Shown: piece after piece, positions 1-64,000 of the stretch
How the letters are laid out: every line of letters begins with the position of its first letter
How positions within the stretch are numbered: position 1 is the first letter of the stretch
Origin: Parcubacteria bacterium GBS-2
GTDB lineage: Bacteria; Patescibacteriota; Minisyncoccia; Minisyncoccales; GBS-2
NCBI GenBank assembly: GCA_001443025.1
Contig: LEKP01000003.1
Location: 86,652 to 150,651, forward strand
Direction: 5' to 3'
DNA length: 64,000 nt
Made by a program: the position numbers and the translations under genes
The notes under the pieces: model-generated
What the model was told of the DNA's origin: nothing
The model's database searches: none
What the model saw: only the letters and a program-made list of their open reading frames with translations

Positions 1-241
1 CCGAATGATCCTTAAAAATTTTTAAATTCTCCTCTGCTAACTTTTTAAAATCTTCAAGATAACCTGCCTTCAAAGCAGGAGAACCGCAACACTTTTCAAG
101 CTCTGAAAGCTCAATAAAATCAATGCCAATCTTTCTCAAAATTTTCTCATACTTTTCTTTGAGCTCTTTGGCAACAAACTTTGTTAAACACCCTGGATAA
201 TACAACGTATTTCCCCCTAAAATTTTCTCAAAAATTTTCAT
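1..241 (-). CDS. CCG-type cysteine-rich Fe-S oxidoreductase subunit (GlpC/LutA/HdrD-like), N-terminal part only; the gene runs off the window
   Basis: Reverse ATG at 239-241. Own translation: MKIFEKILGGNTLYYPGCLTKFVAKELKEKYEKILRKIGIDFIELSELEKCCGSPALKAGY..., which has the YPGC...CCG pattern of the CCG domain. Confidence 0.45.
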   Translation of the reverse strand, partial: MKIFEKILGGNTLYYPGCLTKFVAKELKEKYEKILRKIGIDFIELSELEKCCGSPALKAGYLEDFKKLAEENLKIFKDHS

Positions 242-450
242 AATAACTTTAGTATTACTTTTATTATTATCCTCAAAATCAAAAAAATCAGCTTCTTGGC
301 TAATTTTAATTTAATCTTTCCCAAAGGTCAATTTTTCTCAATTAATTCCCTGCCCTGAACCGTGCTTTGCTCTGGTTTAAAGCTCAACTTTTTGCTTAGC
401 TTTTTCTAATAATTTTTTTGCTTTTTTGCGAGATTCGTGGAATTTCTTGT

Positions 451-3400
451 TCAAATTTTAACATACTCCTTAAATAAATTTTCAGCTTGAAAATAAAGAA
501 GTTCTGTAAATTGATTAATTTGTTGGACAGGAATTTTTCTTTTTGCCAAAAGTAACTTTATTTTTGCTTTTATTCTTGATTTTATGATTTCGTTGTTTGT
601 CCAATCTATTGTCAAATCCCTCCGAATTTCTTTTACTAATTCTTTAACAAGCGATTTAATTTCTCCATTTCTGAGAGCAATTTTTTCTTGTGTGGCTATA
701 GCATCATAAAAAGCCAATTCTTCTTCAGTTAATCCTGTTTCTTTTCCTTCAATTTCTTTTTTCTTTAATTCTTTTGCTAATTCAATAAGTTTTTCGATTA
801 CTTTTGTTGCGCTGATAACTCTGTTTTCGTACTCTTCTATTATTTTTTCTAATCTCTCCATTAGTGATTTATATCTGAATAAATTTTTTCTCATTCGCAA
901 TTGCAATTCATCTCGCAAAAGCTTCTCTAGGGTTTCAATTGCCAGATTTTTGTATTCCATTTTTTGAATTTCTTCCAAAAATTTTTCATTCAAAATCGAA
1001 ATTTCCGCTTTTTCTTTTCCTCTTAGGGCAAAAATATCAATTACACCTTCTGCGGTAATACTTTTTGCAATTAATTCTTTCGCTTTCATTTCAATTTCTG
1101 GCTCTATTCCTTCTACTGCTCTTATTGTAGTTCTTTTAATCAAATTACTTCTAATCGCTCTAAAAAATTCAATTTCATCTTTAATTTCATAAGCCTCTTT
1201 GTGTGGCATTGCAAATTCAAAAAATCTAATTAAAAGTTGAGATTCTTTTAAAAATCTTTTTTTCCTTTCCTCATCAATTACTCCAGTTTTTGGATTAGTT
1301 ATAACTGAATTAATCGCTTTCTCTAATAACCTTGCCAAATTTTCCCCTTCTAAATATTTCCATTTTGAATAATCAATTCCAACAAAAAAAGATTTCACTA
1401 TGTCATATTTTTCTTTCATTTTTTCAATTATTTTTTGGAGCGGAATTAAAGCTTCAGTTTGAATCTTTCTATCATAAATACTTAATGTTTTCCTTAAATC
1501 ATCGGCAATTCCAATATAGTCAACAATTAACCCTCCTAACTTTCCTTTAAACACTCGGTTTACTCTCGCTATTGCTTGAAACAAAGTATGATTTTTCAAT
1601 GGTTTATCAAAGTACATTGTTGTCAAACAAGGAATATCAAAACCAGTCAGCCACATATCGCACACGATAACCATTTTTAAAGGATCGTCTGGATCTTTAA
1701 ATCTTCTTTCTATTTCTTCCTTTCTTATTTCTTTTTGAATTTCATTTTTAAATTCTTCTGGTTTTGAAATTACAACTGCCATCTCTGGAGCCCCAGGAAT
1801 TTTTGAAAGGATTTTATACATTTCTACCGCTACTTTTCGACTAATAGTGCAAACCATCGCCTTACCCCCTTCTTTCCGGTTGTTAAAATGCTCTATAATG
1901 TCTTTTGCGATTTTTTCTAATCTATCTTTTGCAGAAATTGCTTGTTCTAATCTAGCCAATTTCTTTTTTAACGCTTCTTTTACTTCAAAATCAGCGCCCA
2001 CCTCTTCCATTAACTCATCAAACTTTTCATCAATCCACATATCAGTCAAATGTAAAGGAACTAATCTTGCTTCATAATAGATCGGAACAATAGCTTCGTC
2101 CTCAATCCCCCGGCTCATCGTGTATTGATGAATATAATCTCCAAAAACTAACCTTGTATCCCTGTTTCTCAAACTAATTGGAGTAGCAGTAATTCCTAAA
2201 AAAGAAGCATTTGGCAAAGCTCTTCTGGCATTACCTGCCAATTTTGCATACTCTGAACGATGCGCCTCATCTGCAATTACAATAACATTGTTTCTTTTAC
2301 AAAGTGGTTCAAATTCTTCTCTCGAAAATTTTTGAATTGTAGTAAAAATTAACTCTGCCCCTGCTGTTTTTAATTTCTCTTTCAAATCCTTTATACTTTC
2401 TGCCTTTTTCGTGATTGCTTTATAACCACATCTCAAAAATGTCTTGTAAAATTGTTCGTCTAAATCGTTTCTATCAGTTAAAAATACAAAAGTCGGGCTT
2501 GAAAGTTCGGGTAATTTTTTTGCCTTATTCACATAAAAAACCATTGATAAAGTTTTCCCGCTACCTTGAGTGTGCCATAAAACCCCAATTCTTCCGTCTC
2601 CTTTTGGTTTTAATGCCTTTAATGTCGCTTCAATTGCTTTGTTTACTCCAAAGTACTGATGATACATGCAGATCTTTTTCGTATATTTTGTTACCTGTTT
2701 TTCAGAATCTGCCTCAAAAACAATAAAATTCTCAATAATATCTAAAATTCTTCTTTTTTGAAAAATTCCTTTTACTAAAACCTCCAACTCAGACACTCCT
2801 TCTCTTTTTTCTCTCTCTTCCTCAATTTCTCGCCATTTTTTAAACCATTCAAAAGAAGAGGAAATCGTTCCATATTTTGCTTCAGTTAAATCAGAAATTA
2901 CTAAAATTTGATTGTATTTAAAAAGTTCTGGAATATCTTTTTTATATTCTTGTAACTGCTCAAAAGCACTTTTAATCGTTGCTTCCTCAATCGTTGGATT
3001 TTTCAGCTCAAAAACTGCAATCGGAATTCCATTTATAAAAACTACAACATCTGGTCTTCTCATTCTCTCTTTTCCTCTAACCGTGAATTGATTTACAACT
3101 AAAAATTCATTGTTCAAATAATTTTGAAAATCAAAAACTTTCACTAAATCTCCCTTTCTTTTTCCACCCTTTTCCTTAAATTCAATTTTTACCCCCTCAG
3201 TCAGCATTCGATAAATTTCTCTATTTGCAATTTCCAGGTTCGGGTGAGAAAAACTTAAAAGTTTGTTTATTGCTGTCTCTATTGCTTCCTCTGGCAATCC
3301 TTGATTAATCCTGATTAATGCCCTTTTTAATCTTTCAACTAAAACCACATCTTGAAAATTAGGATCTTTCCTTTCTGGCATTATTCCATTAAAAGCAATA

Positions 3401-3489
3401 TCTGGCCCAAATTTATACTCGTATTCAAGATCTTTAAACCAATCAATTACGGATTGCTCGGTTATGGTTTGTTCAATTATTTTTCTCAT
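451..3489 (-). CDS. hsdR: Type I restriction enzyme R subunit (HsdR)
   Basis: 1012 aa. SF2 helicase motifs TQGSGKTLS (I), DEAHRS (II), GITATP (III), QAIARVNR (VI). 4-nt overlap with the upstream gene. Confidence 0.9.
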   Translation of the reverse strand: MRKIIEQTITEQSVIDWFKDLEYEYKFGPDIAFNGIMPERKDPNFQDVVLVERLKRALIRINQGLPEEAIETAINKLLSFSHPNLEIANREIYRMLTEGVKIEFKEKGGKRKGDLVKVFDFQNYLNNEFLVVNQFTVRGKERMRRPDVVVFINGIPIAVFELKNPTIEEATIKSAFEQLQEYKKDIPELFKYNQILVISDLTEAKYGTISSSFEWFKKWREIEEEREKREGVSELEVLVKGIFQKRRILDIIENFIVFEADSEKQVTKYTKKICMYHQYFGVNKAIEATLKALKPKGDGRIGVLWHTQGSGKTLSMVFYVNKAKKLPELSSPTFVFLTDRNDLDEQFYKTFLRCGYKAITKKAESIKDLKEKLKTAGAELIFTTIQKFSREEFEPLCKRNNVIVIADEAHRSEYAKLAGNARRALPNASFLGITATPISLRNRDTRLVFGDYIHQYTMSRGIEDEAIVPIYYEARLVPLHLTDMWIDEKFDELMEEVGADFEVKEALKKKLARLEQAISAKDRLEKIAKDIIEHFNNRKEGGKAMVCTISRKVAVEMYKILSKIPGAPEMAVVISKPEEFKNEIQKEIRKEEIERRFKDPDDPLKMVIVCDMWLTGFDIPCLTTMYFDKPLKNHTLFQAIARVNRVFKGKLGGLIVDYIGIADDLRKTLSIYDRKIQTEALIPLQKIIEKMKEKYDIVKSFFVGIDYSKWKYLEGENLARLLEKAINSVITNPKTGVIDEERKKRFLKESQLLIRFFEFAMPHKEAYEIKDEIEFFRAIRSNLIKRTTIRAVEGIEPEIEMKAKELIAKSITAEGVIDIFALRGKEKAEISILNEKFLEEIQKMEYKNLAIETLEKLLRDELQLRMRKNLFRYKSLMERLEKIIEEYENRVISATKVIEKLIELAKELKKKEIEGKETGLTEEELAFYDAIATQEKIALRNGEIKSLVKELVKEIRRDLTIDWTNNEIIKSRIKAKIKLLLAKRKIPVQQINQFTELLYFQAENLFKEYVKI

Positions 3490-4346
3490 TGCGGTTTATA
3501 ATAATATCTTTTTGAAATTTCCCAAATTTTGAGAAAGTTACTATTGAAATATTCAATTTTTAATGAGATTTGAGGATTGTTAATAAATCTTCCTACGCGA
3601 TTAATTGCGTTTATTGTAGACATTAAAAAAACTGCAAAAAATCTTCCTTTTTTGTTTTTATTATCTTCTATAACTCCCTTAATTATAAATGGATCTCCAT
3701 GTATAAGGTGCGAAAGTAACGAATAAACAATTTTTAATTTATTTTCGTCTAAAAAAGGTAATGGTTTGATATTTTCTAAAAATTTATTGTATAACAAATT
3801 TGTATAACCATTTATTCTTTTGATTTTTTCGAAATTAAAATTTCTCAAACAATCCTCAATCATTTTCTTTTCCCTTTCGTCTAATCTATTTACTTCTTCT
3901 CTGTATAAATCATTAGTATATTGTTTCCATCGTTGATTATCTTTCCCCAAAATCAAGTAATCTATAAGTACCCGCAACAAACGAATTCTATGTTCTAACT
4001 CAGAATTTAAAAATGGAGAAAAGTGAGTATCTATATATTTAAAACTAAATTCGTAAATAGTTCGAAGTGAAAAATCAAGAAGAAAAGTGTTGTTGTTAGA
4101 AAATTGTAAAATATTTTTTAATAAAGTGAGAAATGAATCCAAGATAACTATATGAAAACATTCAAATAGTATTCGGTGTTGATAAAGTGGTTTCAATATC
4201 CCTATTTTCGTAGTTATCCATCCACTTTTTATCTCGGAAGGAGAAACAGCTGAATAAACACTGTCTTTTTTTAAAACATCTAATTCTTCCTTTAACAACT
4301 GTATAATTTTATCACAATATGTTAAAATTTCTTCTTCACTATTCAT
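3486..4346 (-). CDS. Hypothetical all-helical protein embedded between hsdS and hsdR
   Basis: 286-aa ORF. ATGA-type 4-nt overlaps at both ends (4343-4346 and 3486-3489). I recognise no family motif. Confidence 0.6.
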   Translation of the reverse strand: MNSEEEILTYCDKIIQLLKEELDVLKKDSVYSAVSPSEIKSGWITTKIGILKPLYQHRILFECFHIVILDSFLTLLKNILQFSNNNTFLLDFSLRTIYEFSFKYIDTHFSPFLNSELEHRIRLLRVLIDYLILGKDNQRWKQYTNDLYREEVNRLDEREKKMIEDCLRNFNFEKIKRINGYTNLLYNKFLENIKPLPFLDENKLKIVYSLLSHLIHGDPFIIKGVIEDNKNKKGRFFAVFLMSTINAINRVGRFINNPQISLKIEYFNSNFLKIWEISKRYYYKPQ

Positions 4347-5560
4347 ACCCTTATTTCTCCGCTCATTAATTTTGGTAAAAGCAAATCACGTAGAGTGGCT
4401 AAAGTTTGGTTTTCTTTTCTTATTTCGTCAATTTTTTCAATCATTGGTTGAATCATCTCGCTAAATTTTAGTGCTAATTCTGGCGGAGGAACAACAAACT
4501 TTTGAGCGGCAAATTCCGGCCAATGACCTTTATAATCGCTCATTTTGATTTTATCTTTTGTTAAATAGAAAACAAAGGTCGTGGGGTATCCATTTATTCC
4601 GACATATGGAATCACATTTTGAATACAAGAAAAATTAAAAGTAACTAAACGATAATAGCAAGTATGATTTGAAAAAACTGCAACTGGATTTTTTACGCTT
4701 GCTTTTACATCTGGCTCTCCATTATGATAACCTATAATCCCTGACTGTCCTTGATCTAATATTGGCACTTTGCCCGTGGGTAATGCTGTTTTATTGTCAT
4801 ATCTTTTACCCACTGGCAATCTCTTCGTAATTTCCATTATATTTTTTACCCCCCATCCCTCCGGAATTTTGCCTAATTCTGAATCTACGAATTTTACTTT
4901 TTCCCAACCTGGAAATCTAAATTTTACAAACCACTCCTTAAAAATTTCCTGTGCCATTTGCTCCAAAGTTTTAATAATTTTATTATTCAACTCAATCTTA
5001 TCATCAAAAGCAGAAAGAATATCAGCAATCCGTTTTTGTTCGCTTGGGTCTTCGGGAATTGAAAGTTCGATATTAGCAAGATCGCTTTTACGCAGATTAT
5101 TAATATTAGTTCCTTCTACTATTTCTTGAAGTTGATTTTTATAATTAGACGAACGAAGATAAAGATATAAGTATCTAGGTTCAATACTTTTTGGTCTTAT
5201 ACAGTACATAAAAGCGCCAAAGGATAATTGCTGATCAATTTGATATATTCTTGCGATTTTACCAACTAATTTTTTATTACCACTTGAAGCCACCACTACA
5301 ATATCATTTGTACGTAATTTTTGTTCGTCAGAAATTTTTGAATCTATCACATACATCAAATCATCAAGATTAAGGATTCCATTTTCTTTTATATTATTTG
5401 CACGAAGAATTGGTGTTCCTCCTTCAAACCATCTTAAACTTCTTTCTTCTTTACTGAAAGAAACGCCCCTAATTATATCCGCTACCTCCCCCAACCTCAC
5501 CTTCCGCCATCCTTTGGGTAAATTGTTTTGGTTTTTGTGTTTCATATTTGAAACATTCAT
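4343..5560 (-). CDS. hsdS: Type I R-M specificity subunit (HsdS), two target-recognition domains
   Basis: 405 aa. Central conserved helix SEQKRIADILSAFDDKIELNNKIIKTLEQMAQEIFKEWF and C-terminal LATLRDLLLPKLMSGEI. An alternative start lies at 5545. Confidence 0.85.
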   Translation of the reverse strand: MNVSNMKHKNQNNLPKGWRKVRLGEVADIIRGVSFSKEERSLRWFEGGTPILRANNIKENGILNLDDLMYVIDSKISDEQKLRTNDIVVVASSGNKKLVGKIARIYQIDQQLSFGAFMYCIRPKSIEPRYLYLYLRSSNYKNQLQEIVEGTNINNLRKSDLANIELSIPEDPSEQKRIADILSAFDDKIELNNKIIKTLEQMAQEIFKEWFVKFRFPGWEKVKFVDSELGKIPEGWGVKNIMEITKRLPVGKRYDNKTALPTGKVPILDQGQSGIIGYHNGEPDVKASVKNPVAVFSNHTCYYRLVTFNFSCIQNVIPYVGINGYPTTFVFYLTKDKIKMSDYKGHWPEFAAQKFVVPPPELALKFSEMIQPMIEKIDEIRKENQTLATLRDLLLPKLMSGEIRV

Positions 5561-5597
5561 GATTGTCCCACTTTTCGACTTGACATAAAATTTTGCT

Positions 5598-5661
5598 ATA
5601 ATAAAAGTGTAGGCAAATGCCTACTAATCACGCGGCCCGCGAAAGCGGGTTTTCGCTTTTT
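5598..5661 (+). ncRNA. Candidate small antisense RNA in the hsdM-hsdS spacer
   Basis: Plus-strand TTGTCC (5563-5568), 17-nt spacer, TAAAAT (5586-5591). Hairpin GTAGGC-AAAT-GCCTAC (5609-5624), then hairpin CCCGC-GAAA-GCGGG (5636-5649) followed by TTTTCGCTTTTT. Confidence 0.3.
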
Positions 5662-5807
5662 ATATAAGTTCTTTTTCCTCTATAAAATTTCCCAAAATCA
5701 ATATATAAATCTTTTATTTGATGCAACTCTTTTGAAACCATTCCTCGTACACCTACAACGTAAATTCTTTTTTTATATTTAATTTCGATTAAATCACTAA
5801 ACTTCAT
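5628..5807 (-). CDS. Small 59-codon ORF directly after the hsdM stop (possible gene fragment)
   Basis: ATG at 5805-5807, 1 nt after the hsdM stop. Own translation MKFSDLIEIKYKKRIYVVGVRGMVSKELHQIKDLYIDFGKFYRGKRTYIKSENPLSRAA, stop at 5628-5630. Below the ORF-track length cut-off; no family recognised. Confidence 0.2.
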   Translation of the reverse strand: MKFSDLIEIKYKKRIYVVGVRGMVSKELHQIKDLYIDFGKFYRGKRTYIKSENPLSRAA

Positions 5808-5808
5808 G

Positions 5809-7785
5809 TTAAAACCCTAATCTTTTCAAATTCTCCCTTATCTTCTCTTCCAATTCTCGACCTTGTCTAAAATATTCTTCCAATTCTGCTTTCAGTTTTT
5901 TCATTTTTTCTTCAAAAGGTATCCCATCATCTGGTGGCGGAGCTACTCCAACATATCTTCCAGGAGTTAAAACATAACCATTTTTTCTTATTTCTTCTAT
6001 TGTTGCGCTGTAACATAAACCCAGAATATTTTTGTAACCTTCGCCGAAATTCTCATTCCACAATTTTTGAATTTCTAAATTAATTTTTAACAACTCCTCT
6101 AATTCTTTAACTCTTTCTTCGATTTTTTTCTTGGTTTCTTTGTTGCGCAAATTAGTATTTAAAACTGAATTTAGTTCTTCAATTTCTTTTTCATATTTGT
6201 CTTTTAATATCCTCAATTCATCTTTTGTTTCTTCTATTACATTTTCACCCCGCCAAAGTTTTGCAATGGAAGAAATATAAATTATTTGGTCTTCGGTAAA
6301 TTCAACCTGCTTTCTTGAAATCGGTCTAAAAATTTCCCTTGCATCAATGAATAAAGTTTCGCCTGTCCGATTTCTAAATCTTCCATCTTTTTTGTTTTTA
6401 GTTAGAAACCACAAAGAAACCGGAAGCGAAACATTATAAAAAAGTTTTGGCGGGCAAGCGATTATTACATCTACTAAATCATCCTCAATAATCCTTTTTC
6501 TAATTTCACCTTCTCTTCCCCCAACTGCCAAAGCACCATTTGCCATAACAAAGCCTGCCATTCCATTTGGTGCTAAATGATAAATAAAGTGTTGAATCCA
6601 CATAAAGTTGGCGTTGCTGTCTGGAGGAATTCCATATTTCAATCTTGGGTCTTTTGGATCTATTTGATCTGCGCCCCATTCTGATTGATTAAACGGAGGA
6701 TTAGTGATAACAAAGTCTGCTCTTAAATCTGGGAATTGATCATCTAAAAGTGAATTTTTACCACCCCTAATATCCCCAACAATTCCTCTAATTGCTAAAT
6801 TCATCATACAAAGACGCCAAGTATTAATATTGAGTTCTTGCCCATAAAAACTAATTTTTGAAGGATCTTTTTTGTGAATTTCCAAAAATTTTGCGCTTTG
6901 AATGAACATTCCACCAGTTCCACAGGCAGGATCAAAAACTCGGCATCCTTCAAAGGGCTCCAAAATCTCAACTAAGAGTTTAACAATCGGGCGAGGGGTA
7001 AAAAATTCCCCACCACGTTTTCCTTCTGCAGAAGCAAATTGTCCTAAAAAGTACTCGTAAACACGACCTAATAGATCTTTTTCTTCGTACTCTCTATGGT
7101 CGAATTTTATTTTTGAAAAAATGTTTATAAGATCGCTTAATACATGGGGTTCCAAAGGAGTTTGAGCATAAATTTTTGGAAGGATATCTTTCAAAACTGG
7201 ATTTTCTTTTTCTATTTCTTCCATCGCTTCGTCAATTTTCTTTCCAATATCTGGAGTTAGAGAAAATTTTTGTAAATATTCCCATCTTGCTTTTTCTGGA
7301 ATATAAAAAATGCCCGCACTTTTGTATTGGTCTTTATCTTCGATAATAAATTTGCGGGCACTTTCATCTGGAACATAAAACTCTTTGTTATTAGGATCGC
7401 TTACCCATTCTTTTAACAATTCCCTTCTTTGATAAAAAGCGTCAGAAACATACTTTAGAAAAATTAAACCCAAAACAATATATTTGTAATCGCTAGGATC
7501 GAGACTCCCTCTTAATTTATCAGCTGCTTTCCATAGTTCTTTTTCAAAATCAATATCTCTTGCTGGTTTTGAGCTTAGTTCTAAAATTCTTTTTGTTGCC
7601 AACTTCTGTCTTTCTTCAATAAGTTTTTTTATTTCATCTGGCAGCTTATCTTTTGGAATTAAATAATCTCTACCTCGAGCAATCGCTGGAATTTCCCCAG
7701 ATTTAATCCGCTTGAAAATCGCTTGCCTCGTAACTCCTAAAATATTCGCTAATTCCTTAGTGGTATAGTAGTCCGTTTCTGCCAT
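5809..7785 (-). CDS. hsdM: Type I R-M N6-adenine DNA methyltransferase (HsdM) with an N-terminal excisionase-type HTH
   Basis: 658 aa. Motif I FDPACGTGGMF and motif IV NPPFNQSEW; HsdM_N-like LWKAADKLRGSLDPSDYKYIVLGLIFLKY. The first ~50 aa read TTKELANILGVTRQAIFKRIKSGEIPA. Confidence 0.9.
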   Translation of the reverse strand: MAETDYYTTKELANILGVTRQAIFKRIKSGEIPAIARGRDYLIPKDKLPDEIKKLIEERQKLATKRILELSSKPARDIDFEKELWKAADKLRGSLDPSDYKYIVLGLIFLKYVSDAFYQRRELLKEWVSDPNNKEFYVPDESARKFIIEDKDQYKSAGIFYIPEKARWEYLQKFSLTPDIGKKIDEAMEEIEKENPVLKDILPKIYAQTPLEPHVLSDLINIFSKIKFDHREYEEKDLLGRVYEYFLGQFASAEGKRGGEFFTPRPIVKLLVEILEPFEGCRVFDPACGTGGMFIQSAKFLEIHKKDPSKISFYGQELNINTWRLCMMNLAIRGIVGDIRGGKNSLLDDQFPDLRADFVITNPPFNQSEWGADQIDPKDPRLKYGIPPDSNANFMWIQHFIYHLAPNGMAGFVMANGALAVGGREGEIRKRIIEDDLVDVIIACPPKLFYNVSLPVSLWFLTKNKKDGRFRNRTGETLFIDAREIFRPISRKQVEFTEDQIIYISSIAKLWRGENVIEETKDELRILKDKYEKEIEELNSVLNTNLRNKETKKKIEERVKELEELLKINLEIQKLWNENFGEGYKNILGLCYSATIEEIRKNGYVLTPGRYVGVAPPPDDGIPFEEKMKKLKAELEEYFRQGRELEEKIRENLKRLGF

Positions 7786-7791
7786 TAAATA

Positions 7792-7820
7792 AAGTTAACA
7801 AATTAAAAACATCTTGTCAA
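7792..7820 (-). promoter_or_regulatory. Candidate sigma70-type promoter of hsdM (leaderless geometry)
   Basis: Minus strand: TTGACA (7820-7815), 17 nt, TAACTT (7797-7792). The ATG follows 6 nt after the -10 element. Confidence 0.4.
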
Positions 7821-7854
7821 GTTTACCATGGTTAACCAAATTAAATATTTTCCC

Positions 7855-7880
7855 ACAAAAAATTGGCTTTTTCAAGCCAA
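7855..7880 (-). terminator. Rho-independent terminator after the Trx/DsbD-like gene
   Basis: Minus strand TTGGCTT-GAAA-AAGCCAA followed by TTTTTTGTGGG. Confidence 0.55.
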
Positions 7881-7957
7881 AATTTGTTTAAATTACAAGA
7901 TAAAATCTTGTCTTAGATATCGTAAAAACCAGAAATTTAGTGTTGATTAGCCAGAAT

Positions 7958-9475
7958 TTACATCCAGCCTTTAAATAGAGCGATGGATAAAAAGAGTAAA
8001 ATTAGGCCGGCCATCAATCGCATGTACCTTCTAAAGTTCAATCTCCATTTTTCAACTTTGTCTACTTGGGTCCAGGCAAAGGCAACGGCAGCGATAATGA
8101 TTAACAAAGGAACAACGAAAAAGAGATTGTACCAGATTAAGTATGGAATGTAAGCGCCAGCTCTTTCAGCCAAAATAGTGGTGTAAACTAAAGGAATTCC
8201 AACAGTGCAAGGAAGCTCAACCAAAGAAGCCAAAAGAGCTAGCAAAATTGCGGAAGGAATTGTTCCTCGTTTAATCAATTTTTCAATCGTTGGCTTTGCG
8301 CTCTCTGGAATTTCCAAAGAAATACCTTTTCCGTATGCAAAAAAATCTTTGATTAAAATCAAACTGGCAAGAAAGGCGAAAGCAGAAATTGCAATTTTTA
8401 TTTTTTGAATAAAACCAATTAAAGAAATTAAATTGATCATTCCCAGCATAAAAAGAAAATAAACAACAAAAACGCCAAAAGTGAAAACTAAACCTACTTT
8501 TATTGCTCTATTTTTTGAACCAATAGCCAAAAGATAAGTAAGCAAAAAAAGCAAAACAGAAAACATACACGGATTAATTCCGTCTGCCAACCCCAAAATT
8601 ATACCCAAAAAGAATAAAGAAGACTGAGAAGAAATTTTGATTTCTTTTCCAAAAAATGAAATTTTGAATTCCTTTTTTTCTTCAGGAATAAAGGTAGAGG
8701 GTTTTGGAATTTGCTTTAGAGTTTGCTTTATTTCATCAACTGGACAAGGACAACCTTCTTTTTGACATCGCAAAATAACTTTTTCAATGTTTTCCCTGAT
8801 TGATTGATCACCTATTAAATAAGTGTCCCCCAAAAAAACCATTGGAAAACCAGAAAAAGAAATCCCGTAAAATTCTTGAAGTTTTTGGTAAAGCTTTAAA
8901 TCTTCTTCACTTTCTGAAACATTGTAAACTTTAAAATCAATTTGATGTTTTTTTGCTACCTCTTTAAGGAAACTTTCTAAGTTTTGGCATTGTGGACATT
9001 TATCTTTTACAAAATAATGAATGCAAATTTCTGTTTTTCTTTGAGGTTTTTCTTCCCATTTATCAATCCCACCTACTGCCAAAATTTCTGCTGGTGAAGG
9101 ACAAGAAGTTTGAAGACATTTTTGAATTAAATTTTCAATTTCTTTTCCGGTAGTTTCTTTTGATCCAAAACCAACAATAAAATTTTTGCCAATAAAAGTC
9201 ATTGGAACCCCTTCTGGTTGAGTATTGTAAGCCTGTGCAATTTTTTGGAAAAGTTCTCGATTCTCTTGACTATAATAAACCTCAAACTCTTTTATCTCCA
9301 ATTGAGGATATTTTTGCTTTAATTCTTCCAAAAACGGTTTCTCTTTTGCGCAGTGAGGACAACCCTGACCCCAGAAAAAATAAATCTCAATTTTTTCAGT
9401 GGCTAAAACTTTTTTTTGAGAGAAAATAGATAAAAAAAAGAGAGAGACTAACAAAAATAAAATTTTCTTTTTCAT
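7958..9475 (-). CDS. Secreted double thioredoxin-fold protein fused to a DsbD/CcdA-like membrane thiol-transfer domain
   Basis: 505 aa with a signal peptide. Two CxxC Trx motifs (GCPHC, KCPQC), each followed by a C-x4-C-P-x-P element. C-terminal multi-TM domain with NPCMF and ELPCTVG cysteine motifs. Confidence 0.7.
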   Translation of the reverse strand: MKKKILFLLVSLFFLSIFSQKKVLATEKIEIYFFWGQGCPHCAKEKPFLEELKQKYPQLEIKEFEVYYSQENRELFQKIAQAYNTQPEGVPMTFIGKNFIVGFGSKETTGKEIENLIQKCLQTSCPSPAEILAVGGIDKWEEKPQRKTEICIHYFVKDKCPQCQNLESFLKEVAKKHQIDFKVYNVSESEEDLKLYQKLQEFYGISFSGFPMVFLGDTYLIGDQSIRENIEKVILRCQKEGCPCPVDEIKQTLKQIPKPSTFIPEEKKEFKISFFGKEIKISSQSSLFFLGIILGLADGINPCMFSVLLFLLTYLLAIGSKNRAIKVGLVFTFGVFVVYFLFMLGMINLISLIGFIQKIKIAISAFAFLASLILIKDFFAYGKGISLEIPESAKPTIEKLIKRGTIPSAILLALLASLVELPCTVGIPLVYTTILAERAGAYIPYLIWYNLFFVVPLLIIIAAVAFAWTQVDKVEKWRLNFRRYMRLMAGLILLFLSIALFKGWM

Positions 9476-9489
9476 TTTTTTATTTTACT

Positions 9490-10260
9490 TTACCTTAACT
9501 TTTTCAAAATTATTGAAATCAAAAAAATTAAAAAGCTAGAAATAACAATTAAGGGACCTGCTGGAAAGTTTGTGATTTTAAAAAGGAAAATTCCAAAAAT
9601 GGCAGCTAAAACTCCAAAAAGAGAAGATAAAATTTTAAAAGTTTTTAAGCTTTTGGAAAAATTTCTGGCTGAAGCCGCTGGCAAAGCAGTGAGACCTGCT
9701 ACCAAAAGCCCACCAACAAACTTTACACCCAATGCCACAATAGCTGAAATTGAAAGAAGGTAAAGAAATTGGTATTTTTTCAAATCAATTTTTTCTGCTT
9801 TTGCCAAATCCTCTGAAATTGAAATTAAAGTTAGCTTTGAATAAATTCTTTGAACCAAAAAGAGAACAAAAAGAGAGATTAAAACAATAATTAAGCTTTC
9901 TACTCTTCCAATTTTTGAAATATCGCCAACTAACGCCTCTTCAATTTCGTGTTCTGATAGAAACAAGAAAGTAACCGCTAAAGAAACAGAAAATAAAATT
10001 GCAATGATCGTTTCTGTGGGAAGTTTTGTTTTTTGTTCAAAAAACCAAATTAAAATTGAACCCAAAAATAAAAACAAAAAAGCTCCCAGAGAAATATCTT
10101 TTTGAAAAATTAAAGCTAAGGCAACCCCTGGTAATGCCAAATGAGAGAGAGGATCAGCAACAATCGTCATCTTCCTTGAAAGCATTAAAGACCCCAAATA
10201 TCCCGCTACCCCTCCAACAAAAATTGCTGAAATTAAAATTTCAAAAAAATTAACGGTCAT
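9490..10260 (-). CDS. znuB: Metal (Zn/Mn-type) ABC transporter permease, ABC-3 family
   Basis: 256 aa, multi-TM. N-terminus FEILISAIFVGGVAGYLGSLMLSRKMTIVADPLSHLALPGVALA is typical of ZnuB/TroC permeases. Confidence 0.75.
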   Translation of the reverse strand: MTVNFFEILISAIFVGGVAGYLGSLMLSRKMTIVADPLSHLALPGVALALIFQKDISLGAFLFLFLGSILIWFFEQKTKLPTETIIAILFSVSLAVTFLFLSEHEIEEALVGDISKIGRVESLIIVLISLFVLFLVQRIYSKLTLISISEDLAKAEKIDLKKYQFLYLLSISAIVALGVKFVGGLLVAGLTALPAASARNFSKSLKTFKILSSLFGVLAAIFGIFLFKITNFPAGPLIVISSFLIFLISIILKKLR

Positions 10261-11143
10261 GAAGGTATCTTTTGTTTTCTTTTATATATCTTTTAACAAA
10301 CCAATTAAGGAAAATGAATTCATCTCTTTTAACTTGAGAGCGCTCTAGAGCATTATAATAAGAATTTCTATCTTTGTAGGAAATGTTCAAAAGGGGGTAT
10401 TGGTATTTGTTCAAAACAAAATTCATCATTAATCTTGAAATTCTACCGTTTCCATCTGCAAAAGGATGAATAGTAACAAATTTTAGATGAACCAAGCCTG
10501 CCAGTTCTACAGGATGCAAAAAATTTTTATTTTTTTGATACCACTTAAAAAAATCTCTCAGCATCGGATAAATCTCAACTGGATAGGGTGGTTGAAATTT
10601 GCTCCCAGAAATTCTTACTTGAAAATTCCTTATTTTTCCTGCAATGTCAGGCTTTGTTTGCTCAAAAAGTTCTTTGTGCCATTTCAAAACTAAAGACAAA
10701 GAAAGATCTTTTTTAAGCTCAAGCATTTCTAAAAAAATCTTTTTGTGAGCCTCTGCTTCTTTGATATCATGCACTGGTTTTCCTTTTGGGGCAATCCCTC
10801 TTTCTAACAAATCTGCAGTTTCTCTTAGAGTTAAAGTAGAGCCTTCGATTCTTTGAGTGTCATAAGTAAATTGAATGGAGAAAGTTTCAATTTCTTTTTC
10901 TCTTGCTGATGGTGGCATTTTTTTCAATTCTTTCTGATAATTTTCCTTAATTTTTTCTAAAATTTTCTCCCATTTCTCCTTGAAAATTTGCTGAAAAAAT
11001 TTTCTTTTGATCTCTTCGATGTTTTCTGGAATTTTCTTTCCCAAATAAAGCGCTTTCTTTTCTACTTTTTTCCCTTTTCTTATTGTGTGTTCCAAATAAA
11101 AATAAGTTTCTCTTCCTTTAATTTTTTTTCTGATAGTAACCAT
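10250..11143 (-). CDS. fic: Fic-domain protein (AMPylase family) with an intramolecular inhibitory motif
   Basis: Fic core motif HPFADGNGRISR. N-terminal TQRIEG matches the (S/T)xxxE(G/N) inhibitory motif. 11-nt overlap with the znuB start. Confidence 0.85.
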   Translation of the reverse strand: MVTIRKKIKGRETYFYLEHTIRKGKKVEKKALYLGKKIPENIEEIKRKFFQQIFKEKWEKILEKIKENYQKELKKMPPSAREKEIETFSIQFTYDTQRIEGSTLTLRETADLLERGIAPKGKPVHDIKEAEAHKKIFLEMLELKKDLSLSLVLKWHKELFEQTKPDIAGKIRNFQVRISGSKFQPPYPVEIYPMLRDFFKWYQKNKNFLHPVELAGLVHLKFVTIHPFADGNGRISRLMMNFVLNKYQYPLLNISYKDRNSYYNALERSQVKRDEFIFLNWFVKRYIKENKRYLHDR

Positions 11144-11195
11144 ATTACCACTACAAATTTATCAAAATTTAAAAATTTTGCAAATTGTAGGGGTA

Positions 11196-11921
11196 TCAAT
11201 GTCCATGATAATGCTCATAAAATTTTATCTCTTGCCCATAAAGTTTTGATAAAATTTCTGGAGTTACTACTTCTTGTGGTTTTCCTTGACATACCGGACA
11301 TTTATTCAAGCAAATGACATAATCTGAAAATTTGAAAACAACGCTTAAGTCATGAGTAACTAAAATAATTGTTAAATTTTTTTCTTTCTTCAATTTTTCT
11401 AAAAGTTGATAAATTGTTTCCTCGCCTGAAATATCAATTCCAGTTGTTGGTTCGTCAAAAAGTAAAACTTCAGGTTCTCCAATTAAAGCCCAAGCCACCA
11501 AAATTCTTTGGTACTGCCCTGAAGAAATTTCCCCTAAATTTTTCTTTAAAAAGCTTTCCTCAAAACCAACTAGTGTTAAAACTTCTTTAATTTCTTTTTC
11601 GTTTTTTGTTTTTAACCTGAAAAATTCCTCGATCGAGATTGGAAAATCCTTGACAAAGGGTACTCTTTGTGGCACATACCCTATTTTTATTCCTTTTTTC
11701 CATTCAATTTTTCCTTCAAAAGGAAAAATGCCAAGTAAAGTCTTAAGTAACACTGTCTTTCCTGCTCCATTTGGTCCCAAGATCGTTAAAACCTCTCCCC
11801 TTTTCACTTCAAAAGATAAATTACAAATAATTAACTCATCATCTAATTTCACATTCAAATTTTCAACTTTCAAAATCGTTTCCATAGTTTTATTTAACCA
11901 CAACCTGGACAAATTGAACAT
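11196..11921 (-). CDS. znuC: Metal ABC transporter ATP-binding protein (ZnuC-like); the likely true start is METILKV at 11885
   Basis: Walker A GPNGAGKT, signature SSGQYQR, Walker B LLLFDEPTTGID. Confidence 0.85.
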   Translation of the reverse strand: MFNLSRLWLNKTMETILKVENLNVKLDDELIICNLSFEVKRGEVLTILGPNGAGKTVLLKTLLGIFPFEGKIEWKKGIKIGYVPQRVPFVKDFPISIEEFFRLKTKNEKEIKEVLTLVGFEESFLKKNLGEISSGQYQRILVAWALIGEPEVLLFDEPTTGIDISGEETIYQLLEKLKKEKNLTIILVTHDLSVVFKFSDYVICLNKCPVCQGKPQEVVTPEILSKLYGQEIKFYEHYHGH

Positions 11922-12112
11922 GTACCACCAGAACAGCTTCCGCTTCCTTTACTAGAGGGTCCCTTTGGTCGCCACTCATTACATTCTGTATTGCACTCTG
12001 GACATTTTGCCACTAATTTAAAACAGTACCCAAAAACAGAGCTTTGCCACTCTTTCTTTTGACCCTCTGCTTCAAAAAATTTATTGCAATTTGGACAGTA
12101 AAATTTCTCCAT
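11894..12112 (-). CDS. Small zinc-ribbon protein with a Cys/Gly/Ser-rich tail (FmdB-like)
   Basis: 72 aa. CPNC...CPEC zinc ribbon, then KGSGSCSGGTCSICPGCG at the C-terminus. Confidence 0.5.
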   Translation of the reverse strand: MEKFYCPNCNKFFEAEGQKKEWQSSVFGYCFKLVAKCPECNTECNEWRPKGPSSKGSGSCSGGTCSICPGCG

Positions 12113-12144
12113 TTTTAAAATAAAATTTCAAGGTTTTATTATTA

Positions 12145-13140
12145 CTATTTTTTGATTAAACCTATCTCTTTTAGAAAAATTTCCCAGTCTTTTGGTGTAT
12201 ATTTAAGTTTATTTATTGGTACCAGGTAACGAGTTTCTCGAACCTTCCCTAAATATGGAAGCATCTTTCCCTCTTTAACTGGTTTATGTTCAGATGTTTT
12301 GAAATAACCATTAATGAATCCTTTAAGTTTTGTTTGAATTTCTCCGCACTTATAGTTTTTAATTCTAGTTCTCATTTCTTGCAAATAATTTTTAAATCTC
12401 TTGTCTGTTGGTGGAATTTTTACTTGTGCAAAATCAAGAAGTCGTGAAAATCCACAAACCTCTATAAAAAATTGCAAAAGAATAGGCTGGGGGACAGAAC
12501 ATTTTACGCTTATTCCATAATCATATCCTATGCCCGCTTCTGCCCAAACACCGGTTAAAGAAGGTGAAGTTTTTATACTTACTCTTTTGTCAGCATTTAC
12601 AATATCATTTCGATATTTTTCAATTTGTGTTGAAATTTCCCAATCTAATTCAATTTTTGTAAAAAACTTCTCTTTAAAAAATTTCTTTACCATTATTTCC
12701 CCCAATTTTCCTACAAACTGATCTATCAAAATTGATTCAAAAGTTCTTCGTCTTTCTCTAAAACCTTTTTGAGTAATCGTAGCTTTCGTGCCTCCCTCAA
12801 ACATTTGATATGTGATTTCTATGCAAAAAATTAAAAGTCTTACTATATCTTCCTCTCCTATGTTTACAATAATCGTGTTTGGTAAAAGTTTTTCATCAAT
12901 CCATTTTAAAACATTGTCGTTTCTTATAAATAATTTTCTTTTCTTTGTCTCGGTTACGTTAAAATCATTTACTCTGCAAGCAGAAAGGAGTAATTCTCCA
13001 AGCTCATCGAATTCAAAAATTATTCCATATTTTTCTTTGATAAACTCTACGAGCGATTGAATATATTTGTACTCTTTCTTTTTAAACTTCGAAGGACTAT
13101 TTAAATCAGTTTGTGAGAGAAAGTTTCCTTTTGAATTCAT
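12145..13140 (-). CDS. Putative type II restriction endonuclease (partner of the adjacent methyltransferase)
   Basis: 331 aa. 4-nt overlap with the MTase gene. Possible PD-(D/E)xK-like ELD...x19...SIK. Assignment rests on context. Confidence 0.45.
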   Translation of the reverse strand: MNSKGNFLSQTDLNSPSKFKKKEYKYIQSLVEFIKEKYGIIFEFDELGELLLSACRVNDFNVTETKKRKLFIRNDNVLKWIDEKLLPNTIIVNIGEEDIVRLLIFCIEITYQMFEGGTKATITQKGFRERRRTFESILIDQFVGKLGEIMVKKFFKEKFFTKIELDWEISTQIEKYRNDIVNADKRVSIKTSPSLTGVWAEAGIGYDYGISVKCSVPQPILLQFFIEVCGFSRLLDFAQVKIPPTDKRFKNYLQEMRTRIKNYKCGEIQTKLKGFINGYFKTSEHKPVKEGKMLPYLGKVRETRYLVPINKLKYTPKDWEIFLKEIGLIKK

Positions 13141-14462
13141 TTTTGTTTTTTTAGGACTACTAAATGTTCTGTTTTAATTCGACTATCTTTCATACCTGAA
13201 GCAGGGTTGACTTTCGATTCAAACATAACCCGCGACAGAATTTTATCTACAAATGTTACTTCATGACTCCACCCGAATTCTTTCAGATGTTCTACGATTA
13301 TTTCATCAATGGGAATGGGGTTGTTTCTTACTTTTGCTGGCCCAACAAAAATACACATGTAATTTTCAACCTTCTCACCAAGCCTGGAAAAGCAAGAAAG
13401 GATTGCGTGAAAATACTGATCATAAAGAGATCTCAAGTGTTTTTCTTTGATTTTTTTTCTGTATTCAAAAAATGTCGAAGAATAAATCTTAATCTTTGGT
13501 ACTTCTCTGTAAGGTATTTCTTTATTACTGAGATTTTTTATGTACGCTTCGCTATAGCCTAACCAAAAAAGCTCAAGTTTAGTTGATCTTATATATTCTT
13601 GAGCCTGTAAGTAAGGAGGAGAAGTTATTAAAATATCCACTTTCTTGTCAAGCTCTGCAGTTAAAGTATCAATACCTGCTTTCACTTCATATTCTACTTC
13701 CTTTGGGGAAAGCTTTTCATACTCAACAAGTTTATTATAAAGCGAAAAAATTTCCTGCTTTAACATTCGGTAGAACACATTTTTCCAATTTCCTTTTAAT
13801 AAAGTTTCAATTTTTTTCCTTGAATATTTAGACCTATATAATTTGTGAACTTTTTCGTCACTCCAGCTGAAATATTTTGTTACTTTTAAAAGAGGAATAA
13901 GCAAGAGATATTTTTTTTCTTTCTCTTTTTCAGAGTGCACAAAGCCCCATGCTTTAGAAAGGATCGGAAGAAATTGTTCTGGAAACCAGTAATTTAAATT
14001 GCTCCAAGAAGGAATGAACTCTTTATTGGAATTCTTAATACAATCAATGAGATCCAATAACTCATTCACTTTCATTTTTGGTCGTCCTAATGTAGCGGTA
14101 TCATGAATGATGTTTAATATCGGATTTAAATCCCATAATTGGTAATTATAACCATAAACTTTAGCAGTCAAACCTGCAGTTCCATATCCAGCAAAGGGAT
14201 CGAATATTCTCATTCCAGGAACACCATACTTTTTTAAAACAAAGGCAATTACCTGAGGAATAAATTTGGCTGGATACTTATAAATAGAAAATACTCCATA
14301 TGTAGTATAAGGAATTTCTGGAATCGTATTTCGAAATAATACGGAAATTTTTTTCCCGTTTTGAAAACTTTCTGCGTTATTTTGTTGAGGTTCCGAAGTA
14401 ATCTCTTTAATATTAGAAAATTTTAGATTCAATTGAGAGTTTTTAAGTTTTTCATAATCCAT
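13137..14462 (-). CDS. DNA methyltransferase (N6-adenine or N4-cytosine), motif order I then IV
   Basis: 441 aa. Motif I IFDPFAGYGTAG (aa ~86) and motif IV ITSPPYLQAQEY (aa ~280). Confidence 0.8.
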   Translation of the reverse strand: MDYEKLKNSQLNLKFSNIKEITSEPQQNNAESFQNGKKISVLFRNTIPEIPYTTYGVFSIYKYPAKFIPQVIAFVLKKYGVPGMRIFDPFAGYGTAGLTAKVYGYNYQLWDLNPILNIIHDTATLGRPKMKVNELLDLIDCIKNSNKEFIPSWSNLNYWFPEQFLPILSKAWGFVHSEKEKEKKYLLLIPLLKVTKYFSWSDEKVHKLYRSKYSRKKIETLLKGNWKNVFYRMLKQEIFSLYNKLVEYEKLSPKEVEYEVKAGIDTLTAELDKKVDILITSPPYLQAQEYIRSTKLELFWLGYSEAYIKNLSNKEIPYREVPKIKIYSSTFFEYRKKIKEKHLRSLYDQYFHAILSCFSRLGEKVENYMCIFVGPAKVRNNPIPIDEIIVEHLKEFGWSHEVTFVDKILSRVMFESKVNPASGMKDSRIKTEHLVVLKKQK

Positions 14463-14590
14463 AATTTTCGAACGAATAGATAGAGTTGATTCTTTTATTG
14501 TATCAAAAATACAAAAATATCAAAAATTGTAAAAATAAATATATAAAACCCGTAATATTGTGAAAAATTCAAGATTTTCAGTAGATCTTT

Positions 14591-14869
14591 TTAAGGTTTT
14601 AAAATTTTTATTGCCTTTCCCTCAATTAAGGCCTTGGCAACTTTTTTTCTGGCAGAGGTTAAAATTCGACAAAGAGTGGCTTGGGAAATTTTCATTCTCT
14701 TTGCTGCCTCAATTTGGTTTAGTCCTTCCAAATCGCAAAGTCTTAGAGTTTCAATTTCATCCAAAGATAACTCAACTTCATCTAACATTGAAAGGGGGAC
14801 TGCTCTCGGTTTAAAATAAACTGCTTTTGGATCGAATTGAACCCTTCTTGGTTTAATGGGTCTTACCAT
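14591..14869 (-). CDS. DUF134 (UPF0251) putative DNA-binding protein
   Basis: MVRPIKPRRV...FKP...LSLDEIETLRLCDLEGLNQIEAAKRMKISQATLCRIL, a sigma region-4-like HTH typical of DUF134. Confidence 0.8.
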   Translation of the reverse strand: MVRPIKPRRVQFDPKAVYFKPRAVPLSMLDEVELSLDEIETLRLCDLEGLNQIEAAKRMKISQATLCRILTSARKKVAKALIEGKAIKILKP

Positions 14870-14870
14870 A

Positions 14871-15908
14871 TTATTCTCTAGTTAAATGAATTTTACAATT
14901 TGGGCAAATCAAACTTGAGCAAGGAACTCCAGGTTGATGTTCAACTCTATAGCCACATTTTTTGCAAACACAATATCCCCCGGGTCCTCTGCCTCTAAAT
15001 CTCCTTCTCCAACAAAAACCTTTTTTGAAACCAAAAGCTACAAGAGGAGGTTTATAAAAACCAGTTTCAACTTCGTGGCTTTTAACTTGAATTGCAACAT
15101 AAACTAAGTTTTTAATTTCTTTCATTAATCTTTCTCTTAAATTTTCTGAAATTTTTGTTGCGGTCTCAACGTCCAAATTTCTTGGCAAATTTATTTCCAA
15201 ATTGGCAGTAAAAACAGAACCCTTCTTTTGAGTTTTTAAATCTGAAATTTCAATCCCTTGAGATTTTACAATCTCTTTTATTTTCTCTTCAACTTCAGGC
15301 GGGGCTGAAACATCAAGTAAAGAATCGATGGCTTCTTTTCCAATTGAAAAAGATTCTTTAACAATATAAAGACCGATTAAAAAAGCTAAAATTGAATCGG
15401 TAAAAATCCAATATTTATTCAAAACTAAACCAGCAAAAACTGCCAAGGATGCAAAAACATCAATTCTTGAATGAACTCCATCTGAAATTAAAGCAACCGA
15501 ATTTTCTTTTTTCCCAAAATGAATTTTTAATCTTGCCATTATTTCATTCAAAATTGCAGAAAATCCCATAACTGAAAGTGCCAAAATTGGAAGTTGAATC
15601 GCTGTTGGATTCTTAAATTTTTGGTATGCCTCAAAAATTATCCAAATTCCAGTAAAAAACAAAATTAAAGTAATCAAAAATCCTGCCAAAACCTCAAATT
15701 TAAAATGGCCATAAGGATGCTTTTTGTCAGCTGGCTTTTTTGAAATTTTAATCCCTAAAAATGAAATCAAAGAAGAAAAAATGTCTGCCAAGGAATGAAA
15801 ACCCTCGGCTAAAACAGCAGTTGATTTTGATAAAATCCCCGCAGAAATTTTTATTCCAGCCAAAATAACATTTGCCAATACCGAAATTTTCGCAATTTTT
15901 TCTTTCAT
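14871..15908 (-). CDS. Cation diffusion facilitator (CDF) transporter with an Arg/Gly linker and a C-terminal C4 zinc-ribbon tail
   Basis: HSLAD and HSRID (HxxxD) motifs in the TM helices. Tail reads RRRFRGRGPGGYCVCKKCGYRVEHQPGVPCSSLICPNCKIHL. Confidence 0.85.
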   Translation of the reverse strand: MKEKIAKISVLANVILAGIKISAGILSKSTAVLAEGFHSLADIFSSLISFLGIKISKKPADKKHPYGHFKFEVLAGFLITLILFFTGIWIIFEAYQKFKNPTAIQLPILALSVMGFSAILNEIMARLKIHFGKKENSVALISDGVHSRIDVFASLAVFAGLVLNKYWIFTDSILAFLIGLYIVKESFSIGKEAIDSLLDVSAPPEVEEKIKEIVKSQGIEISDLKTQKKGSVFTANLEINLPRNLDVETATKISENLRERLMKEIKNLVYVAIQVKSHEVETGFYKPPLVAFGFKKGFCWRRRFRGRGPGGYCVCKKCGYRVEHQPGVPCSSLICPNCKIHLTRE

Positions 15909-16834
15909 AAAATTTTTTCAATTATTTTCTCAAATTTTTTTTGAAGTTTGGGGTTTATTTTTGCTATTGGCTTCATTTTTAAAGTAGATTTTAAAAAATC
16001 CTTATGGTAGGGAATTTTCCCCAAAATTTCAATTTTATTTTCTTTGGCGAACTTTTCTATTTCTTTTGAAAAATTTTTTGCTAGATCGAATTTATTAATA
16101 ACAATTCCGTGTTGAATTTTAAAATGATTTGCTAAATATAAAACTCTTTTTAGGTCAAAAAGGGCAGAAGGTGTGGGTTCTGTCACTGCTATAATATAAT
16201 CTGTTCCGACTAAAGAAGCAATCACTGGACATCCAATTCCAGGGGCAGAATCTATAATCATAATTTCTGCTTTTATTCTCTCTCCAATTTCATCGGCTAC
16301 TTTTCTTACTTCATTCACTACTTCTCCAGAAGAAAGTTCTCCTAATTTCAGTTCGCTTGAAACCAAATCGACATTATAATTTTTTCCAACAAAAATTTTC
16401 CCAATTTCTTTTTTGCCTTCTTTTATTGCTCCGAAAGGACAAGCCAAAACGCAGGCTTTACAACCAATACAAGAATCTTTCAAGAAAGCGGGATATTTTC
16501 CTTTGACAAAAACGATGGCATTTTGCTTGCAAACTTTTGCGCACTCTCCGCATTTTTTGCATTTTTCAAAATCAAATTTAGGAATGAACTGAAAAACTTT
16601 TTTGAATTCTTTTCTTTTTATTGATAACAACAAATGGCAATTTGGACATTCTGCATCGGCATCAACCAAAATTGTCTTTTTGCTTTTCGCAAATTCCACT
16701 GCCAAAGAAGTTGCCACCATCGACTTTCCCACTCCCCCTTTCCCTCCATTAACTGCTATTTTCACCCCCACACCAAAATAGGCAACCTTGGTGTTATTTA
16801 ACGAAGTCAATTCTTGTTTGGTGTGGGGGTTCAT
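15905..16834 (-). CDS. MinD/ParA-type P-loop ATPase with an inserted 2x[4Fe-4S] ferredoxin domain
   Basis: Deviant Walker A GKGGVGKS. Cluster motifs CKKCGECAKVC and CIGCKACVLACP. Confidence 0.8.
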   Translation of the reverse strand: MNPHTKQELTSLNNTKVAYFGVGVKIAVNGGKGGVGKSMVATSLAVEFAKSKKTILVDADAECPNCHLLLSIKRKEFKKVFQFIPKFDFEKCKKCGECAKVCKQNAIVFVKGKYPAFLKDSCIGCKACVLACPFGAIKEGKKEIGKIFVGKNYNVDLVSSELKLGELSSGEVVNEVRKVADEIGERIKAEIMIIDSAPGIGCPVIASLVGTDYIIAVTEPTPSALFDLKRVLYLANHFKIQHGIVINKFDLAKNFSKEIEKFAKENKIEILGKIPYHKDFLKSTLKMKPIAKINPKLQKKFEKIIEKIL

Positions 16835-16837
16835 AAT

Positions 16838-17173
16838 TTAAAAAATATCTTCTTTTGATAATTCTTTTAATTTGTTTTCTTCAAATTTTTTAAGATTTTC
16901 TAAAATCGTGCCTTCAATTGCTTTAAAAACTTTAATTTTATAATTTTTAAATTTTTCAAAAGCCCTCGGTCCCAAACTGAAAACAATAACTACATCGACA
17001 TTTTGTCTTTTTAAAAAATCTGGCGGAAGTCCTTTCCCCTTGAGCTCTGGATTTTCGAAAACCTCAAAAATTTCTTTTTCAGTATCGAAAATCAAAAAAT
17101 TCTTTGCTCTTCCAAAATGCAAAGCCACCTTATCTTCTAAATTGTTTCCGTCAGTAGCGAATGCTATTTTCAT
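16838..17173 (-). CDS. NifB/NifX-like (dinitrogenase FeMo-cofactor binding fold) protein
   Basis: 111 aa. MKIAFATDGNNLEDKVALHFGRAKNFLIF... is the typical family N-terminus. Confidence 0.75.
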   Translation of the reverse strand: MKIAFATDGNNLEDKVALHFGRAKNFLIFDTEKEIFEVFENPELKGKGLPPDFLKRQNVDVVIVFSLGPRAFEKFKNYKIKVFKAIEGTILENLKKFEENKLKELSKEDIF

Positions 17174-17508
17174 TCGAATTTTTCCAATTTTCCTTGAATA
17201 AATTTCTCAATTATTTCTTTTACTTTCCCTTCTCCCTGATAAACCTCAATATTAAATTGTCTTAAAACATCGAAGGCCCTTGGTCCAATATTTTTTGTGA
17301 TTACTGCTTTCACATCCTTTTCGGCCATCAATTGAGCGGCGAAAATTCCTGCCCCTCCTGTTCTTTTTTCAGCTTCATTTTCAATTGCTTCAAAACTTTT
17401 AATCTTTCCGTTCTCAATCGCGACAATGAGAAAATAGGGACACCTGGCAAACACTTCGCTTACTGTGTCTTCTAAACTTTTTCCGTTTGCTGAAATTGCA
17501 ATTTTCAT
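17170..17508 (-). CDS. NifB/NifX-like protein, second paralog
   Basis: 112 aa. MKIAISANGKSLEDTVSEVFARCPYFLIV...GGAGIFAAQLMAEKDVKAVI. Confidence 0.75.
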   Translation of the reverse strand: MKIAISANGKSLEDTVSEVFARCPYFLIVAIENGKIKSFEAIENEAEKRTGGAGIFAAQLMAEKDVKAVITKNIGPRAFDVLRQFNIEVYQGEGKVKEIIEKFIQGKLEKFE

Positions 17509-17738
17509 TTTTTCTTTTCTAATTCTTTCAATCTTTTCTCAATTGCCTTCATTTCTTCCTTTAAAGCTTTAAGTTCATCCAAAAGCATTTCTTTTTCTTC
17601 TTCGGGAGTAATTTTCTCAAAATATTCAGGAAATGCCCACCAACCCCTCGGCAACCAAGGATATCGCCAGCATCTCCACCAGTATTTTCTAAATTCTGGA
17701 TAGGCCCACCAAGGACCTCCTCCCATTCCCCAGGGCAT
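17505..17738 (-). CDS. DUF5320-like small protein (Gly/Trp-rich N-terminus, coiled-coil C-terminus)
   Basis: MPWGMGGGPWW... then EEKEMLLDELKALKEEMKAIEKRLKELEKKK. First gene of the coupled operon. Confidence 0.55.
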   Translation of the reverse strand: MPWGMGGGPWWAYPEFRKYWWRCWRYPWLPRGWWAFPEYFEKITPEEEKEMLLDELKALKEEMKAIEKRLKELEKKK

Positions 17739-17840
17739 AGTTTTTAAATTTTTTATAATTTTGACCTTTTTATTATGAATATATATTCAAAATAAAACTG
17801 TTTGTCAAGAGAGAAATTCTAATTCTAAATTTGTGTTTTT

Positions 17841-17849
17841 TGGTAAAAT
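17841..17849 (+). promoter_or_regulatory. Extended -10 element of murB (leaderless geometry)
   Basis: TGgTAAAAT, with only 5 nt (AAAAG) before the ATG at 17855. Confidence 0.4.
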
Positions 17850-17854
17850 AAAAG

Positions 17855-18784
17855 ATGCTCAAGATAAAAGGAGAGGTTCCCTTAAAAGATCATACAATTT
17901 TTAAAATCGGAGGGCCGGCTCGCTATTTTTTTGTTGCCCAAAATGAAAAAGATTTAAAAAATGCAATTTTGTGGGGAAAAAAGAAAAAAATTCCTTTTTT
18001 TGTTTTGGGTGGAGGAAGTAATGTTTTGTTTTCAGATGAGGGTTTTAGGGGGCTTGTAATAAAACTCCGCAATACGCAATACGAAATACGAAATACTAAA
18101 ATAACTGCTGAGGCGGGAGTTCCACTGCAAAAATTAGTTTTTGAAACAGCAAAAAAAGGACTCTCTGGGCTTGAAAATTTAGCAGGAATTCCAGGAACTT
18201 TGGGAGGTGCAATTTGGGGAAATGCTGGTGCTTTTGAAAGAGAAATTGGAGATTTAGTTGAAGAAGTTAAAATTTTAAAAATTGAAAATTGCAAATTGCA
18301 AATTGCAAAATTAAAGAAAAAAGATTGTAAATTTGGATACAGAGACAGTATTTTTAAAAAAAGAAAAAATTGGATAATTTTAGAAGCGACTTTGAAACTA
18401 AAAAAAGGAAAGAGGAAAGAAATTGAAAAAAAAATAAAAGAGATTTTGAAATTGAGAAAAGAAAAACAACCCCTTGAATTTCCTTGTGCAGGTTCTGTTT
18501 TTAAAAATGTGCTAATAGAAACAGTTCCCCGAAAAATCCAGGAAAAATTCAAAGAAAAAATAAAAAATGGATTTTTGCCAGCTGGTGTTTTAATTGAGGC
18601 TGCGGAATTAAAAGGCTATCAAATTGGTGGGGCAAAGATTTCAGAAAAACACGCAAATTTTATCGTAAACATTGGAAACGCAAAGGCAAACGATGTAATG
18701 CAGTTGATAGAAAAAATAAAAAAAGAGGTTAAGAAAAAATTTAGAGTTCAACTCGAAGAGGAAATTAAGTTAGTTGGTTTTTAG
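17855..18784 (+). CDS. murB: UDP-N-acetylenolpyruvoylglucosamine reductase
   Basis: 309 aa. FKIGGPARYF, FVLGGGSNVL, GIPGTLGGAIWGNAGA, FGYRDSIF, AGSVFKN. The only plus-strand gene in the window. Confidence 0.85.
   Translation: MLKIKGEVPLKDHTIFKIGGPARYFFVAQNEKDLKNAILWGKKKKIPFFVLGGGSNVLFSDEGFRGLVIKLRNTQYEIRNTKITAEAGVPLQKLVFETAKKGLSGLENLAGIPGTLGGAIWGNAGAFEREIGDLVEEVKILKIENCKLQIAKLKKKDCKFGYRDSIFKKRKNWIILEATLKLKKGKRKEIEKKIKEILKLRKEKQPLEFPCAGSVFKNVLIETVPRKIQEKFKEKIKNGFLPAGVLIEAAELKGYQIGGAKISEKHANFIVNIGNAKANDVMQLIEKIKKEVKKKFRVQLEEEIKLVGF
18068..18102 (+). repeat. Heptanucleotide tandem array A (5 units) inside murB
   Basis: CGCAATA CGCAATA CGAAATA CGAAATA CTAAAAT. Encodes RNTQYEIRNTK. Confidence 0.8.
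18277..18311 (+). repeat. Heptanucleotide tandem array C (5 units) inside murB
   Basis: AAAATTG AAAATTG CAAATTG CAAATTG CAAAATT. Encodes KIENCKLQIAKL. Confidence 0.8.
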
Positions 18785-20049
18785 TTTTCTAATTCAACTA
18801 GAAAGTAATTTTTCTTTCCTTTTCTAATTACAAAGTATTTGCCATGCAGAGCATCTTTTTTTGAGAATTTCTTTTCTTTGTCCTCAACTAACTCTTCATT
18901 AACATTAATTCCTTTTTGTTGGATTAACCTTTTGGCTTCGCTTTTTGAACTAACTACTCCTCCTTCTTTTAAGAGATCCAAAATGGTGATTTCTTTTCCG
19001 ATAGATATTTTCTTTGTCGGGACATCAAAAAGCGCTTCCTTTATTTCTTCTTCTTTCAATTCTTTGACTTTTCCGTAAAACAACAATTCTGAAATTCTTT
19101 CCACTTTTTTTAATTCTTTTTCTCCGTGGACCATTTTTGTTAATTCTCTCGCCAAAACTTTTTGGGCTTTTCTTTCTTTGGGGTTTTCTTCCATTTCTTT
19201 TTCGATTTCCTCAATTTCTTCTTTTGAAAGAAAAGTAAAATATTTTAAAAGCTGAATTACATCTCGGTCATCGGTGTTGATTAAATACTGGTAAAACTGA
19301 TAAACTGGGGTTAAATTTTTGTCCAAAAAAATCGCTCCTTTTTCTGTTTTTCCAAATTTCTTTCCTGATTTTGTCAAAAGCAAAGGAAGAGTAAATCCAA
19401 AAACCTCTACTCCTTTTATTTTCTTTATAAGTTCTATTCCGCAAACGATGTTTCCCCATTGGTCAGATCCTCCAATTTGAAGTTGGCAATTTTCTTTTTC
19501 ATAAAGCTTCAAAAAATCGATTGCCTGCAAAATCATATAAGAGAATTCGCAAAAGGAAATTCCGGTAGTTGAAATTCTTTCTTTAACCCATTCTTTAGAG
19601 ATCATTTGAGAAACTTGAAGATATTTTCCATAATCTCTTAAAAAAGAAATTAAATCAATTTTTGAAAGCCATTCAAAATTGTCTAAAATTTTTGCTGGAT
19701 TTTTTTTGGTTTTAAAATCCAAAATTTTCTCAAATTGCTTTTTGAGTCTTTCTCCCCATTCTTTAACTTTCTCTACCGGGTTCAAAACCCTTTCTTTTGT
19801 CTTTCCTGAAGGATCTCCGATCAAGGCAGTCCCTCCCCCAACCAATGCGATAGGGTGGTGACCAAAAATCTGAAATCTCCTTAATGTCAAAAGAGGAACC
19901 AAATTTCCCAAATGCAAAGATGGAGCTGTAGGATCAAAACCACAATACAAAACAATTTTTTCTTTTTTTAGCTTTTCCTTCAATCCTTTTTCGTTGGTTA
20001 TTTGATAAATCAGTCCTCTAAATTTTAGATCTTCAAAAATATCTTGCAT
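18781..20049 (-). CDS. tyrS: Tyrosyl-tRNA synthetase
   Basis: HIGH-type motif SLHLGN, KMSKS-type KFGKT, C-terminal S4 domain. Confidence 0.9.
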   Translation of the reverse strand: MQDIFEDLKFRGLIYQITNEKGLKEKLKKEKIVLYCGFDPTAPSLHLGNLVPLLTLRRFQIFGHHPIALVGGGTALIGDPSGKTKERVLNPVEKVKEWGERLKKQFEKILDFKTKKNPAKILDNFEWLSKIDLISFLRDYGKYLQVSQMISKEWVKERISTTGISFCEFSYMILQAIDFLKLYEKENCQLQIGGSDQWGNIVCGIELIKKIKGVEVFGFTLPLLLTKSGKKFGKTEKGAIFLDKNLTPVYQFYQYLINTDDRDVIQLLKYFTFLSKEEIEEIEKEMEENPKERKAQKVLARELTKMVHGEKELKKVERISELLFYGKVKELKEEEIKEALFDVPTKKISIGKEITILDLLKEGGVVSSKSEAKRLIQQKGINVNEELVEDKEKKFSKKDALHGKYFVIRKGKKNYFLVELEN

Positions 20050-20061
20050 TTTTTAATTGTA

Positions 20062-20847
20062 TCAAGACTTTAATTTTCTGAAAATTATTAAAAACCCAGT
20101 GTGAGCTACCATTCTATCTTTTGGTCTTAAAGCAATTTTTCTTTTTTGCCATTCTCTTTGCAAAGTTTCAAAAATTCCTTCTAAAACAAAATCTTTTGAA
20201 AATTCTTTTTCTACTTTTTCAGTTAATTCAAAAACTTGAAGAATGGTTGGTAACCAACAAGCCAAAATCCCTCCTTCTTTTAAAACTTCTTTAACTTTTT
20301 TGAGATAATTCCATGGATCTGGCAAATCCAAAATTACTCTGTCAAAATCTTTTTCCTCAATTTCTGCCAAATTTTGTCTTTTCAAAGTCAAACTTTTTAT
20401 TTCTTCAATCCTTTTTTGATAGAATTCTTCAATGTTTTTCTTTGCATTTTCAACCATATCCTCTCTCTCATCAATCGAAATTACTTTTCCTTTTTCCCCT
20501 ACTGCCCTAATCAAATATAAAGTCAAAGCTCCAGAACCAGTTCCTGCTTCCAAAACTTTTGCCCCTTCAAAAATATCTGCCAAAACTAAAATTTGTCCAA
20601 CATCTTTTGGATAAATAATTTGGGAAATCCTTTTTAATTTTTTTAAAACAAAATCTCTTAGAGTTGGTTTCAAAATCAAAAGTTCCTCACCCTTTGAAGA
20701 AACAATTGTTTGCCCTGCTCTCTTTTTTAGAATTTCATCGTGCAAAATTTTCCCTTTGTGAAAAGCAAAAACCCCTCCTTTTTTAAGCGTAAAAAGATAT
20801 TTCTTTCCTTTTTTATCTTCAAGTAAAATCAATTCCCCTTCTTTCAT
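20062..20847 (-). CDS. trmI: tRNA (adenine58-N1)-methyltransferase (TrmI/GCD14 family)
   Basis: IIYPKDVGQILVLADI..., SAM motif VLEAGTGSGALTLYL, DLPDPWNYL. Confidence 0.8.
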   Translation of the reverse strand: MKEGELILLEDKKGKKYLFTLKKGGVFAFHKGKILHDEILKKRAGQTIVSSKGEELLILKPTLRDFVLKKLKRISQIIYPKDVGQILVLADIFEGAKVLEAGTGSGALTLYLIRAVGEKGKVISIDEREDMVENAKKNIEEFYQKRIEEIKSLTLKRQNLAEIEEKDFDRVILDLPDPWNYLKKVKEVLKEGGILACWLPTILQVFELTEKVEKEFSKDFVLEGIFETLQREWQKRKIALRPKDRMVAHTGFLIIFRKLKS

Positions 20848-21791
20848 TTTTTGATCGTTGCCTTAATTTTCTCTTTTAATTTACAAAAATTGCAAATTTC
20901 TGCCACTGTTAAATAACCGCATTTTTGACAAGAGAAAAGTTTTTCAGGTTTTTCTTTTCCAAAAATTCTTTTCCTTTTTAAAAACCCTTTGTAAAAATTC
21001 AAAGCAGAAGATGGCATCTCATTTTCTAAATCTTCGATAATTCTTTTAAATAAAACATAAGTTCCCCCTCTTAACGGACAGCGCTCTTTTAAATAAGGTA
21101 ATTTTAAAATATCGCAAAAAAGTTTTGTTTCTCTTTCAAAACAAAGTGTCAATGGTTTTGCTCTCTTTTTTAAGGATTCTTCTTCCCTCAAAACTGGAAA
21201 CTGCCTTTTAATGAATCCTTCTTGCCAAAAGATCAAAGATTTCAAAAGAGAACCTGCTTCATCGTTTAGAGTGTGGCCGGTAACGATTACATCAAAATCT
21301 TTTGCCTCCCTGTTTAATAAATATCTCTTTATCATTCCACAAACTCCACAAATTTCTTTTTTTGAAATTTTTGCAGCTAACTTTACATCAACTTCAATCT
21401 CGTCTTTAAAGTTAAGAATTTTCAATGGCAAGTTTTCCTTTCTTGCAAACTCTTCAACTACTTTTTGAGATTTTTCTGAATAATCGTTTTCTTTAATTTG
21501 GCAGTTAATATGAAACAAAGTAATGTTGTATCCCAAGTCTTTCAAAGCTTTTGCCAAAGCAGTAGAATCCTTGCCACCAGAAATTGCCACTGCAATTTTA
21601 TCTTTTTCAGAGAACATTTTAAATCTTTCAATCGTTTCCTTTATCCTTTTTTTGAAAAAATCCAAAAAGCAATCTAAACAAATCTTTAAATTATAACTTC
21701 TCAAATGTACCCCCTCTTTTACTTTCTGGCAAATTCTGCATTTTAAAATTTTTGTTTTCTCAACCATTTTTGATTGAAAATTTAACGTCAA
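20844..21791 (-). CDS. ttuA: PP-loop tRNA 2-thiolation enzyme, TtuA/Ncs6 family
   Basis: N-terminal CxxC...CxxC, PP-loop AISGGKDS, CGVCG plus CPL Fe-S ligand candidates, C-terminal CQKCG...CNFC. Confidence 0.75.
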   Translation of the reverse strand: MTLNFQSKMVEKTKILKCRICQKVKEGVHLRSYNLKICLDCFLDFFKKRIKETIERFKMFSEKDKIAVAISGGKDSTALAKALKDLGYNITLFHINCQIKENDYSEKSQKVVEEFARKENLPLKILNFKDEIEVDVKLAAKISKKEICGVCGMIKRYLLNREAKDFDVIVTGHTLNDEAGSLLKSLIFWQEGFIKRQFPVLREEESLKKRAKPLTLCFERETKLFCDILKLPYLKERCPLRGGTYVLFKRIIEDLENEMPSSALNFYKGFLKRKRIFGKEKPEKLFSCQKCGYLTVAEICNFCKLKEKIKATIKK

Positions 21792-22686
21792 TTTTATCCC
21801 TTGCTTTTTTCGAATATTTTAAAATTAACTCCTTTGCTTTTTCTAAAATTTCGTTTGGGATTTTAGCCTGATAAGATCTAATCAGGGCTGTAGGGCCTGG
21901 ATAATTTTTCATTTTTATTATAAGGTCGCCATTTCTCTTTAAAGTTTCGAGTTTTAAATTTTCTTCATAGTTCCTTCCGATTATTATTTTTACATTACCT
22001 TCCCAAAAATGCCTTCCTAACTTTAAAGTTTCTACATCGTTCCCATTAAATCCTGGATATTTTTCCAAAAGATCTCTTAATTTTTTTCCAAATTCCAAAT
22101 CGGTCAAAATGCAACCTCCAGAAGGTTGAGGATACCATTTTATTTTAAATTTTTTTGCAAGTTCAATTTGCTTTTTTCTTGACCTTCCTTGAATATCAAA
22201 AAGTTTTTCTCTTTTTACCAATCCTTTCTTTTCTGGAATCGTTGGCTCTAAAAGTTTTGCAGAAAGTGGCCTTAAAAGATAACCTTTTAAAGAACTTTCT
22301 CTCTCAACTATATTTAAAGCTCCTCTAGTTTGTGAAAATGGTCTTTCTCCCAAAACTTCTCCTGTCGCTACAAAATCGAATTTTTCTTTTTCCATTATTT
22401 CTTTCGCTTTCTTTAACATCAAAATGTGACAATCCAAGCAAGGATTCATTGAGACTCCCCAACCAAATTTTGGTTTTTTCACAATTTCCAAATGCCCTTT
22501 TGAGATATCTTCAATTCTTAAATTCAGTCCATTTTCTTTTGCAGATTTTTGAGCAATCTCTGGCCCGAAAAAATAAGATTTAAAAAAAACAGGAACTACC
22601 TCTATTTTTTGTTCCTCTAAAATTTTGCAAGTCAAAATCGAATCTAATCCTCCAGAAAACAAAACTAAAGCCTTAACTTTTCCCAT
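21760..22686 (-). CDS. PP-loop ATPase, ThiI-like tRNA sulfurtransferase catalytic domain (no THUMP domain)
   Basis: LFSGGLDS PP-loop, NPCLDC, TGEVLGERPFSQT resembling ThiI TGESLGQVASQT. Confidence 0.6.
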   Translation of the reverse strand: MGKVKALVLFSGGLDSILTCKILEEQKIEVVPVFFKSYFFGPEIAQKSAKENGLNLRIEDISKGHLEIVKKPKFGWGVSMNPCLDCHILMLKKAKEIMEKEKFDFVATGEVLGERPFSQTRGALNIVERESSLKGYLLRPLSAKLLEPTIPEKKGLVKREKLFDIQGRSRKKQIELAKKFKIKWYPQPSGGCILTDLEFGKKLRDLLEKYPGFNGNDVETLKLGRHFWEGNVKIIIGRNYEENLKLETLKRNGDLIIKMKNYPGPTALIRSYQAKIPNEILEKAKELILKYSKKARDKIDVKFSIKNG

Positions 22687-22695
22687 TAGTAAATT

Positions 22696-23106
22696 TTATC
22701 TAATTTGAATTGTTTTTGCAGTGAGATATCCTTCAGTCGTTTGTTCTCCAGACACTAAAACTTGTTTTCCAATTTCAATGTCTTCAATATTTCCCTCTAC
22801 AGATTTTAGAATTTGAGTAGATTCTGCAACAAAAACTATTTTTGTGCTTCCGTCTGGCAATTTTATCGTTAAACTCTTTTCATCTTTTGATATAACCTGA
22901 CCTGATAAAAATCCTACTCCTTCTCTTTGCCTTTGAGGAATCTCTCCTCTTTGGAATGTTTGTCCTCTTTGTTGAAAAATTTCTCTCATTTTCTCTGGCG
23001 TCAAATTTTTCAATGCCTGCGATTGTCCGTATTTCATTCCACCAAAAAATCCTCCAGTTCCTACAACGATTAAGGCAATTAAAATCAAAATTAAATTTTT
23101 TTTCAT
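22696..23106 (-). CDS. Membrane-anchored/secreted small beta-rich protein (DUF5666-like)
   Basis: 136 aa. N-terminal TM segment, then ...LTIKLPDGSTKIVFVAESTQILK...IGKQVLVSGEQ... Confidence 0.5.
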   Translation of the reverse strand: MKKNLILILIALIVVGTGGFFGGMKYGQSQALKNLTPEKMREIFQQRGQTFQRGEIPQRQREGVGFLSGQVISKDEKSLTIKLPDGSTKIVFVAESTQILKSVEGNIEDIEIGKQVLVSGEQTTEGYLTAKTIQIR

Positions 23107-23158
23107 AATTTTTGGAAAGTTTTCAAACGACCTTTCAAATTTTTAGTTTTAAGCTTCA

Positions 23159-23186
23159 ATTTTGACCTTTGACTTTTGAGTTTTGA
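23159..23186 (-). repeat. Heptanucleotide tandem array B (4 units), intergenic
   Basis: Plus strand ATTTTGA CCTTTGA CTTTTGA GTTTTGA. Shares the 14-nt TTTTGAGTTTTGA(+1) core with the array inside eno. Confidence 0.75.
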
Positions 23187-23190
23187 GTTA

Positions 23191-24402
23191 TTATTCGTAT
23201 CTTAGGGCCTCTATTGGATTAAGTTTTGCTGCTTTTTGAGCTGGCCAATAACCAAAGAAAATTCCGATTGCAGTACAAACTGAAAAAGCCAAAAAAATGG
23301 AAAAAAGAGAAATTTGAGTTGGAATTTGGGCAAATTTTGAAACTCCTAAAGAAATTAACCAGCCCAAAAAAATTCCCACAATCCCACCAAAAACTGTCAA
23401 AAGAACTGATTCTGCCAAAATTTGAATTAAAATTTCTCTATTTTTTGCTCCGATTGCCTTTCTCAAACCAATTTCTCTTGTTCTTTCAGTGACTGAAGTT
23501 AGCATCATATTCATAATTCCAATTCCACCAACTACTAAAGAAATTCCAGCGATAGCTGCTAAAAAAATTGTCATTGTATTTGTAACTTGAGTTAAAGTAG
23601 ATAAAATATCCTCTTGGGAAATAATGGCAAAATCTGGATTTTGAGGATCGACTCGATGTTTTTCTGCTAAAAGTAAAGTTGCTTGCTGTTGAATTTGAGA
23701 TAACAATTCTTTTTTTTCACCTTTAATTAAAATCAAGTTTAAATATTCTGATTTTGCTAAAACTTTTTTCATTGTGGTAATTGGAACAAAAACCATGTCA
23801 TCTGCCACCATTCCCATCACCCCTCCTTTTGGCGCTGCTACTCCAATAACTTTAAAATTTATCCCAGAAATTCTCACTGTTTTTCCAATAGCTTCCTCTT
23901 CTCCAAAAAGATCGTTGGCAATATTTTTTCCCAAAACCGCTACTCTTGAATTGTTTCTCATTTGTTCTTCGTTAAAAGTTGAACCTGCTTCAATCGAAAT
24001 TTCTCTTACCGCAAAAATCTCAGGACTAGCTCCAATAATACTCGTTCTGGTGTTGTTTCCGTTTGGAGCTACAATTTGAAGGGTTCTTTGAATTATTGGA
24101 ACAACATCAACTACTCCTTCAATCGTTTTTAAAACATTAACATCTTCTTCTTTTAAAGTTTGAGCTGTTCCCCTACCCATGAAAACTGCTCCAATTCTAG
24201 TTCCCCCTGGCATTACTGTTAATACATTCGATCCCAAACCTTGAATGCTTTGAGTTATCTCAAATTTTGCTCCTTGACCAATAGATATCATCGCAATCAC
24301 AGAAGCAATTCCAATCACAATGCCCAAAATCGTCAGACCGGATCTGACTTTATTTGCTGATAATGCAAATATTGCTTCGTTTAGCACATCAATTAATTTC
24401 AT
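23191..24402 (-). CDS. ABC transporter permease, MacB/FtsX family
   Basis: 403 aa. N-terminal TM, large extracytoplasmic domain, C-terminal FtsX-type 3-TM bundle (ERTREIGLRKAIGA). Confidence 0.8.
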   Translation of the reverse strand: MKLIDVLNEAIFALSANKVRSGLTILGIVIGIASVIAMISIGQGAKFEITQSIQGLGSNVLTVMPGGTRIGAVFMGRGTAQTLKEEDVNVLKTIEGVVDVVPIIQRTLQIVAPNGNNTRTSIIGASPEIFAVREISIEAGSTFNEEQMRNNSRVAVLGKNIANDLFGEEEAIGKTVRISGINFKVIGVAAPKGGVMGMVADDMVFVPITTMKKVLAKSEYLNLILIKGEKKELLSQIQQQATLLLAEKHRVDPQNPDFAIISQEDILSTLTQVTNTMTIFLAAIAGISLVVGGIGIMNMMLTSVTERTREIGLRKAIGAKNREILIQILAESVLLTVFGGIVGIFLGWLISLGVSKFAQIPTQISLFSIFLAFSVCTAIGIFFGYWPAQKAAKLNPIEALRYE

Positions 24403-24406
24403 AAAT

Positions 24407-25120
24407 TTATTCTTTAATCAATTTTAAAGATTTCGCCTTTTCTCGTGGCGCATCCTCAACAATGTGACCATCTCTTAAAGCAATGATTCTTTTTGCATAT
24501 TGGGCAACATAAAGCTCGTGAGTGACGATGATCAAAGTATGACCTTTTTTATTCAACTCAATTAACGTTTCTAAAACAGCATCTCCGGTTTTCGAATCCA
24601 AATTTCCTGTGGGTTCGTCTGCTAAAATCAATTTTGGATTGTTTACTAGAGCTCTGGCAATTGCTACTCTTTGTTGCATTCCGCCAGATAATTGATTTGA
24701 TAAATGAAACCAGAAATCTTCTGGAAAGGCAGCTGCTCTTAAAGCACTTTTAACCTTCTCTTCCCTTTCTTTTTTTGATAAGCCCTCGTAAATTAGTGGC
24801 AATTCCACATTCTTAAAAACAGTAGCTCTTGGCAATAAATTATACATTTGGAAAACAAAGCCAACTTTCTTTTTTCTAATTTCCACCAGTTCATCTTCAG
24901 ATAATTTTGAAACTTCTTTTCCTTCAAAAAAATATTGGCCAGAACTTGGAGTGTCTAAGCATCCTAAAATATGCATCAAAGTTGATTTTCCAGAGCCGGA
25001 AGGACCGATAATGGCAACGAATTCTCCTTCATTAACAGAAAAAGAAACCCCTCTTAAAGCCCAAGTTTCAACTTCATTTTTGTAAACTTTGGTAATGTTT
25101 TTACATTCAATCAATTTCAT
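24407..25120 (-). CDS. ABC transporter ATP-binding protein (MacB/LolD-like)
   Basis: GPSGSGKST, LSGGMQQRVAIARAL, ILADEPTGNLD. Confidence 0.9.
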   Translation of the reverse strand: MKLIECKNITKVYKNEVETWALRGVSFSVNEGEFVAIIGPSGSGKSTLMHILGCLDTPSSGQYFFEGKEVSKLSEDELVEIRKKKVGFVFQMYNLLPRATVFKNVELPLIYEGLSKKEREEKVKSALRAAAFPEDFWFHLSNQLSGGMQQRVAIARALVNNPKLILADEPTGNLDSKTGDAVLETLIELNKKGHTLIIVTHELYVAQYAKRIIALRDGHIVEDAPREKAKSLKLIKE

Positions 25121-26817
25121 CTTCTTTGAGTCGCTGGCATTCCCATTCCTGGAATTTGAATTCTAAACTGATTTTGGGTTTGGGTTGTTTGAGTTTGTTG
25201 AGAAATTTTTGAAGAAATAACAATATCTCCTTCTGAAATTCCAAATAAAATTTCTGTCATTGTATCGTTTGAAATTCCCACTTCAACTGATTGATTTTTA
25301 ATTTTGACTTCTTTTGGCAAAACTATAGAGGTTCCAATTTTTAATTTATTTTTGATTTCTTCTGGCGCTTCTATTAATTGAACATAGCGTAAATTACCTT
25401 CAGACTTGATTGCGCTGTTTGGCAAAGTCAAAACATCAACTTTCGCCTCAACAATAATTTCAGCAGTGACCGACATTCCGGGTTTTATCCTTTCGTCATC
25501 TGAATCTAAAGCAATTTTCACTCCATAACTTGTTACTCCTTGGCTAACCGTCCCAACTGTATCGACTTCGATTACTTTTCCTGTTAAAGTTAAATCTGGC
25601 AAGGCATCAAAAGTCAAAATTGCTTTTTGATCCATTCTCATCTTTGCAGCATCGATTTCATTTAAGGTGATTTCAGCAATTTTTTGTTTTGCAACAATGA
25701 TCGCTAAAACCGTGACACTTGAAACTGTATCACCTTCTTTAACTTTGACATCAGAAATTATTCCATCAAAAGGAGCATAAATTGAACAATTGGCTAAATC
25801 TTCTTTAGCATCTGAAAGGGCGTCTTCTTTCTTTGTCAAATTGTCTTGAGCATTTTGGATTGCTAACTCAGCATCCCTAATTTGCAAAGGAGAATTTTTT
25901 TCAAGATCATCGATAGTATCTCTAATTTTCTTTAAAGATGAATTAATAGAAGAAATTGTGCTCTCAAAATTTGAAATTTGAGAGGCTTGAGAATTCGTTA
26001 TTGAAAGAGGAATTGGAGGAATAAGACCTTCTTTTTCAAGAATTTTCAAATACTCAGAAATGAGGTTTGAAGTTTGCCTCACTAAATCCAAAAGTGAATT
26101 TGAAAAATCATAGGTTCTCCAAAGTAAATCTTTAATTTGCTCTCTTGGTGAGTCTTGGGTAAGCTTCCAGTATTCTCTTTGTAGAATCTCAAAATTGTCT
26201 TTTAACGGATAAAATCTATCCTCTGCCTTTTCTGTCCAGTAGGACAACGGGTTAGTTTCTCCTTGAAAAGTCCTAATTGAGCGTACAAAGTAAATATAAT
26301 AATCAAGGTCTGTTTCTCGATCGCTATAATTTTTCGCTTTAAAAATTAATTCTAAGTTTGCAATTAAAGAATTTAAATTTTCGTAACTTTCAACTAAGGT
26401 ATCGAGAGCATTTTTGAAGGCGGTTTCTTTAGAATTTTCTAGATCTCTTTTTAACTTCTCATAATTGTCTTGTGCCTTCAAAAGCGTATCTTTTGCATCT
26501 CTTAATGCAATTTGAGCGTCACGAACTGCCCTTTCTTTTGGTTCTCTGTCCAATTCAAACAAAAGTTGACCTTTCTTTACTTCTTGGTTTTTCTCCACAT
26601 AAATTTTAACTATTTCCCCTGAAACTTTTGGCTTAATATCTAATTGATCTTCTGGGGAAATTTGACCTGAACCTGATACTGAAACTAAAATTGTTCCTCT
26701 TTGAACTTGAGTTAGAACATAGCGAGTTGTCTCTTTCTTTTTGAAAAATTTTGCAAAACTAAAATAACCTACTAAAACAAAAACTATTAAAATGGCAATT
26801 AAAATTTTTTTATTCAT
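25117..26817 (-). CDS. HlyD/MacA-type periplasmic adaptor (membrane fusion protein) with a long coiled-coil insert
   Basis: 566 aa. N-terminal TM, lipoyl/barrel motifs (PKVSGEIVKIYVEKNQEVKKGQLLFELD; APFDGIISDVKVKEGD). Q/T-rich C-terminus. Confidence 0.75.
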   Translation of the reverse strand: MNKKILIAILIVFVLVGYFSFAKFFKKKETTRYVLTQVQRGTILVSVSGSGQISPEDQLDIKPKVSGEIVKIYVEKNQEVKKGQLLFELDREPKERAVRDAQIALRDAKDTLLKAQDNYEKLKRDLENSKETAFKNALDTLVESYENLNSLIANLELIFKAKNYSDRETDLDYYIYFVRSIRTFQGETNPLSYWTEKAEDRFYPLKDNFEILQREYWKLTQDSPREQIKDLLWRTYDFSNSLLDLVRQTSNLISEYLKILEKEGLIPPIPLSITNSQASQISNFESTISSINSSLKKIRDTIDDLEKNSPLQIRDAELAIQNAQDNLTKKEDALSDAKEDLANCSIYAPFDGIISDVKVKEGDTVSSVTVLAIIVAKQKIAEITLNEIDAAKMRMDQKAILTFDALPDLTLTGKVIEVDTVGTVSQGVTSYGVKIALDSDDERIKPGMSVTAEIIVEAKVDVLTLPNSAIKSEGNLRYVQLIEAPEEIKNKLKIGTSIVLPKEVKIKNQSVEVGISNDTMTEILFGISEGDIVISSKISQQTQTTQTQNQFRIQIPGMGMPATQRR

Positions 26818-27307
26818 AGAATTTTATCCCTTTAAAACTGGTTTTTGGCGGAAAAACCCGAATTAATTTTGCTTCAATTTGACCTTTATCGTTTGGAGAC
26901 CCAATAATAACTATTATATCACCAACTTTCAAATCTGAAACTTTAATATCTCCTCTGCCTAATTTAATAACTGTCTTTTCTGTTACTACAATAACCTTTT
27001 CAATATTTCCCCTTCCCTTAACAACCAAATTATTTCCTTCGATTTTAATGATTTCTCCAACTGTACCATGTCCCTCTATAAATTCATCAAGGGACGGTAA
27101 AGGTGGCATTCTCCAACTTCCTAAAAATCCAACTTTTGGTCCGGCAAACATTCTGTGATAATTTTCTGCCCAGCGATAAGAAAATTTTGCTTTCCTTTCG
27201 CCAACTAAAACTCCCAAACCAAATACCAAAACAATCACAATAATTGCGAGTAATCCTACAATAATCCACTTTAAAATGTCATGTTTTTTGTTTTGTTTTT
27301 CTTCCAT
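26810..27307 (-). CDS. Membrane-anchored DUF5666-like protein
   Basis: 165 aa. TM segment, then GTVGEIIKIEGNNLVVKGRG...VGDIIVIIGSPNDKGQIEAKLIRVF. Confidence 0.5.
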   Translation of the reverse strand: MEEKQNKKHDILKWIIVGLLAIIVIVLVFGLGVLVGERKAKFSYRWAENYHRMFAGPKVGFLGSWRMPPLPSLDEFIEGHGTVGEIIKIEGNNLVVKGRGNIEKVIVVTEKTVIKLGRGDIKVSDLKVGDIIVIIGSPNDKGQIEAKLIRVFPPKTSFKGIKFYE

Positions 27308-27310
27308 GTT

Positions 27311-27724
27311 TTATTTGCGAATTAAATAGGCCAAAAATAATCCTTTTCTGTAAAGAAAGAGACGGATACTAAAGAGAAAAAGAATAAGACTGGCTATAAA
27401 AAATATAATTGCTGTCACTGGTAAAGATTCAAGGATCGCCAAGCTAAAATCCTGCCAGAGAGTAAGAAAAATTCCAAAATCAGAAATTGCAGTAGAAACA
27501 AAATAGAGAATGCCAGAATTTTTCGCTTGAATTATTAAAACCTTAAAAGAAAGAGGTGTTGTAATAGTAGAGATAATCAAAAGAAACAAAAATCCAAACA
27601 ACAATCTTTTTGTTTTTTGCAGTTCCTGTTCTCTTTTGATCGCTAAAATAATCCGATCGAAAAGTCCCGGAGGTGGCTCCGGGCCTTGGAGTTCTTTAAA
27701 AGATTTTTTATAATCCTTTTCCAT
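27311..27724 (-). CDS. Small membrane protein, anti-sigma-factor-like architecture
   Basis: 137 aa. Short cytoplasmic N-terminus followed by TM segments. Context only. Confidence 0.4.
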   Translation of the reverse strand: MEKDYKKSFKELQGPEPPPGLFDRIILAIKREQELQKTKRLLFGFLFLLIISTITTPLSFKVLIIQAKNSGILYFVSTAISDFGIFLTLWQDFSLAILESLPVTAIIFFIASLILFLFSIRLFLYRKGLFLAYLIRK

Positions 27725-27731
27725 TTTTTAT

Positions 27732-28217
27732 TTAAAATCCAAACCAACCTCTACCAAAACCTTTCCAATGACCCCTGAAAATTCTTTTTTCTTCTTGATT
27801 TTCCAACCACTTTTTCATCGCTTCAAACCTTTTGTCTGCTTGTTCTTGAGTAATTATCTCTTTTTCAACTAATTTCTGGAGTTGATTTTTTAACTCTTCC
27901 AACCTCTTTTCTTTCATCCTTTTTTGAACATCCTCTTTGCTAATATTTTCTGCCTCCATCATCTCTTTTAGTGTTTTTCCTTCTGCCCAATAATTCTTTA
28001 CTTTCTCAACACTAATTTGTAAAAGATCCGCCCACTCCTCAAACATTTTCTTCATTCTATCTGCCCAATCGTCTAAATTTATTCTACCAAAACCCCATCC
28101 CCAAAAACCAAAACCTTTTGCCTCAACCGGATTTGCCATTAATATTCCAAGAGCCAGAACCGGTAAAATCATTGAGATTAAAAAATTCTTTAACATATTT
28201 TTTATTTTTCTCTTCAA
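27732..28217 (-). CDS. Secreted helical protein (DUF2680-like) with Gly/aromatic-rich ends; likely start at the internal ATG (MLKNF...)
   Basis: Signal peptide ...LGILMANPVEA. GFGFWGWGFGR and FRGHWKGFGRGWFGF termini. The ORF-track start is TTG. Confidence 0.45.
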   Translation of the reverse strand: MKRKIKNMLKNFLISMILPVLALGILMANPVEAKGFGFWGWGFGRINLDDWADRMKKMFEEWADLLQISVEKVKNYWAEGKTLKEMMEAENISKEDVQKRMKEKRLEELKNQLQKLVEKEIITQEQADKRFEAMKKWLENQEEKRIFRGHWKGFGRGWFGF

Positions 28218-28253
28218 AATTCAATCGACCTTTCTCTATATACTAATACGAAA

Positions 28254-28285
28254 AAGGGGTGCCTTTTGGTGCACCCCTTTTTGAA
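28254..28285. terminator. Bidirectional rho-independent terminator
   Basis: AAAAA-GGGGTGC-(8 nt)-GCACCCC-TTTTT. Confidence 0.6.
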
Positions 28286-28299
28286 AGCTTTTAATTTTT

Positions 28300-28677
28300 T
28301 TAACCACTTACCCAAATCAACCAAGCGCCCAAAAGAATACCTATGATTAGCAAAATTTTCATTAGCATTGCATTAGTTCCAATTTTTTCTGTCCATTTTT
28401 GAGCCAATTCTGTAAAGCCAATACCAATAATTCCTTTAATTAAAGCAATCCAGCCAAAAATAGTAATTAACACTCGCCAATCTTTCACCCAAAGATTGTG
28501 AAAAATTAAAGAAAACAAACCAAGTATCAAACTTAAATAACCAAAAACTATTACTGCATCTTTATTTTTTGCTAATTCAATCATCTCTTGCAAAGATTTC
28601 TTTCTTAAAAGATAAATCAAGCAAGAAATTACCATAAACCAACCCCAAAATTTTGCTAAAATAATGCTAATTTCCAT
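28300..28677 (-). CDS. Small integral membrane protein (about 4 TM)
   Basis: 125 aa, hydrophobic throughout. Confidence 0.5.
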   Translation of the reverse strand: MEISIILAKFWGWFMVISCLIYLLRKKSLQEMIELAKNKDAVIVFGYLSLILGLFSLIFHNLWVKDWRVLITIFGWIALIKGIIGIGFTELAQKWTEKIGTNAMLMKILLIIGILLGAWLIWVSG

Positions 28678-28759
28678 ATTTTGATTTTTTATTTAAAGCG
28701 ACCTTTTTCTGGCAACGTCAAACGTTGCCAGTTTATTTTTGTTTTAAAGATCGAGCTTT

Positions 28760-29650
28760 TTATTGTAGAACCTGAGAAAGACATTGATTGAATGAGTTCA
28801 CTTGAAAATTATATTGATCAATTAAATTTTTTGTTTCCTCAATTAGATTATTATATTTTAACACCAATTCATTGTATTGATCAATTTTTCGTAAAACTTC
28901 TTCTCTTTGCCATCTCCTTAATGTTCTGATTTCAGACCTCAAAATTGATAATTCTTTTTGAAGTTCTAAAATTTGCTTTTCATTTTCCTCGATTTTTTCT
29001 TTCAAAGATAAATCTGGCTTTTTACAAAAAGAAGAGGGCAAACCAAAATGTTGAACCGCAATCCAAACTTCCTTTCTTTCAAAAATTCCTTTTTTTACCG
29101 CAACTCCAATTTCTTGATATTTTTCATTCAAAATATTTTCTCTGTGACCTGGACTTTCCATCCAAGCCAAAACTAAATCTTCATCAGAAGAAAAATTTCC
29201 CATTGCTAAGTTTTCACCGATCAATAAAAAATCGTATCCGAATTTTTTTGCTAAATCTGAAACTCCTTCTCCAGAAGGTGAGTAATGAGAAAAATATTGA
29301 TTTTCAAACATATCTTCAACTTTCGCCAAAGCACTTTTGTTTAAAAGTTGATTTTCTTTTAAAGGCGCCAAGCCATACTTTTCTCTTTGTTTGTTTGTCC
29401 ATTCAATTATTCCTTCTTTGGTTAAAATTACTTCTGGCTTTTCTTCTCGAATAACTTTCAATGGAGGAGGGGAAATTTCTTTTTCTTCTTGGACAACTTC
29501 TGGAACTTTCGCCACTTCTTCAATTTTTTGAGGAAGGTTTTTAATTTCTGGAATTTGTAAAGTAAAAATTCCTCCTATTTTTGGCCAAAAATAAAAAATA
29601 AAAAAACCCAAAAGGGTTAAAAACAAAAGAGAAAATAAAAATTTCTTCAT
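28760..29650 (-). CDS. CAP/SCP (YkwD-like) domain protein with an N-terminal TM and a C-terminal coiled coil
   Basis: NQYFSHYSPSGEG..., AWMESPGHRENIL, EIGVAV. Confidence 0.75.
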   Translation of the reverse strand: MKKFLFSLLFLTLLGFFIFYFWPKIGGIFTLQIPEIKNLPQKIEEVAKVPEVVQEEKEISPPPLKVIREEKPEVILTKEGIIEWTNKQREKYGLAPLKENQLLNKSALAKVEDMFENQYFSHYSPSGEGVSDLAKKFGYDFLLIGENLAMGNFSSDEDLVLAWMESPGHRENILNEKYQEIGVAVKKGIFERKEVWIAVQHFGLPSSFCKKPDLSLKEKIEENEKQILELQKELSILRSEIRTLRRWQREEVLRKIDQYNELVLKYNNLIEETKNLIDQYNFQVNSFNQCLSQVLQ

Positions 29651-29657
29651 GAAAAAC

Positions 29658-30190
29658 TCATTTCGAAATTGATTTTTTCAATTTGGCAATTGCTCTTTTA
29701 TGTCTGCTTTTTACGGTATTTATTGGCTCTTCTAAAATTTCAGAAATTTCTCTAAAGTTTAAACCGAAATTATAGTGCAAATCAATTACTTGTCTCATTT
29801 TAAATGGAAGCTTTTCTATTTCTCTTTTTAATTTTTCAAACAAGCTTTCCTTTTCTAATTTTTCAAGTAAAGAAGGGTTGAAATCGACTATAATTTCTAA
29901 ATTATCTGCGTTCAAGATTAAATTTCTCTTTTTTCTTCTTAAGAAATCAAAGCAAGTATTTTTTGCGATGGTGAAAAGCCAATTTTCAAAATTTTTATCT
30001 TTTTTGAACTTTCTTAGTTTCTCCACATTTTCAAAAATGTTTCTTGAGTTAAATCTTCAGCATCTTGTTGGTTTTGAACATAGCTAAAAATGAAGCTATA
30101 GATTGGTTTTAAATATTTCAAAATTAAAAATTCTAAAGCTTTTTCATCCCCATTTAAATATTTCTCTATGAGTTTTTTATCTTCTTCCAT
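29658..30190 (-). pseudogene. ECF (sigma-70 family) sigma factor split by a 1-nt frameshift
   Basis: Frame 1 (30190-30014): MEEDKKLIEKYLNGDEKALEFLILKYLKPIYSFIFSYVQNQQDAEDLTQETFLKMWRN*. Frame 2 (30026-29658): (V)EKLRKFKKDKNFENWLFTIAKN...region 4 HTH. The joined reading ...FLKMWRNLRKF... is canonical region 2. Confidence 0.65.
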
Positions 30191-30214
30191 GATTGAATTT
30201 TATCACTTAATTTT

Positions 30215-31303
30215 TCAACCGCAAATTATTCCACCTCCTAAAACTTCCTCTCCTTTGTAAAAAACGACTGACTGGCCTGTAGTGATTGCCCTCTGTGGCT
30301 TTTCAAAAACAACTTTGTAGATTTTATTTTTGATATTTGCACATTTTTTCGAATGTGAAAATGCCGAACGAATAGTTGCTTCAGCAAAATCTGTTTTGTA
30401 GCGAATTTTTGCCTTAACCCTCAGTGGAAATTTTGGCTCATTTCCTGAAATCCAGTTTACATTTTTACAAAACAACTCCTTCTTTAAAAGATCTTTTTCG
30501 TTTTTTGTAACAATTAAAAGATTTCTCTTTAAATCTTTGCCAACTACCCACCATGGACCACTAGAAAGTCCAATTCCTTTTCTTTGACCTATTGTATAAA
30601 ACCAAAAACCACTATGCTCGCCCAAAACTTTTCCTTTTGTATCTACAATTTTCCCTGGTTTTTCCTTTAAATACCTTTTCAAAAAATCGTTAACCGTCCT
30701 TTCAATAAAGCAAATTTCGACTGATTTTTTTACTTTTAATACTGGCAATTTGAATTTTCTTGCCAAATTTTCAACTTCTTCTCTTGTATAATTTCCAATC
30801 GGAAATAAAATTCTTTTTAATTGCCTTTGATTTAGCATCCACAAAAAATAGCTTTGATCTTTTCTTTTGTCTTTAGCTCTTGAAATCGCGAATTTGTGGA
30901 AGTTTTCACGAATTTCTTTTTTCCTTACATAATGGCCAGTAGCGATAAAATCAACGTTAAACTTCATTGCTTTTTCCAACATTAAGCCAAATTTTATTTC
31001 TTTGTTGCAAAGAACGCAGGGGTTTGGGGTATTACCTGCTTTGTATTCTTTCAAAAAATAATCGATAATTCTCATTTTAAATTCTTTTTCTAAATCAAAA
31101 ACTAAAAAAGGAATTTTTAAAATTTTTGCAATTTTTTTTGCTCTCTCTTTCCCCTCTTTAAATCTTGCTAAGTTTGTCAATTTCATAAAAGCTCCAATTA
31201 CTTCAAATCCATCTCTCTTCAAAAGAGCAGCAGCTACTGAAGAATCAATTCCTCCAGACATTAAAACCAAAACTTTTTTCATATTTTTAAAAATCCAGAG
31301 CAA
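30215..31303 (-). CDS. mnmA: tRNA-specific 2-thiouridylase
   Basis: PP-loop VLMSGGIDSSVAA, NPCVLCN, ATGHY. Confidence 0.9.
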   Translation of the reverse strand: MLWIFKNMKKVLVLMSGGIDSSVAAALLKRDGFEVIGAFMKLTNLARFKEGKERAKKIAKILKIPFLVFDLEKEFKMRIIDYFLKEYKAGNTPNPCVLCNKEIKFGLMLEKAMKFNVDFIATGHYVRKKEIRENFHKFAISRAKDKRKDQSYFLWMLNQRQLKRILFPIGNYTREEVENLARKFKLPVLKVKKSVEICFIERTVNDFLKRYLKEKPGKIVDTKGKVLGEHSGFWFYTIGQRKGIGLSSGPWWVVGKDLKRNLLIVTKNEKDLLKKELFCKNVNWISGNEPKFPLRVKAKIRYKTDFAEATIRSAFSHSKKCANIKNKIYKVVFEKPQRAITTGQSVVFYKGEEVLGGGIICG

Positions 31304-32202
31304 ATTAGATCGATTGCCTCTTTTTCTGTTAATCCTCTCATTCTCAAGTAAGTCAATTGCTCTTCAGAAATTTTTCCGATTGAGGCTTCATGGGTAATTT
31401 GAGCTTCTTTCGTCTGGCAAATTAGAGCGGGAATTAAAGAAATTTTTGACTTTTTATCAACGATCAATCCCTGACAATCTAAATGTCCTTGAGATTTTGC
31501 GCTAGCTAAAATTGCACTGTTTATTATTATTCTCGAATTTTTCCTTGCCAATGCCCTCACTCTGAGTACTCCTTGAGAATTTTTTCCCTCGAGAAAAATA
31601 GCTTCTTCAACTTTTATTCTCGAATTTACTCCATTCAAAACTACATTCACTTGACAGGCTGCATTTTCTCTTAATCTTAGAGTCGTTTTTAATCTCAAAT
31701 TTTCAGGAGGCAACAGATTTTGATAATTGTAAATTACTTTTGAATTTTTCTCTAAGATAAACTCATAATCTGGATTTACAAAATCCTTCTCTCCCCATTT
31801 GTGAATATGGTTGTATTCCAGCAGGGCTCCTTCTTTTAGCAAAATTTTCCCTTTTGCAAAATGAGTTCCGTGTAAAAGTTTTTTTGCTGCATTGCAAAGA
31901 ACGTTGGCAATAACTTTTATTCCTCTTTCAACAATAAGTAAATTTTGAAGGTTTTGGGAAGTTTTTTTACTCGCAATAGTAATGCAAGTTGTCAAAGGAA
32001 AATCTGTTTTTTCTTTTACCCAAACAAAATATCCCTCTTTTGGTTTTTCTTTAAAAATTTCTCTTGCAATCTTATATTTCTCAAAAGCCTCAGATGAAGT
32101 TAAAATTTCAACTCCTTTTATGTTTAAAATTTGTAAGACTTTATGGTCTCTTTGCCAAAAATTAAATTTTCCTGAAGCATTCTTTGCACTTTTCATAGCC
32201 AT
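31279..32202 (-). CDS. sufD: SufB/SufD family Fe-S assembly protein (short, SufD-like)
   Basis: C-terminal THEASIGKISEEQLTYLRMRGLTEKEAIDLICSGF is typical of SufB/D. Confidence 0.7.
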   Translation of the reverse strand: MAMKSAKNASGKFNFWQRDHKVLQILNIKGVEILTSSEAFEKYKIAREIFKEKPKEGYFVWVKEKTDFPLTTCITIASKKTSQNLQNLLIVERGIKVIANVLCNAAKKLLHGTHFAKGKILLKEGALLEYNHIHKWGEKDFVNPDYEFILEKNSKVIYNYQNLLPPENLRLKTTLRLRENAACQVNVVLNGVNSRIKVEEAIFLEGKNSQGVLRVRALARKNSRIIINSAILASAKSQGHLDCQGLIVDKKSKISLIPALICQTKEAQITHEASIGKISEEQLTYLRMRGLTEKEAIDLICSGFLKI

Positions 32203-32875
32203 ATTTTTTAATCGTTTTCAGGACCTTTTCAAAATCTTTACTTTGACAAACGATTTTTCCATCTAGCATTACCGAAACTAAATTTGGCCTCAAATAATTT
32301 AAAATTTCTCCTGAATGAGTAATTAGTAAAATTGAAACTTTTTGTTTTAAAAATCTTTCTTTTATTATTTTGGCTACTTTTTCAACTTTTTTGATATCTA
32401 GCCCTGAATCTATTTCGTCCAAAATAGCCAATTTTGGTTTTAAAGCTAAAACTTGAATTAATTCTGATATTTTCTTTTCTCCCCCAGAGAAATCAACATT
32501 AATTTCTCTTTCTAAAAGATTCATTCCTTCTTCAATTTCGATTTTTTCTTTTGAGATTTTTTCTAATAATTTAGAAAACCTTACCCCTTTTATTGAAGGA
32601 GGGGTTTGCCAAGCTAGGGCAATCCCCATTTCTGCTCTTTTTTCTGGAGGTAACTTTGTAATATCCTTTCCTAAAAATAAAATTTTGCCTCCGCTTATTT
32701 TATACTTTGGATTTCCCATGATCACCTGAGCAAAAGTGCTTTTCCCTGAAGCATTGGAACCCAAAAGAGCTTGAATTTCCCCTTTTTTTATCTCGAAATT
32801 TACTCCTTTCAAAATTTCTTTCTTCTCTGCACTAATTCTCAAATTTTTTATCTTCAATATAATTTTCTGCACCAA
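32162..32875 (-). CDS. sufC: Fe-S cluster assembly ATPase SufC
   Basis: Walker A GSNASGKST, FSGGEKKISELIQ, LAILDEIDSGLD. Confidence 0.85.
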   Translation of the reverse strand: MVQKIILKIKNLRISAEKKEILKGVNFEIKKGEIQALLGSNASGKSTFAQVIMGNPKYKISGGKILFLGKDITKLPPEKRAEMGIALAWQTPPSIKGVRFSKLLEKISKEKIEIEEGMNLLEREINVDFSGGEKKISELIQVLALKPKLAILDEIDSGLDIKKVEKVAKIIKERFLKQKVSILLITHSGEILNYLRPNLVSVMLDGKIVCQSKDFEKVLKTIKKYGYEKCKECFRKI

Positions 32876-32940
32876 AATTATTTTATCAAATTAAAAAATT
32901 CCTGGAAAAACCAGTTTTAAATTTGGAGTGAATTAAAAAA

Positions 32941-33126
32941 TTATCCTTCTTCAATAGCCCCCACAGGGCATCCTTCTTTTGCTTCTTTTATACAATCTTT
33001 ATTTTTTTCAAAATTCGCTCCCTCTTTAACTTGAGATTTTCCATCTTCTCCTAATTCAAAAATTTCAGGACACACCGAAACACAATAACCACAACCTATG
33101 CATTTTTCTTTGTTTACTTTTACCAT
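32941..33126 (-). CDS. Small single-cluster ferredoxin
   Basis: 61 aa. CIGCGYCVSVCP ... CPVGAI. Confidence 0.8.
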   Translation of the reverse strand: MVKVNKEKCIGCGYCVSVCPEIFELGEDGKSQVKEGANFEKNKDCIKEAKEGCPVGAIEEG

Positions 33127-33131
33127 GACTT

Positions 33132-34214
33132 TTATTTTATTCGCTTTTTTGCAATTTCCATAGCGACCTTTCTAGGGTTTTCTTTTTTCTTGACGCTTTC
33201 TTTCACCACTAACCGAGTATTCTTTTTGATTTTTTCTTCAACTATTCTGAACATTGTTTTTTCACTATATCCTTTCCACTCACAATATGAAGAAATTACC
33301 CCTCCTGAATTGGCAACAAAATCAGGTAAAACAAACACTCCTTTTTTGAAAAATTCTTCTTCTATTTCTTCTCTCATTGGAATGTTTCCTCCTTCGATAA
33401 TGATTTTTGCTCTTATTTTATCTTTGTTTTGTTCATTAATGACATCTGTTACCGAGGCAGGTATTAGAATATCTACGTCTAAACCCCAAAAATCTTCTGG
33501 TTGAATTCTCTCTCCTTTTGGACATTCTTTCAAAGGTAAAGGTTTTCCTTTCTTTATCATTTTTGCTATTACGTTGTGGTCAAATCCATCTCTTTCATAA
33601 ATAGTGGCGCTCAAGTCAGCCAAAGCCACTATCTTAGCTCCCATTTTTGAAAGAAAATAACATGCAAAGTATCCAACGTTACCGAACCCATGGATAGAAA
33701 TTTTTGCTTTTTTAATATCCAGACCTAATTCTTCACAAACTACTTTGGTGGCTATTGCTACTCCAAAACCAGTACTTCCTAATTCATGAGGAAGTCCTTT
33801 TAATCTTTTAGGCTTTCCTGTTGCGGTTTTTAAGTTTCCGGTTATTCTAACGAACCACTCCATTTCTCTCTCTCCAGTGTTCACATCAGGACCTGCAATA
33901 TAGTATTTTGGGCAAAAAGGAGCAATTTTTTTGGCAAAGGATTGAACGAATTTTTTCTTCAACTCATCGGATCCTCCAGGCCAAACAATCCCAGCTTTAG
34001 CCCCCCCAAAAGGAAGATCAACCATTGCGTTTTTAAAGGTCATTGCTCTAGCTAACCGAAAAACCTCTTCAAGGGTAACGGTTTTTGTCATTCTAATACC
34101 TCCCTTTCCTGGACCTCTTCTTAAATTATCTATGACTAAAAACCCCTGCATCCCAATTTTAGGATCATAAACCTCAATTAGATATTCTGGACCGATTGAA
34201 TCTTTTTGGATCAT
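33132..34214 (-). CDS. Glu/Leu/Phe/Val dehydrogenase family enzyme
   Basis: GPGKGGIRM catalytic-Lys motif. GFGNVG Rossmann motif. Confidence 0.8.
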   Translation of the reverse strand: MIQKDSIGPEYLIEVYDPKIGMQGFLVIDNLRRGPGKGGIRMTKTVTLEEVFRLARAMTFKNAMVDLPFGGAKAGIVWPGGSDELKKKFVQSFAKKIAPFCPKYYIAGPDVNTGEREMEWFVRITGNLKTATGKPKRLKGLPHELGSTGFGVAIATKVVCEELGLDIKKAKISIHGFGNVGYFACYFLSKMGAKIVALADLSATIYERDGFDHNVIAKMIKKGKPLPLKECPKGERIQPEDFWGLDVDILIPASVTDVINEQNKDKIRAKIIIEGGNIPMREEIEEEFFKKGVFVLPDFVANSGGVISSYCEWKGYSEKTMFRIVEEKIKKNTRLVVKESVKKKENPRKVAMEIAKKRIK

Positions 34215-34255
34215 GTATTTTAATTTTTTGTAGTTTATAAAAACCTTTCAACAAT

Positions 34256-35455
34256 TTAACAAACTGTAAATTTTCCCTTTACAATATCCATTTGAATTTT
34301 TCGCAAATTATTCAACTTTTCATCAACTATTTCATAAATCTTATCTTTTATTTGATTGAAATTTTTAGCAATCACTTTTGCACTGACAACTTGAGGTTGA
34401 TCCAAAGGTTTCCCAATTTGACTTAAAATCCTTACTGAACATTCTTTGACTCCTGAAATTTTGCCGACTTCTTGCGCAATCAAGTGAGCCAAAATTTGAT
34501 AAAGTTTTCCAGGGTGGTTAATATTTTTTCCAGCTGGAGCCTCCAAAGACATTTCACGACAAGGAGTAATCAATCCTGACACTCTGTTTCCTCTTCCAAC
34601 TTGTCCATCATCTCCTTGTTCTGCAGAAAGGCCCAAAACTGTAAGATAAATTTCGCCTTCTTCTTTTGCATTAGGATTGTCTAAAGTGTTGTGCTCTATT
34701 TTTATTTTTTTGAAATTTGAAATTTTACTCACATACTTTTCAATTTCCTTTTTCACAATTTCTCTTTTTTCAAAATAATCTTTTGGATTTTTTATATATT
34801 TGTCAATGTAAGCTCCAGGAATTGTCAAAATTATTTCATCCTTTTCTCTCAAAGTCATAACCTTAATATCTGTTCCAAAAAAGGGGTATTTTTTCAAAAA
34901 TTTGGGTGAGTTTAAAAAATTGGCTACTTTTAAAGTTAAAATCTCTGCTCTTGAATAAGGACCGTAACCAATTCCAAAGGAAGTATCGTTAGCTAAGGCA
35001 ATTTCTTTACTTCTTTTGAAGACTTCTTGTAAGTTTGCTGCTCCTGGTTTGTAATCGATAAAAATTTCAAAGTTTTGGGTGATGTTTTTTGATAAACTAA
35101 CAATTCCCTTTAAGCGCTCTTTGATTGCTTTTTCTGCGATTTTTTTAACAGGAATTTTTAGCTTTCCTACCCTATCAGTTGCCCTTCCTGCGACAATAAT
35201 TTTTATTTTTTCTAAAATTTTCCCTCCTCCAAATTTTGGCTGAGATCTCCCTGCAACCAAAAGCCCTTTGTCTAAATTGTGGTGTAAAACTTTTCCAAAC
35301 TTTCTCACATAATATTGACTTAAAGCACAAGAAACTGATTCGCAAACTAAATCACAAATTGTATCTGGATGACCAATCCCTTTCCTTTCCACAATTTCAA
35401 TCTCTCTTTCTTCAATTGGTAGAAAATCGCCTTTTTCAACAACGATATTCCTCAT
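34256..35455 (-). CDS. Archaeal-type S-adenosylmethionine synthetase
   Basis: 399 aa. MRNIVVE...EIVERKGIGHPDTICD...VLHHNLDK, as in archaeal MAT and unlike bacterial MetK. Confidence 0.8.
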   Translation of the reverse strand: MRNIVVEKGDFLPIEEREIEIVERKGIGHPDTICDLVCESVSCALSQYYVRKFGKVLHHNLDKGLLVAGRSQPKFGGGKILEKIKIIVAGRATDRVGKLKIPVKKIAEKAIKERLKGIVSLSKNITQNFEIFIDYKPGAANLQEVFKRSKEIALANDTSFGIGYGPYSRAEILTLKVANFLNSPKFLKKYPFFGTDIKVMTLREKDEIILTIPGAYIDKYIKNPKDYFEKREIVKKEIEKYVSKISNFKKIKIEHNTLDNPNAKEEGEIYLTVLGLSAEQGDDGQVGRGNRVSGLITPCREMSLEAPAGKNINHPGKLYQILAHLIAQEVGKISGVKECSVRILSQIGKPLDQPQVVSAKVIAKNFNQIKDKIYEIVDEKLNNLRKIQMDIVKGKFTVC

Positions 35456-36165
35456 AAATATTTTCGGTATTTTATATTTGTGAACTCTTGACCTTCTTTA
35501 ACAATTTCCTCAACCTCTTTTTCTTTAAACGGAGTAAAAGTTTTTCTAGAAATCGTGCTGTTTTTTTGATAGTTTTGCAAATAATAAATTTTTGCTTCTT
35601 GAATTTCTTTGCAAATTTCTAAAATGTCTTCTTTTTTGTGAAATTCTTTCATTACTGTCGTTCTAAGTTCGTAATCGACTTTGCCCGAAAGTAAAATTTT
35701 AACAGATTTTTTAATGTTTTCAAACATTCTTTTTGTCAAAATTCCTCCAGTAATCTCTTTGTATTTTTTAAAATTGTCCAATCTGTGCTTAATATCCATT
35801 GCTACATAATCTACCAACTTTTTATCAATCAAATATTTTAACATTTTTGGGTTGGTTCCATTAGTTTCTAGCTCGACTAAATATCCCAACTTTTTTATTT
35901 TTTTTATAAAATCTGGAAGATCTTCATTAATCGTCGGTTCCCCTCCAGAAATTGCTACCGCTTCCAAAAAATTCTTTCTTTCTTTCAAAAAAGAAAAAAT
36001 TTCTCGCTGAGGAATTTCTTTTTGATTCTCAATTTTCTCTGGCAAAACTAAATGGGGTACATAACAGAAACAACAACGAAGATTGCACCCTCCTAAAAAA
36101 ACTACGGCAGAAATTCTGCCAGGATATTCAATCAGGCTTTGCTTTTGAAGTCCTAAAATTTTCAT
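35452..36165 (-). CDS. nrdG: Anaerobic ribonucleotide reductase activating radical-SAM protein
   Basis: CNLRCCFC (Cx3Cx2C), GGEPT. 4-nt overlap with nrdD. Confidence 0.85.
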   Translation of the reverse strand: MKILGLQKQSLIEYPGRISAVVFLGGCNLRCCFCYVPHLVLPEKIENQKEIPQREIFSFLKERKNFLEAVAISGGEPTINEDLPDFIKKIKKLGYLVELETNGTNPKMLKYLIDKKLVDYVAMDIKHRLDNFKKYKEITGGILTKRMFENIKKSVKILLSGKVDYELRTTVMKEFHKKEDILEICKEIQEAKIYYLQNYQKNSTISRKTFTPFKEKEVEEIVKEGQEFTNIKYRKYL

Positions 36166-38279
36166 TTCAAAACTGCTTCTTTAATTTTAAATTCCTTCCT
36201 TTGTTTGAATTCTTGTTGTTTCCCTAAATTCCATTGCTGGACCGGTCTGTAATAACCAACTATTCTTGAATAGACTTCGCAGGGTTGCTTTATTGTGCAT
36301 TTTGGGCAGAAAAAGTGTTCTCCTGGAATGTAACCATGGACAGGGCAAATTGAAAAAGTTGGAGTGACAGTAATGTAAGGAAGTTTGAAATTTTCAAAAA
36401 TTTTTCTAACGAGCCTTTTTACTCCCTCCTCGCTTTGCATCCTCTCTCCCAAAAAGATGTGAAGAATTGTTCCTCCTGTATATTTACACTGAATTTCGTC
36501 TTGGAGTTTTAGGGTCTCAAAGAGATCATCAGTATAATTTACTGGAAGTTGAGTTGAATTGGTGTAATAGGGAATTTTTTTGGTACCGGCTGTAATAATG
36601 TCTGGATATTTTTCTTTGTCTTTTAGGGCAAGGCGATAGGCAGTTGATTCTGCGGGTGTAGCCTCCAAATTATAAATATTCCCGGTTTCTTTTTGATATT
36701 TCACTAACCTTTCTCTCATAAAGTCTAAAACCTCCAAAGCAAACTTTCTCCCTCTCTTCGTTGCAATATTTTCTTCCATAAAGTTTAACAAGCATTCATT
36801 CATTCCAACAAGGCCAATAGTTGAAAAGTGATTTGCCCAGTATTTTCCTCTCATTTGTTTTATGTCTTGCAAATAATACCTTGAATAAGGATAAAGCCCT
36901 TTTTCGATGAAATTTTCCAAAACTTTTCTTTTAATTTCTAAACTTTCTTTTGCCAAATCCATAACTTTTGCCAATCTCTCGAAAAATTCTTTTTTTGTTT
37001 TCGACAAATAACCAATGCGTGGTAAATTAATCGTAACTACGCCAATTGAACCGGTTTTTGATCCTGCTCCAAAAAGTCCTCCACCACCTCGATTATAAAG
37101 TTCTGTAAGATCAAGACGAAGCCTACAACACATTGAACGAACATCTTCAGGTCTCATTTCAGAGTTAATATAGTTTGCAAAATAATTTGTTCCATACTTT
37201 GCTGAAGCTTCGAAAATTCCATTGAAGGCTGGTTCTTCCCAAGGAAAATCTTTTGTAATGTTGATTGTTGGAATTGGAAAGTGAAATGGTCTTCCTTTTG
37301 CATCACCTTCCATGTAAACTTCATAAAGTGCTTTATCAAAAATTTTCATTTCTTCCTCAAATTCAGAATAGGTTTTATCTTGTGGTTTTCCTCCGATAAT
37401 TACTGGTAATTTTGCGTAAACTGGAGAAGGTTTTAAATCTAAAGTGATATTTGAAAAAGGAGTTTGAAAACCTACTCTCGTTGGTATTGCCATATTAAAC
37501 AAAAATTCTTGCAAAGCCTGTTTTACTTGCTGATAGTTCAAATTGTCGTATCTGATAAAAGGCGCCAAAAGAGTATCAAAGTTTGAAAAAGAAACAGCCC
37601 CTGCACATTCACCCTGCAATGTATACAAAAAATTAACGCACTGCATCAAAGCAGTGTTGAAATGTTTTGGTGGTTTTGATTCTATTTTTCCTGGCACTCC
37701 TCCAAACCCCTTCATTAAAAGATCGTACAAATCCCACCCCATGCAGTAAGTGGATAAAGCATCCAAATTGTGGATGTGAAAGTCTCCAGATTCATGGGCT
37801 TCTCTAATTTCTGGAGGGTAAATTTTGTTTAGCCAATATTTCTTAACAATATAAGAGACTCCGTAATGATTCAAACCCTGCAAAGAAAAAGCCATGTTAG
37901 CGTTCTCTTGTACTTCCCAATCTAATTTTTCAATGTATTGGTCTAATCTGTCGACTGCCTCCTCTGAGACTTTAATCGCTTCTCTAATTCTTCTTCTTTG
38001 CTCTCTGTAGAGGATATAAGCTTTCGCCGCTTTTACCAATCCCTCTAAAATTAAAACTTCTTCAACGATGTCTTGGATTTGTTCTACATGAGGAATTTCG
38101 CCTTTTTTAAATCTTCTGTTTAAAATTTGGACAACTTTGTTAGAAAGCCTTTTTGCTTTCTTTCCATCTCCTTCTCCAGAAGCAGTTAAAGCTTTAAAAA
38201 TTGCTTCTGTAATTCTGTTTTGATCAAAAGAAACAATGGAGCCGTCTCTTTTTTGAACTTTTTCAATTTTATTTTTCAT
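36162..38279 (-). CDS. nrdD: Class III anaerobic ribonucleoside-triphosphate reductase
   Basis: N-terminal ATP-cone. C-terminal Zn site CPVHG...CPKC and glycyl-radical motif RIVGYYRPV. Confidence 0.9.
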   Translation of the reverse strand: MKNKIEKVQKRDGSIVSFDQNRITEAIFKALTASGEGDGKKAKRLSNKVVQILNRRFKKGEIPHVEQIQDIVEEVLILEGLVKAAKAYILYREQRRRIREAIKVSEEAVDRLDQYIEKLDWEVQENANMAFSLQGLNHYGVSYIVKKYWLNKIYPPEIREAHESGDFHIHNLDALSTYCMGWDLYDLLMKGFGGVPGKIESKPPKHFNTALMQCVNFLYTLQGECAGAVSFSNFDTLLAPFIRYDNLNYQQVKQALQEFLFNMAIPTRVGFQTPFSNITLDLKPSPVYAKLPVIIGGKPQDKTYSEFEEEMKIFDKALYEVYMEGDAKGRPFHFPIPTINITKDFPWEEPAFNGIFEASAKYGTNYFANYINSEMRPEDVRSMCCRLRLDLTELYNRGGGGLFGAGSKTGSIGVVTINLPRIGYLSKTKKEFFERLAKVMDLAKESLEIKRKVLENFIEKGLYPYSRYYLQDIKQMRGKYWANHFSTIGLVGMNECLLNFMEENIATKRGRKFALEVLDFMRERLVKYQKETGNIYNLEATPAESTAYRLALKDKEKYPDIITAGTKKIPYYTNSTQLPVNYTDDLFETLKLQDEIQCKYTGGTILHIFLGERMQSEEGVKRLVRKIFENFKLPYITVTPTFSICPVHGYIPGEHFFCPKCTIKQPCEVYSRIVGYYRPVQQWNLGKQQEFKQRKEFKIKEAVLK

Positions 38280-38299
38280 GATGATTCAATTTTATTTTT

Positions 38300-39487
38300 T
38301 TAAAAGCCTTTTGTCAATGTAAAAATCTTTTTCATTAAATCGATTTGTTTTAAAATTCCAAATTTCCCCTTTTTGCATTCTCTTTCTGAAAATTTTTCGC
38401 AGCCATTCCGCTTTCCTCCATAAATCAAAATTGGGTTTGGAAGTTTAGAATGGTTTTTTTTCAAAGAAGAAGTGGAATGGTCACCAGTAATTACAATCAA
38501 AACATCTTTTAAATTCAAAAGCTGAGCTAAATTTTGATCTATTTTTTCAATAAACTCCTTTTTTTCTAAAAATTTTCCATCTTCTGCTAAATTGTCGCAG
38601 GCCTTAATATGAAGAAAAATAAAATCGAAATTTTTAATTTCCCTTTTTACTGTCAAAAATTTTCCTTTTAAATTTGTGTTCACTGTTCCGTTGGCGCCCC
38701 CAACTTTTATTTCTTCCATTCCCAAATATTTTCCAATTCCCTTGTACAAGGTTCCTCCAGCAATAAACCCTGCCCTCAGGCCATACTTTTCTTTAAAAGT
38801 CTTGATTTTTTTGAACTTTCCAGCGCCCCTCAACAAAATATAGTTTGCAGGCAACCTTCCTTGTTTTATTCTTTTTTTATTTTTTGGATGGTTTTCTAAA
38901 ATCGTTCTTGCCTTTTCTAAAAATTCTTCCAAAATTTTAACCATTCTTTTTTGTCCTTTTATTCTCAAAACTTTAATTCCAACTTTTTTTGGATCGTTTG
39001 AAGAAACCTTTGCTGAAAGATTTTTTCCTCTAAAAATTATTCCAATTCTGTGACCAAAAGCTTTCCTTACAATTACTTTCACTCCCTTAATTTTGATTTT
39101 GTTTAGGCTCTCGATCAAATCTTCAGTATCTTCGATTCTTTCTGCTCTTCTATCAATCACTATTAAATTCTCATCAACAGTTGCAAAATTTCCTCTTAAA
39201 CAAACGTCACCTTTTTTAATTTTTTCCCCGATTCCCAAAACTTCCAAAACTCCCCTTCCTGGGCTTGATTTTTTAGGATTGTAGCCAAAAATTGCCAAAT
39301 GAGTATCTTCTGAAGTTGGTAACTTTCCTTTTTCACGCCAAGGTAAAACCAGTCCACAAATTCCATTTTTTGCTAAAAAATCAAAATTTGGAGTATTAGC
39401 TGCCTCCAAAGGAGTTTTCCCTGATAGCGCTGGAATTGGCTCATCTCCCAATCCATCAATCACAATTAAAATTATCTTTTTTGACAT
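38300..39487 (-). CDS. apgM: Cofactor-independent phosphoglycerate mutase, archaeal type (ApgM)
   Basis: IILIVIDGLGDEPIP...GKTPLEAANTPNFDFLA...TGDHST. ATG at 39485-39487 is preferred over the GTG at 39493. Confidence 0.85.
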   Translation of the reverse strand: MSKKIILIVIDGLGDEPIPALSGKTPLEAANTPNFDFLAKNGICGLVLPWREKGKLPTSEDTHLAIFGYNPKKSSPGRGVLEVLGIGEKIKKGDVCLRGNFATVDENLIVIDRRAERIEDTEDLIESLNKIKIKGVKVIVRKAFGHRIGIIFRGKNLSAKVSSNDPKKVGIKVLRIKGQKRMVKILEEFLEKARTILENHPKNKKRIKQGRLPANYILLRGAGKFKKIKTFKEKYGLRAGFIAGGTLYKGIGKYLGMEEIKVGGANGTVNTNLKGKFLTVKREIKNFDFIFLHIKACDNLAEDGKFLEKKEFIEKIDQNLAQLLNLKDVLIVITGDHSTSSLKKNHSKLPNPILIYGGKRNGCEKFSERECKKGKFGILKQIDLMKKIFTLTKGF

Positions 39488-39490
39488 TTT

Positions 39491-39524
39491 CACATTTGAT
39501 CAATTACGCAAATGTGCAAATATC
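39491..39524 (-). repeat. 34-nt palindromic intergenic element, copy 1 (eno stop to apgM start)
   Basis: Minus strand GATATTTGCACATTTGCGTAATTGATCAAATGTG. 32/34 identical to copy 2. Confidence 0.85.
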
Positions 39525-40788
39525 AAATTTTGGAACCTTGTAACTCTTCTTCGATTCTTAACAAACGATTATACTTTGCCACCCTTTCTCCTCTTGCTGG
39601 AGCTCCCGCTTTGATAAAATCTGCGCAAATCCCCACTGCAAAATCTGAAATGAAATCATCTGTTGTTTCCCCAGATCTATGAGAAACCATAATTTGCCAA
39701 CCAAAAGATTTTGCCAATTTTACTGCCTCGATTGCTTCGGTTACAGTACCAATTTGATTAATTTTGACGATGATCGCATTACACAGATTTTTTTCTTTCG
39801 CCATTTTTATTCTTTTTGGGTTAGTAACTATTAAATCATCACCAACGATTAAAACTTTTGACTTTTGCCTTTTGAGTTTTGAATTAAAATGACCCCAACT
39901 TTCAAAATCATCTTGAGCAAACGGATCTTCAATTCCTTCAATCGGATATTTTTTAACTAATTTGAAATAAAAATTAGCCAGTTCTTTTCCAGAAAATTTT
40001 CCAAATTTTGTTTTGTATTTTTTTCCATCAAAAAATTGAGAGGCAGCTACATCCAAAAAAATTGAAATTTTCTCTTGATAATTCAAGGTTTTAGCTGCCT
40101 CCAAAATTAATTTTATTGCAGTTTCTGGATCTTTAATTGGCGGTGCAAAACCTCCCTCATCTCCCAAATTGGTGGCTAATTTTCCGTATTTTTTTGAAAT
40201 AATCTCCTTTAATTTATGGTAAATTTCGACACCAAATCTCAAATTTTCAGAAAAACTTTTCTCTTTTGGACAAATCATGAATTCTTGAAAATCTAATTCG
40301 TTTCCAGCATGAACACCCCCGTTGATAATGTTAAAAGAAGGTCTGGGTATTACGTATTTCGTATTGCGTATGTCGTATAACGATCGGATGTATTTGTAAA
40401 GGGGAAGGTTTTTTGCCTTTGCTCCTGTCTTGCAAACTGCCAAAGAAACTGCACAAATTGCATTCGCTCCCAAATTTGATTTATTTTCTGTTCCATCCAA
40501 TTCAATTAAAACTTGATCAATTTCTTTTTGTTTTGTTACATTAAAGCCCTTTAATTTTTTTGAAATAATTTCGTTTACATTCTTTACTGCTTTTTTTACT
40601 CCTTTTCCAAAATATCTCTTTCCCCCATCCCTTAACTCCACTGCCTCGTATTTTCCTTTAGAAGCCCCTGAAGGAACTGAAGCCAAAAATTTTCCAAAAT
40701 CAGTTTCCAATTCCACCTCAATCGTTGGATTTCCCCTCGAATCTAAAATTTCCCTTGCTTTAATTTTTTTAATTTTTAAAGTTTTCAT
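39523..40788 (-). CDS. eno: Enolase
   Basis: MKTLKIKKIKAREILDSRGNPTIEVEL..., VGDDLIVTNP, SHRSGET. Start at 40788 is preferred over the ORF-track 40836. Confidence 0.9.
   Translation of the reverse strand: MKTLKIKKIKAREILDSRGNPTIEVELETDFGKFLASVPSGASKGKYEAVELRDGGKRYFGKGVKKAVKNVNEIISKKLKGFNVTKQKEIDQVLIELDGTENKSNLGANAICAVSLAVCKTGAKAKNLPLYKYIRSLYDIRNTKYVIPRPSFNIINGGVHAGNELDFQEFMICPKEKSFSENLRFGVEIYHKLKEIISKKYGKLATNLGDEGGFAPPIKDPETAIKLILEAAKTLNYQEKISIFLDVAASQFFDGKKYKTKFGKFSGKELANFYFKLVKKYPIEGIEDPFAQDDFESWGHFNSKLKRQKSKVLIVGDDLIVTNPKRIKMAKEKNLCNAIIVKINQIGTVTEAIEAVKLAKSFGWQIMVSHRSGETTDDFISDFAVGICADFIKAGAPARGERVAKYNRLLRIEEELQGSKI
39855..39882 (-). repeat. Heptanucleotide tandem array B (4 units) inside eno
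   Basis: Plus strand CTTTTGA CTTTTGC CTTTTGA GTTTTGA. Encodes KLKRQKSK on the minus strand. Confidence 0.8.
40347..40382 (-). repeat. Heptanucleotide tandem array A (about 5 units) inside eno
   Basis: Coding strand ATACGAC ATACGCA ATACGAA ATACGTA ATACC. 19 nt (ATACGCAATACGAAATACG) are identical to the murB array. Confidence 0.8.
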
Positions 40789-40816
40789 AGTGTGAAAAGA
40801 ACAATCTTTCATAATT

Positions 40817-41377
40817 TTAATATTCAAATCCGCCAACTACCCATTCCATTTCGTTTTGCCAATTTCTATTGGGACAGCTCCAACCGGGACTTTGAGGATG
40901 GGGTCCGTTGCTTGTTTCCATATCTACAATACCTAAAACAAAGTATGCACCCCGAGAAGGATCACAACCGTAACTTCCTGCCGGGTAGCGATAATAGCGA
41001 TAAGTATACCCTCCGCAGGTTCCTGTACCAATTGGGTCTCTGGGGACACTACTCATTAAACCTTCGTCCACCAATGGTTCAATAAAGGGTTTTCCGTCTC
41101 CATCATTGTCTACAGTCGAAGTATCCCAACAGCCGCATCCCCCCTCACATTCTCCATAGGCTGAGGTTGGGCCTGGATACCTTTCATACTTATCATAATA
41201 TAACTGAAGAGCTGTTAAAATTTGCCTCATATCAGATAATCTTCTTGCGTCCCTGGTTTTGGCTCTTGCTCCTTTTAAACTCACCAAAACAATCGAAGAC
41301 AACATTCCAATTACCGCAATGGCAACTAAAAGTTCAATTAAGGTGAATGATTTTCCTTTTGTTTTTAATATTTCCAC
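40817..41377 (-). CDS. Type IV pilin/pseudopilin-like protein
   Basis: Prepilin N-terminus ...KGKSFTLIELLVAIAVIGMLSSIV. Cys-rich globular part with a DNDGDG motif. GTG start. Confidence 0.75.
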   Translation of the reverse strand: MEILKTKGKSFTLIELLVAIAVIGMLSSIVLVSLKGARAKTRDARRLSDMRQILTALQLYYDKYERYPGPTSAYGECEGGCGCWDTSTVDNDGDGKPFIEPLVDEGLMSSVPRDPIGTGTCGGYTYRYYRYPAGSYGCDPSRGAYFVLGIVDMETSNGPHPQSPGWSCPNRNWQNEMEWVVGGFEY

Positions 41378-41408
41378 ATTTGATCAATTGCGCAAATGGG
41401 CAAATATC
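41375..41408 (-). repeat. 34-nt palindromic intergenic element, copy 2 (trxB stop to pilin start)
   Basis: Minus strand GATATTTGCCCATTTGCGCAATTGATCAAATGTG. Confidence 0.85.
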
Positions 41409-41421
41409 GATTTTTAATTTT

Positions 41422-42354
41422 TTAAGGTTTTAGTTTTTGCAAATAATCGTAAGCAGATAAAGCTGCTTTTGCCCCTTCTCCGCAGGCAGTGATTATTTGC
41501 TTGTATTTTCCGACATTACAATCTCCAGCAGCAAAAAGACCCGGAGTCTTAGTTGCCATTGTTTCAAATTCAACAATAATTTCTCCTCTTTCGTTAAACT
41601 CAACTAAATCCTTAACGAAAGAGGTTGCGGGGATGTTGCCAATCTCAATAAAAACTCCATCTACTGAAAGTTCTTTTAATTGTTGTGAAACTAAATCTTT
41701 GTAAACAAGAGAGTTAACAAATTTTTCTCCTCTTATTTCTTCAACTTTTGCATTCAAAATTATTTCTACTTTCCCAGTTTTTTGAGCCCTTTCTTGATTT
41801 TCTTTTTCTGCTCTGATTTGACTTGAAAATTCTAAAATGTATATCTTTTTTGCGTATTCTGCCAAAAGAATTGCTGTTTCAAATCCAGCATTTCCTCCGC
41901 CAATCACTGCTACTATTTTATCTTTAAAAAGAGGGGAATCGCACAAAGGACAATAACTCACTCCTTTTCCTAAAAATTCCTTTTCTCCTTTTACCCCCAA
42001 ACTTCTTGGGTTTGCTCCAGAAGCAACTATCACTGTTTTTGAAAAAAATTCTTTTTGGGCCGTCACTTTTACTCTAAAAATTTCCTTTTCCTTTTTTATT
42101 TCCACCACTTCTCCCATTTCAATTTCGATTGGGTACTTTTTCAAATGAGAAACGAATTTTTCGATTAGATCTTGACCTGAAATTTCAGGAAATCCTGGAA
42201 AATTCTCAATTTTTACAACCTTTCGATTCACTTGGCCTCCAAAATCTTTTGTTATCATCAAAGTTTTCAACTTTTGCCTTAAAGCATAAATTCCAGCAGT
42301 AATTCCTGCTGGTCCTCCTCCGACAATTATTAAATCGTAAATTTTCTCTGTCAT
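41422..42354 (-). CDS. trxB: Thioredoxin reductase
   Basis: DLIIVGGGPAGITAG, redox CPLCD, GGGNAGFE, AAGDC. Confidence 0.9.
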   Translation of the reverse strand: MTEKIYDLIIVGGGPAGITAGIYALRQKLKTLMITKDFGGQVNRKVVKIENFPGFPEISGQDLIEKFVSHLKKYPIEIEMGEVVEIKKEKEIFRVKVTAQKEFFSKTVIVASGANPRSLGVKGEKEFLGKGVSYCPLCDSPLFKDKIVAVIGGGNAGFETAILLAEYAKKIYILEFSSQIRAEKENQERAQKTGKVEIILNAKVEEIRGEKFVNSLVYKDLVSQQLKELSVDGVFIEIGNIPATSFVKDLVEFNERGEIIVEFETMATKTPGLFAAGDCNVGKYKQIITACGEGAKAALSAYDYLQKLKP

Positions 42355-43226
42355 ATTTCTTTTAAAACCTCAGGAATTGCCTCAATGACATCTGTTGCAG
42401 TTAATCCATCTTTAAATTTTTGAGCTGCAATTTCTCCTGCCCTTCCGTTCAGATAAACTCCTGCTTTTGCTGCCAAAAAAGGATCTATTTTTCTTGCCAC
42501 CAATGCACCGCAAATTCCAGCTAAAGTATCCCCAGTTCCTCCAACTGCCATGTAAGGAGATCCTGCTTCACAGAAAGCAACTTCTTTACCGTTTGTTACA
42601 ATATCTGGTTTTCCTTTGAGTAAAATCACAGTTTTTAACCTTTCTGCCTCTTCACGAGCAATTTTTATTTGATCTTCCAATGGCAGTTGATAAACTTTTC
42701 TCCCCGTTAAAACAAAAAACTCATAAGCGTGAGGAGTGAAAAGAAATTTTTTCCCAGGGATTATTTCTGGTTTTTTCGCAACAGCATAGATTGCATCTGC
42801 ATCGATAACTACTGGAACATCAATTTTTGAAAGATATTCAATTATTGCCTCTTGGGTTTCTTTTGTCCTTCCCATTCCTCCGCCAATAACCACCGCAACT
42901 TTTCCTTCTGCGACCAATTTTGCAGATTCTGTCATTTCAAAAAGAATTGGTAAATGCTTTTTTGTCAGCCATTTTCCTTCTAAAGGATAAGCTGCCAAAT
43001 TTGGAGAAAAAGATGCAATAATGTCTGCTGCCCTTTTTGGAGTAATGATTCTGACCATTCCAACTCCAGATCTAAAAGCAGCCATTCCAGCTAAAGCTGG
43101 AGAACCAGAATAAAAGTCAGAGCCTCCAATGACAATCAAAAGCCCAAAATCGTATTTTTTAAAATATTTCTCCTTTGGTCTCTCTGGAAAAGTTTCTTTT
43201 AAGATTTCTTTTGTTATTTTCTCCAT
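42351..43226 (-). CDS. nnrD: ADP-dependent NAD(P)H-hydrate dehydratase (YjeF C-terminal family)
   Basis: GGSDFYSGSPALAG..., GGTGDTLAG. Confidence 0.8.
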   Translation of the reverse strand: MEKITKEILKETFPERPKEKYFKKYDFGLLIVIGGSDFYSGSPALAGMAAFRSGVGMVRIITPKRAADIIASFSPNLAAYPLEGKWLTKKHLPILFEMTESAKLVAEGKVAVVIGGGMGRTKETQEAIIEYLSKIDVPVVIDADAIYAVAKKPEIIPGKKFLFTPHAYEFFVLTGRKVYQLPLEDQIKIAREEAERLKTVILLKGKPDIVTNGKEVAFCEAGSPYMAVGGTGDTLAGICGALVARKIDPFLAAKAGVYLNGRAGEIAAQKFKDGLTATDVIEAIPEVLKEI

Positions 43227-43239
43227 GTTTTAAATTTTG

Positions 43240-43311
43240 CTGCGGGGCCTGGATTCGAACCAGGACTTGTGGCTTCAGAGGCCACCTGCCTACCAATTAG
43301 CAGACCCCGCA
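43240..43311 (-). tRNA. tRNA-Gln (anticodon CUG)
   Basis: Manual cloverleaf: TGCGGGG/CCCCGCA acceptor with a U1-A72 pair and G73, anticodon arm GTGGC-CTCTGAA-GCCAC, T arm CCTGG-TTCGAAT-CCAGG. No encoded CCA. Confidence 0.85.
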
Positions 43312-43317
43312 ATGAAA

Positions 43318-44214
43318 TTAATACTGCCTAAATTTAATTAAATCCTTTATTTTGTAAACTTCCTCCTTTCTTGAAATTTGGATTTTGTCTTTACTCTTGT
43401 GTGGGTGAAAACCTAAAATCTTCAATGCCTCAAAAACACTTTTAAGCAACGATTCATTCCTATTGGCAAATAAAAATTTGTAAGTGTAAGTTGGCTTATG
43501 TATACAGAAACTTCCTTCAGCTTCATACAGTCCACGGAGATATCTTTTGAGATAATGCTTATTTTTAAAAATCCATCGAGGGGTTTCTATTTTCTGATCT
43601 TTTCGTTTCCCAAGGGGAATTCCTAATTTTTTACTTAAATCTTTCATATAGAGCGAGATTGCGATACAATTCGATTCTTTTCTTTTGTATACCTTAGGTT
43701 TTTTCTTTAAAACTTTCTTAATCAAATGAGAGTATCTTTTTATAAACCCTGAGTTTCTCGAATTTGAAAGAAGAACAAGGCGTTCAGTTCGAGGAAATTT
43801 TTCCAAAGATCCGTCGCCTAAAATCACTCCAATTAGTTCTGCTAAGTCTCCATTCTTTTGAACAAATAAATCAACCCTCTTTGAGACAGATCCTCTTTCC
43901 TTTTCCTTTAATTTTTTCCGCCACTTCGCAAAATTATCTATCTTTTTCTTTTTAAAGGTTGTTGAAATTTTTGCAACACTAGGATGAGTTTCTTTTGTAA
44001 ATCCTTTATTCCAAGGAGGTGGTCTTTTCTTTAAACTTTCTTTCCATTTCATATACCGTGGATCGTCTTTCGGCAAGAGATTTGGGAGAAGAAAACCGCA
44101 ATTTTTTGTTCCAAATCTTTTGGTATATTTTTTAAGAGTCCATTTATGAACCGAAGCTAAATGGGTGTTTGTTATAATTTTAAAGTGCTTTCCGCAGAGT
44201 TTACATTTGACCAT
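43318..44214 (-). CDS. Free-standing LAGLIDADG homing endonuclease with an N-terminal CxxC...HxxxH zinc finger
   Basis: Two LAGLIDADG motifs, LIGVILGDGSL and YLRGLYEAEGSF. N-terminus CKLCGKHFKIITNTHLASVH. Confidence 0.85.
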   Translation of the reverse strand: MVKCKLCGKHFKIITNTHLASVHKWTLKKYTKRFGTKNCGFLLPNLLPKDDPRYMKWKESLKKRPPPWNKGFTKETHPSVAKISTTFKKKKIDNFAKWRKKLKEKERGSVSKRVDLFVQKNGDLAELIGVILGDGSLEKFPRTERLVLLSNSRNSGFIKRYSHLIKKVLKKKPKVYKRKESNCIAISLYMKDLSKKLGIPLGKRKDQKIETPRWIFKNKHYLKRYLRGLYEAEGSFCIHKPTYTYKFLFANRNESLLKSVFEALKILGFHPHKSKDKIQISRKEEVYKIKDLIKFRQY

Positions 44215-44220
44215 TCTTCA

Positions 44221-44229
44221 ATTATATCA
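44221..44229 (-). promoter_or_regulatory. Extended -10 (TGaTATAAT) of the LAGLIDADG gene, leaderless geometry
   Basis: Minus strand GTGATATAAT, then 6 nt (TGAAGA), then the ATG at 44214. Confidence 0.45.
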
Positions 44230-44243
44230 CGAACTTTAAAAAT

Positions 44244-44266
44244 CTATCACTAGACGACCCCGCAAC
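44244..44266 (-). repeat. Decayed duplicate of the first ~23 nt of tRNA-Gln
   Basis: Minus strand TTGCGGGGTCGTCTAGTGATAG versus the tRNA 5' end TTGCGGGGTCTGCTAATTGGTAG. 10 nt are exact and about 18/23 match overall. Confidence 0.7.
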
Positions 44267-45166
44267 CTAAATTTTCAAAAACCTTCTTATCGCAATTAAA
44301 CTTGGAATCGTTCCTAATAAAATTCCAGCAAAAATTTGAATTAAAATCAAGGCTTTCAAATTTGAGTGGAAAACTTCAAAAAGATTTAACCCTTCAAATA
44401 AAATTGAGATTTTTGGTGAGAGAAAGTAACAAGATAATGAGACTATTAAAAGAGAAAGTAAAGCTGATAAAATGCCAGCAAAAATTCCTTGAACTAAAAA
44501 TGGCCCTCTGATGAACCAGTTTGAGGCACCGACCAACTTTTGAACTGAGATTTCTTCTTTAAAATTGATAATGGACAATCTGGTAGTGTTAAAAACAACA
44601 AAAACCGAAATTAAAATCAAAATCAGAGAAACCAAAATGCCTCCTTTTTCTAAATTTGTGCTCAAAGAAAATATTCTTTCTATCAACGGCTTTCTCTCTA
44701 AATAATCGATTTTTTCAATGAGCTCTTCTTTTTCTTTTAGATAAAAAAGTAATTCTTCATACTGGCTGGGTTCTTTTGCTTTAATGCTCAAAGAAGCCAA
44801 AAAAGGATTTTCTCCTATTTCTTTTAAAGCTTCCATTAAAATCGGATTTCTCTGATGTCTCCTTTCAAACTCTTTTAACGCTTCTTCTTTCGAAACAAAA
44901 TCAACTTTAAATTCTGGATTTTTAGAGATTTCTTCTTTGATTTTTAAAATTTCATCTTCTGGCGCTTCTTCTTTAAAGTAAACAGAGACATCAGCTTTTT
45001 CTTTTAAAGAGAAAATTAAAAATTGACTAGTTTTTCTGAAAATAAACAAAAAAGAAATTAAAGAAATTGCAATAAAAAGAATTGATACTGAAGTTAGAAA
45101 GATCTCTCCATCTCTCGTGATTGTTTTAAATCCATATTTAATTGTTCTTTTGAATTGGGTAATCAT
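44267..45166 (-). CDS. ftsX: Cell-division ABC permease-like protein FtsX
   Basis: 299 aa. TM1, extracytoplasmic domain, 3 TM. 4-nt overlap with ftsE. Confidence 0.8.
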   Translation of the reverse strand: MITQFKRTIKYGFKTITRDGEIFLTSVSILFIAISLISFLFIFRKTSQFLIFSLKEKADVSVYFKEEAPEDEILKIKEEISKNPEFKVDFVSKEEALKEFERRHQRNPILMEALKEIGENPFLASLSIKAKEPSQYEELLFYLKEKEELIEKIDYLERKPLIERIFSLSTNLEKGGILVSLILILISVFVVFNTTRLSIINFKEEISVQKLVGASNWFIRGPFLVQGIFAGILSALLSLLIVSLSCYFLSPKISILFEGLNLFEVFHSNLKALILIQIFAGILLGTIPSLIAIRRFLKI

Positions 45167-45855
45167 AAGACAAATTTCCCTTTTTTTTCGTCTCTAACTA
45201 TTTCTCCTTTTTCCAAAGTAATTACCCTCTTTCCTAAAATATCAACGATATTTTTGTCGTGAGTTGCTAAAATTATTGTCGTTCCCATTTGATGAATTTT
45301 TTGAAAAATTTTGAGAATGTCCAAAGTGTTATAAGGGTCTAAGTTTCCAGTTGGTTCATCTGCCAAAATTACTTTTGGTCTTGAAATTAATGCTCTAGCA
45401 ATTGACAATCTTTGCTTTTCCCCTGCTGATAGTTCGCTCGGAAAACTCTCTGCTTTTTCGTTCAAGCCAACAATTTCTAAAACTTTTGGCACATCTCTTT
45501 TTATCTCTTCATCCAAAAAACCGATAACCTCCATCACATAGGCTAAATTTTCAAACGCTGTTTTTGTCGGTAAAAGTTTATAATCTTGAAAAACAACTCC
45601 AATTTCTCTTCTCATTCTTGAAATTTCTCCGTCTTTCATTTTGGTAATATCCTTTCCCTCAAAAAAAATTTTCCCCTCAGTGGGTTTTTCTCCAGCAAAG
45701 ATTAATTTCAAAAGGGTGGTTTTCCCCGCTCCGGATTTTCCAACTATTAAAACAAACTCTCCCTTATCGATTTCAAAAGAAACGTTCTTTAAGGCAAAAA
45801 TTTTTTGTTTGTTTTTTGTCTCAAAAATTTTAGTTACGTTTTGAAATTTTATCAT
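45163..45855 (-). CDS. ftsE: Cell-division ATP-binding protein FtsE
   Basis: GKSGAGKTT, LSAGEKQRLSIARAL, ILADEPTGNLD. Confidence 0.9.
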   Translation of the reverse strand: MIKFQNVTKIFETKNKQKIFALKNVSFEIDKGEFVLIVGKSGAGKTTLLKLIFAGEKPTEGKIFFEGKDITKMKDGEISRMRREIGVVFQDYKLLPTKTAFENLAYVMEVIGFLDEEIKRDVPKVLEIVGLNEKAESFPSELSAGEKQRLSIARALISRPKVILADEPTGNLDPYNTLDILKIFQKIHQMGTTIILATHDKNIVDILGKRVITLEKGEIVRDEKKGKFVL

Positions 45856-46898
45856 ATTTTATTTCTGCCTCGATAAAATCGTCTAAATTCCCTGCAAAGA
45901 CTTCTTCAACATCTTTTTTCTCAACTTTTGTTCTTAAATCTTTCACAAGTTTGTACGGATCTAAAACATAATTTCTAATTTGATTTCCCCAAGAGGGTTC
46001 TATTTTCTTTCCCTTCAATTTTTCAATTTCCTTTTCTTTTTCTTGTTCCATCAATTGATTTATTCTTGCCATCAAAAGCTCGAGTGCCTTTTCTTTATTT
46101 TGGGCTAAAGATCTTTCCGTTTGGCATTTTACAGTGATTCCAGTTGGTAAATGAGTAACCCTCACTGCGGTCATTCTTTTATTTACATATTGTCCTCCAG
46201 CTCCCGAAGCTTTCATATATTCAAATTCCAAATCAGAAGGATTTATCTTAATTTCTTCTTTCTTTATCTTTGGTAAAACCTCAACTAAGACAAAAGAAGT
46301 ATGTCTTAACCCCTTTGCAGAAAAAGGAGAAATTCTTACCAATCTATGTACTCCTCTTTCCCCTTTTAAAATTCCGTAGGCATACTTTCCCTTAACTTCC
46401 AAGGTACAACTTTTTATCCCAATTCTTCCTTCTGGTCCTGGTTCTCCAAAAGATTGATCCAAAATTTCAATTTTGAATCCCTTCTTTGTAAGATATCTTT
46501 GATACATCGAAAGTAAAATCGCAGCAAAATCTTGAGCATCCTTTCCTCCCTGCCCTGCTTCAATGATTAAAATTGCATCTTCTTTGTCATATTTCCCGCT
46601 CAAGAAAAATTCTTTTTCTCTTTGTTCTATTTCTTTCTCCAATTCTTTCAACTCATCCTCTGATTTGACACTTTCGATCTCTAAATTTAATATTTCAAAA
46701 TCTTCAATCTCATCTTTAAGTTTTTTGTATCTTCTTGAAATTTCTTCTGCTTTTTCTTTATCTACCCAAAAACCCTCTTTTTCCATTTCCTTTTTTAAAT
46801 TTTCAATTTCCTTTTTCTTTTTCTCAATTTCAAAGACAGTCCATTAAAAATCGAACTCTTTTTTTTAATTCTTCAATTTTTGATTGAATTTTTTCCAT
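45830..46898 (-). CDS. prfB: Peptide chain release factor 2, with a programmed +1 frameshift at CTT TGA (46835-46830)
   Basis: Frame 0: MEKIQSKIEELKKRVRFLMDCL then TGA. Skipping T46832 continues EIEKKKKEIENLKKEMEKEGFWVDKEKA... into the 45830-46786 ORF. SPF and GGQ motifs are present. Confidence 0.9.
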
Positions 46899-46899
46899 G

Positions 46900-46970
46900 A
46901 GCCGCCCGTCGGACTTGCACCGACACCTATCGCTTACGAAGCGATTGCTCTTCTTTTGAGCTAGGGCGGC
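46900..46970 (-). tRNA. Non-canonical tRNA-Thr (anticodon CGU)
   Basis: GCCGCCC/GGGCGGC acceptor, anticodon arm ATCGC-TTCGTAA-GCGAT, T arm GTCGG-TGCAAGT-CCGAC. The D loop AAAAGAA lacks GG and the T loop has G at position 55. Confidence 0.55.
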
Positions 46971-47139
46971 ATCTAGGAAGGGGTGACAGACCGATCGATC
47001 TTTTTAAGATGATCGGGCGCCATGGAGGGGGAACCTAGGTTCCCCCTATGGAGGGTGAGCCGAAACCCCATGTGAAATTTTCACGATGGGGTGCCAGCAT
47101 AAAGTGCTGGGGAGGCTCACCCTAGGGGTGTAGGGTGCA
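46971..47139 (-). ncRNA. Unassigned GC-rich structured RNA between two tRNAs
   Basis: Nested stems: GGGTGAGCC/GGCTCACCC enclosing CCAGCA-CTTTA-TGCTGG and CCCCAT...ATGGGG; then GGGGGAACCTAGGTTCCCCC and CCGATCATCTT-AAA-AAGATCGATCGG. GC content is far above the flanks. No ORF. Confidence 0.4.
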
Positions 47140-47211
47140 AGCGGGTGAGGGGAATCGAACCCCCACTTCGACCTTGGGAAGGTCGCGTACTAGCCTTTAT
47201 ACTACACCCGC
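47140..47211 (-). tRNA. tRNA-Gly (anticodon CCC)
   Basis: GCGGGTG/CACCCGC acceptor, D loop AAAGGCTA, anticodon arm CGACC-TTCCCAA-GGTCG, T arm GGGGG-TTCGATT-CCCCT, U73. Confidence 0.9.
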
Positions 47212-47212
47212 A

Positions 47213-47572
47213 TTATTTTTGGAAAAAATTGATTATCCTTTGCCAAATCGTTTCTGATTTTTCTTCTTTCTCTTCTTGTTCTCTAATCTTTTTTATTACA
47301 ATCGCCTCTTCCCCTTCTTTTACATATCCTTCTTCCCTTGCCTTTTCTTCCCAGTAACTTTCACTTTTTGCCTTTGAGATTGCTTTTTTTAATTCTTCAT
47401 TCCTCTTTTCCAAAATTTGAAGTTCTGTTTGCAATTTTTCAATTTCTTTGTTTAAATCTCTTCTTTTAGTTTCGATTCTTAAATTTGAAATTGCCAAAAA
47501 AATTATTAGAAATGTCGAAATCAAGAAAAGAAAAATTTGAAATTTCTTTTGATCTTCTCTTTTTATTCTCAC
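47213..47572 (-). CDS. Septum formation initiator-like (FtsB/DivIC family) protein
   Basis: 119 aa. N-terminal TM, then a coiled coil (LNKEIEKLQTELQILEKRNEELKKAISKAKSESYWEEKAREEGYVKEGE). GTG start. Confidence 0.6.
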   Translation of the reverse strand: MRIKREDQKKFQIFLFLISTFLIIFLAISNLRIETKRRDLNKEIEKLQTELQILEKRNEELKKAISKAKSESYWEEKAREEGYVKEGEEAIVIKKIREQEEKEEKSETIWQRIINFFQK

Positions 47573-47592
47573 ATTTCATTCTAACAAAAAAG

Positions 47593-48048
47593 CCCAAAAG
47601 TAGGTAGTAGGCCGGATTCTGTTTCTACGCCACCATCTGTCTGGGCCAGAGATTTCTCCCTGGCTCAAGCGTGCTCAGAGAAATCGGAGGCAACACCCCA
47701 ATTTCTCTCGCACTTGCACCCCGCAGGGATTTAGCCGTTTCACCCTCCCCTTTGCAAAAATTTGCTTATAGGGAGGCTATCCCCCCAGATGTATATCTGG
47801 GGGGACCCCCAAGGGTTACCCCTTGGAGCGTCTCTGTTCGCACCCCTCACCTCACGGTGGCCGGGCGTTACCCGGAGCGTTTCCCCCAGATGTACATCTG
47901 GGGGAAGGTGTCCGGACCTTCCTCCCCCCACCATTCTTTGTTTAATAAACCCACTTCTCAATAAATACCTTAATTCAAAAACTTAATTTTTTATTACTTC
48001 TTTATTCCCCAAAAAATGGTGGGGGGCGGTGGCGCCCCTACTTTTGGG
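47593..48048 (-). ncRNA. rnpB: RNase P RNA (bacterial type) with an enlarged AT-rich P3
   Basis: Minus strand GAGGAAGGUCCGGAC (P4 5' half), CCGGGUAACGCCCGG (P8), ACAGAAUCCGGCCUAC (P4 3' half). P1 pairing CCCAAAAGUAGG/CCUACUUUUGGG. Confidence 0.85.
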
Positions 48049-48086
48049 CAGTTGGAATTTTAACAAATTCAAATATTTTTGTCAAA

Positions 48087-48521
48087 TTAAAAAAGCGGTT
48101 TTCCTAAAGAATTTAAAGTTTGATTGACTAATTTATCTGCCTCTTTATTTTTCTCCCTCGGGATCAATTTGAATTTTACTTTTTTAAAATCTAATTTTAA
48201 ATTCCAAAGTTCTAAAAAAAGAGACTGAAGGTTTTTTTCTAAGATCTTGTATTTCCCGTTCATTTGATTTACCAAAAGTTCAGAATCCGATCTTATTTCG
48301 ATTTCAGTCTCCTTTGCTAATTTTTTCCCAAAAATGGCCTTAAATTTCTTTAAGGCAAAAATTGCTGCTTTGTATTCTGCTTCATTATTTGTCAATTTTC
48401 CTAAGTACTCTGAAAATTTTTTAAAGCAATTTTTCTTTTCATTACAAAATAAAACACCAACTGCTGCAGGACCCGGGTTTCCTCTCGCCCCTCCATCAAC
48501 ATAAATTATTATTTTCTTCAT
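48087..48521 (-). CDS. rnhA: Ribonuclease HI
   Basis: YVDGGARGNPGPAA, NNEAEYKA, RSDSELLV, KEADKLVN (DEDD residues). Confidence 0.8.
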   Translation of the reverse strand: MKKIIIYVDGGARGNPGPAAVGVLFCNEKKNCFKKFSEYLGKLTNNEAEYKAAIFALKKFKAIFGKKLAKETEIEIRSDSELLVNQMNGKYKILEKNLQSLFLELWNLKLDFKKVKFKLIPREKNKEADKLVNQTLNSLGKPLF

Positions 48522-49638
48522 AATTTTTTATCAGACATTCCTTAAATTTTTCTAAATTCTCGTTCTTTATCCTAAAGCCTGAAGCAGAAGGATGACCTCC
48601 GAAAGAAATTAATAATTCTTTGCATTTTTTCATCCATTCAACACTATCTATTCCAGGTGGTACTCTAACTGTCCCTTGGCTTTCATTTTCAAAGATTTTA
48701 TAAATAAAGGTTGGTTTTTGATATTTTTGACAAAGTTGAGAAGCAACAATTGAAATTACGCTAAAATTCCACTCTTTACTTCCCTCAAAAATTATTTTGT
48801 CTTCTCTCTTAATTTTCTCCTCAATAAAGTTCAAGATCTTTTCAACTTCTTTTTTCCTTTCTTTGCTTTTCTTAATTAATTTTTCTACTAATTCTTCCAC
48901 TTTTCTAAAATCTGATTCTGTAAGTATTCTATAAGAAGCGGGTAAGTTATTTTCCACATCTCTTACGTTCAAAATCGAAATTACTTTAGTAATCTCCTTT
49001 GGTAACTCAAAAATTTTAGAAAAAACTTGAAAAGCTGGCCTCCAAGAATTCTTAAGATAAACCAACCCTTCTTCTGTCAAAACCTTATTTTCCCCAACTT
49101 GAGGCATCATATCTGCTAAAGTAGCTAAAGCCACTAACTCTAAAAAGTTTTTTCTTAGAGGACTAGTCATTTTTTCTCCTAACATTTTCTCTGCCAATTT
49201 AAAAACTATTCCAACAGTCGCTAGATCTTTAAAGGGGTATTGGTCGTCTCTTTGTTTTGGATCGACTATGATGTCTGCTTTAGGTAATTCATCCAAAACT
49301 TGGTGATGATCGATTACAATTACGAAAAATCCATAATTTTTTGCAATTTCTATCTCTTTAAAATTTGAAATTCCACAATCTAAGGAAATAAAAAGAGCGG
49401 GCGAAAATTTCTTAAGCGAAATTAAGCCTTTTTCAGAAATCCCGTATCCCTCAACTTCTCTCTCTGGAAAATAAACTGCATCAATTTTTCCACCCAAGTT
49501 TTTGATTGTTTCCTTCAAAATAATAACAGAGCATACTCCGTCTAAATCGGAATCACCATAAATTAGAATTCTTTCCCTTTTTTTAATTGCTTCAAGAATT
49601 CTTTGTGCAGCTTTTTCTAAATTTTTAATTTCCATCAT
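48496..49638 (-). CDS. DHH/DHHA1 family phosphoesterase (short RecJ-like)
   Basis: IYGDSDLDGVCS, VIDHHQV, GGHPSASGF. Confidence 0.7.
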   Translation of the reverse strand: MMEIKNLEKAAQRILEAIKKRERILIYGDSDLDGVCSVIILKETIKNLGGKIDAVYFPEREVEGYGISEKGLISLKKFSPALFISLDCGISNFKEIEIAKNYGFFVIVIDHHQVLDELPKADIIVDPKQRDDQYPFKDLATVGIVFKLAEKMLGEKMTSPLRKNFLELVALATLADMMPQVGENKVLTEEGLVYLKNSWRPAFQVFSKIFELPKEITKVISILNVRDVENNLPASYRILTESDFRKVEELVEKLIKKSKERKKEVEKILNFIEEKIKREDKIIFEGSKEWNFSVISIVASQLCQKYQKPTFIYKIFENESQGTVRVPPGIDSVEWMKKCKELLISFGGHPSASGFRIKNENLEKFKECLIKNYEENNNLC

Positions 49639-50671
49639 ATTTTAAAGCCTCTAACCCTGGCATCCTTTTCCCCGCTAAAAATTCAAGCATTGCTCCTCCT
49701 CCGGTCGAAACAAAATCGAATTTTTTCAAAAGAGAAAATTTATTTAAAAATTCAATTGTATCTCCACCTCCTACAACAGAAAAAAGTTTTCTTTTTAATC
49801 TCCCAATTTCCTTTGCAATTTCCAAAGTCCCTTTCTGATACTTTTCATCTTCAATTTTCCCAAGAGGTCCTGCCCAAAACAATGTTTTTGCGTTTTTAAT
49901 CTTTTCTTTAAAAATCTCTATGGTTTTTGGATCAATATCCAATGCATCTTTATCTTCCAAAGGAAAAATCACTTTCTCAATATTTTTTACTTTAATTCTT
50001 CCTTCTTTTATTTCATTTGCCACTAAATTTCCAACCAAAACCCAATCCGCATACTTTGTAAAATTTTCGACTACCTTTGCTTTATCTTCAACTTTTTTTC
50101 CTCCGATTATTACCACTAATGGCCTTTTGGGTTTTTTTAAAATTTTCGAAAGGGTCTTCACTTCAGACACCAAATTAGGGCCTGCAAAAGAAGGAAGATA
50201 TTTTGTAATTTTAGTTACAGAAGCTTGATTTCTATGACAAACTGAAAAAGCGTCGTTAATAAACACTTCTCCCAAACTTGCTAAATTTTTAGCAAAGTTT
50301 TCATCCCCTTCTATCTCTCCCTTGTAGAACCTAATATTTTCTAAAAGCAAAACTTCGCCTTCTTTCATTTTATTTATTTCCTCTTTTACTTTTTCTAGTT
50401 CAATCGGTCCAATAATTTTTTTTCTCAAATATTTTTCAAGAACTTTTTTTACAGGCCTTAAGGAAAATTCTTCCTTGAATTCTCCTTTTGGTCTTCCCAA
50501 ATGAGAAATTAGAATTATTTTTGCTTTTTTCTTAATTAGTTTTTTAATCACCGGAATTTCAACTTTAATCCTGTAATCATCCAAAATTTTCCCTCCCTCA
50601 AGCGGAACGTTAAAATCGACTCTTAACAAAATCTTTTTTGATTTTAGGTTTAATCTATTTATTTTTTTCAT
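49625..50671 (-). CDS. pgk: Phosphoglycerate kinase (short form)
   Basis: LLRVDFNVPL, SHLGRPKG, GGGDTIEF, GGGAMLEFL. Confidence 0.85.
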   Translation of the reverse strand: MKKINRLNLKSKKILLRVDFNVPLEGGKILDDYRIKVEIPVIKKLIKKKAKIILISHLGRPKGEFKEEFSLRPVKKVLEKYLRKKIIGPIELEKVKEEINKMKEGEVLLLENIRFYKGEIEGDENFAKNLASLGEVFINDAFSVCHRNQASVTKITKYLPSFAGPNLVSEVKTLSKILKKPKRPLVVIIGGKKVEDKAKVVENFTKYADWVLVGNLVANEIKEGRIKVKNIEKVIFPLEDKDALDIDPKTIEIFKEKIKNAKTLFWAGPLGKIEDEKYQKGTLEIAKEIGRLKRKLFSVVGGGDTIEFLNKFSLLKKFDFVSTGGGAMLEFLAGKRMPGLEALKYDGN

Positions 50672-52226
50672 TTCTCTTTAAGATTCTTTCTAAGACCTTT
50701 TTTACACTTTCAACATCAACGAATTCCTTTTTCTTGGGTTTTTCTTCCCTTGGTCTAAGGGAAGATAGAGAAATTGTATCTTCTTTTTCAACTTTTTTCA
50801 AACAGTCTTTACAATAAATTTTCTTGGAAGAATTAGGGGGAAAAGGAACTTTTATTTTCTTTTCGCATTTTACGCACCGAACCTCATACAAAATTTGAGT
50901 CCTTGGCCGAGAAGGTAAGGTTTGGATTTGAGTCCCTGCCCATTTTTCTATTTTTTGTTCGATTATTTCCTTTGGAGTTCCGTATCTTTCTCTCGAAACT
51001 TTGACAATTGTCTCTTTATAAGATTTCGAGGGTTTTTCCATTTTTGGAAGAGTAACTGCAGAAAAAGGACTACTCGTTATTCCGTCAATCATCAATTTGA
51101 CGCAAACATGATACTTTTCAAGATTAATCAAGTCTTCAACTGTAAATTCTGGTTCAAATTCTCTTATTAAAAATTCTGCATCTTCTGCACCAATCCTAAA
51201 AACGATTATTGTCCCAACATTTCCAAAAACTGCATCTCTAACTCTTGTACTTTTGCCAAAGGGAGTCATTTCTTCTAATTGAGCAAGATATTGATGAGCT
51301 AAAACTAAAGATAATCTATACTTCCTCGCCTCAGATAAAATACTGACAAATGCTTCCGTTGCAAAATTTTGAAATTCATCAACATAAAGGAAAAAGTCTC
51401 TTCTTTCTTCTTCAGGAATATCCACTCGGGACATAGCTGCCAATTGCAATTTGGTTATCAAAAGAGCTCCCAATAACCTTGAATTGTCTTCTCCGATTTT
51501 ACCTTTTGAAAGATTAGCAATTAGAATTTTCCCCTCGTCCATTATTTTCCTCATATCAATTTTTGATTTAACTTGACCAATAATATTTCTGATTAAAGGG
51601 TTAGAAATAAATTGACCGACTTTGTTTTGAATGGCAGCCGTCGCTTCAACTTCGTACGATTGCGTATACCTCGCAAACTCATTTACCCAAAAAGATTTAA
51701 CCACCGGATCGGTAATTTTTTCAACTACTTTTTTTCGGTATTCCGGATCTGCCAACATTCGATTAATAGATAAAAGGGTAGTATTAGGATATTCCAAAAG
51801 GGCCAAAATCGTGTTGTTTAAAATGTATTCCATTCTTGCTGACCAAACATCCGGCCAGATCTTTTTGAAAACTCCCATCAATCCTGCAGCAACCAAATGT
51901 CTGTGTTCTGGGGTTACTCTTTCCATAACATTAAATGCGATCGGAAAGTCAATATCTGCAGGGTTAAAATAAACGACATCGTTGATTCTGCTTTTTGGAA
52001 TGTAATCTAAAAGTTCCTCCGCCGCTTCACCATGTGGATCGATAAATCCTATTCCTCTCCCTGCTAAGATATCTTGAATTGCCATATTCTCAAGCAAAAC
52101 AGTTTTCCCCATCCCTGTCTTACCAATAACGTATACATGACGTCTCCTATCATCTAATTTTATCCCGAAGCGCTTTCTTTGATTTCTAAAAATAGTCTCT
52201 CCCAAAATTGTAATGTCTTGTTCCAT
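50655..52226 (-). CDS. VirD4/TraG/HerA-like P-loop ATPase without an N-terminal TM, with a C-terminal zinc ribbon
   Basis: Walker A GKTGMGKT, Walker B FFLYVDEFQNF. C-terminus CVKCEKKIKVPFPPNSSKKIYCKDC. Confidence 0.7.
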   Translation of the reverse strand: MEQDITILGETIFRNQRKRFGIKLDDRRRHVYVIGKTGMGKTVLLENMAIQDILAGRGIGFIDPHGEAAEELLDYIPKSRINDVVYFNPADIDFPIAFNVMERVTPEHRHLVAAGLMGVFKKIWPDVWSARMEYILNNTILALLEYPNTTLLSINRMLADPEYRKKVVEKITDPVVKSFWVNEFARYTQSYEVEATAAIQNKVGQFISNPLIRNIIGQVKSKIDMRKIMDEGKILIANLSKGKIGEDNSRLLGALLITKLQLAAMSRVDIPEEERRDFFLYVDEFQNFATEAFVSILSEARKYRLSLVLAHQYLAQLEEMTPFGKSTRVRDAVFGNVGTIIVFRIGAEDAEFLIREFEPEFTVEDLINLEKYHVCVKLMIDGITSSPFSAVTLPKMEKPSKSYKETIVKVSRERYGTPKEIIEQKIEKWAGTQIQTLPSRPRTQILYEVRCVKCEKKIKVPFPPNSSKKIYCKDCLKKVEKEDTISLSSLRPREEKPKKKEFVDVESVKKVLERILKRNEKNK

Positions 52227-52229
52227 ACC

Positions 52230-53612
52230 TTATTTGGTTGATAATTCTGGTGGAGGCCCAACTTTTTTGGCTTCCACTCTTGGAACTGTTGGTAGATAAA
52301 CTTTAATTGGAAAGTGAAAAATAGTTGCTAGTTCTTCACTGCTCAAAATCAATATTGACCTTCTCCCAGGGGGAATTCTATAACCAAAAAGTGTCAAAAA
52401 CTTTATAAAAGGAGGGGGTTCTCCGACGAAGTTCCATGGAAAAAAAGAGGGCACTCTTTCAATATAATCTCTTAATCTCTGTCTTTTTCTAAGATAAAGC
52501 CTTCTCTCTTTAAGCCAATAATGAATCCTAGCTCTTGTTGCTCCAAAAAACATTATAATGTTTAAATTTCTAGCACTAAAGGTTGGTGTAAGATATCCTC
52601 TATAAATGAAAGCGTTCCCAAAATTATACGGTTGGTCTTTTCTACAAATATAAATAGATCTCATCCAACAAACGAAGTTATTCTTCTGAGTTTTTCTTTC
52701 TATTGCATGAAGAGTTTCTTTTTCCTCTGGCGTCATTCTCAACTCAGGGGCTATTATTTCCAATGGTTTTTCTCCTTTTTTCGGTTCTTCCATAGGGAAA
52801 AAGATTTTGAAAAATCCTTTAACAAAACTAAACAATTCATCCATTAGCATATTGATTAATCCTTTTGGTGGAGGGGGTATTTCTCTCTTCGTTAATTTAA
52901 GGATTTCCTTTTTTGCCTCCCCCAACCAAGGAAGCTGAGAGTCAATAAAAGGAAGACAAACTATTTGAAACCAAAGTTGTTCTCCAGATTTTAACTGAGA
53001 AAGATTTTCTAAAAGGTTGTGCATTGGATCTAATCTCTTTTCTTCTATCGCTCTCTTTTCCTCCTCAGGTCTTTCAATAAACATCGTGTAAGTCTTAATC
53101 GGAAAATGATCTGGCTTCACAAACGTGTAATCTTCCGCATTCAAGTCCCATTTTTCATTAGGGATATCTTTAGGGATTTTTTGAGTATAATCTTCAACAA
53201 GCGTAATCTCTGCGTCAGGATACTGAGAATAAATTGCAGACTCCGCTGATCTCCTAAAGACATCAGGGATTCTTAAAAAAAAGTGTATTTTTCCTCCAAA
53301 AGAACAAATCTCAAAAGAAAACCAGCCAGCATAACCTAAAGGAAAAGCTCCCCTACACCACCTTTCTCTCCAATTGGGATCATCAAGAAGGCCGTAGAAA
53401 AGATTATAAAGCTCTTCCATAGCAGAAAATGGTTTAACAATTTCTTTTGGGGGTTTTATTTCGAGAAAAATCCAATTGAAGGTTTTTTTGTAAAAAACTT
53501 CCCATCTCATCCACCAAAAATAAAAAAACCTGGCAATGGGAAAAAAAAGAAGAGGAAAGAAAAACCACCACCAGTTTTTACAAATTTGAGTAATGAAAAA
53601 GGAAATTTCCAT
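52230..53612 (-). CDS. Hypothetical membrane protein (Trp/Phe-rich N-terminal TMs plus a large soluble domain)
   Basis: 460 aa. 3-nt gap to the ATPase gene. No motif recognised. Confidence 0.55.
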   Translation of the reverse strand: MEISFFITQICKNWWWFFFPLLFFPIARFFYFWWMRWEVFYKKTFNWIFLEIKPPKEIVKPFSAMEELYNLFYGLLDDPNWRERWCRGAFPLGYAGWFSFEICSFGGKIHFFLRIPDVFRRSAESAIYSQYPDAEITLVEDYTQKIPKDIPNEKWDLNAEDYTFVKPDHFPIKTYTMFIERPEEEKRAIEEKRLDPMHNLLENLSQLKSGEQLWFQIVCLPFIDSQLPWLGEAKKEILKLTKREIPPPPKGLINMLMDELFSFVKGFFKIFFPMEEPKKGEKPLEIIAPELRMTPEEKETLHAIERKTQKNNFVCWMRSIYICRKDQPYNFGNAFIYRGYLTPTFSARNLNIIMFFGATRARIHYWLKERRLYLRKRQRLRDYIERVPSFFPWNFVGEPPPFIKFLTLFGYRIPPGRRSILILSSEELATIFHFPIKVYLPTVPRVEAKKVGPPPELSTK

Positions 53613-53613
53613 G

Positions 53614-53943
53614 TTAAAAAATAAAAACTTCTCTTAAATAATTTACCAAAAGTGGGGAAAGTTTTAAGACAAGCTGGGCCAAAGCTAAACCAACAACTCC
53701 ACTGAAAAGAAAAATAAAGGTGTGAAAAATACTGACTAAAAGTCCAATAATAAATTTTAAACCACCTTCTGGATACCATTCATTCGCCCAATAAGTACAG
53801 AGTAAAAACAAAACCAAAAAATAAACAAACATTGAGAAAAATAAAAGACGCATCCCAAAATCAAACGGTGCAAAAAGAAAAACTAAAAAAGAGCAAACTG
53901 TTACAATTTGAAGAGTTTTTTCCCCAACTAAATCAAGTTTCAT
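53614..53943 (-). CDS. Small integral membrane protein
   Basis: 109 aa, 3-4 TM. 1-nt spacing or overlap with both neighbours. Confidence 0.45.
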   Translation of the reverse strand: MKLDLVGEKTLQIVTVCSFLVFLFAPFDFGMRLLFFSMFVYFLVLFLLCTYWANEWYPEGGLKFIIGLLVSIFHTFIFLFSGVVGLALAQLVLKLSPLLVNYLREVFIF

Positions 53944-54905
53944 TAAATTTCAGCAGTTTTGATTCTGTATCTTCCTTTTTCATCTCTTTCAAAATATCTT
54001 GCTAAATTTACCAAAACAGTATTTGTTTTTACGATTCTTTGCTTTTTAATTCGCTCAAAAATTTCTTCCTTTGTTAAAGGACCTTCTTCTTTCAAAATTT
54101 TAAAAATCACATCTTTCACTTCGCCAGGAAAATATCCCCATTCTTTCAAAGCATAAATTCCTCTTCCAATCAAAACAAACCTTCCATCTTTTATTAATTC
54201 ATTGTGAACGCTCTTTAAATTTGCTCCTTCAATATACCTTACTACCTCGGTAAAATGTAAAGGTTTTTGAAATTCTTTAAATACTAAATAGATTTTATCT
54301 CCCAAATTTTTCGGATTTATCTCCGGCCAATCTATCAATCCATAAAGTCCTTTTTTGTTTTTTTGAATTTTCTTTGAAATTTCTAAAAACCCTTCTAAAA
54401 TTTTTTCGTTTATTTTTATTTCCGAAGCAATTTCTTTCAAATCCATAGGTTCTTTTTTCTTTCTTAGTATTTTAATGACCGAAGAAATAATATTTTTAAC
54501 TTTTTCTAACGATTTGCGATTGGTCATCCAACACGAAAAAAAGTTTTCGTTTTGCTTGATCCTTATAAATCTTTCGTCCAAACTTAAAAGAAAAAATAAT
54601 TCATTTTTTTCTTCTCCTCCTAATTCCTCAAGCAATCTTTCTTCTTTCCTGATCCCTCCAACTTTTTTAAAGTAATCCAAAAATTTTTTGAAGACATCCT
54701 GATATTTTTCTAATTTCCGCCTTATCTTCGCCAATGCTGTTTCTTCAATTTGTCTAACTCTCTCTCTTGTTATACCAAAACTATCTCCAATGGATTGAAG
54801 CGTCTCTTTTTCTTTTTTTTCTAATCCAAATCTTCTTACAATAACTTCTTTTTCTCTATCTTTTAAATCTGAAATTAAATCTCTGCAGATTTTTTTCAGA
54901 GTCAT
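53943..54905 (-). CDS. Sigma-70 region-4 HTH protein with C-terminal HARE-HTH-like domains
   Basis: KEVIVRRFGL...ETLQSIGDSFGITRERVRQIEETALAKIRRKL. Later IGRGIYALKEWGY and GRYRIK winged-helix-like segments. Confidence 0.6.
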   Translation of the reverse strand: MTLKKICRDLISDLKDREKEVIVRRFGLEKKEKETLQSIGDSFGITRERVRQIEETALAKIRRKLEKYQDVFKKFLDYFKKVGGIRKEERLLEELGGEEKNELFFLLSLDERFIRIKQNENFFSCWMTNRKSLEKVKNIISSVIKILRKKKEPMDLKEIASEIKINEKILEGFLEISKKIQKNKKGLYGLIDWPEINPKNLGDKIYLVFKEFQKPLHFTEVVRYIEGANLKSVHNELIKDGRFVLIGRGIYALKEWGYFPGEVKDVIFKILKEEGPLTKEEIFERIKKQRIVKTNTVLVNLARYFERDEKGRYRIKTAEI

Positions 54906-54936
54906 TTTTCTATTTAATCAAATATAAAAATTTTTG

Positions 54937-55836
54937 TCAAGATTTTTTATTTTTAAACCTCTCTCTTAAGGTCACTAATAAAGGAGTGGCTAAAAAGATT
55001 GAAGAATAAGTACCAAATGAAATGCCTAAAATTAAAACCAAAGAAAAATATTTCAAACTTTCACCTACTAAGAAAAAAATCGTAATTAAAGGAAAAAGAG
55101 TGGTTAAGGAAGTATTTATCTGTCTAGTCAAAGTTTGGTTGATTGCCTCATCGGCAACTTGATAAAGACTCTTTTTGGGAAACTTTTGAACAATTTCTCT
55201 AACTCGATCAAAAACTACTACGACATTGTTAATCGAATAACCAATGATAGTTAAAAAGGCAATCACTAAAGGAATAGAAAATTGGACATTTTGATTTCTT
55301 CCTAGAAAAGAAAAAACTCCCAAGGGCAAAATCAGATCATGTAAGAGACAAAAAATTACTACTAAAGCACATTGCCAAGCAGGAATGGTTGGGGAGAGAT
55401 TTTTAAACGCAATTGAAATGTAAATAATAATCGCACAAATAGAAAGAATTGTAATCAAAAATGCTTTTTCTTTTAATTCCTTACTGATAATAGGACCGAT
55501 TGTTTCAGACTGGACTTCTCTTAATTTTCCAAATTCTTTTAATTTTTCAATAGTTTTCTCTTTCAGATCTGGGTTAAGTTCTTTAGTCCTTAAAATAATT
55601 TCATTTTCTCCTGCAGGTTGAATCATAAATTCTTTTAATTCCAACTCAAAAAGGCTTCTCTCCAAATCTCTGATTTCTGGTCTTCTTTCTAAATACTCAA
55701 TTTCCAAAATCGTCCCGCCTGTAAATTCAATGGAAAAATTTAATTTAAAAAGGAACAAAGAAAAAATAGAAGCCAAAGTCGCCAAAAAAGAAATTGAATA
55801 AAAAATTCTCCGATATTTGGAAAAGGGAATTACCAT
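54937..55836 (-). CDS. secF: Protein translocase subunit SecF
   Basis: 299 aa, SecD/F 6-TM topology. 7-nt overlap with secD. Confidence 0.85.
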   Translation of the reverse strand: MVIPFSKYRRIFYSISFLATLASIFSLFLFKLNFSIEFTGGTILEIEYLERRPEIRDLERSLFELELKEFMIQPAGENEIILRTKELNPDLKEKTIEKLKEFGKLREVQSETIGPIISKELKEKAFLITILSICAIIIYISIAFKNLSPTIPAWQCALVVIFCLLHDLILPLGVFSFLGRNQNVQFSIPLVIAFLTIIGYSINNVVVVFDRVREIVQKFPKKSLYQVADEAINQTLTRQINTSLTTLFPLITIFFLVGESLKYFSLVLILGISFGTYSSIFLATPLLVTLRERFKNKKS

Positions 55837-57122
55837 AAGATTTTTACTCTTGCCAATCTGGTATTAACGAATGTTTGCAAAAATTTATTTGTCACAACTA
55901 TTGCAGTAAACATTGAAACAAAAATTCCCAAAATCAAACTTATAGCAAATCCTCTTACAAAACTCGTTCCGATAAAAAAGAAAATAAAAGCCACTAATAA
56001 AGTCGTCAAATTCCCATCTCTAATCGCGGGCCAGGCTCTTTTAACTCCTTCTTCCAATGCCTCTTTTAGATCTTTTCCGCCTTTCAATTCCTCTCTCATT
56101 CTAGAAAAAATCAAAATGTTAGCATCAACTGCCATTCCTAAAGAAAGTAAAAAACCCCCTATTCCTGCCAGAGTCAAAGTAAAGGAAAATAACTTAAACA
56201 AGGCAAGAACAAAAAACAAGTAAAGAGTCAAAGATAAAGAGGCAATAATTCCAGGTAACCTATAAAACAAAATCATAAAAATTACAATTGCTAAAAATCC
56301 AACGATGCCTGCTTTAAGCGAACGTTCAAGAGAAATTTTCCCTAAGGTTGGCCCGACGCTTTTTTGAGAAATTAAAGTAATCGGTGCTGGAAGAGCACCA
56401 GCGTTCAAATTTCTTGCCAACTCCCTCGCCTCTTCAATTGTAAAATTTCCGGTAATTTGAGCTTTACCTCCTGAAATTTTTTCTCTCACAATTGGGCTGG
56501 AAATCATCTTTTGATCGATAAAAATTGCAAGATGTTTCCCAATGTTTCTCTGCGTTAATTCTTCAAAAATTTTCGCTCCTTCTTCATCAAATTCCAAAGT
56601 CACTACTACCTCTGAAGTCATTGGATTCATTTCCACATCTGCTCTTTTTAGATATCTTCCAGTTAAAGAAGTGGGTTTAAAAAGTTTTTCTAACTCCTCT
56701 TTCGAAATTTCTTTTTTTTCTGAAACTTTATAAAAATCTTCGCTTTCTTCCCTAAACTCTAAATAAGGAGTTTTCCCTATTTCTTTAATTGCCTCATTTG
56801 GATCAATTTCCCCAGAAAGCTCTACAATTATCCTCTCTCCTCGAACCTGAATTAATGGTTCTCTTACTCCAAAAAGATTTACTCTTCTTTCAAGAATATC
56901 TTTCAATCCTTCCATTACCGATTTTTTTTCTTTCTCTTCAATTTGTGAAAGATCTGCTTGATAAACTAAATGAACACCTCCTTGTAAATCTAGCCCTAGT
57001 TTAAAATCCTTTTTTGGAAATTTTGGTAAATTCAAAATCTGCGGAAAGGAAAAATTAAAAGCTAAAAAACCCAAAAGAAGAATTGTTAAATTAAAAAGGA
57101 GCGTTTTATTTTTTTCATCCAT
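55830..57122 (-). CDS. secD: Protein translocase subunit SecD (start at internal ATG 57122, 2 nt after the secA stop)
   Basis: LGLDLQGGVHLVY, periplasmic P1 domain, C-terminal SecD/F TM bundle. Confidence 0.85.
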   Translation of the reverse strand: MDEKNKTLLFNLTILLLGFLAFNFSFPQILNLPKFPKKDFKLGLDLQGGVHLVYQADLSQIEEKEKKSVMEGLKDILERRVNLFGVREPLIQVRGERIIVELSGEIDPNEAIKEIGKTPYLEFREESEDFYKVSEKKEISKEELEKLFKPTSLTGRYLKRADVEMNPMTSEVVVTLEFDEEGAKIFEELTQRNIGKHLAIFIDQKMISSPIVREKISGGKAQITGNFTIEEARELARNLNAGALPAPITLISQKSVGPTLGKISLERSLKAGIVGFLAIVIFMILFYRLPGIIASLSLTLYLFFVLALFKLFSFTLTLAGIGGFLLSLGMAVDANILIFSRMREELKGGKDLKEALEEGVKRAWPAIRDGNLTTLLVAFIFFFIGTSFVRGFAISLILGIFVSMFTAIVVTNKFLQTFVNTRLARVKILW

Positions 57123-59571
57123 ATTTTGGCCAACAACATTTTTTATACTTTTTCCCAGACCCACAAGGGCATGGCTCGTTCCTTCCTATTTTTTTCTTAA
57201 AATTCTTGCTTTCAAAAGAATTATCTCTTTTTTCTAATTTTAAACTAATTACTGCCTTAACAAAAGTAGAATTTAAGGTTTCAAAGAAATTTTTGAACAT
57301 TAAGTTCCCTTCCTTTTTATACTCAACGAGAGGTTCCTTTTGTCCATAAGCCCTCAGTGAAATAGAATCGCGCAGATATTCCATATTCTCTAAATGGTTT
57401 ATCCAAAGACTATCTAAAATCCTCAAGTAAAGGTATTTTGAAATTTCTAAAATTCTCTCTTTCCCAATTTCCTCTTCCTTTTTTTCAAAATCTTCTTTTT
57501 TAACGCCTTCCTTTTCAAGTATTTCAATAATCTTCATCCTCCAGCGAGAAGGATCCAATTCGAGAATCTCCTTTCTTTGTTTATAAACTCTCTCTCGGTG
57601 TAAATTCAACACGCTGTCATATTCTAAAAGATGTTTTCTTAAATCAAAATTAAAACCTTCAACTCGTGCCTGAGCCTCGTCGATTGCTTTCGAAACAATT
57701 TTTGATTCAATTGGATGATCTTCTGGAATGTTCAATGTTTCCATCAAAGCCTTTATTTTTTCTCCTCCAAAAATTCTGATTAATTCGTCCTCTAAAGAAA
57801 TAAAAAATTGCGAAGATCCTGGATCCCCTTGCCTCCCTGCTCTCCCTCTCAATTGATTGTCAATTCTTCTCGCTTCATGCCTTTCTGTGCCGATAACGTG
57901 CAGTCCTCCAAGCTTTTTAATTTTTTCATATTCTTCTTTATTTTGCGGGTTTCCTCCCAAAATTATATCCACCCCTCTTCCTGCCATGTTTGTCGCTACA
58001 GTCACTGCTCCGAGTTTTCCAGCTTGAGCTATAATTTGTCCTTCTTTTTCATGATGTTTTGCATTCAAGACTTGATGGGGAATTCCTTCTTTTTTCAAGA
58101 GCTTAGATAAATATTCATTTTTTTCTATTGATCTTGTTCCAATTAAAATCGGTTGTCCTAAAGCATGCCTTCTTTTAACTTCTTCAACTATTGCTTTAAA
58201 TTTTGCTTTCTCTGTTTTGAAAATTTTATCTGGTAAATCAACCCTAATCATTGGTTTGTTTGTAGGAATGATCACAGTTTCTAATCCATAAACTTCTAAA
58301 AATTCTTCAGCAGAGGTTGCCGCAGTTCCTGTCATTCCAGCCAATTTTTTGTATTTTCTGAAATAATTTTGAAAAGTGATTGAAGCTAGAGTAATCGTTT
58401 CTCCTTTGACTCTAACTTCAGGATGCCCTCTAATATGCTCTTTTGCTTCCACTGCCTGATGTAATCCTGCAGACCATCTTCTCCCAGGAAGCAATCTTCC
58501 TGTGAATTCATCGACGATAATTATTTCTCCATTCTTGATTACATAATCTCTATCTAAGGCAAAAAACTCTTTTGCTCTGATGGCATTTTCCAATTTATGA
58601 ATCGTCCTAAAATCTCCTTCTGCCCAAGGATCCCTTTTTAAGATTGAAATAACTTTTTTCTCGCCTTCTTCTTTCCAATTGAAAAATTTTTCTTTTTCAT
58701 TCACTGTGTAATCTTTATCTCTTTCTAGTCTTTCGGCAATTTGGGCAAAAAAATAGTATTCCTCCTCTGCTTCCCTCGCAGGAGAAGAAATTATCAAAGG
58801 AGTTCTTGCCTCATCTATCAAAATTGAATCCACTTCATCCACAATAGCATAATAGTGCCCTCTTTGAACGATGCTTTCTAAAGAATAAGCCATATTGTCT
58901 CTTAAATAATCAAACCCAAATTCATTATTTGTCCCATAAGTAATATCAGCCAAATACGCTTCCTTTCTTGTGCAAGGTCTTAAAAAATCTTCAACAACAT
59001 AAAAAGACCCAAGTTCATCTCTAAGTTTCTCTTTTTCTTCAGGGGGCTTTTTATAATCGGGATCGTACAAAAAAGATTGATCATGATTTATACAACCAAC
59101 TGAAATCCCTAAAATATGATAGATTTGTCCCATCCAAACCGTGTCTCTTCTGGCTAAATAATCATTAACCGTGACCAAATGACATCCTTTTCCTACAAGC
59201 GCATTCAAATAAAGAGGCATTGTCGCAGTTAAAGTTTTTCCTTCACCAGTTTTCATTTCAACAATTTTCCCTTCATGTAAAGCAATAGCTCCCATTATTT
59301 GAACATCAAAATGGCGCTGTCCCAAAGTCCTTTTTGCAGCCTCTCTGACCAAAGCAAAGGCTTCTGGCAAAATATCATCTAAAGTTTCTCCTTTTTTTAA
59401 TCTTTCTTTAAACTCAAAGGTTTTTTCTTTTAGTTTTGCATCAGGAATTTTTTCAAAATCTTTTTCTAAAGAGTTTATTTTTTCAACCAAAGGTTGAATT
59501 TTTTTTAAATATCTTGCATTAGGATCACCAAAAATTTTATTTAACCTAAACATACTTTTTATTTTAATCAA
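57115..59571 (-). CDS. secA: Preprotein translocase ATPase SecA
   Basis: 818 aa. MKTGEGKTL, DEVDSILIDEARTPLIIS, TNMAGRGVDI. C-terminal SEC-C Zn motif CPCGSGKKYKKCC. Confidence 0.95.
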   Translation of the reverse strand: MIKIKSMFRLNKIFGDPNARYLKKIQPLVEKINSLEKDFEKIPDAKLKEKTFEFKERLKKGETLDDILPEAFALVREAAKRTLGQRHFDVQIMGAIALHEGKIVEMKTGEGKTLTATMPLYLNALVGKGCHLVTVNDYLARRDTVWMGQIYHILGISVGCINHDQSFLYDPDYKKPPEEKEKLRDELGSFYVVEDFLRPCTRKEAYLADITYGTNNEFGFDYLRDNMAYSLESIVQRGHYYAIVDEVDSILIDEARTPLIISSPAREAEEEYYFFAQIAERLERDKDYTVNEKEKFFNWKEEGEKKVISILKRDPWAEGDFRTIHKLENAIRAKEFFALDRDYVIKNGEIIIVDEFTGRLLPGRRWSAGLHQAVEAKEHIRGHPEVRVKGETITLASITFQNYFRKYKKLAGMTGTAATSAEEFLEVYGLETVIIPTNKPMIRVDLPDKIFKTEKAKFKAIVEEVKRRHALGQPILIGTRSIEKNEYLSKLLKKEGIPHQVLNAKHHEKEGQIIAQAGKLGAVTVATNMAGRGVDIILGGNPQNKEEYEKIKKLGGLHVIGTERHEARRIDNQLRGRAGRQGDPGSSQFFISLEDELIRIFGGEKIKALMETLNIPEDHPIESKIVSKAIDEAQARVEGFNFDLRKHLLEYDSVLNLHRERVYKQRKEILELDPSRWRMKIIEILEKEGVKKEDFEKKEEEIGKERILEISKYLYLRILDSLWINHLENMEYLRDSISLRAYGQKEPLVEYKKEGNLMFKNFFETLNSTFVKAVISLKLEKRDNSFESKNFKKKIGRNEPCPCGSGKKYKKCCWPKYG

Positions 59572-59592
59572 TTTTTTAAAAAGCGGAAATTT

Positions 59593-59620
59593 AAAAATAA
59601 AAAAGAAGGGGGGGCCCTCC
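59593..59620 (-). terminator. Rho-independent terminator of the small high-GC gene
   Basis: Minus strand GGAGGG-CCCC-CCCTTC followed by TTTTTTATTTTT. Confidence 0.55.
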
Positions 59621-59636
59621 GATTTTAAAAAGAGCT

Positions 59637-59979
59637 TTATGAAATTAATTTTTGTATGGAAACACCCGAGGCGTCAAGAAGATTGATTTCAGCTTTTTCT
59701 CGGTTTAATTCTATTTTTTTTCCTCCCGAGAGATCGACTAAATTGAATTTTCCCACCAGTTCCAGATGAAGATCGTGGGCCTCGCTTGCATCAACTATAA
59801 TGGCCATGCCTTCAACTCTTACCCATCCAGATGTTTTGGAAAGGTCGACTCGGTTAAAAGCTCCTTTGATGACGAATGGTTTTTCTTTCTCTCCAAGTGT
59901 TCTCTCGCTGTAATCCCTGTTCTCCAATCTCCTTAGCAGTTTACATAGTTCTTCTATTTTTTTATCTTTTCTTTTTTCA
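59637..59979 (-). CDS. Hypothetical small beta-rich protein. The 96-codon ORF (59637-59927) probably starts at GTG 59979 and is joined by a -1 shift on an A7 run
   Basis: The ORF-track TTG start has its SD only 1 nt upstream. Upstream, GGAGGTGAGGAGG precedes GTG AAA AAA GAA AAG ATA AAA AAA TAG. A -1 shift at A AAA AAA reads ...IEELCKLLRRLENRDYSER... in the main frame. Confidence 0.5.
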
Positions 59980-60012
59980 CCCTCCTCACCTCCTTTCTAA
60001 AGATCATAGAAT

Positions 60013-60041
60013 ATTATAATCCAAATTTTAAATTTTGTCAA
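60013..60041 (-). promoter_or_regulatory. Consensus sigma70 promoter
   Basis: Minus strand TTGACA (60041-60036), exactly 17 nt, TATAAT (60018-60013). Confidence 0.7.
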
Positions 60042-60078
60042 GTCCAGCAAAGTAACGAAAAATCTGAAGAAAATTACC

Positions 60079-60954
60079 TTAAAATTGCTTCTCAAAAACA
60101 ATTCCCAAAATTTTAGAGATTAATTTTGCTGCCAAATAATTTGGATAAAATAATCCAGGAATTGGGGACAATTCAACTACATCAAAACCTAAAATCTCTT
60201 TTTCTTTTGCTACTTCTTTTACAATTTCTAAAATATTTTCAAAAAATAATCCTTCTGGCTCTGGGGTTCCAACGGCTGGCATGATTGAAGGATCTAGTAC
60301 ATCTAGATCGATAGTTAAATAAACTTTCTCTGCTAAGAAATCTAAAATTTCTTTTTTTTCATAATTTCTTTTGTAAAAAACTTTAACTTTTTTTGTTTTA
60401 TTTATGAAATTGAATTCCTCTTTTGAGATTGCTCTCACGCCAACCTGGCAAATTTTAATTTTCAAATCACCAACAATTCTTCTAGCAAAAGTTGCATGGT
60501 GGTATTTTGTTCCCTCAAATTCATCTCTTAAATCAGAGTGAGCATCAAACTGTAAAACTGAAAATTCATTTTTAAAAAATGTTTTGAAAGCCAAAACCGC
60601 TCCCAATGTTAAGGTGTGTTCTCCCCCTAAAATTACTGGGAATTTTTTATTTTTTATGATTTTCTCTACCGCTTTTTTAATCTGAAAAACCGCCTCTTTT
60701 GGAGAGTTTTTGGTTAAAGATAAAAAAGGTAAAGTAAAAATTCCAATCTTTGAAATGTCTTTTTTTAAATCTTCATCGAAAAGCTCAACATTTCTCGAAG
60801 CTTCAATGATTGCCTTAGGTCCCTCTTTTGTCCCTCCTAAATTGAAAACCGTTGCCTCAAAAGGAACTGGTAAAATCCAGACTTTAGATTTTTTCGGATT
60901 TTGATTCTCCAAACTTAAAAAATTGAAGGGTGATTCTTCTTTAAAAAGGTTCAT
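60079..60954 (-). CDS. speB: Agmatinase / ureohydrolase family enzyme
   Basis: GGEHTLT, DAHSDLR, DLDVLDP Mn-binding motifs. Confidence 0.85.
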   Translation of the reverse strand: MNLFKEESPFNFLSLENQNPKKSKVWILPVPFEATVFNLGGTKEGPKAIIEASRNVELFDEDLKKDISKIGIFTLPFLSLTKNSPKEAVFQIKKAVEKIIKNKKFPVILGGEHTLTLGAVLAFKTFFKNEFSVLQFDAHSDLRDEFEGTKYHHATFARRIVGDLKIKICQVGVRAISKEEFNFINKTKKVKVFYKRNYEKKEILDFLAEKVYLTIDLDVLDPSIMPAVGTPEPEGLFFENILEIVKEVAKEKEILGFDVVELSPIPGLFYPNYLAAKLISKILGIVFEKQF

Positions 60955-61969
60955 CGAAAATCTCTTCTAAAAATTTTGGAGGTTTCCTTTTAAAATCTCC
61001 AACTCTATCTGCTAAGGCATGGCAAATTAAAGGAAAGGCAATGGTAGCATCACAATAGCATTGAACATTATTTCCTTGTCTTGCTTCTTTTCCCCAAGAA
61101 ATTGCTTCTTCAAAAGTAGCTCCTGATAACCCGCCCCACTGGGGAGAATCGGTTGTAATTTGAATCGCAAAAGAATGAGGATAATCTAGAGTCTCTCCTT
61201 TTATTACCCCTTTTTCTGCCGCAATCATTTGAATGAAATCTTTTGGAACTCCTCCACCAATGAAAACCGCTCCAGTTTTTTTGCTCTTTTCTCCAATCAG
61301 AGTTATTTCATAAAAATCTTTGGTCTGGTCTAAAATAATATGTTTTTTATGATTTCTTTTTGCTAAAACTAAAGCAATTCCATATTCTGAATCAACCAAG
61401 GCTGGGCAAAAAACATGAACTTTCTTTTTGTAGGCTGTAGCCAAAAGACAATCGATTTTTCTTTCTGCCAAAAATTTTCCAAAAAGCCAACAAAACTCTC
61501 GTGTAGAATAGGGATAATTTTCTTTTAAAGAAAGAGCAAATTTTTTAATTAAATCAGTCATCTTTCGATATTTTTGACCATCGGTAAAGACATCATAGTA
61601 TCTAAAAATTTTTAATTTCCAAAGTTCTTCGTCATTGACTAGCCAGTGTCCCTGATAGTATCCGTGTAAAGTATCTTGAATGTCTTCTGAAATATTAGCT
61701 CCGGTAGGAACTAAAACATCAATGTATCTTTTTTCCATCAACCATTTAACCAATTTCCATTGACCGGTAGTTGACATTGATCCTGCAAATCCAAAAAATA
61801 TTGTCGTCTCTTTGTCTCTAATCATTTTTTCAAAAACATCAACAGCCTCTCCCAATTTTCTTCCTTGAAATCCAGTTTTTGACATTTCTTCCAAGAGCTG
61901 AAGAATTGATTTCCCTTTTTTAACTTCAATCGTTTTTAATTTTTTTGAAAGATATTTTCTTTTTTTCAT
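60941..61969 (-). CDS. Deoxyhypusine synthase-like protein (start at ATG 61969, ATGA overlap with the pdaD stop)
   Basis: [11 protein letters not shown] motif. EEAISWGKE matches the DHS catalytic-Lys region (EAVSWGK). Confidence 0.8.
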
Positions 61970-62508
61970 GGAATAAAAACTGCAGCCGCCACAACACAAG
62001 TCCAAAGACCGTCTTTATGACCTTCTGCAGTTTGAGTGATATTTGTAGTATAAACAATTTTTTCTGACATTTTAAAAACCTTTTCTCGTTCATCCCAAGC
62101 AGAATCTGGATCAAAGACAATTCCCAAAGTAGATGCTAACATTGAGGCCGCTAAATCTTCAGCATATTCTCCTGCTTTTTCTTGAGTCTGACCGAAAGAG
62201 TGATGCTCTGCAATGTAACCATACTGATTTTTATCGGCGGGAATTGCACAGCCAATCGAAGCTGCAATTAATCTATTCGGTTCATTAGTTGCGTTCTTTG
62301 AAATTACCGTAAAAACGATTTCTCCAGGTTTTAAATATTTCAACCCTTCTTCCTTAGAGATTTTTTTACAGCCTGGGGGCAAAATTGAAGAAACCGAAAC
62401 TAAATTGAATTTTGAAATTCCAGCTTTTTCTAGAGCCAACTCAAAAGACTGTAAATAATTTTTGTGAACCCCAACTCCTTTTGTCAAAAAGAAATAACGT
62501 GGAACCAT
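61966..62508 (-). CDS. pdaD: Pyruvoyl-dependent arginine decarboxylase
   Basis: [26 protein letters not shown]...[11 protein letters not shown] (self-cleavage Ser-Ser site). Confidence 0.85.
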
Positions 62509-62560
62509 TGGATTTATTTTATTATCTTAATTATCTTAAAACAAAATCACTAGTCAAGAT

Positions 62561-63145
62561 TCACAAAAGCTTGGCCTTCTTTATCGCTTTAGCCAATCTT
62601 ACAATATTTCTTCCTAAAATTTCTAATTCTTCTCCTTTCCAAGTTCCCTTCCCTCCCTCATCAAAAAAGGGAGATGCAAAAGGTGGAATGACACATCCCA
62701 TTTCATTAAAAACAGAAATTAAATAATGAGAAACTTCTTCTCCACCAGATTCTTGAGCAGGAGAAACAGCAGCAAATATTTTCTCTTCCAACAAGAACCC
62801 GTTATTTTCGAGAGAAGTCAATCTATCAATAAAGTTTTTAACCAAACCAGAAACTGAAAACCAATAGGAAGGACAACCTAAAACTATTCCTTGAGCTTTA
62901 AGTAAAAGAGGGTAAATTTTTTCCATGTCGTCTTTTTGTTTACAGGGAAAAGTACAACTTTTGGGAGAAGTAGAATAACAACCAAGGCAGGGTAAAATTT
63001 TAAAATCTATCAAATGAATCAATTTTACCTCTGCCCCTTCTTTCTCCGCTCCTTTCATTACTTTTTTTAAATATTTGACAGTCCTTCCAATTTTTCTTGG
63101 AGATCCGTTAATAAAAAGAATAAAAGGTTTCATGATCTTGAACAA
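62561..63145 (-). CDS. Flavodoxin-like FMN reductase / iron-sulfur flavoprotein family
   Basis: ILFINGSPRKIGRT; Cys cluster CLGCYSTSPKSCTFPC. Confidence 0.7.
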   Translation of the reverse strand: MFKIMKPFILFINGSPRKIGRTVKYLKKVMKGAEKEGAEVKLIHLIDFKILPCLGCYSTSPKSCTFPCKQKDDMEKIYPLLLKAQGIVLGCPSYWFSVSGLVKNFIDRLTSLENNGFLLEEKIFAAVSPAQESGGEEVSHYLISVFNEMGCVIPPFASPFFDEGGKGTWKGEELEILGRNIVRLAKAIKKAKLL

Positions 63146-63969
63146 AGATGAATTTTTGGAGTGTAGTATTTTGTTTTAAGATTCAATTTTTTAAACTTTC
63201 TCTCAATTTCCTTAAATGGAATTTTGCTAAAATCGAAATCTTTTGATCCAAAAAAGAAAACATGTTCGCTCATTGGAAAACAATCAACGAAAGCAGAATG
63301 CAAAACAAAGAATGGGAAACTTTTTTCCATTTTTCTTCTCAGATTCGTCGAAAATTTTTCTCTGAGGTAACCTGCTTGCATGGAAACTATCCCTCCTTTA
63401 TTTAAGGCATTCAAAATTCTTTGATAAAATTTCTTTTCCCAAAGAGAAAGAGATGGTCCCTTTGGATCGGTTAAATCCTCAATTATTACATCAAAAAAAT
63501 TTTGATATCTTTCCAAAAATTTGAAGGCATCTTCATTGAAAATTTTTAATCTTTTATCCCTGAAAGATCCGGCTGAAACAGAGGGTAAATATTTTTTAGA
63601 AACCTCAATCACTTTTTTATCAATATCAACCAAATATATTTCTTTCACTGGATGCTTTGCCACTTCCCTTAAGCATCCTCCATCCCCTCCTCCAATTATT
63701 AAAACTCTCTTTGGATTTTTGTGGTAAAACATCGCTGGGTGAACTAGCATTTCATGATAAATGTATTCAAACTTTGTCGAAAGCTGAACAACACCGTCTA
63801 AAACTAAAATTTTCCCAAATTCTTCGTTTTCAAAAATCTCAATTTTTTGGAATTTACTTTTCCCAGAGTAAATTTCTTTCTCAATCAAAAACCCCCAAGT
63901 TGACTTTTGAGGTTCTCCTGGCAAGAAATCTTCAAAAAACCATTTTCTGCCCAAAAATTTTTTTATCAT
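63130..63969 (-). CDS. speE: Polyamine aminopropyltransferase (spermidine synthase family)
   Basis: VLIIGGGDGGCLREV, VDIDKKVIE, IIEDLTDP. Confidence 0.85.
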   Translation of the reverse strand: MIKKFLGRKWFFEDFLPGEPQKSTWGFLIEKEIYSGKSKFQKIEIFENEEFGKILVLDGVVQLSTKFEYIYHEMLVHPAMFYHKNPKRVLIIGGGDGGCLREVAKHPVKEIYLVDIDKKVIEVSKKYLPSVSAGSFRDKRLKIFNEDAFKFLERYQNFFDVIIEDLTDPKGPSLSLWEKKFYQRILNALNKGGIVSMQAGYLREKFSTNLRRKMEKSFPFFVLHSAFVDCFPMSEHVFFFGSKDFDFSKIPFKEIERKFKKLNLKTKYYTPKIHLCSRS

Positions 63970-64000
63970 TTTATCTTTCCTCTAGTAATAACGAAAATTT

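Follow-up and report, generated by a model that had tools for sequence, protein, structure and literature searches.

The closest known analogue of the locus described here is, by organisation, the RtT repeat of E. coli tyrT/tyrV, to which it is unrelated in sequence and fold. In E. coli K-12, one RtT (RF00391) unit lies between tyrT and tyrV and three follow tyrV in tandem at 178-nt spacing; the repeat reaches 19 nt into the tyrV 3' end, and rttR and tpr are annotated there. RtT RNAs have been reported to be released during the processing of tyrT and other tRNA operon transcripts (PMC4986893). The segment studied here, a spacer between tRNA-Gly and tRNA-Thr in the window, i.e., the whole 64-kb stretch of DNA that was analysed, is one unit of a lineage-specific, multi-copy, modular structured-repeat family tied to tRNA genes, for which we propose the name tRNA-Gly trailer repeat. 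This family of thermophilic Parcubacteria, previously undescribed and uncatalogued, varies the RtT-type layout of repeats in tRNA operons with unrelated sequences and a modularity like that of REP/BIME; a literature search on repeats linked to tRNA genes in the candidate phyla radiation brought up nothing of relevance.

Both RtT and the tRNA-Gly trailer repeat are structured non-coding units inside tRNA operons, of similar size (~130-180 nt against ~140-200 nt), and in both families a unit stands between two tRNAs and tandem units follow a tRNA. The 178-nt spacing and the 19 nt of tRNA end seen in RtT have their counterpart in a spacing of 193-240 nt and ~16-22 nt of the tRNA-Gly end. However, RtT is tied to tRNA-Tyr and the new family to tRNA-Gly, and the latter differs in its thermophilic, AT-rich Parcubacteria host, in inverted partial copies upstream of other tRNAs and in the lack of a conserved tpr-like ORF; release as a discrete RNA is reported for RtT, whereas here it would follow from the RNase Z and RNase P sites. 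The RF00391 model (gathering threshold 45 bits) did not match the window unit at E <= 10 or the homologous units of the related loci L190 and L199 at E <= 1, while the four E. coli RtT units, used as positive control, score 133-137 bits.

With REP/BIME and BOX elements the family shares GC-rich hairpin modules arranged in mosaics and in both orientations (L190, L060, L054, L052), an intergenic location that would be transcribed and a rapid turnover between strains. It differs from REP/BIME in being confined to tRNA flanks and not dispersed after protein genes, in a much larger and more ordered unit (five helices plus conserved single strands), in a strong base asymmetry between strands and in the absence of a RAYT gene among the neighbours that we saw. 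The 3'ETS-leuZ sponge is a functional RNA from an E. coli tRNA spacer, and RNAs of this type are short, single-copy and have defined sRNA partners; the likeness would be that pre-tRNA processing leaves behind an RNA which may be stable and trans-acting. Rho utilisation sites form another point of comparison, e.g., rutA-boxB-rutB of lambda tR1, and a Rho-dependent stop has been reported inside the tyrT repeats. The unit resembles them in its C-rich, G-poor unpaired RNA (G 4%, C 44%), which is parted by a hairpin within an untranslated transcript, but the window copy lies mid-operon and no rho gene occurs in the 64-kb window, the part of the genome that was covered.

The spacer and its operon

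The segment belongs to a minus-strand gene string without gaps, which runs rnpB, divIC, tRNA-Gly, unit, tRNA-Thr, prfB, ftsE, ftsX. Its surroundings are as follows.

47592-48045, minus: rnpB, first in the gene string
47213-47572, minus: DivIC-family ORF (divIC), upstream of tRNA-Gly(CCC)
47140-47211, minus: tRNA-Gly(CCC), found by ARAGORN and by Rfam (RF00005, 63.9 bits), without encoded CCA, 3' end ..CCCCUCACCCGCU
46971-47139, minus: spacer segment, 169 nt between the two tRNA genes, one unit of the family
46899-46970, minus: tRNA-Thr(CGT), found by ARAGORN and Rfam, CCA not encoded
46896-46898, minus: ATG of prfB, 1-2 nt past the tRNA-Thr 3' end

The bounds of the segment are exact, with the co-oriented tRNA-Gly ending at 47140 and tRNA-Thr starting at 46970 according to both ARAGORN and Rfam. 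Its GC content is ~55-60% (0.55-0.59 in 150-nt windows) as against 32.6% for the 64-kb window, in which GC-rich stretches beyond the ORFs are limited to the three tRNAs, rnpB and this segment. In an AT-rich thermophile, GC-rich non-coding islands are the pattern expected of structured RNAs. Samples taken at 77 C in Great Boiling Spring yielded contigs that are ~99% identical to the window, and by its release factor 2 the organism falls within Parcubacteria/Paceibacterota. The promoter scan gave a sole strong promoter, upstream of rnpB (promoter-like site at 48085-48057), and no promoter-like site between divIC and prfB. No conserved ORF is present in the segment: the ATG of a CCAUGG motif opens 16 codons in the window copy and 7 or 22 codons in two homologues, and it is missing in others, so that a coding role was dropped. 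The description in the earlier note of a GC-rich, structured, non-coding segment between tRNA-Gly and tRNA-Thr thus holds, and its proposal of release by RNase P and RNase Z fits the co-oriented tRNAs of a gap-free operon, where cuts by both enzymes would free the segment.

The prfB start has no Shine-Dalgarno sequence and lies 1-2 nt after tRNA-Thr, so an RNase Z cut would leave an essentially leaderless mRNA. The gene carries the classic RF2 +1 frameshift site CTT TGA at 46835-46830 (minus).

The earlier note had matched the segment to none of the RNA classes that it considered, and Rfam cmscan likewise assigns no family. When Rfam 15 was run on 46850-47260, both strands, at E <= 10, only chance-level matches fell inside the segment (mir-612, E 0.13; blv_FSE, E 0.84), and besides the two tRNAs nothing within it reached E < 0.1 on either strand. 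A sub-threshold Twister-sister match (E 0.017, 22.4 bits vs gathering 34) lies on tRNA-Thr at 46888-46944, outside the segment. The candidates tRNA, tmRNA, SRP, 6S, Y RNA/YrlA, T-box and known ribozymes were rejected, with no covariance-model match in gathering or permissive cmscan; ARAGORN places no tRNA or tmRNA inside the segment, and a permissive cmscan of the homologous units in L190 and L199 gave no family.

RNase P RNA class A at 47592-48045 (minus) was found in the permissive scan only (113.4 bits vs gathering 100), having been overlooked by the gathering-mode Rfam scan of the whole window; a missing match in the default scan therefore means little. This rnpB has large insertions of about 83 and 79 nt relative to the model and contains a 22-nt palindrome, CCCCCAGATGTAYATCTGGGGG, twice (47782-47803 and 47883-47904). 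In practice, GC islands flag structured RNAs in AT-rich thermophiles, and default Rfam filters can overlook them.

The other GC islands of the window were considered as sister RNAs and rejected, as all lie in ORFs except 17615-17750. The latter (minus) is no RNA gene: a short ORF there encodes a peptide rich in Trp and Gly (MPWGMGGGPWWAYPEFRKYWWRCWRYPWLPRGWW..), after which comes a K/E-rich tail. An isolated perfect GC-rich hairpin, CTGGCAACGTCAAACGTTGCCAG, at 28709-28731, lies outside ORFs of at least 100 aa and is the only such hairpin in the window apart from the RNA genes.

Fold of the unit and its strand signal

The minus-strand RNA of the segment folds at -74.7 kcal/mol, whereas dinucleotide shuffles average -46.3 (sd 4.0), which gives z = -7.16 with 0 of 200 shuffles equally good. 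Since the helices are nearly all Watson-Crick, the plus strand gives a good fold as well (-82.4, z = -5.4). The parts of the window unit are given in 5' to 3' order of the RNA.

47124-47139, minus: leader, C-rich UGCACCCUACACCCCU, unpaired in the MFE fold
47052-47123, minus: three-way junction, in which P1 encloses hairpins P2 and P3
47114-47123 (AGGGUGAGCC) with 47052-47061 (GGCUCACCCU), minus: P1, 10 bp
47094-47110, minus: hairpin P2, inside P1
47065-47092, minus: hairpin P3, inside P1
47048-47051, minus: junction CCAU, invariant in 12 aligned units (columns C89 C90 A91 T92 of alignment A2)
47026-47047, minus: P4, a perfect 22-nt palindrome AGGGGGAACCUAGGUUCCCCCU, including the hairpin AGGGGGAACC..GGUUCCCCCU
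46985-47022, minus: P5, outer stem UGGCGC with G(U)CUGUCA, with an invariant G.U
within 46985-47022, minus: inner hairpin of P5, CGAUCAUCUU-AAA-AAGAUCGAUCG
46971-46984, minus: tail, C-rich CCCCUUCCUAGAU

Much of the architecture proposed in the earlier note is recovered here. Its 9-bp stem with two enclosed hairpins is present as the 10-bp P1, yet the inner hairpins are not tRNA arms: their loops are not conserved as anticodon or T loops (3 nt in L060), and a tRNA-like reading of the three-way junction was rejected. The two other hairpins that it drew were found as P4, at 47026-47047, and as the inner hairpin of P5 in the MFE fold. The CCA-type sequence that it saw right after the stem also recurs, with the next base being A in 11 of the 12 aligned units (CCAUA) and G in one (CCAUG), so that CCAU alone is invariant; in the window copy this next base pairs as the first base of P4. 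The competing 5' pairing CACCCUA/UAGGGUG, on the other hand, is specific to this copy, as it depends on the window P1 reading GGGUGAG, and P1 of other copies (AGAGUUCGCC, AGAACCUGCC etc.) offers no complement for it.

The family consensus of the leader is YRACACCCUCACCCCU, with CCC and T invariant in alignment A2, and the leader holds a second, degenerate copy of the acceptor 3' strand motif of tRNA-Gly, CCCUCACCC. At the other end, the tail together with GUCA of P5 forms the family motif GUCACCCCU(C)UUCC, past which the sequence varies even among strains that are 99.4-99.9% identical. At least 16 diverged copies share the leader, helices P1, P2 and P5 and the motifs of the single strands. RNAalifold proposes an alternative pairing of the leader with P4.

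Strong covariation is seen in P1, P2 and P5. Across P1 and P2 (12 units), 94% of the cells are paired and both sides have changed in 11 of 16 pairs, a score that none of 500 shuffles reached, whereas slid controls are 33-45% paired. P5 (14 units, alignment A3) is 95% paired, again with both sides changed in 11 of 16 pairs and 0 of 500 shuffles as high. The P4 hairpin is present in most other units with a different sequence, and the inner hairpin of P5 likewise persists across units despite different sequences. The conserved single-stranded motifs are CACCCUCACCCCU, CCAU(A), UCCAUGGCGCUC and GUCACCCCUCUUCC.

Two features mark one strand: unpaired positions on the tRNA-Gly-sense strand are 44% C, 33% U, 19% A and 4% G, and the invariant G.U of P5 lies on this same C-rich strand. 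No wobble asymmetry was detected, in a test where few G.U pairs exist on either strand (helix pair counts 484 WC / 5 / 10 in sense copies and 203 / 8 / 8 in antisense copies). The near-pure Watson-Crick helices fit DNA-level palindromes equally well.

The repeat family and its turnover in relatives

A metagenome pattern scan with the P1-3'/CCAUA/P4 junction as query returned 20 loci, 10 of which were true homologues; an nhmmer profile recovered all copies, and MAFFT left P4 out of register. According to tRNA mapping and profile matches, full-length units directly follow tRNA-Gly(CCC), tRNA-Gly(GCC) and tRNA-Gly(UCC), and they occur in tRNA-sense orientation after tRNA-Gly only. The junction between the tRNA-Gly 3' end and the unit is the same in L060, L061, L192, L193 and L054, and full copies always begin after this 3' end or after a degenerate copy of it. 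Tandem arrays, often of 2-3 copies spaced 193-240 nt apart, have each later copy preceded by the degenerate last ~16-22 nt of tRNA-Gly, UUUUCUCAUUCCCUCNCCCGCU (L199, L202, L189). In the window there is one unit alone, starting at the true tRNA-Gly 3' end, with no second copy in the 64 kb. Leaderless or half units stand in opposite orientation upstream of tRNA-Ser, Ala, Phe, Val, Pro or Thr (L190, L191, L202, L054, L060); one half-unit, about 92% identical by reading, is found upstream of tRNA-Thr in L060 and of tRNA-Ala and tRNA-Phe in L190. The side of the unit that bears the leader or P1 always faces a tRNA end reading ..CCCGCY. In type B units, the P1 5' strand is replaced by a direct repeat, so that P1 cannot form. 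Among the fetched Parcubacteria loci (about 0.5 Mb), no copy lies away from a tRNA gene.

The order tRNA-Gly(CCC), tRNA-Thr(CGT), prfB is kept across Parcubacteria, but the spacer is not. In relatives located through RF2 (81-93% identical), the spacers at this site measure 13, 41, 131, 190, 311 or 340 nt, in some cases with reshuffled or inverted modules.

L055: 13 nt, AT-rich
L057: 41 nt, including a degenerate copy of the tRNA-Gly 3' end
L047: 131 nt, duplicated tRNA-Gly 3' part and an AT-rich hairpin
L052: 190 nt, duplicated tRNA-Gly 3' part and GC-rich hairpins
L054: 311 nt, a homologous unit and an inverted partial copy
L060 and L061: 340 nt, a homologous unit and further modules

The spacers of L054, L060 and L061 open with a segment colinear to the window unit, in which P1 reads AGAGUUCAUC/GGUGAACUCU or GGAGUUCGCC/GGCGAACUCU in place of the AGGGUGAGCC/GGCUCACCCU of the window. 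In L047 and L052 the duplicate of the tRNA-Gly 3' part spans about 31-44 nt; L057 and the arrays have a shorter one, of about 19-22 nt. Even L045 and L046, with flanks 99.4% and 99.9% identical, differ from the window just upstream of tRNA-Thr; their contigs begin inside the spacer, of which the 3' end is comparable. GTDB representatives found through RF2 keep the synteny with spacers of 4-90 nt, or with an unrelated spacer of 2173 nt (L013), and contain no unit. The homologue search therefore bears out the earlier note in part: relatives of the segment exist as a repeat family, but conservation at the same site fails in close relatives. Its idea of a dedicated single RNA gene of ~170 nt does not stand, as the segment is one unit of a repeated modular family that is absent or replaced in close relatives.

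Other observations concern the same site and its neighbourhood. The long spacer of L013 (507-2679, 47% GC) separates tRNA-Gly(CCC) and tRNA-Thr(CGT) in a GTDB MAG labelled Saccharibacteria. In the distant relatives L001 (2582-2660) and L057 (647-687), the spacer ends with a degenerate tRNA-Gly 3' end just before tRNA-Thr (GATTCCCGTACTTCGCT in L001 and TTCATTCCTCTCATCTGCT in L057), and the duplication at this site thus seems older than the GC-rich units.

The window also encodes a free-standing LAGLIDADG_3 protein of 298 aa at 43318-44214 (minus; 29.6 bits vs cutoff 22.5), between ftsX and tRNA-Gln. Its gene is absent in the 99.4% identical L045, which jumps from window position 44251 to 43312, a presence/absence polymorphism typical of homing endonuclease genes. 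In relatives, a GlmS-like gene (glucosamine-6-phosphate synthase) upstream of the locus encodes 1079 aa with an intein and LAGLIDADG domain in L047 and L048 (1-1159), and 603 aa lacking both in L052 (1-1092). In L190, a 226-aa ORF at 2653-3333 (plus) with an N-terminal HTH and a motif resembling LAGLIDADG (..YCGEGDN..) separates tRNA-Phe from tRNA-Gly(GCC) within a cluster of tRNA genes where repeat units abound; it has no significant similarity to the LAGLIDADG ORF of the window (E 0.41).

Origin and role of the units

We hypothesize, with middling confidence, that the unit is a co-transcribed spacer or trailer repeat of tRNA operons, which is excised by RNase Z and RNase P, has spread by recombination and acts in cis. 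It would be transcribed within the tRNA/prfB precursor, as the lack of a promoter between divIC and prfB suggests. RNase Z would cut past the discriminator of tRNA-Gly and RNase P at +1 of tRNA-Thr, the latter site setting the 3' end of the excised RNA, and both cuts together would free a very stable RNA of ~169 nt. The 3' halves of tRNA-Gly genes, which are near-identical, could have seeded both the rise and the spread of the family through unequal recombination or gene conversion, and such recombination would yield tandem arrays, module swaps, inversions and differences in presence or absence between strains. By our own reading, the window copy could be an L060-type spacer minus one P5-plus-tail module, lost between two (C)CAUGGCG/UCUGGCG repeats.

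The role of the unit is probably exerted in cis and dispensable. Dispensability and turnover are indicated by the same-site spacers, which differ in length and module content among relatives, and we do not think that the unit is an essential trans-acting regulator. The fold may be kept for its action on the transcript, where the unit could serve as a self-contained spacer that stops neighbouring pre-tRNAs from mispairing at ~77 C. At operon ends, the G-free, C-rich strands between hairpins could be a landing site for Rho. A long hairpin, read as putative terminator-like, comes after the terminal arrays in L190 and L191, and a convergent RNase Y gene after the array of L189. Termination by the window copy would be harmful, since it lies mid-operon, before tRNA-Thr and prfB. 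A strand-specific role in cis cannot apply to the inverted copies, because the transcript there would carry the G-rich complement.

A possible but unlikely alternative is a non-autonomous mobile DNA element (REP/BIME, MITE or IS200/IS605-derived), whose hairpins, in single-stranded DNA, would be the recognition sites of a transposase with its gene elsewhere. It could land safely in the tRNA spacers of a gene-dense genome, where the processing of the RNA cuts the insert out. Such an element would account for copies in both orientations, as mosaics or half-units, for helices that are nearly perfectly Watson-Crick on both strands, for content that differs among 99.4-99.9% identical strains and for the ~92% identical half-unit that precedes tRNA-Thr in L060 but tRNA-Ala and tRNA-Phe in L190, and the ..CCCGCY tRNA end that faces the unit could be its target site. 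It is at odds with the single copy per 64-kb window and with the fetched Parcubacteria loci, where no copy was found off tRNA genes. There are no terminal inverted repeats, the unit ends being direct repeats (leader UCACCCCU, tail UCACCCCU), nor does a target-site duplication flank the window copy. The Pfam lists of the neighbours include no transposase, RAYT or integrase, LAGLIDADG-type genes only, and IMG/VR holds no copies. Moreover, the extreme depletion of G in the unpaired segments of one strand is unexpected for a purely DNA-level palindrome.

Slightly less probable still is the idea of the earlier note, a stable trans-acting small RNA released by tRNA processing, which would work as a tRNA-like minihelix, imitate the 3' end of tRNA-Gly or sequester, as a C-rich sponge, a protein or a G-rich RNA. 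The multi-helix architecture conserved with covariation, the conserved single-stranded motifs, the strand marked by G-free single strands and the invariant G.U, and the full-length copies found only in tRNA sense after tRNA-Gly are all consistent with it, and spacers of E. coli tRNA operons can yield functional RNAs such as RtT (PMC4986893). However, close relatives lack it or have other content at the same site, the number of copies and the modules in them vary, type B units have no P1 and no partner gene is conserved alongside.

Integrases commonly recombine within the 3' part of tRNA genes. We consider it very improbable that the unit is a scar (attL/attR remnant) of the integrase-mediated insertion of a plasmid or virus into the tRNA-Gly 3' end, in spite of the direct duplication of the tRNA-Gly 3' part in the same spacer of relatives (L047, L052, L057, arrays), since no duplicate of the tRNA end lies on the far side of the window copy, the tRNA-end copies in arrays equal the bodies in number (N for N) whereas integration should give N+1, the locus contains no integrase or cargo genes, covarying helices are unexpected in a decaying scar and no matching attP-bearing viral contig occurs in IMG/VR.

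The P4 palindrome GGGGGAACCTNGGTTCCCCC gave 118 matches in IMG/VR. The multi-copy contigs examined are giant viruses of eukaryotes (UCH, XPG and Pox_A22 domains) with unrelated flanks, and about half of the contigs listed are giant-virus MAGs by name. A viral link through this palindrome was rejected as coincidence, since nothing is common beyond the palindrome of 20-24 nt, and three further family motifs searched in IMG/VR gave no real unit. The IMG/VR loci L064, L070, L104, L105 and L136 and many GVMAG contigs carry GGGGGAACCTNGGTTCCCCC as an intergenic repeat in multiple copies, often beside CCTAGGAGGGGGGTAT.

Beyond the co-transcribed trailer repeat acting in cis, a bolder view, to which we assign only a small chance, is that the units may be a new class of abundant, very thermostable RNA from tRNA-Gly operons of thermophilic Parcubacteria with a function of its own, either as a C-rich decoy or sponge with repeats of the tRNA-Gly acceptor 3' strand motif (CUCACCC) and CCA or as a modular Rho or processing signal, or that they may be a new bacterial repeat homing to tRNA-gene ends without a recognisable transposase. 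The genomes of these ultra-small bacteria are extremely compact, and ~170-600 nt of conserved, covarying non-coding sequence beside tRNA genes therefore stands out. Should the excised RNA turn out to be stable, its many natural variants would make this new structured-RNA family a tractable one. The RtT-type organisation, in which repeats begin with a tRNA 3' end, is poorly understood; the family adds a second, independent case of it from a lineage very distant from E. coli, and the recurrence of this layout suggests that tRNA operons have a general route to structured trailers.

Follow-up and report, generated by a model that had tools for sequence, protein, structure and literature searches.

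Programmed -1 frameshifting of the dnaX and IS-element type relies on an A AAA AAG heptamer accompanied by an upstream SD-like element and a downstream hairpin, and an SD located 17 nt away falls outside the spacing that stimulates -1 shifts at dnaX-type sites. In AT-rich, reduced genomes such as that of Mycoplasma, switches between seven and eight adenines in a coding tract are a known phase-variation device, as exemplified by the P78 lipoprotein of Mycoplasma fermentans, which carries an A7/A8 coding tract. In Buchnera and Blochmannia, frameshifts at poly(A) tracts are tolerated via transcriptional slippage, with tracts that are usually 9-10 A or longer and conserved across strains; a run of seven adenines is short for efficient transcriptional slippage.

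The locus examined here, located in a 64,000-nucleotide stretch of DNA that was analysed as a whole and is referred to as the window, resembles each of these systems in part. It shares with the dnaX and IS-element sites an A-rich heptamer in the zero frame, a -1 product and a stop codon just after, but a downstream structure and a correctly spaced stimulator are both lacking, the site is missing in sister strains and orthologs, and the zero-frame product is an 8-residue peptide without plausible function. Like P78, it possesses a tract of seven or eight adenines near the 5' end that decides the frame, both lengths being found in near-identical genomes; unlike in P78, its tract is tied to a flanking SNP, and its protein is not known to be a surface antigen. 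As in Buchnera and Blochmannia, a gene in a small AT-rich genome is broken at a poly(A) run and partial rescue by polymerase infidelity is possible, whereas here the run is A7, the frameshift is specific to the strain, and the 64 kb show no second gene that is evidently broken. With a probability of about two in three, a conserved small gene has here truly and recently lost one A of an A8 tract in a single strain lineage of a hot-spring Patescibacteria-like bacterium, an ordinary frameshift mutation that cuts off a conserved N-terminal helix, rather than programmed recoding. What the data support directly in this reading is that two alleles exist and are linked to a SNP, that the change has a known polarity, that the orthologs keep an intact ORF, that the protein is under purifying selection and that RNA stimulators are lacking.

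The window is densely packed at 33% GC, with 65 of the 67 ORFs of at least 60 aa on the minus strand, often with 4-nt overlaps, and only five intergenic gaps exceed 150 nt. Three tRNAs (Gln-CTG, Thr-CGT and Gly-CCC) are located at 43.2-47.2 kb. Upstream of the small gene lies a conserved polyamine cluster (window 60079-63145 and beyond; positions 1-3890 of the ortholog-bearing contigs L002-L006), comprising a BpsA_C-like branched-polyamine synthase, a flavodoxin-like protein, a pyruvoyl arginine decarboxylase (PvlArgDC), a deoxyhypusine-synthase-like gene and an agmatinase (speB). This cluster fits a thermophile that makes long or branched polyamines and is notable for a small Patescibacteria-like genome. 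The small gene itself forms a promoter-to-terminator unit with the following features:

60041-60013, minus strand: sigma-70 promoter with TTGACA at 60041-60036, a 17-nt spacer and TATAAT at 60018-60013 (12 of 12 positions matching)
59993-59981, minus strand: two Shine-Dalgarno motifs, GGAGGTGAGGAGG, with GGAGG at 59993-59989 and at 59985-59981
59980-59954, minus strand: truncated frame GTG AAA AAA GAA AAG ATA AAA AAA TAG, translated as MKKEKIKK, with the stop TAG at 59956-59954
59963-59957, minus strand: A7 homopolymer, the frameshift site, which is A8 in the sister haplotype
59957-59637, minus strand: gene body in the -1 frame, IEELCKLLRRLENRDY...QKLIS followed by TAA, predicted to encode the remainder of the N-terminal helix and a beta-solenoid-like core
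59927-59925, minus strand: TTG chosen by the gene caller as the start of a 96-aa product, an internal Leu codon
59721-59714, minus strand: internal A8 run (codons of GGKKIE), identical in 7 of 7 compared contigs and serving as a control for homopolymer calling within the gene
59620-59595, minus strand: intrinsic terminator-like hairpin, GGAGGGCCCCCCCTTC, and T-run, with a poly-C loop whose length differs between assemblies

The perfect TTGACA-17-TATAAT match is the single one in the whole 64-kb window, compared with 0.00 expected (none in 100 shuffles), and it bears out the promoter that the initial annotation, made from the letters of the stretch, had placed between speB and secA; the terminator said to delimit the unit corresponds to the hairpin and T-run listed above. 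The first GGAGG lies 8 nt ahead of GTG 59980, and the second abuts it. In the frame of this GTG, the A-run reads A AAA AAA and is followed by TAG, and a -1 shift leads into the long frame, which is open on the minus strand from 59996 to the TAA at 59639-59637. The GTG mini-ORF MKKEKIKK had been described correctly in its sequence and in its A AAA AAA TAG end, but its coordinates, given as 59979-59953, were off by one. In the same frame as GTG 59980, an ATG occurs at window 60007-60005 (minus strand), 5-6 nt past the -10 box. The orthologs lack this ATG; a 123-aa product (P0006) was called by JGI from it in contig L014, and it could coincide with the transcription start site and serve as a leaderless start.

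Look-ups of exact products and contig retrieval brought together seven contigs, which match the window at 99.7-100% identity over 1.8-3.4 kb; tract lengths and SNP states were taken from the assembled contigs. Together with the window, they represent two haplotypes:

A7 with A at 59128: the window; L010 and L011 (Logan SRR7539479 and SRR7539411); L012 and L013 (ENA ERZ27245891 and ERZ27289263)
A8 with G at 59128: L001 (JGI 3300005278), L014 (3300000106) and L015 (3300000085)

A7 is carried by five sequences and A8 by three, and tract length is linked to the SNP at 59128 in 8 of 8, which is a small sample. The SNP is a synonymous G-to-A change within secA, 836 nt from the tract. In the A8 contigs, whose identity to the window is 99.7-99.9%, GTG 59980 opens one continuous ORF of 114 aa (P0001, starting VKKEKIKKIEELCK), and the joined protein of about 114 aa and the KIKKIEEL junction that had been predicted for the window match P0001, called from a near-identical A8 contig, exactly. 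A simple continuous ORF with A8 had been set beforehand as the observation that would speak against a shift, and this is what L001, L014 and L015 contain. In an outgroup species, the position corresponding to 59128 is G and the ORF is unbroken, which makes the window haplotype the derived one at each of the two linked sites; most simply, a single lineage gained the secA G-to-A change and a 1-nt deletion in the A8 tract. Apart from the tract, the A7 allele is undamaged and so gives no hint of decay; slippage could still keep the locus functional. When every homopolymer of at least 6 bases in the 64-kb window was tested with a change of +1 or -1, no obvious second split gene was found; the test flagged just ordinary junctions of adjacent overlapping genes and yielded little information beyond that. 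According to the record names, the JGI samples are Great Boiling Spring material of 77 °C, 3300005278 being a Hedlund-lab data set.

Orthologs were found in two other species, namely P0002 (69% identity; L002-L009) and P0009 (48%; L017-L019). The gene directly follows DS-speB in all three species; secA comes next in the window and in L002, and in L017 the N-terminus of secA could be read by eye after the gene. A perfect TTGACA-17-TATAAT promoter occupies the same position in L002 and L017, and a hairpin with T-run stands at the equivalent place (GGGGGCTCTGCCCCC in L002 and AGAGGGGCACTTCCCCTCT in L017). Each ortholog has a single SD (AAAGGAGGTGA in L002 and AAAGGGGGTGA in L017) and a plain ORF starting with ATG, without the mini-ORF and without the A-run, throughout L002-L009 and L017-L019. 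Scans for the locus among genome contigs and among metagenome contigs each yielded nothing beyond the ortholog locus already known. Between the window species and its sister species, whose MAG record is labelled uncultured Candidatus Saccharibacteria bacterium, SecA is 77% identical. Horizontal acquisition, which had been offered as one explanation of the locus, disagrees with the same speB-X-secA site, promoter and GC3 excess in three species, and the gene is regarded as a true protein gene, small and stand-alone, that was inherited vertically. The double SD (window 59981-59993, compared with L002 3978-3990) resembles a tandem duplication of GGAGGTGA, and the species-specific A-run sits where the ortholog has ATG AAA codons; together, these two observations suggest that the duplication gave rise to a GTG further upstream, which took over as the start.

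The position of the true N-terminus can be traced through the same comparison. The TTG at 59927 had been judged no credible start, as it lies 1 nt after its SD, and this judgement is sustained: it lies 1 nt after AGGAG, and its counterpart in L002 is an internal CTG (Leu) that belongs to a conserved LRRLE motif, so that the TTG does not represent a conserved start. All five codons of this motif differ between the two genes only synonymously (CTA/CTG, AGG/AGA, AGA/AGG, TTG/CTG and GAG/GAA), dN/dS against the ortholog is about 0.09 over the 11 codons that precede the TTG, and 17 of 18 homologs have 15-25 residues on the N-terminal side of the conserved D-x-S position. In the N-terminus of the 114-aa ORF, residues K8, E10, E11 and L16-E20 are invariant with respect to P0002. 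The proposal of a true N-terminus upstream, reached by restoring the frame at the A-run, is thereby upheld, the A8 ORF aligning with the N-termini of the family. AlphaFold2, run with a 19-sequence alignment, gave a mean pLDDT of 94.1 and a pTM of 0.82 with agreement among the five models, and it predicts residues 2-18 as a helix packed on the core (pLDDT about 87); the 96-aa form would, on this model, lack the N-terminal helix.

The unit encodes a protein and not an RNA. In a 103-codon comparison with the 69%-identical ortholog, the whole-gene dN/dS is 0.16, indicating purifying selection, and protein searches find homologs of the long frame. The claim of an autonomous small gene accordingly stands, with its own promoter, SD and terminator and a dN/dS typed as protein-coding. 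A structured non-coding RNA was considered as a candidate, given a GC-rich promoter-to-terminator unit within an otherwise AT-rich genome, and it was rejected: the best Rfam match to the unit has an E-value of 0.96, with all matches under the gathering score and no match there in a gathering-score scan of the whole window either, ARAGORN found no tmRNA at the unit, folding of the 417-nt transcript against shuffles gave a z-score of +0.95 and no excess structure, and the substitutions are of protein type.

Under the reading preferred here, an A8 tract at codons 7-9 would have lost one A to become A7, so that translation from GTG 59980 would end after 8 codons. The remaining gene would now lie in the -1 frame and be expressed only through unprogrammed events, for which three routes may be envisaged: spontaneous -1 slippage of the ribosome on A AAA AAA ahead of TAG, slippage of RNA polymerase on the A-run, and re-initiation at the internal TTG, the last giving a product without the helix. 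Full-length protein would come from the A7 allele by spontaneous slippage only; its yield is inferred. Since A AAA AAA followed by a stop is intrinsically shift-prone, a low level of unprogrammed rescue may exist. In the same reading, and with the same degree of confidence, the A7 allele would have arisen recently and would act as a knock-out or knock-down, perhaps a reversible one, rather than being a recoding signal shaped by evolution.

Two alternatives concern which of the two tract lengths is to be believed. According to one, A8 is the only true length in the organism, and A7 entered this assembly as an under-called homopolymer. A 1-nt change in homopolymer length is a classic type of error, A8 contigs do exist, and the ENA co-assemblies and the NCBI MAG may reuse Logan reads, so that the independent observations of A7 may be as few as two. 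Homopolymer calls also wobble at this locus, as shown by the secA A-run of L001 and by the poly-C of the terminator loop (59608-59614), which is C7 in the window and L011, C8 in L010, C6 in L012 and TC6 in L013; the latter variation, which alters the size of the terminator loop, is either real heterogeneity or miscalling of a G/C homopolymer. Yet at least four further assemblies, drawn from two or more read sets, show A7 as well. Besides the window, seven contigs examined for the 96-aa product have it, and these sequences come from NCBI, two Logan runs and two ENA assemblies; records of this product, by which A7 can be recognised, exist for NCBI, Logan and ENA and also for two JGI contigs (P0004, by product). 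Because their poly-C lengths differ, the A7 assemblies are separate and not copies of one another, and while unlike at the poly-C, they all agree on A7. Moreover, A7 co-segregates with the derived SNP, and the A8 run inside the gene (59721-59714) is called correctly everywhere. We therefore infer that the A7 allele is real in cells rather than a consensus artefact, and the homopolymer sequencing error that had been listed among the explanations is improbable. The opposite alternative, in which A7 is true in all strains, the A8 of the JGI contigs is the artefact, and full-length protein is made by species-specific recoding through -1 frameshifting or transcriptional slippage, is more improbable still. 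It draws on a canonical slippery heptamer of the form X XXY YYZ (A AAA AAA, 59963-59957) in the zero frame set by GTG 59980, with the stop codon directly after it, on an intact downstream frame, and on a very strong promoter and SD, owing to which even a few per cent of shifting could yield useful protein. It can also appeal to the other indel errors in the assemblies with A8: L001 has a secA A7-to-A6 change at L001 2644 (window 57485) plus NN, L015 has an AG insertion at 293-294 (window 59820) that splits the small gene into products of 62 and 56 aa, and L014 has a 485-aa secA call, and proteins called from these older JGI contigs need care because of such frame-breaking indels. On the other hand, among runs of at least 7 bases elsewhere in the stretches compared with the JGI contigs, 20 of 21 comparisons agree with the window and one is discordant (the secA change in L001), whereas at the focal run 3 of 3 JGI contigs depart from the window in one and the same direction, being +1 at this site only. 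The shift site is not conserved, either: L001, L014 and L015 have A8, L002-L009 and L017-L019 have no A-run, and 18 family members are single ORFs, leaving no conservation to justify the term programmed. No downstream stem-loop or pseudoknot is indicated, as the 87 nt downstream fold at -6.4 kcal/mol (z-score +1.37), with 183 of 200 shuffles folding at least as well, and no SD-like stimulator lies at a spacing of 10-14 nt, the closest GGAGG ending 17 nt upstream of the heptamer. Programmed transcriptional slippage typically involves a conserved out-of-frame run of 9 or more A or T, and the run here is A7, short for efficient slippage, in a state that is not conserved. Programmed -1 frameshifting or transcriptional slippage, as initially suggested, thus gives way before near-identical contigs that carry A8 and orthologs that read straight through without the mini-ORF and the A-run, the comparison of orthologs for a conserved shift site having been set as a test beforehand.

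A third alternative accepts both tract lengths and reads them as reversible phase variation, in which slipped-strand mispairing in the A7/A8 tract turns the protein OFF and ON and the two haplotypes are snapshots of a high-frequency switch. The homopolymer lies inside the first 10 codons behind a very strong promoter, and its length sets the frame, A8 being in frame and A7 out of frame; in-frame and out-of-frame lengths both occur among contigs that are about 99.9% identical, and the A7 allele is free of secondary damage. The tract is found in this species only and seems to have formed at the place of the ancestral ATG, and the precedent from Mycoplasma shows that such switches are known from AT-rich, reduced genomes. 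Nevertheless, tract length goes strictly with a SNP at a distance of 836 nt, a pattern that resembles a single mutation fixed in one lineage rather than frequent switching; each sample is represented by one tract length, and the window contains 141 runs of at least 7 bases, so that an A8 tract in a genome of 33% GC needs no special explanation. Such a switch is considered unlikely. Only slightly less doubtful is the wider proposition that the A7/A8 tract works as a functional on/off or slippage-tuned switch, whether by phase variation or by appreciable -1 slippage with a reduced dose of full-length protein in the A7 lineage. The real deletion in one strain lineage is consequently retained as the main reading. 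The explanations offered by the initial annotation fared unequally, in that the joined protein was recovered, the programmed shift and the horizontal transfer were not, and a genuine strain-level indel was absent from the list.

The composition of the gene is unusual for its surroundings. Its ORF has a GC3 of 0.355, the top value in the window, compared with 0.248 +/- 0.027 over 61 ORFs, and an overall GC of 0.40 compared with 0.33, in keeping with the earlier remark that its codons end in G or C more often than those of neighbouring genes; for so short a gene, this GC3 excess is moderate, at about 2.5 binomial SD. In the orthologs the excess is larger than in the window, with GC3 values of 0.429 and 0.444 against 0.13-0.25 in their neighbours, and because both show it, the excess is no mark of foreign origin. 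All three loci (L002 4001-4315, L017 2071-2394 and window 59637-59980) combine a perfect promoter with a GC3 of 0.36-0.44 against 0.13-0.25 in neighbours. Codon selection in a very highly expressed gene would be the most economical reading of the GC3, of a promoter kept in three species and of the strong SD, and these sequence features suggest that the gene may be among the most highly expressed of these genomes.

At the protein level, the nearest described counterparts are pentapeptide-repeat proteins and other short right-handed beta-solenoids (PF00805; the CARP domain of CAP), which the window protein resembles in its hhDhS(G/x)A repeats of about 20 residues and in its best, non-significant matches. 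It contains four repeats of about 19-20 residues each with the motif hhDhS(G)A. Pentapeptide-repeat proteins have a period of 5, in contrast to the 19-20 of the window family, which also occurs as a module inside giant NACHT + LRR_6 proteins. Pfam, NCBIfam and PADLOC assigned no family to the window protein; across 19 members, Pfam gave only noise-level matches, with PF00805 in 1 of 19 at an E-value of 0.086, the best hit of a PDB profile search was 2j8k at an E-value of 0.086, and Foldseek returned E-values of at least 0.2 and TM-scores of at most 0.49. The pentapeptide repeat family (PF00805), having no significant match by Pfam, PDB profile or Foldseek, was set aside, and because no match reaches significance, the protein is placed in no named family. 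On the basis of the predicted model, it is described as small and beta-solenoid-like, with a capping helix at its N-terminus.

An exhaustive HMMER search of 1.84 billion cluster representatives recovered 27 relatives with E-values up to 0.001. They are mostly stand-alone proteins of 100-127 aa, 18 stand-alone members being called as single ORFs. A module of about 105 aa, with the helix included, is also present in 3-9 copies in giant proteins of 1189-3162 aa (P0013, with 3162 aa, P0018, P0021, P0023 and others). Four of these giant proteins were scanned, three of which have an N-terminal NACHT NTPase and LRR_6, while the fourth (P0023) has LRR domains only. The stand-alone proteins may therefore be single-module relatives of a sensor or repeat domain of STAND proteins.

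For recoding biology, this locus provides a useful negative, in which a textbook-looking heptamer with a stop behind a strong SD turned out, after comparison with sister strains and orthologs, to be a strain-level indel. For annotation, the recorded 96-aa product starting at TTG is a mis-call, the real gene being one of 114 aa that starts at GTG 59980 and is frameshifted in the window lineage. That disruption is tolerated in a natural lineage indicates that the protein can be dispensed with, at least in some conditions. If the tract were a functional switch after all, it would be the first contingency-type locus described in thermophilic Patescibacteria (CPR). More interesting than the shift is the family itself, an unannotated family of about 105 aa composed of a helix and a beta-solenoid, conserved beside secA in hot-spring Patescibacteria-like genomes, in which all three loci read display a perfect consensus promoter, a strong SD, a terminator-like hairpin and a marked GC3 excess, the signs of very high expression.
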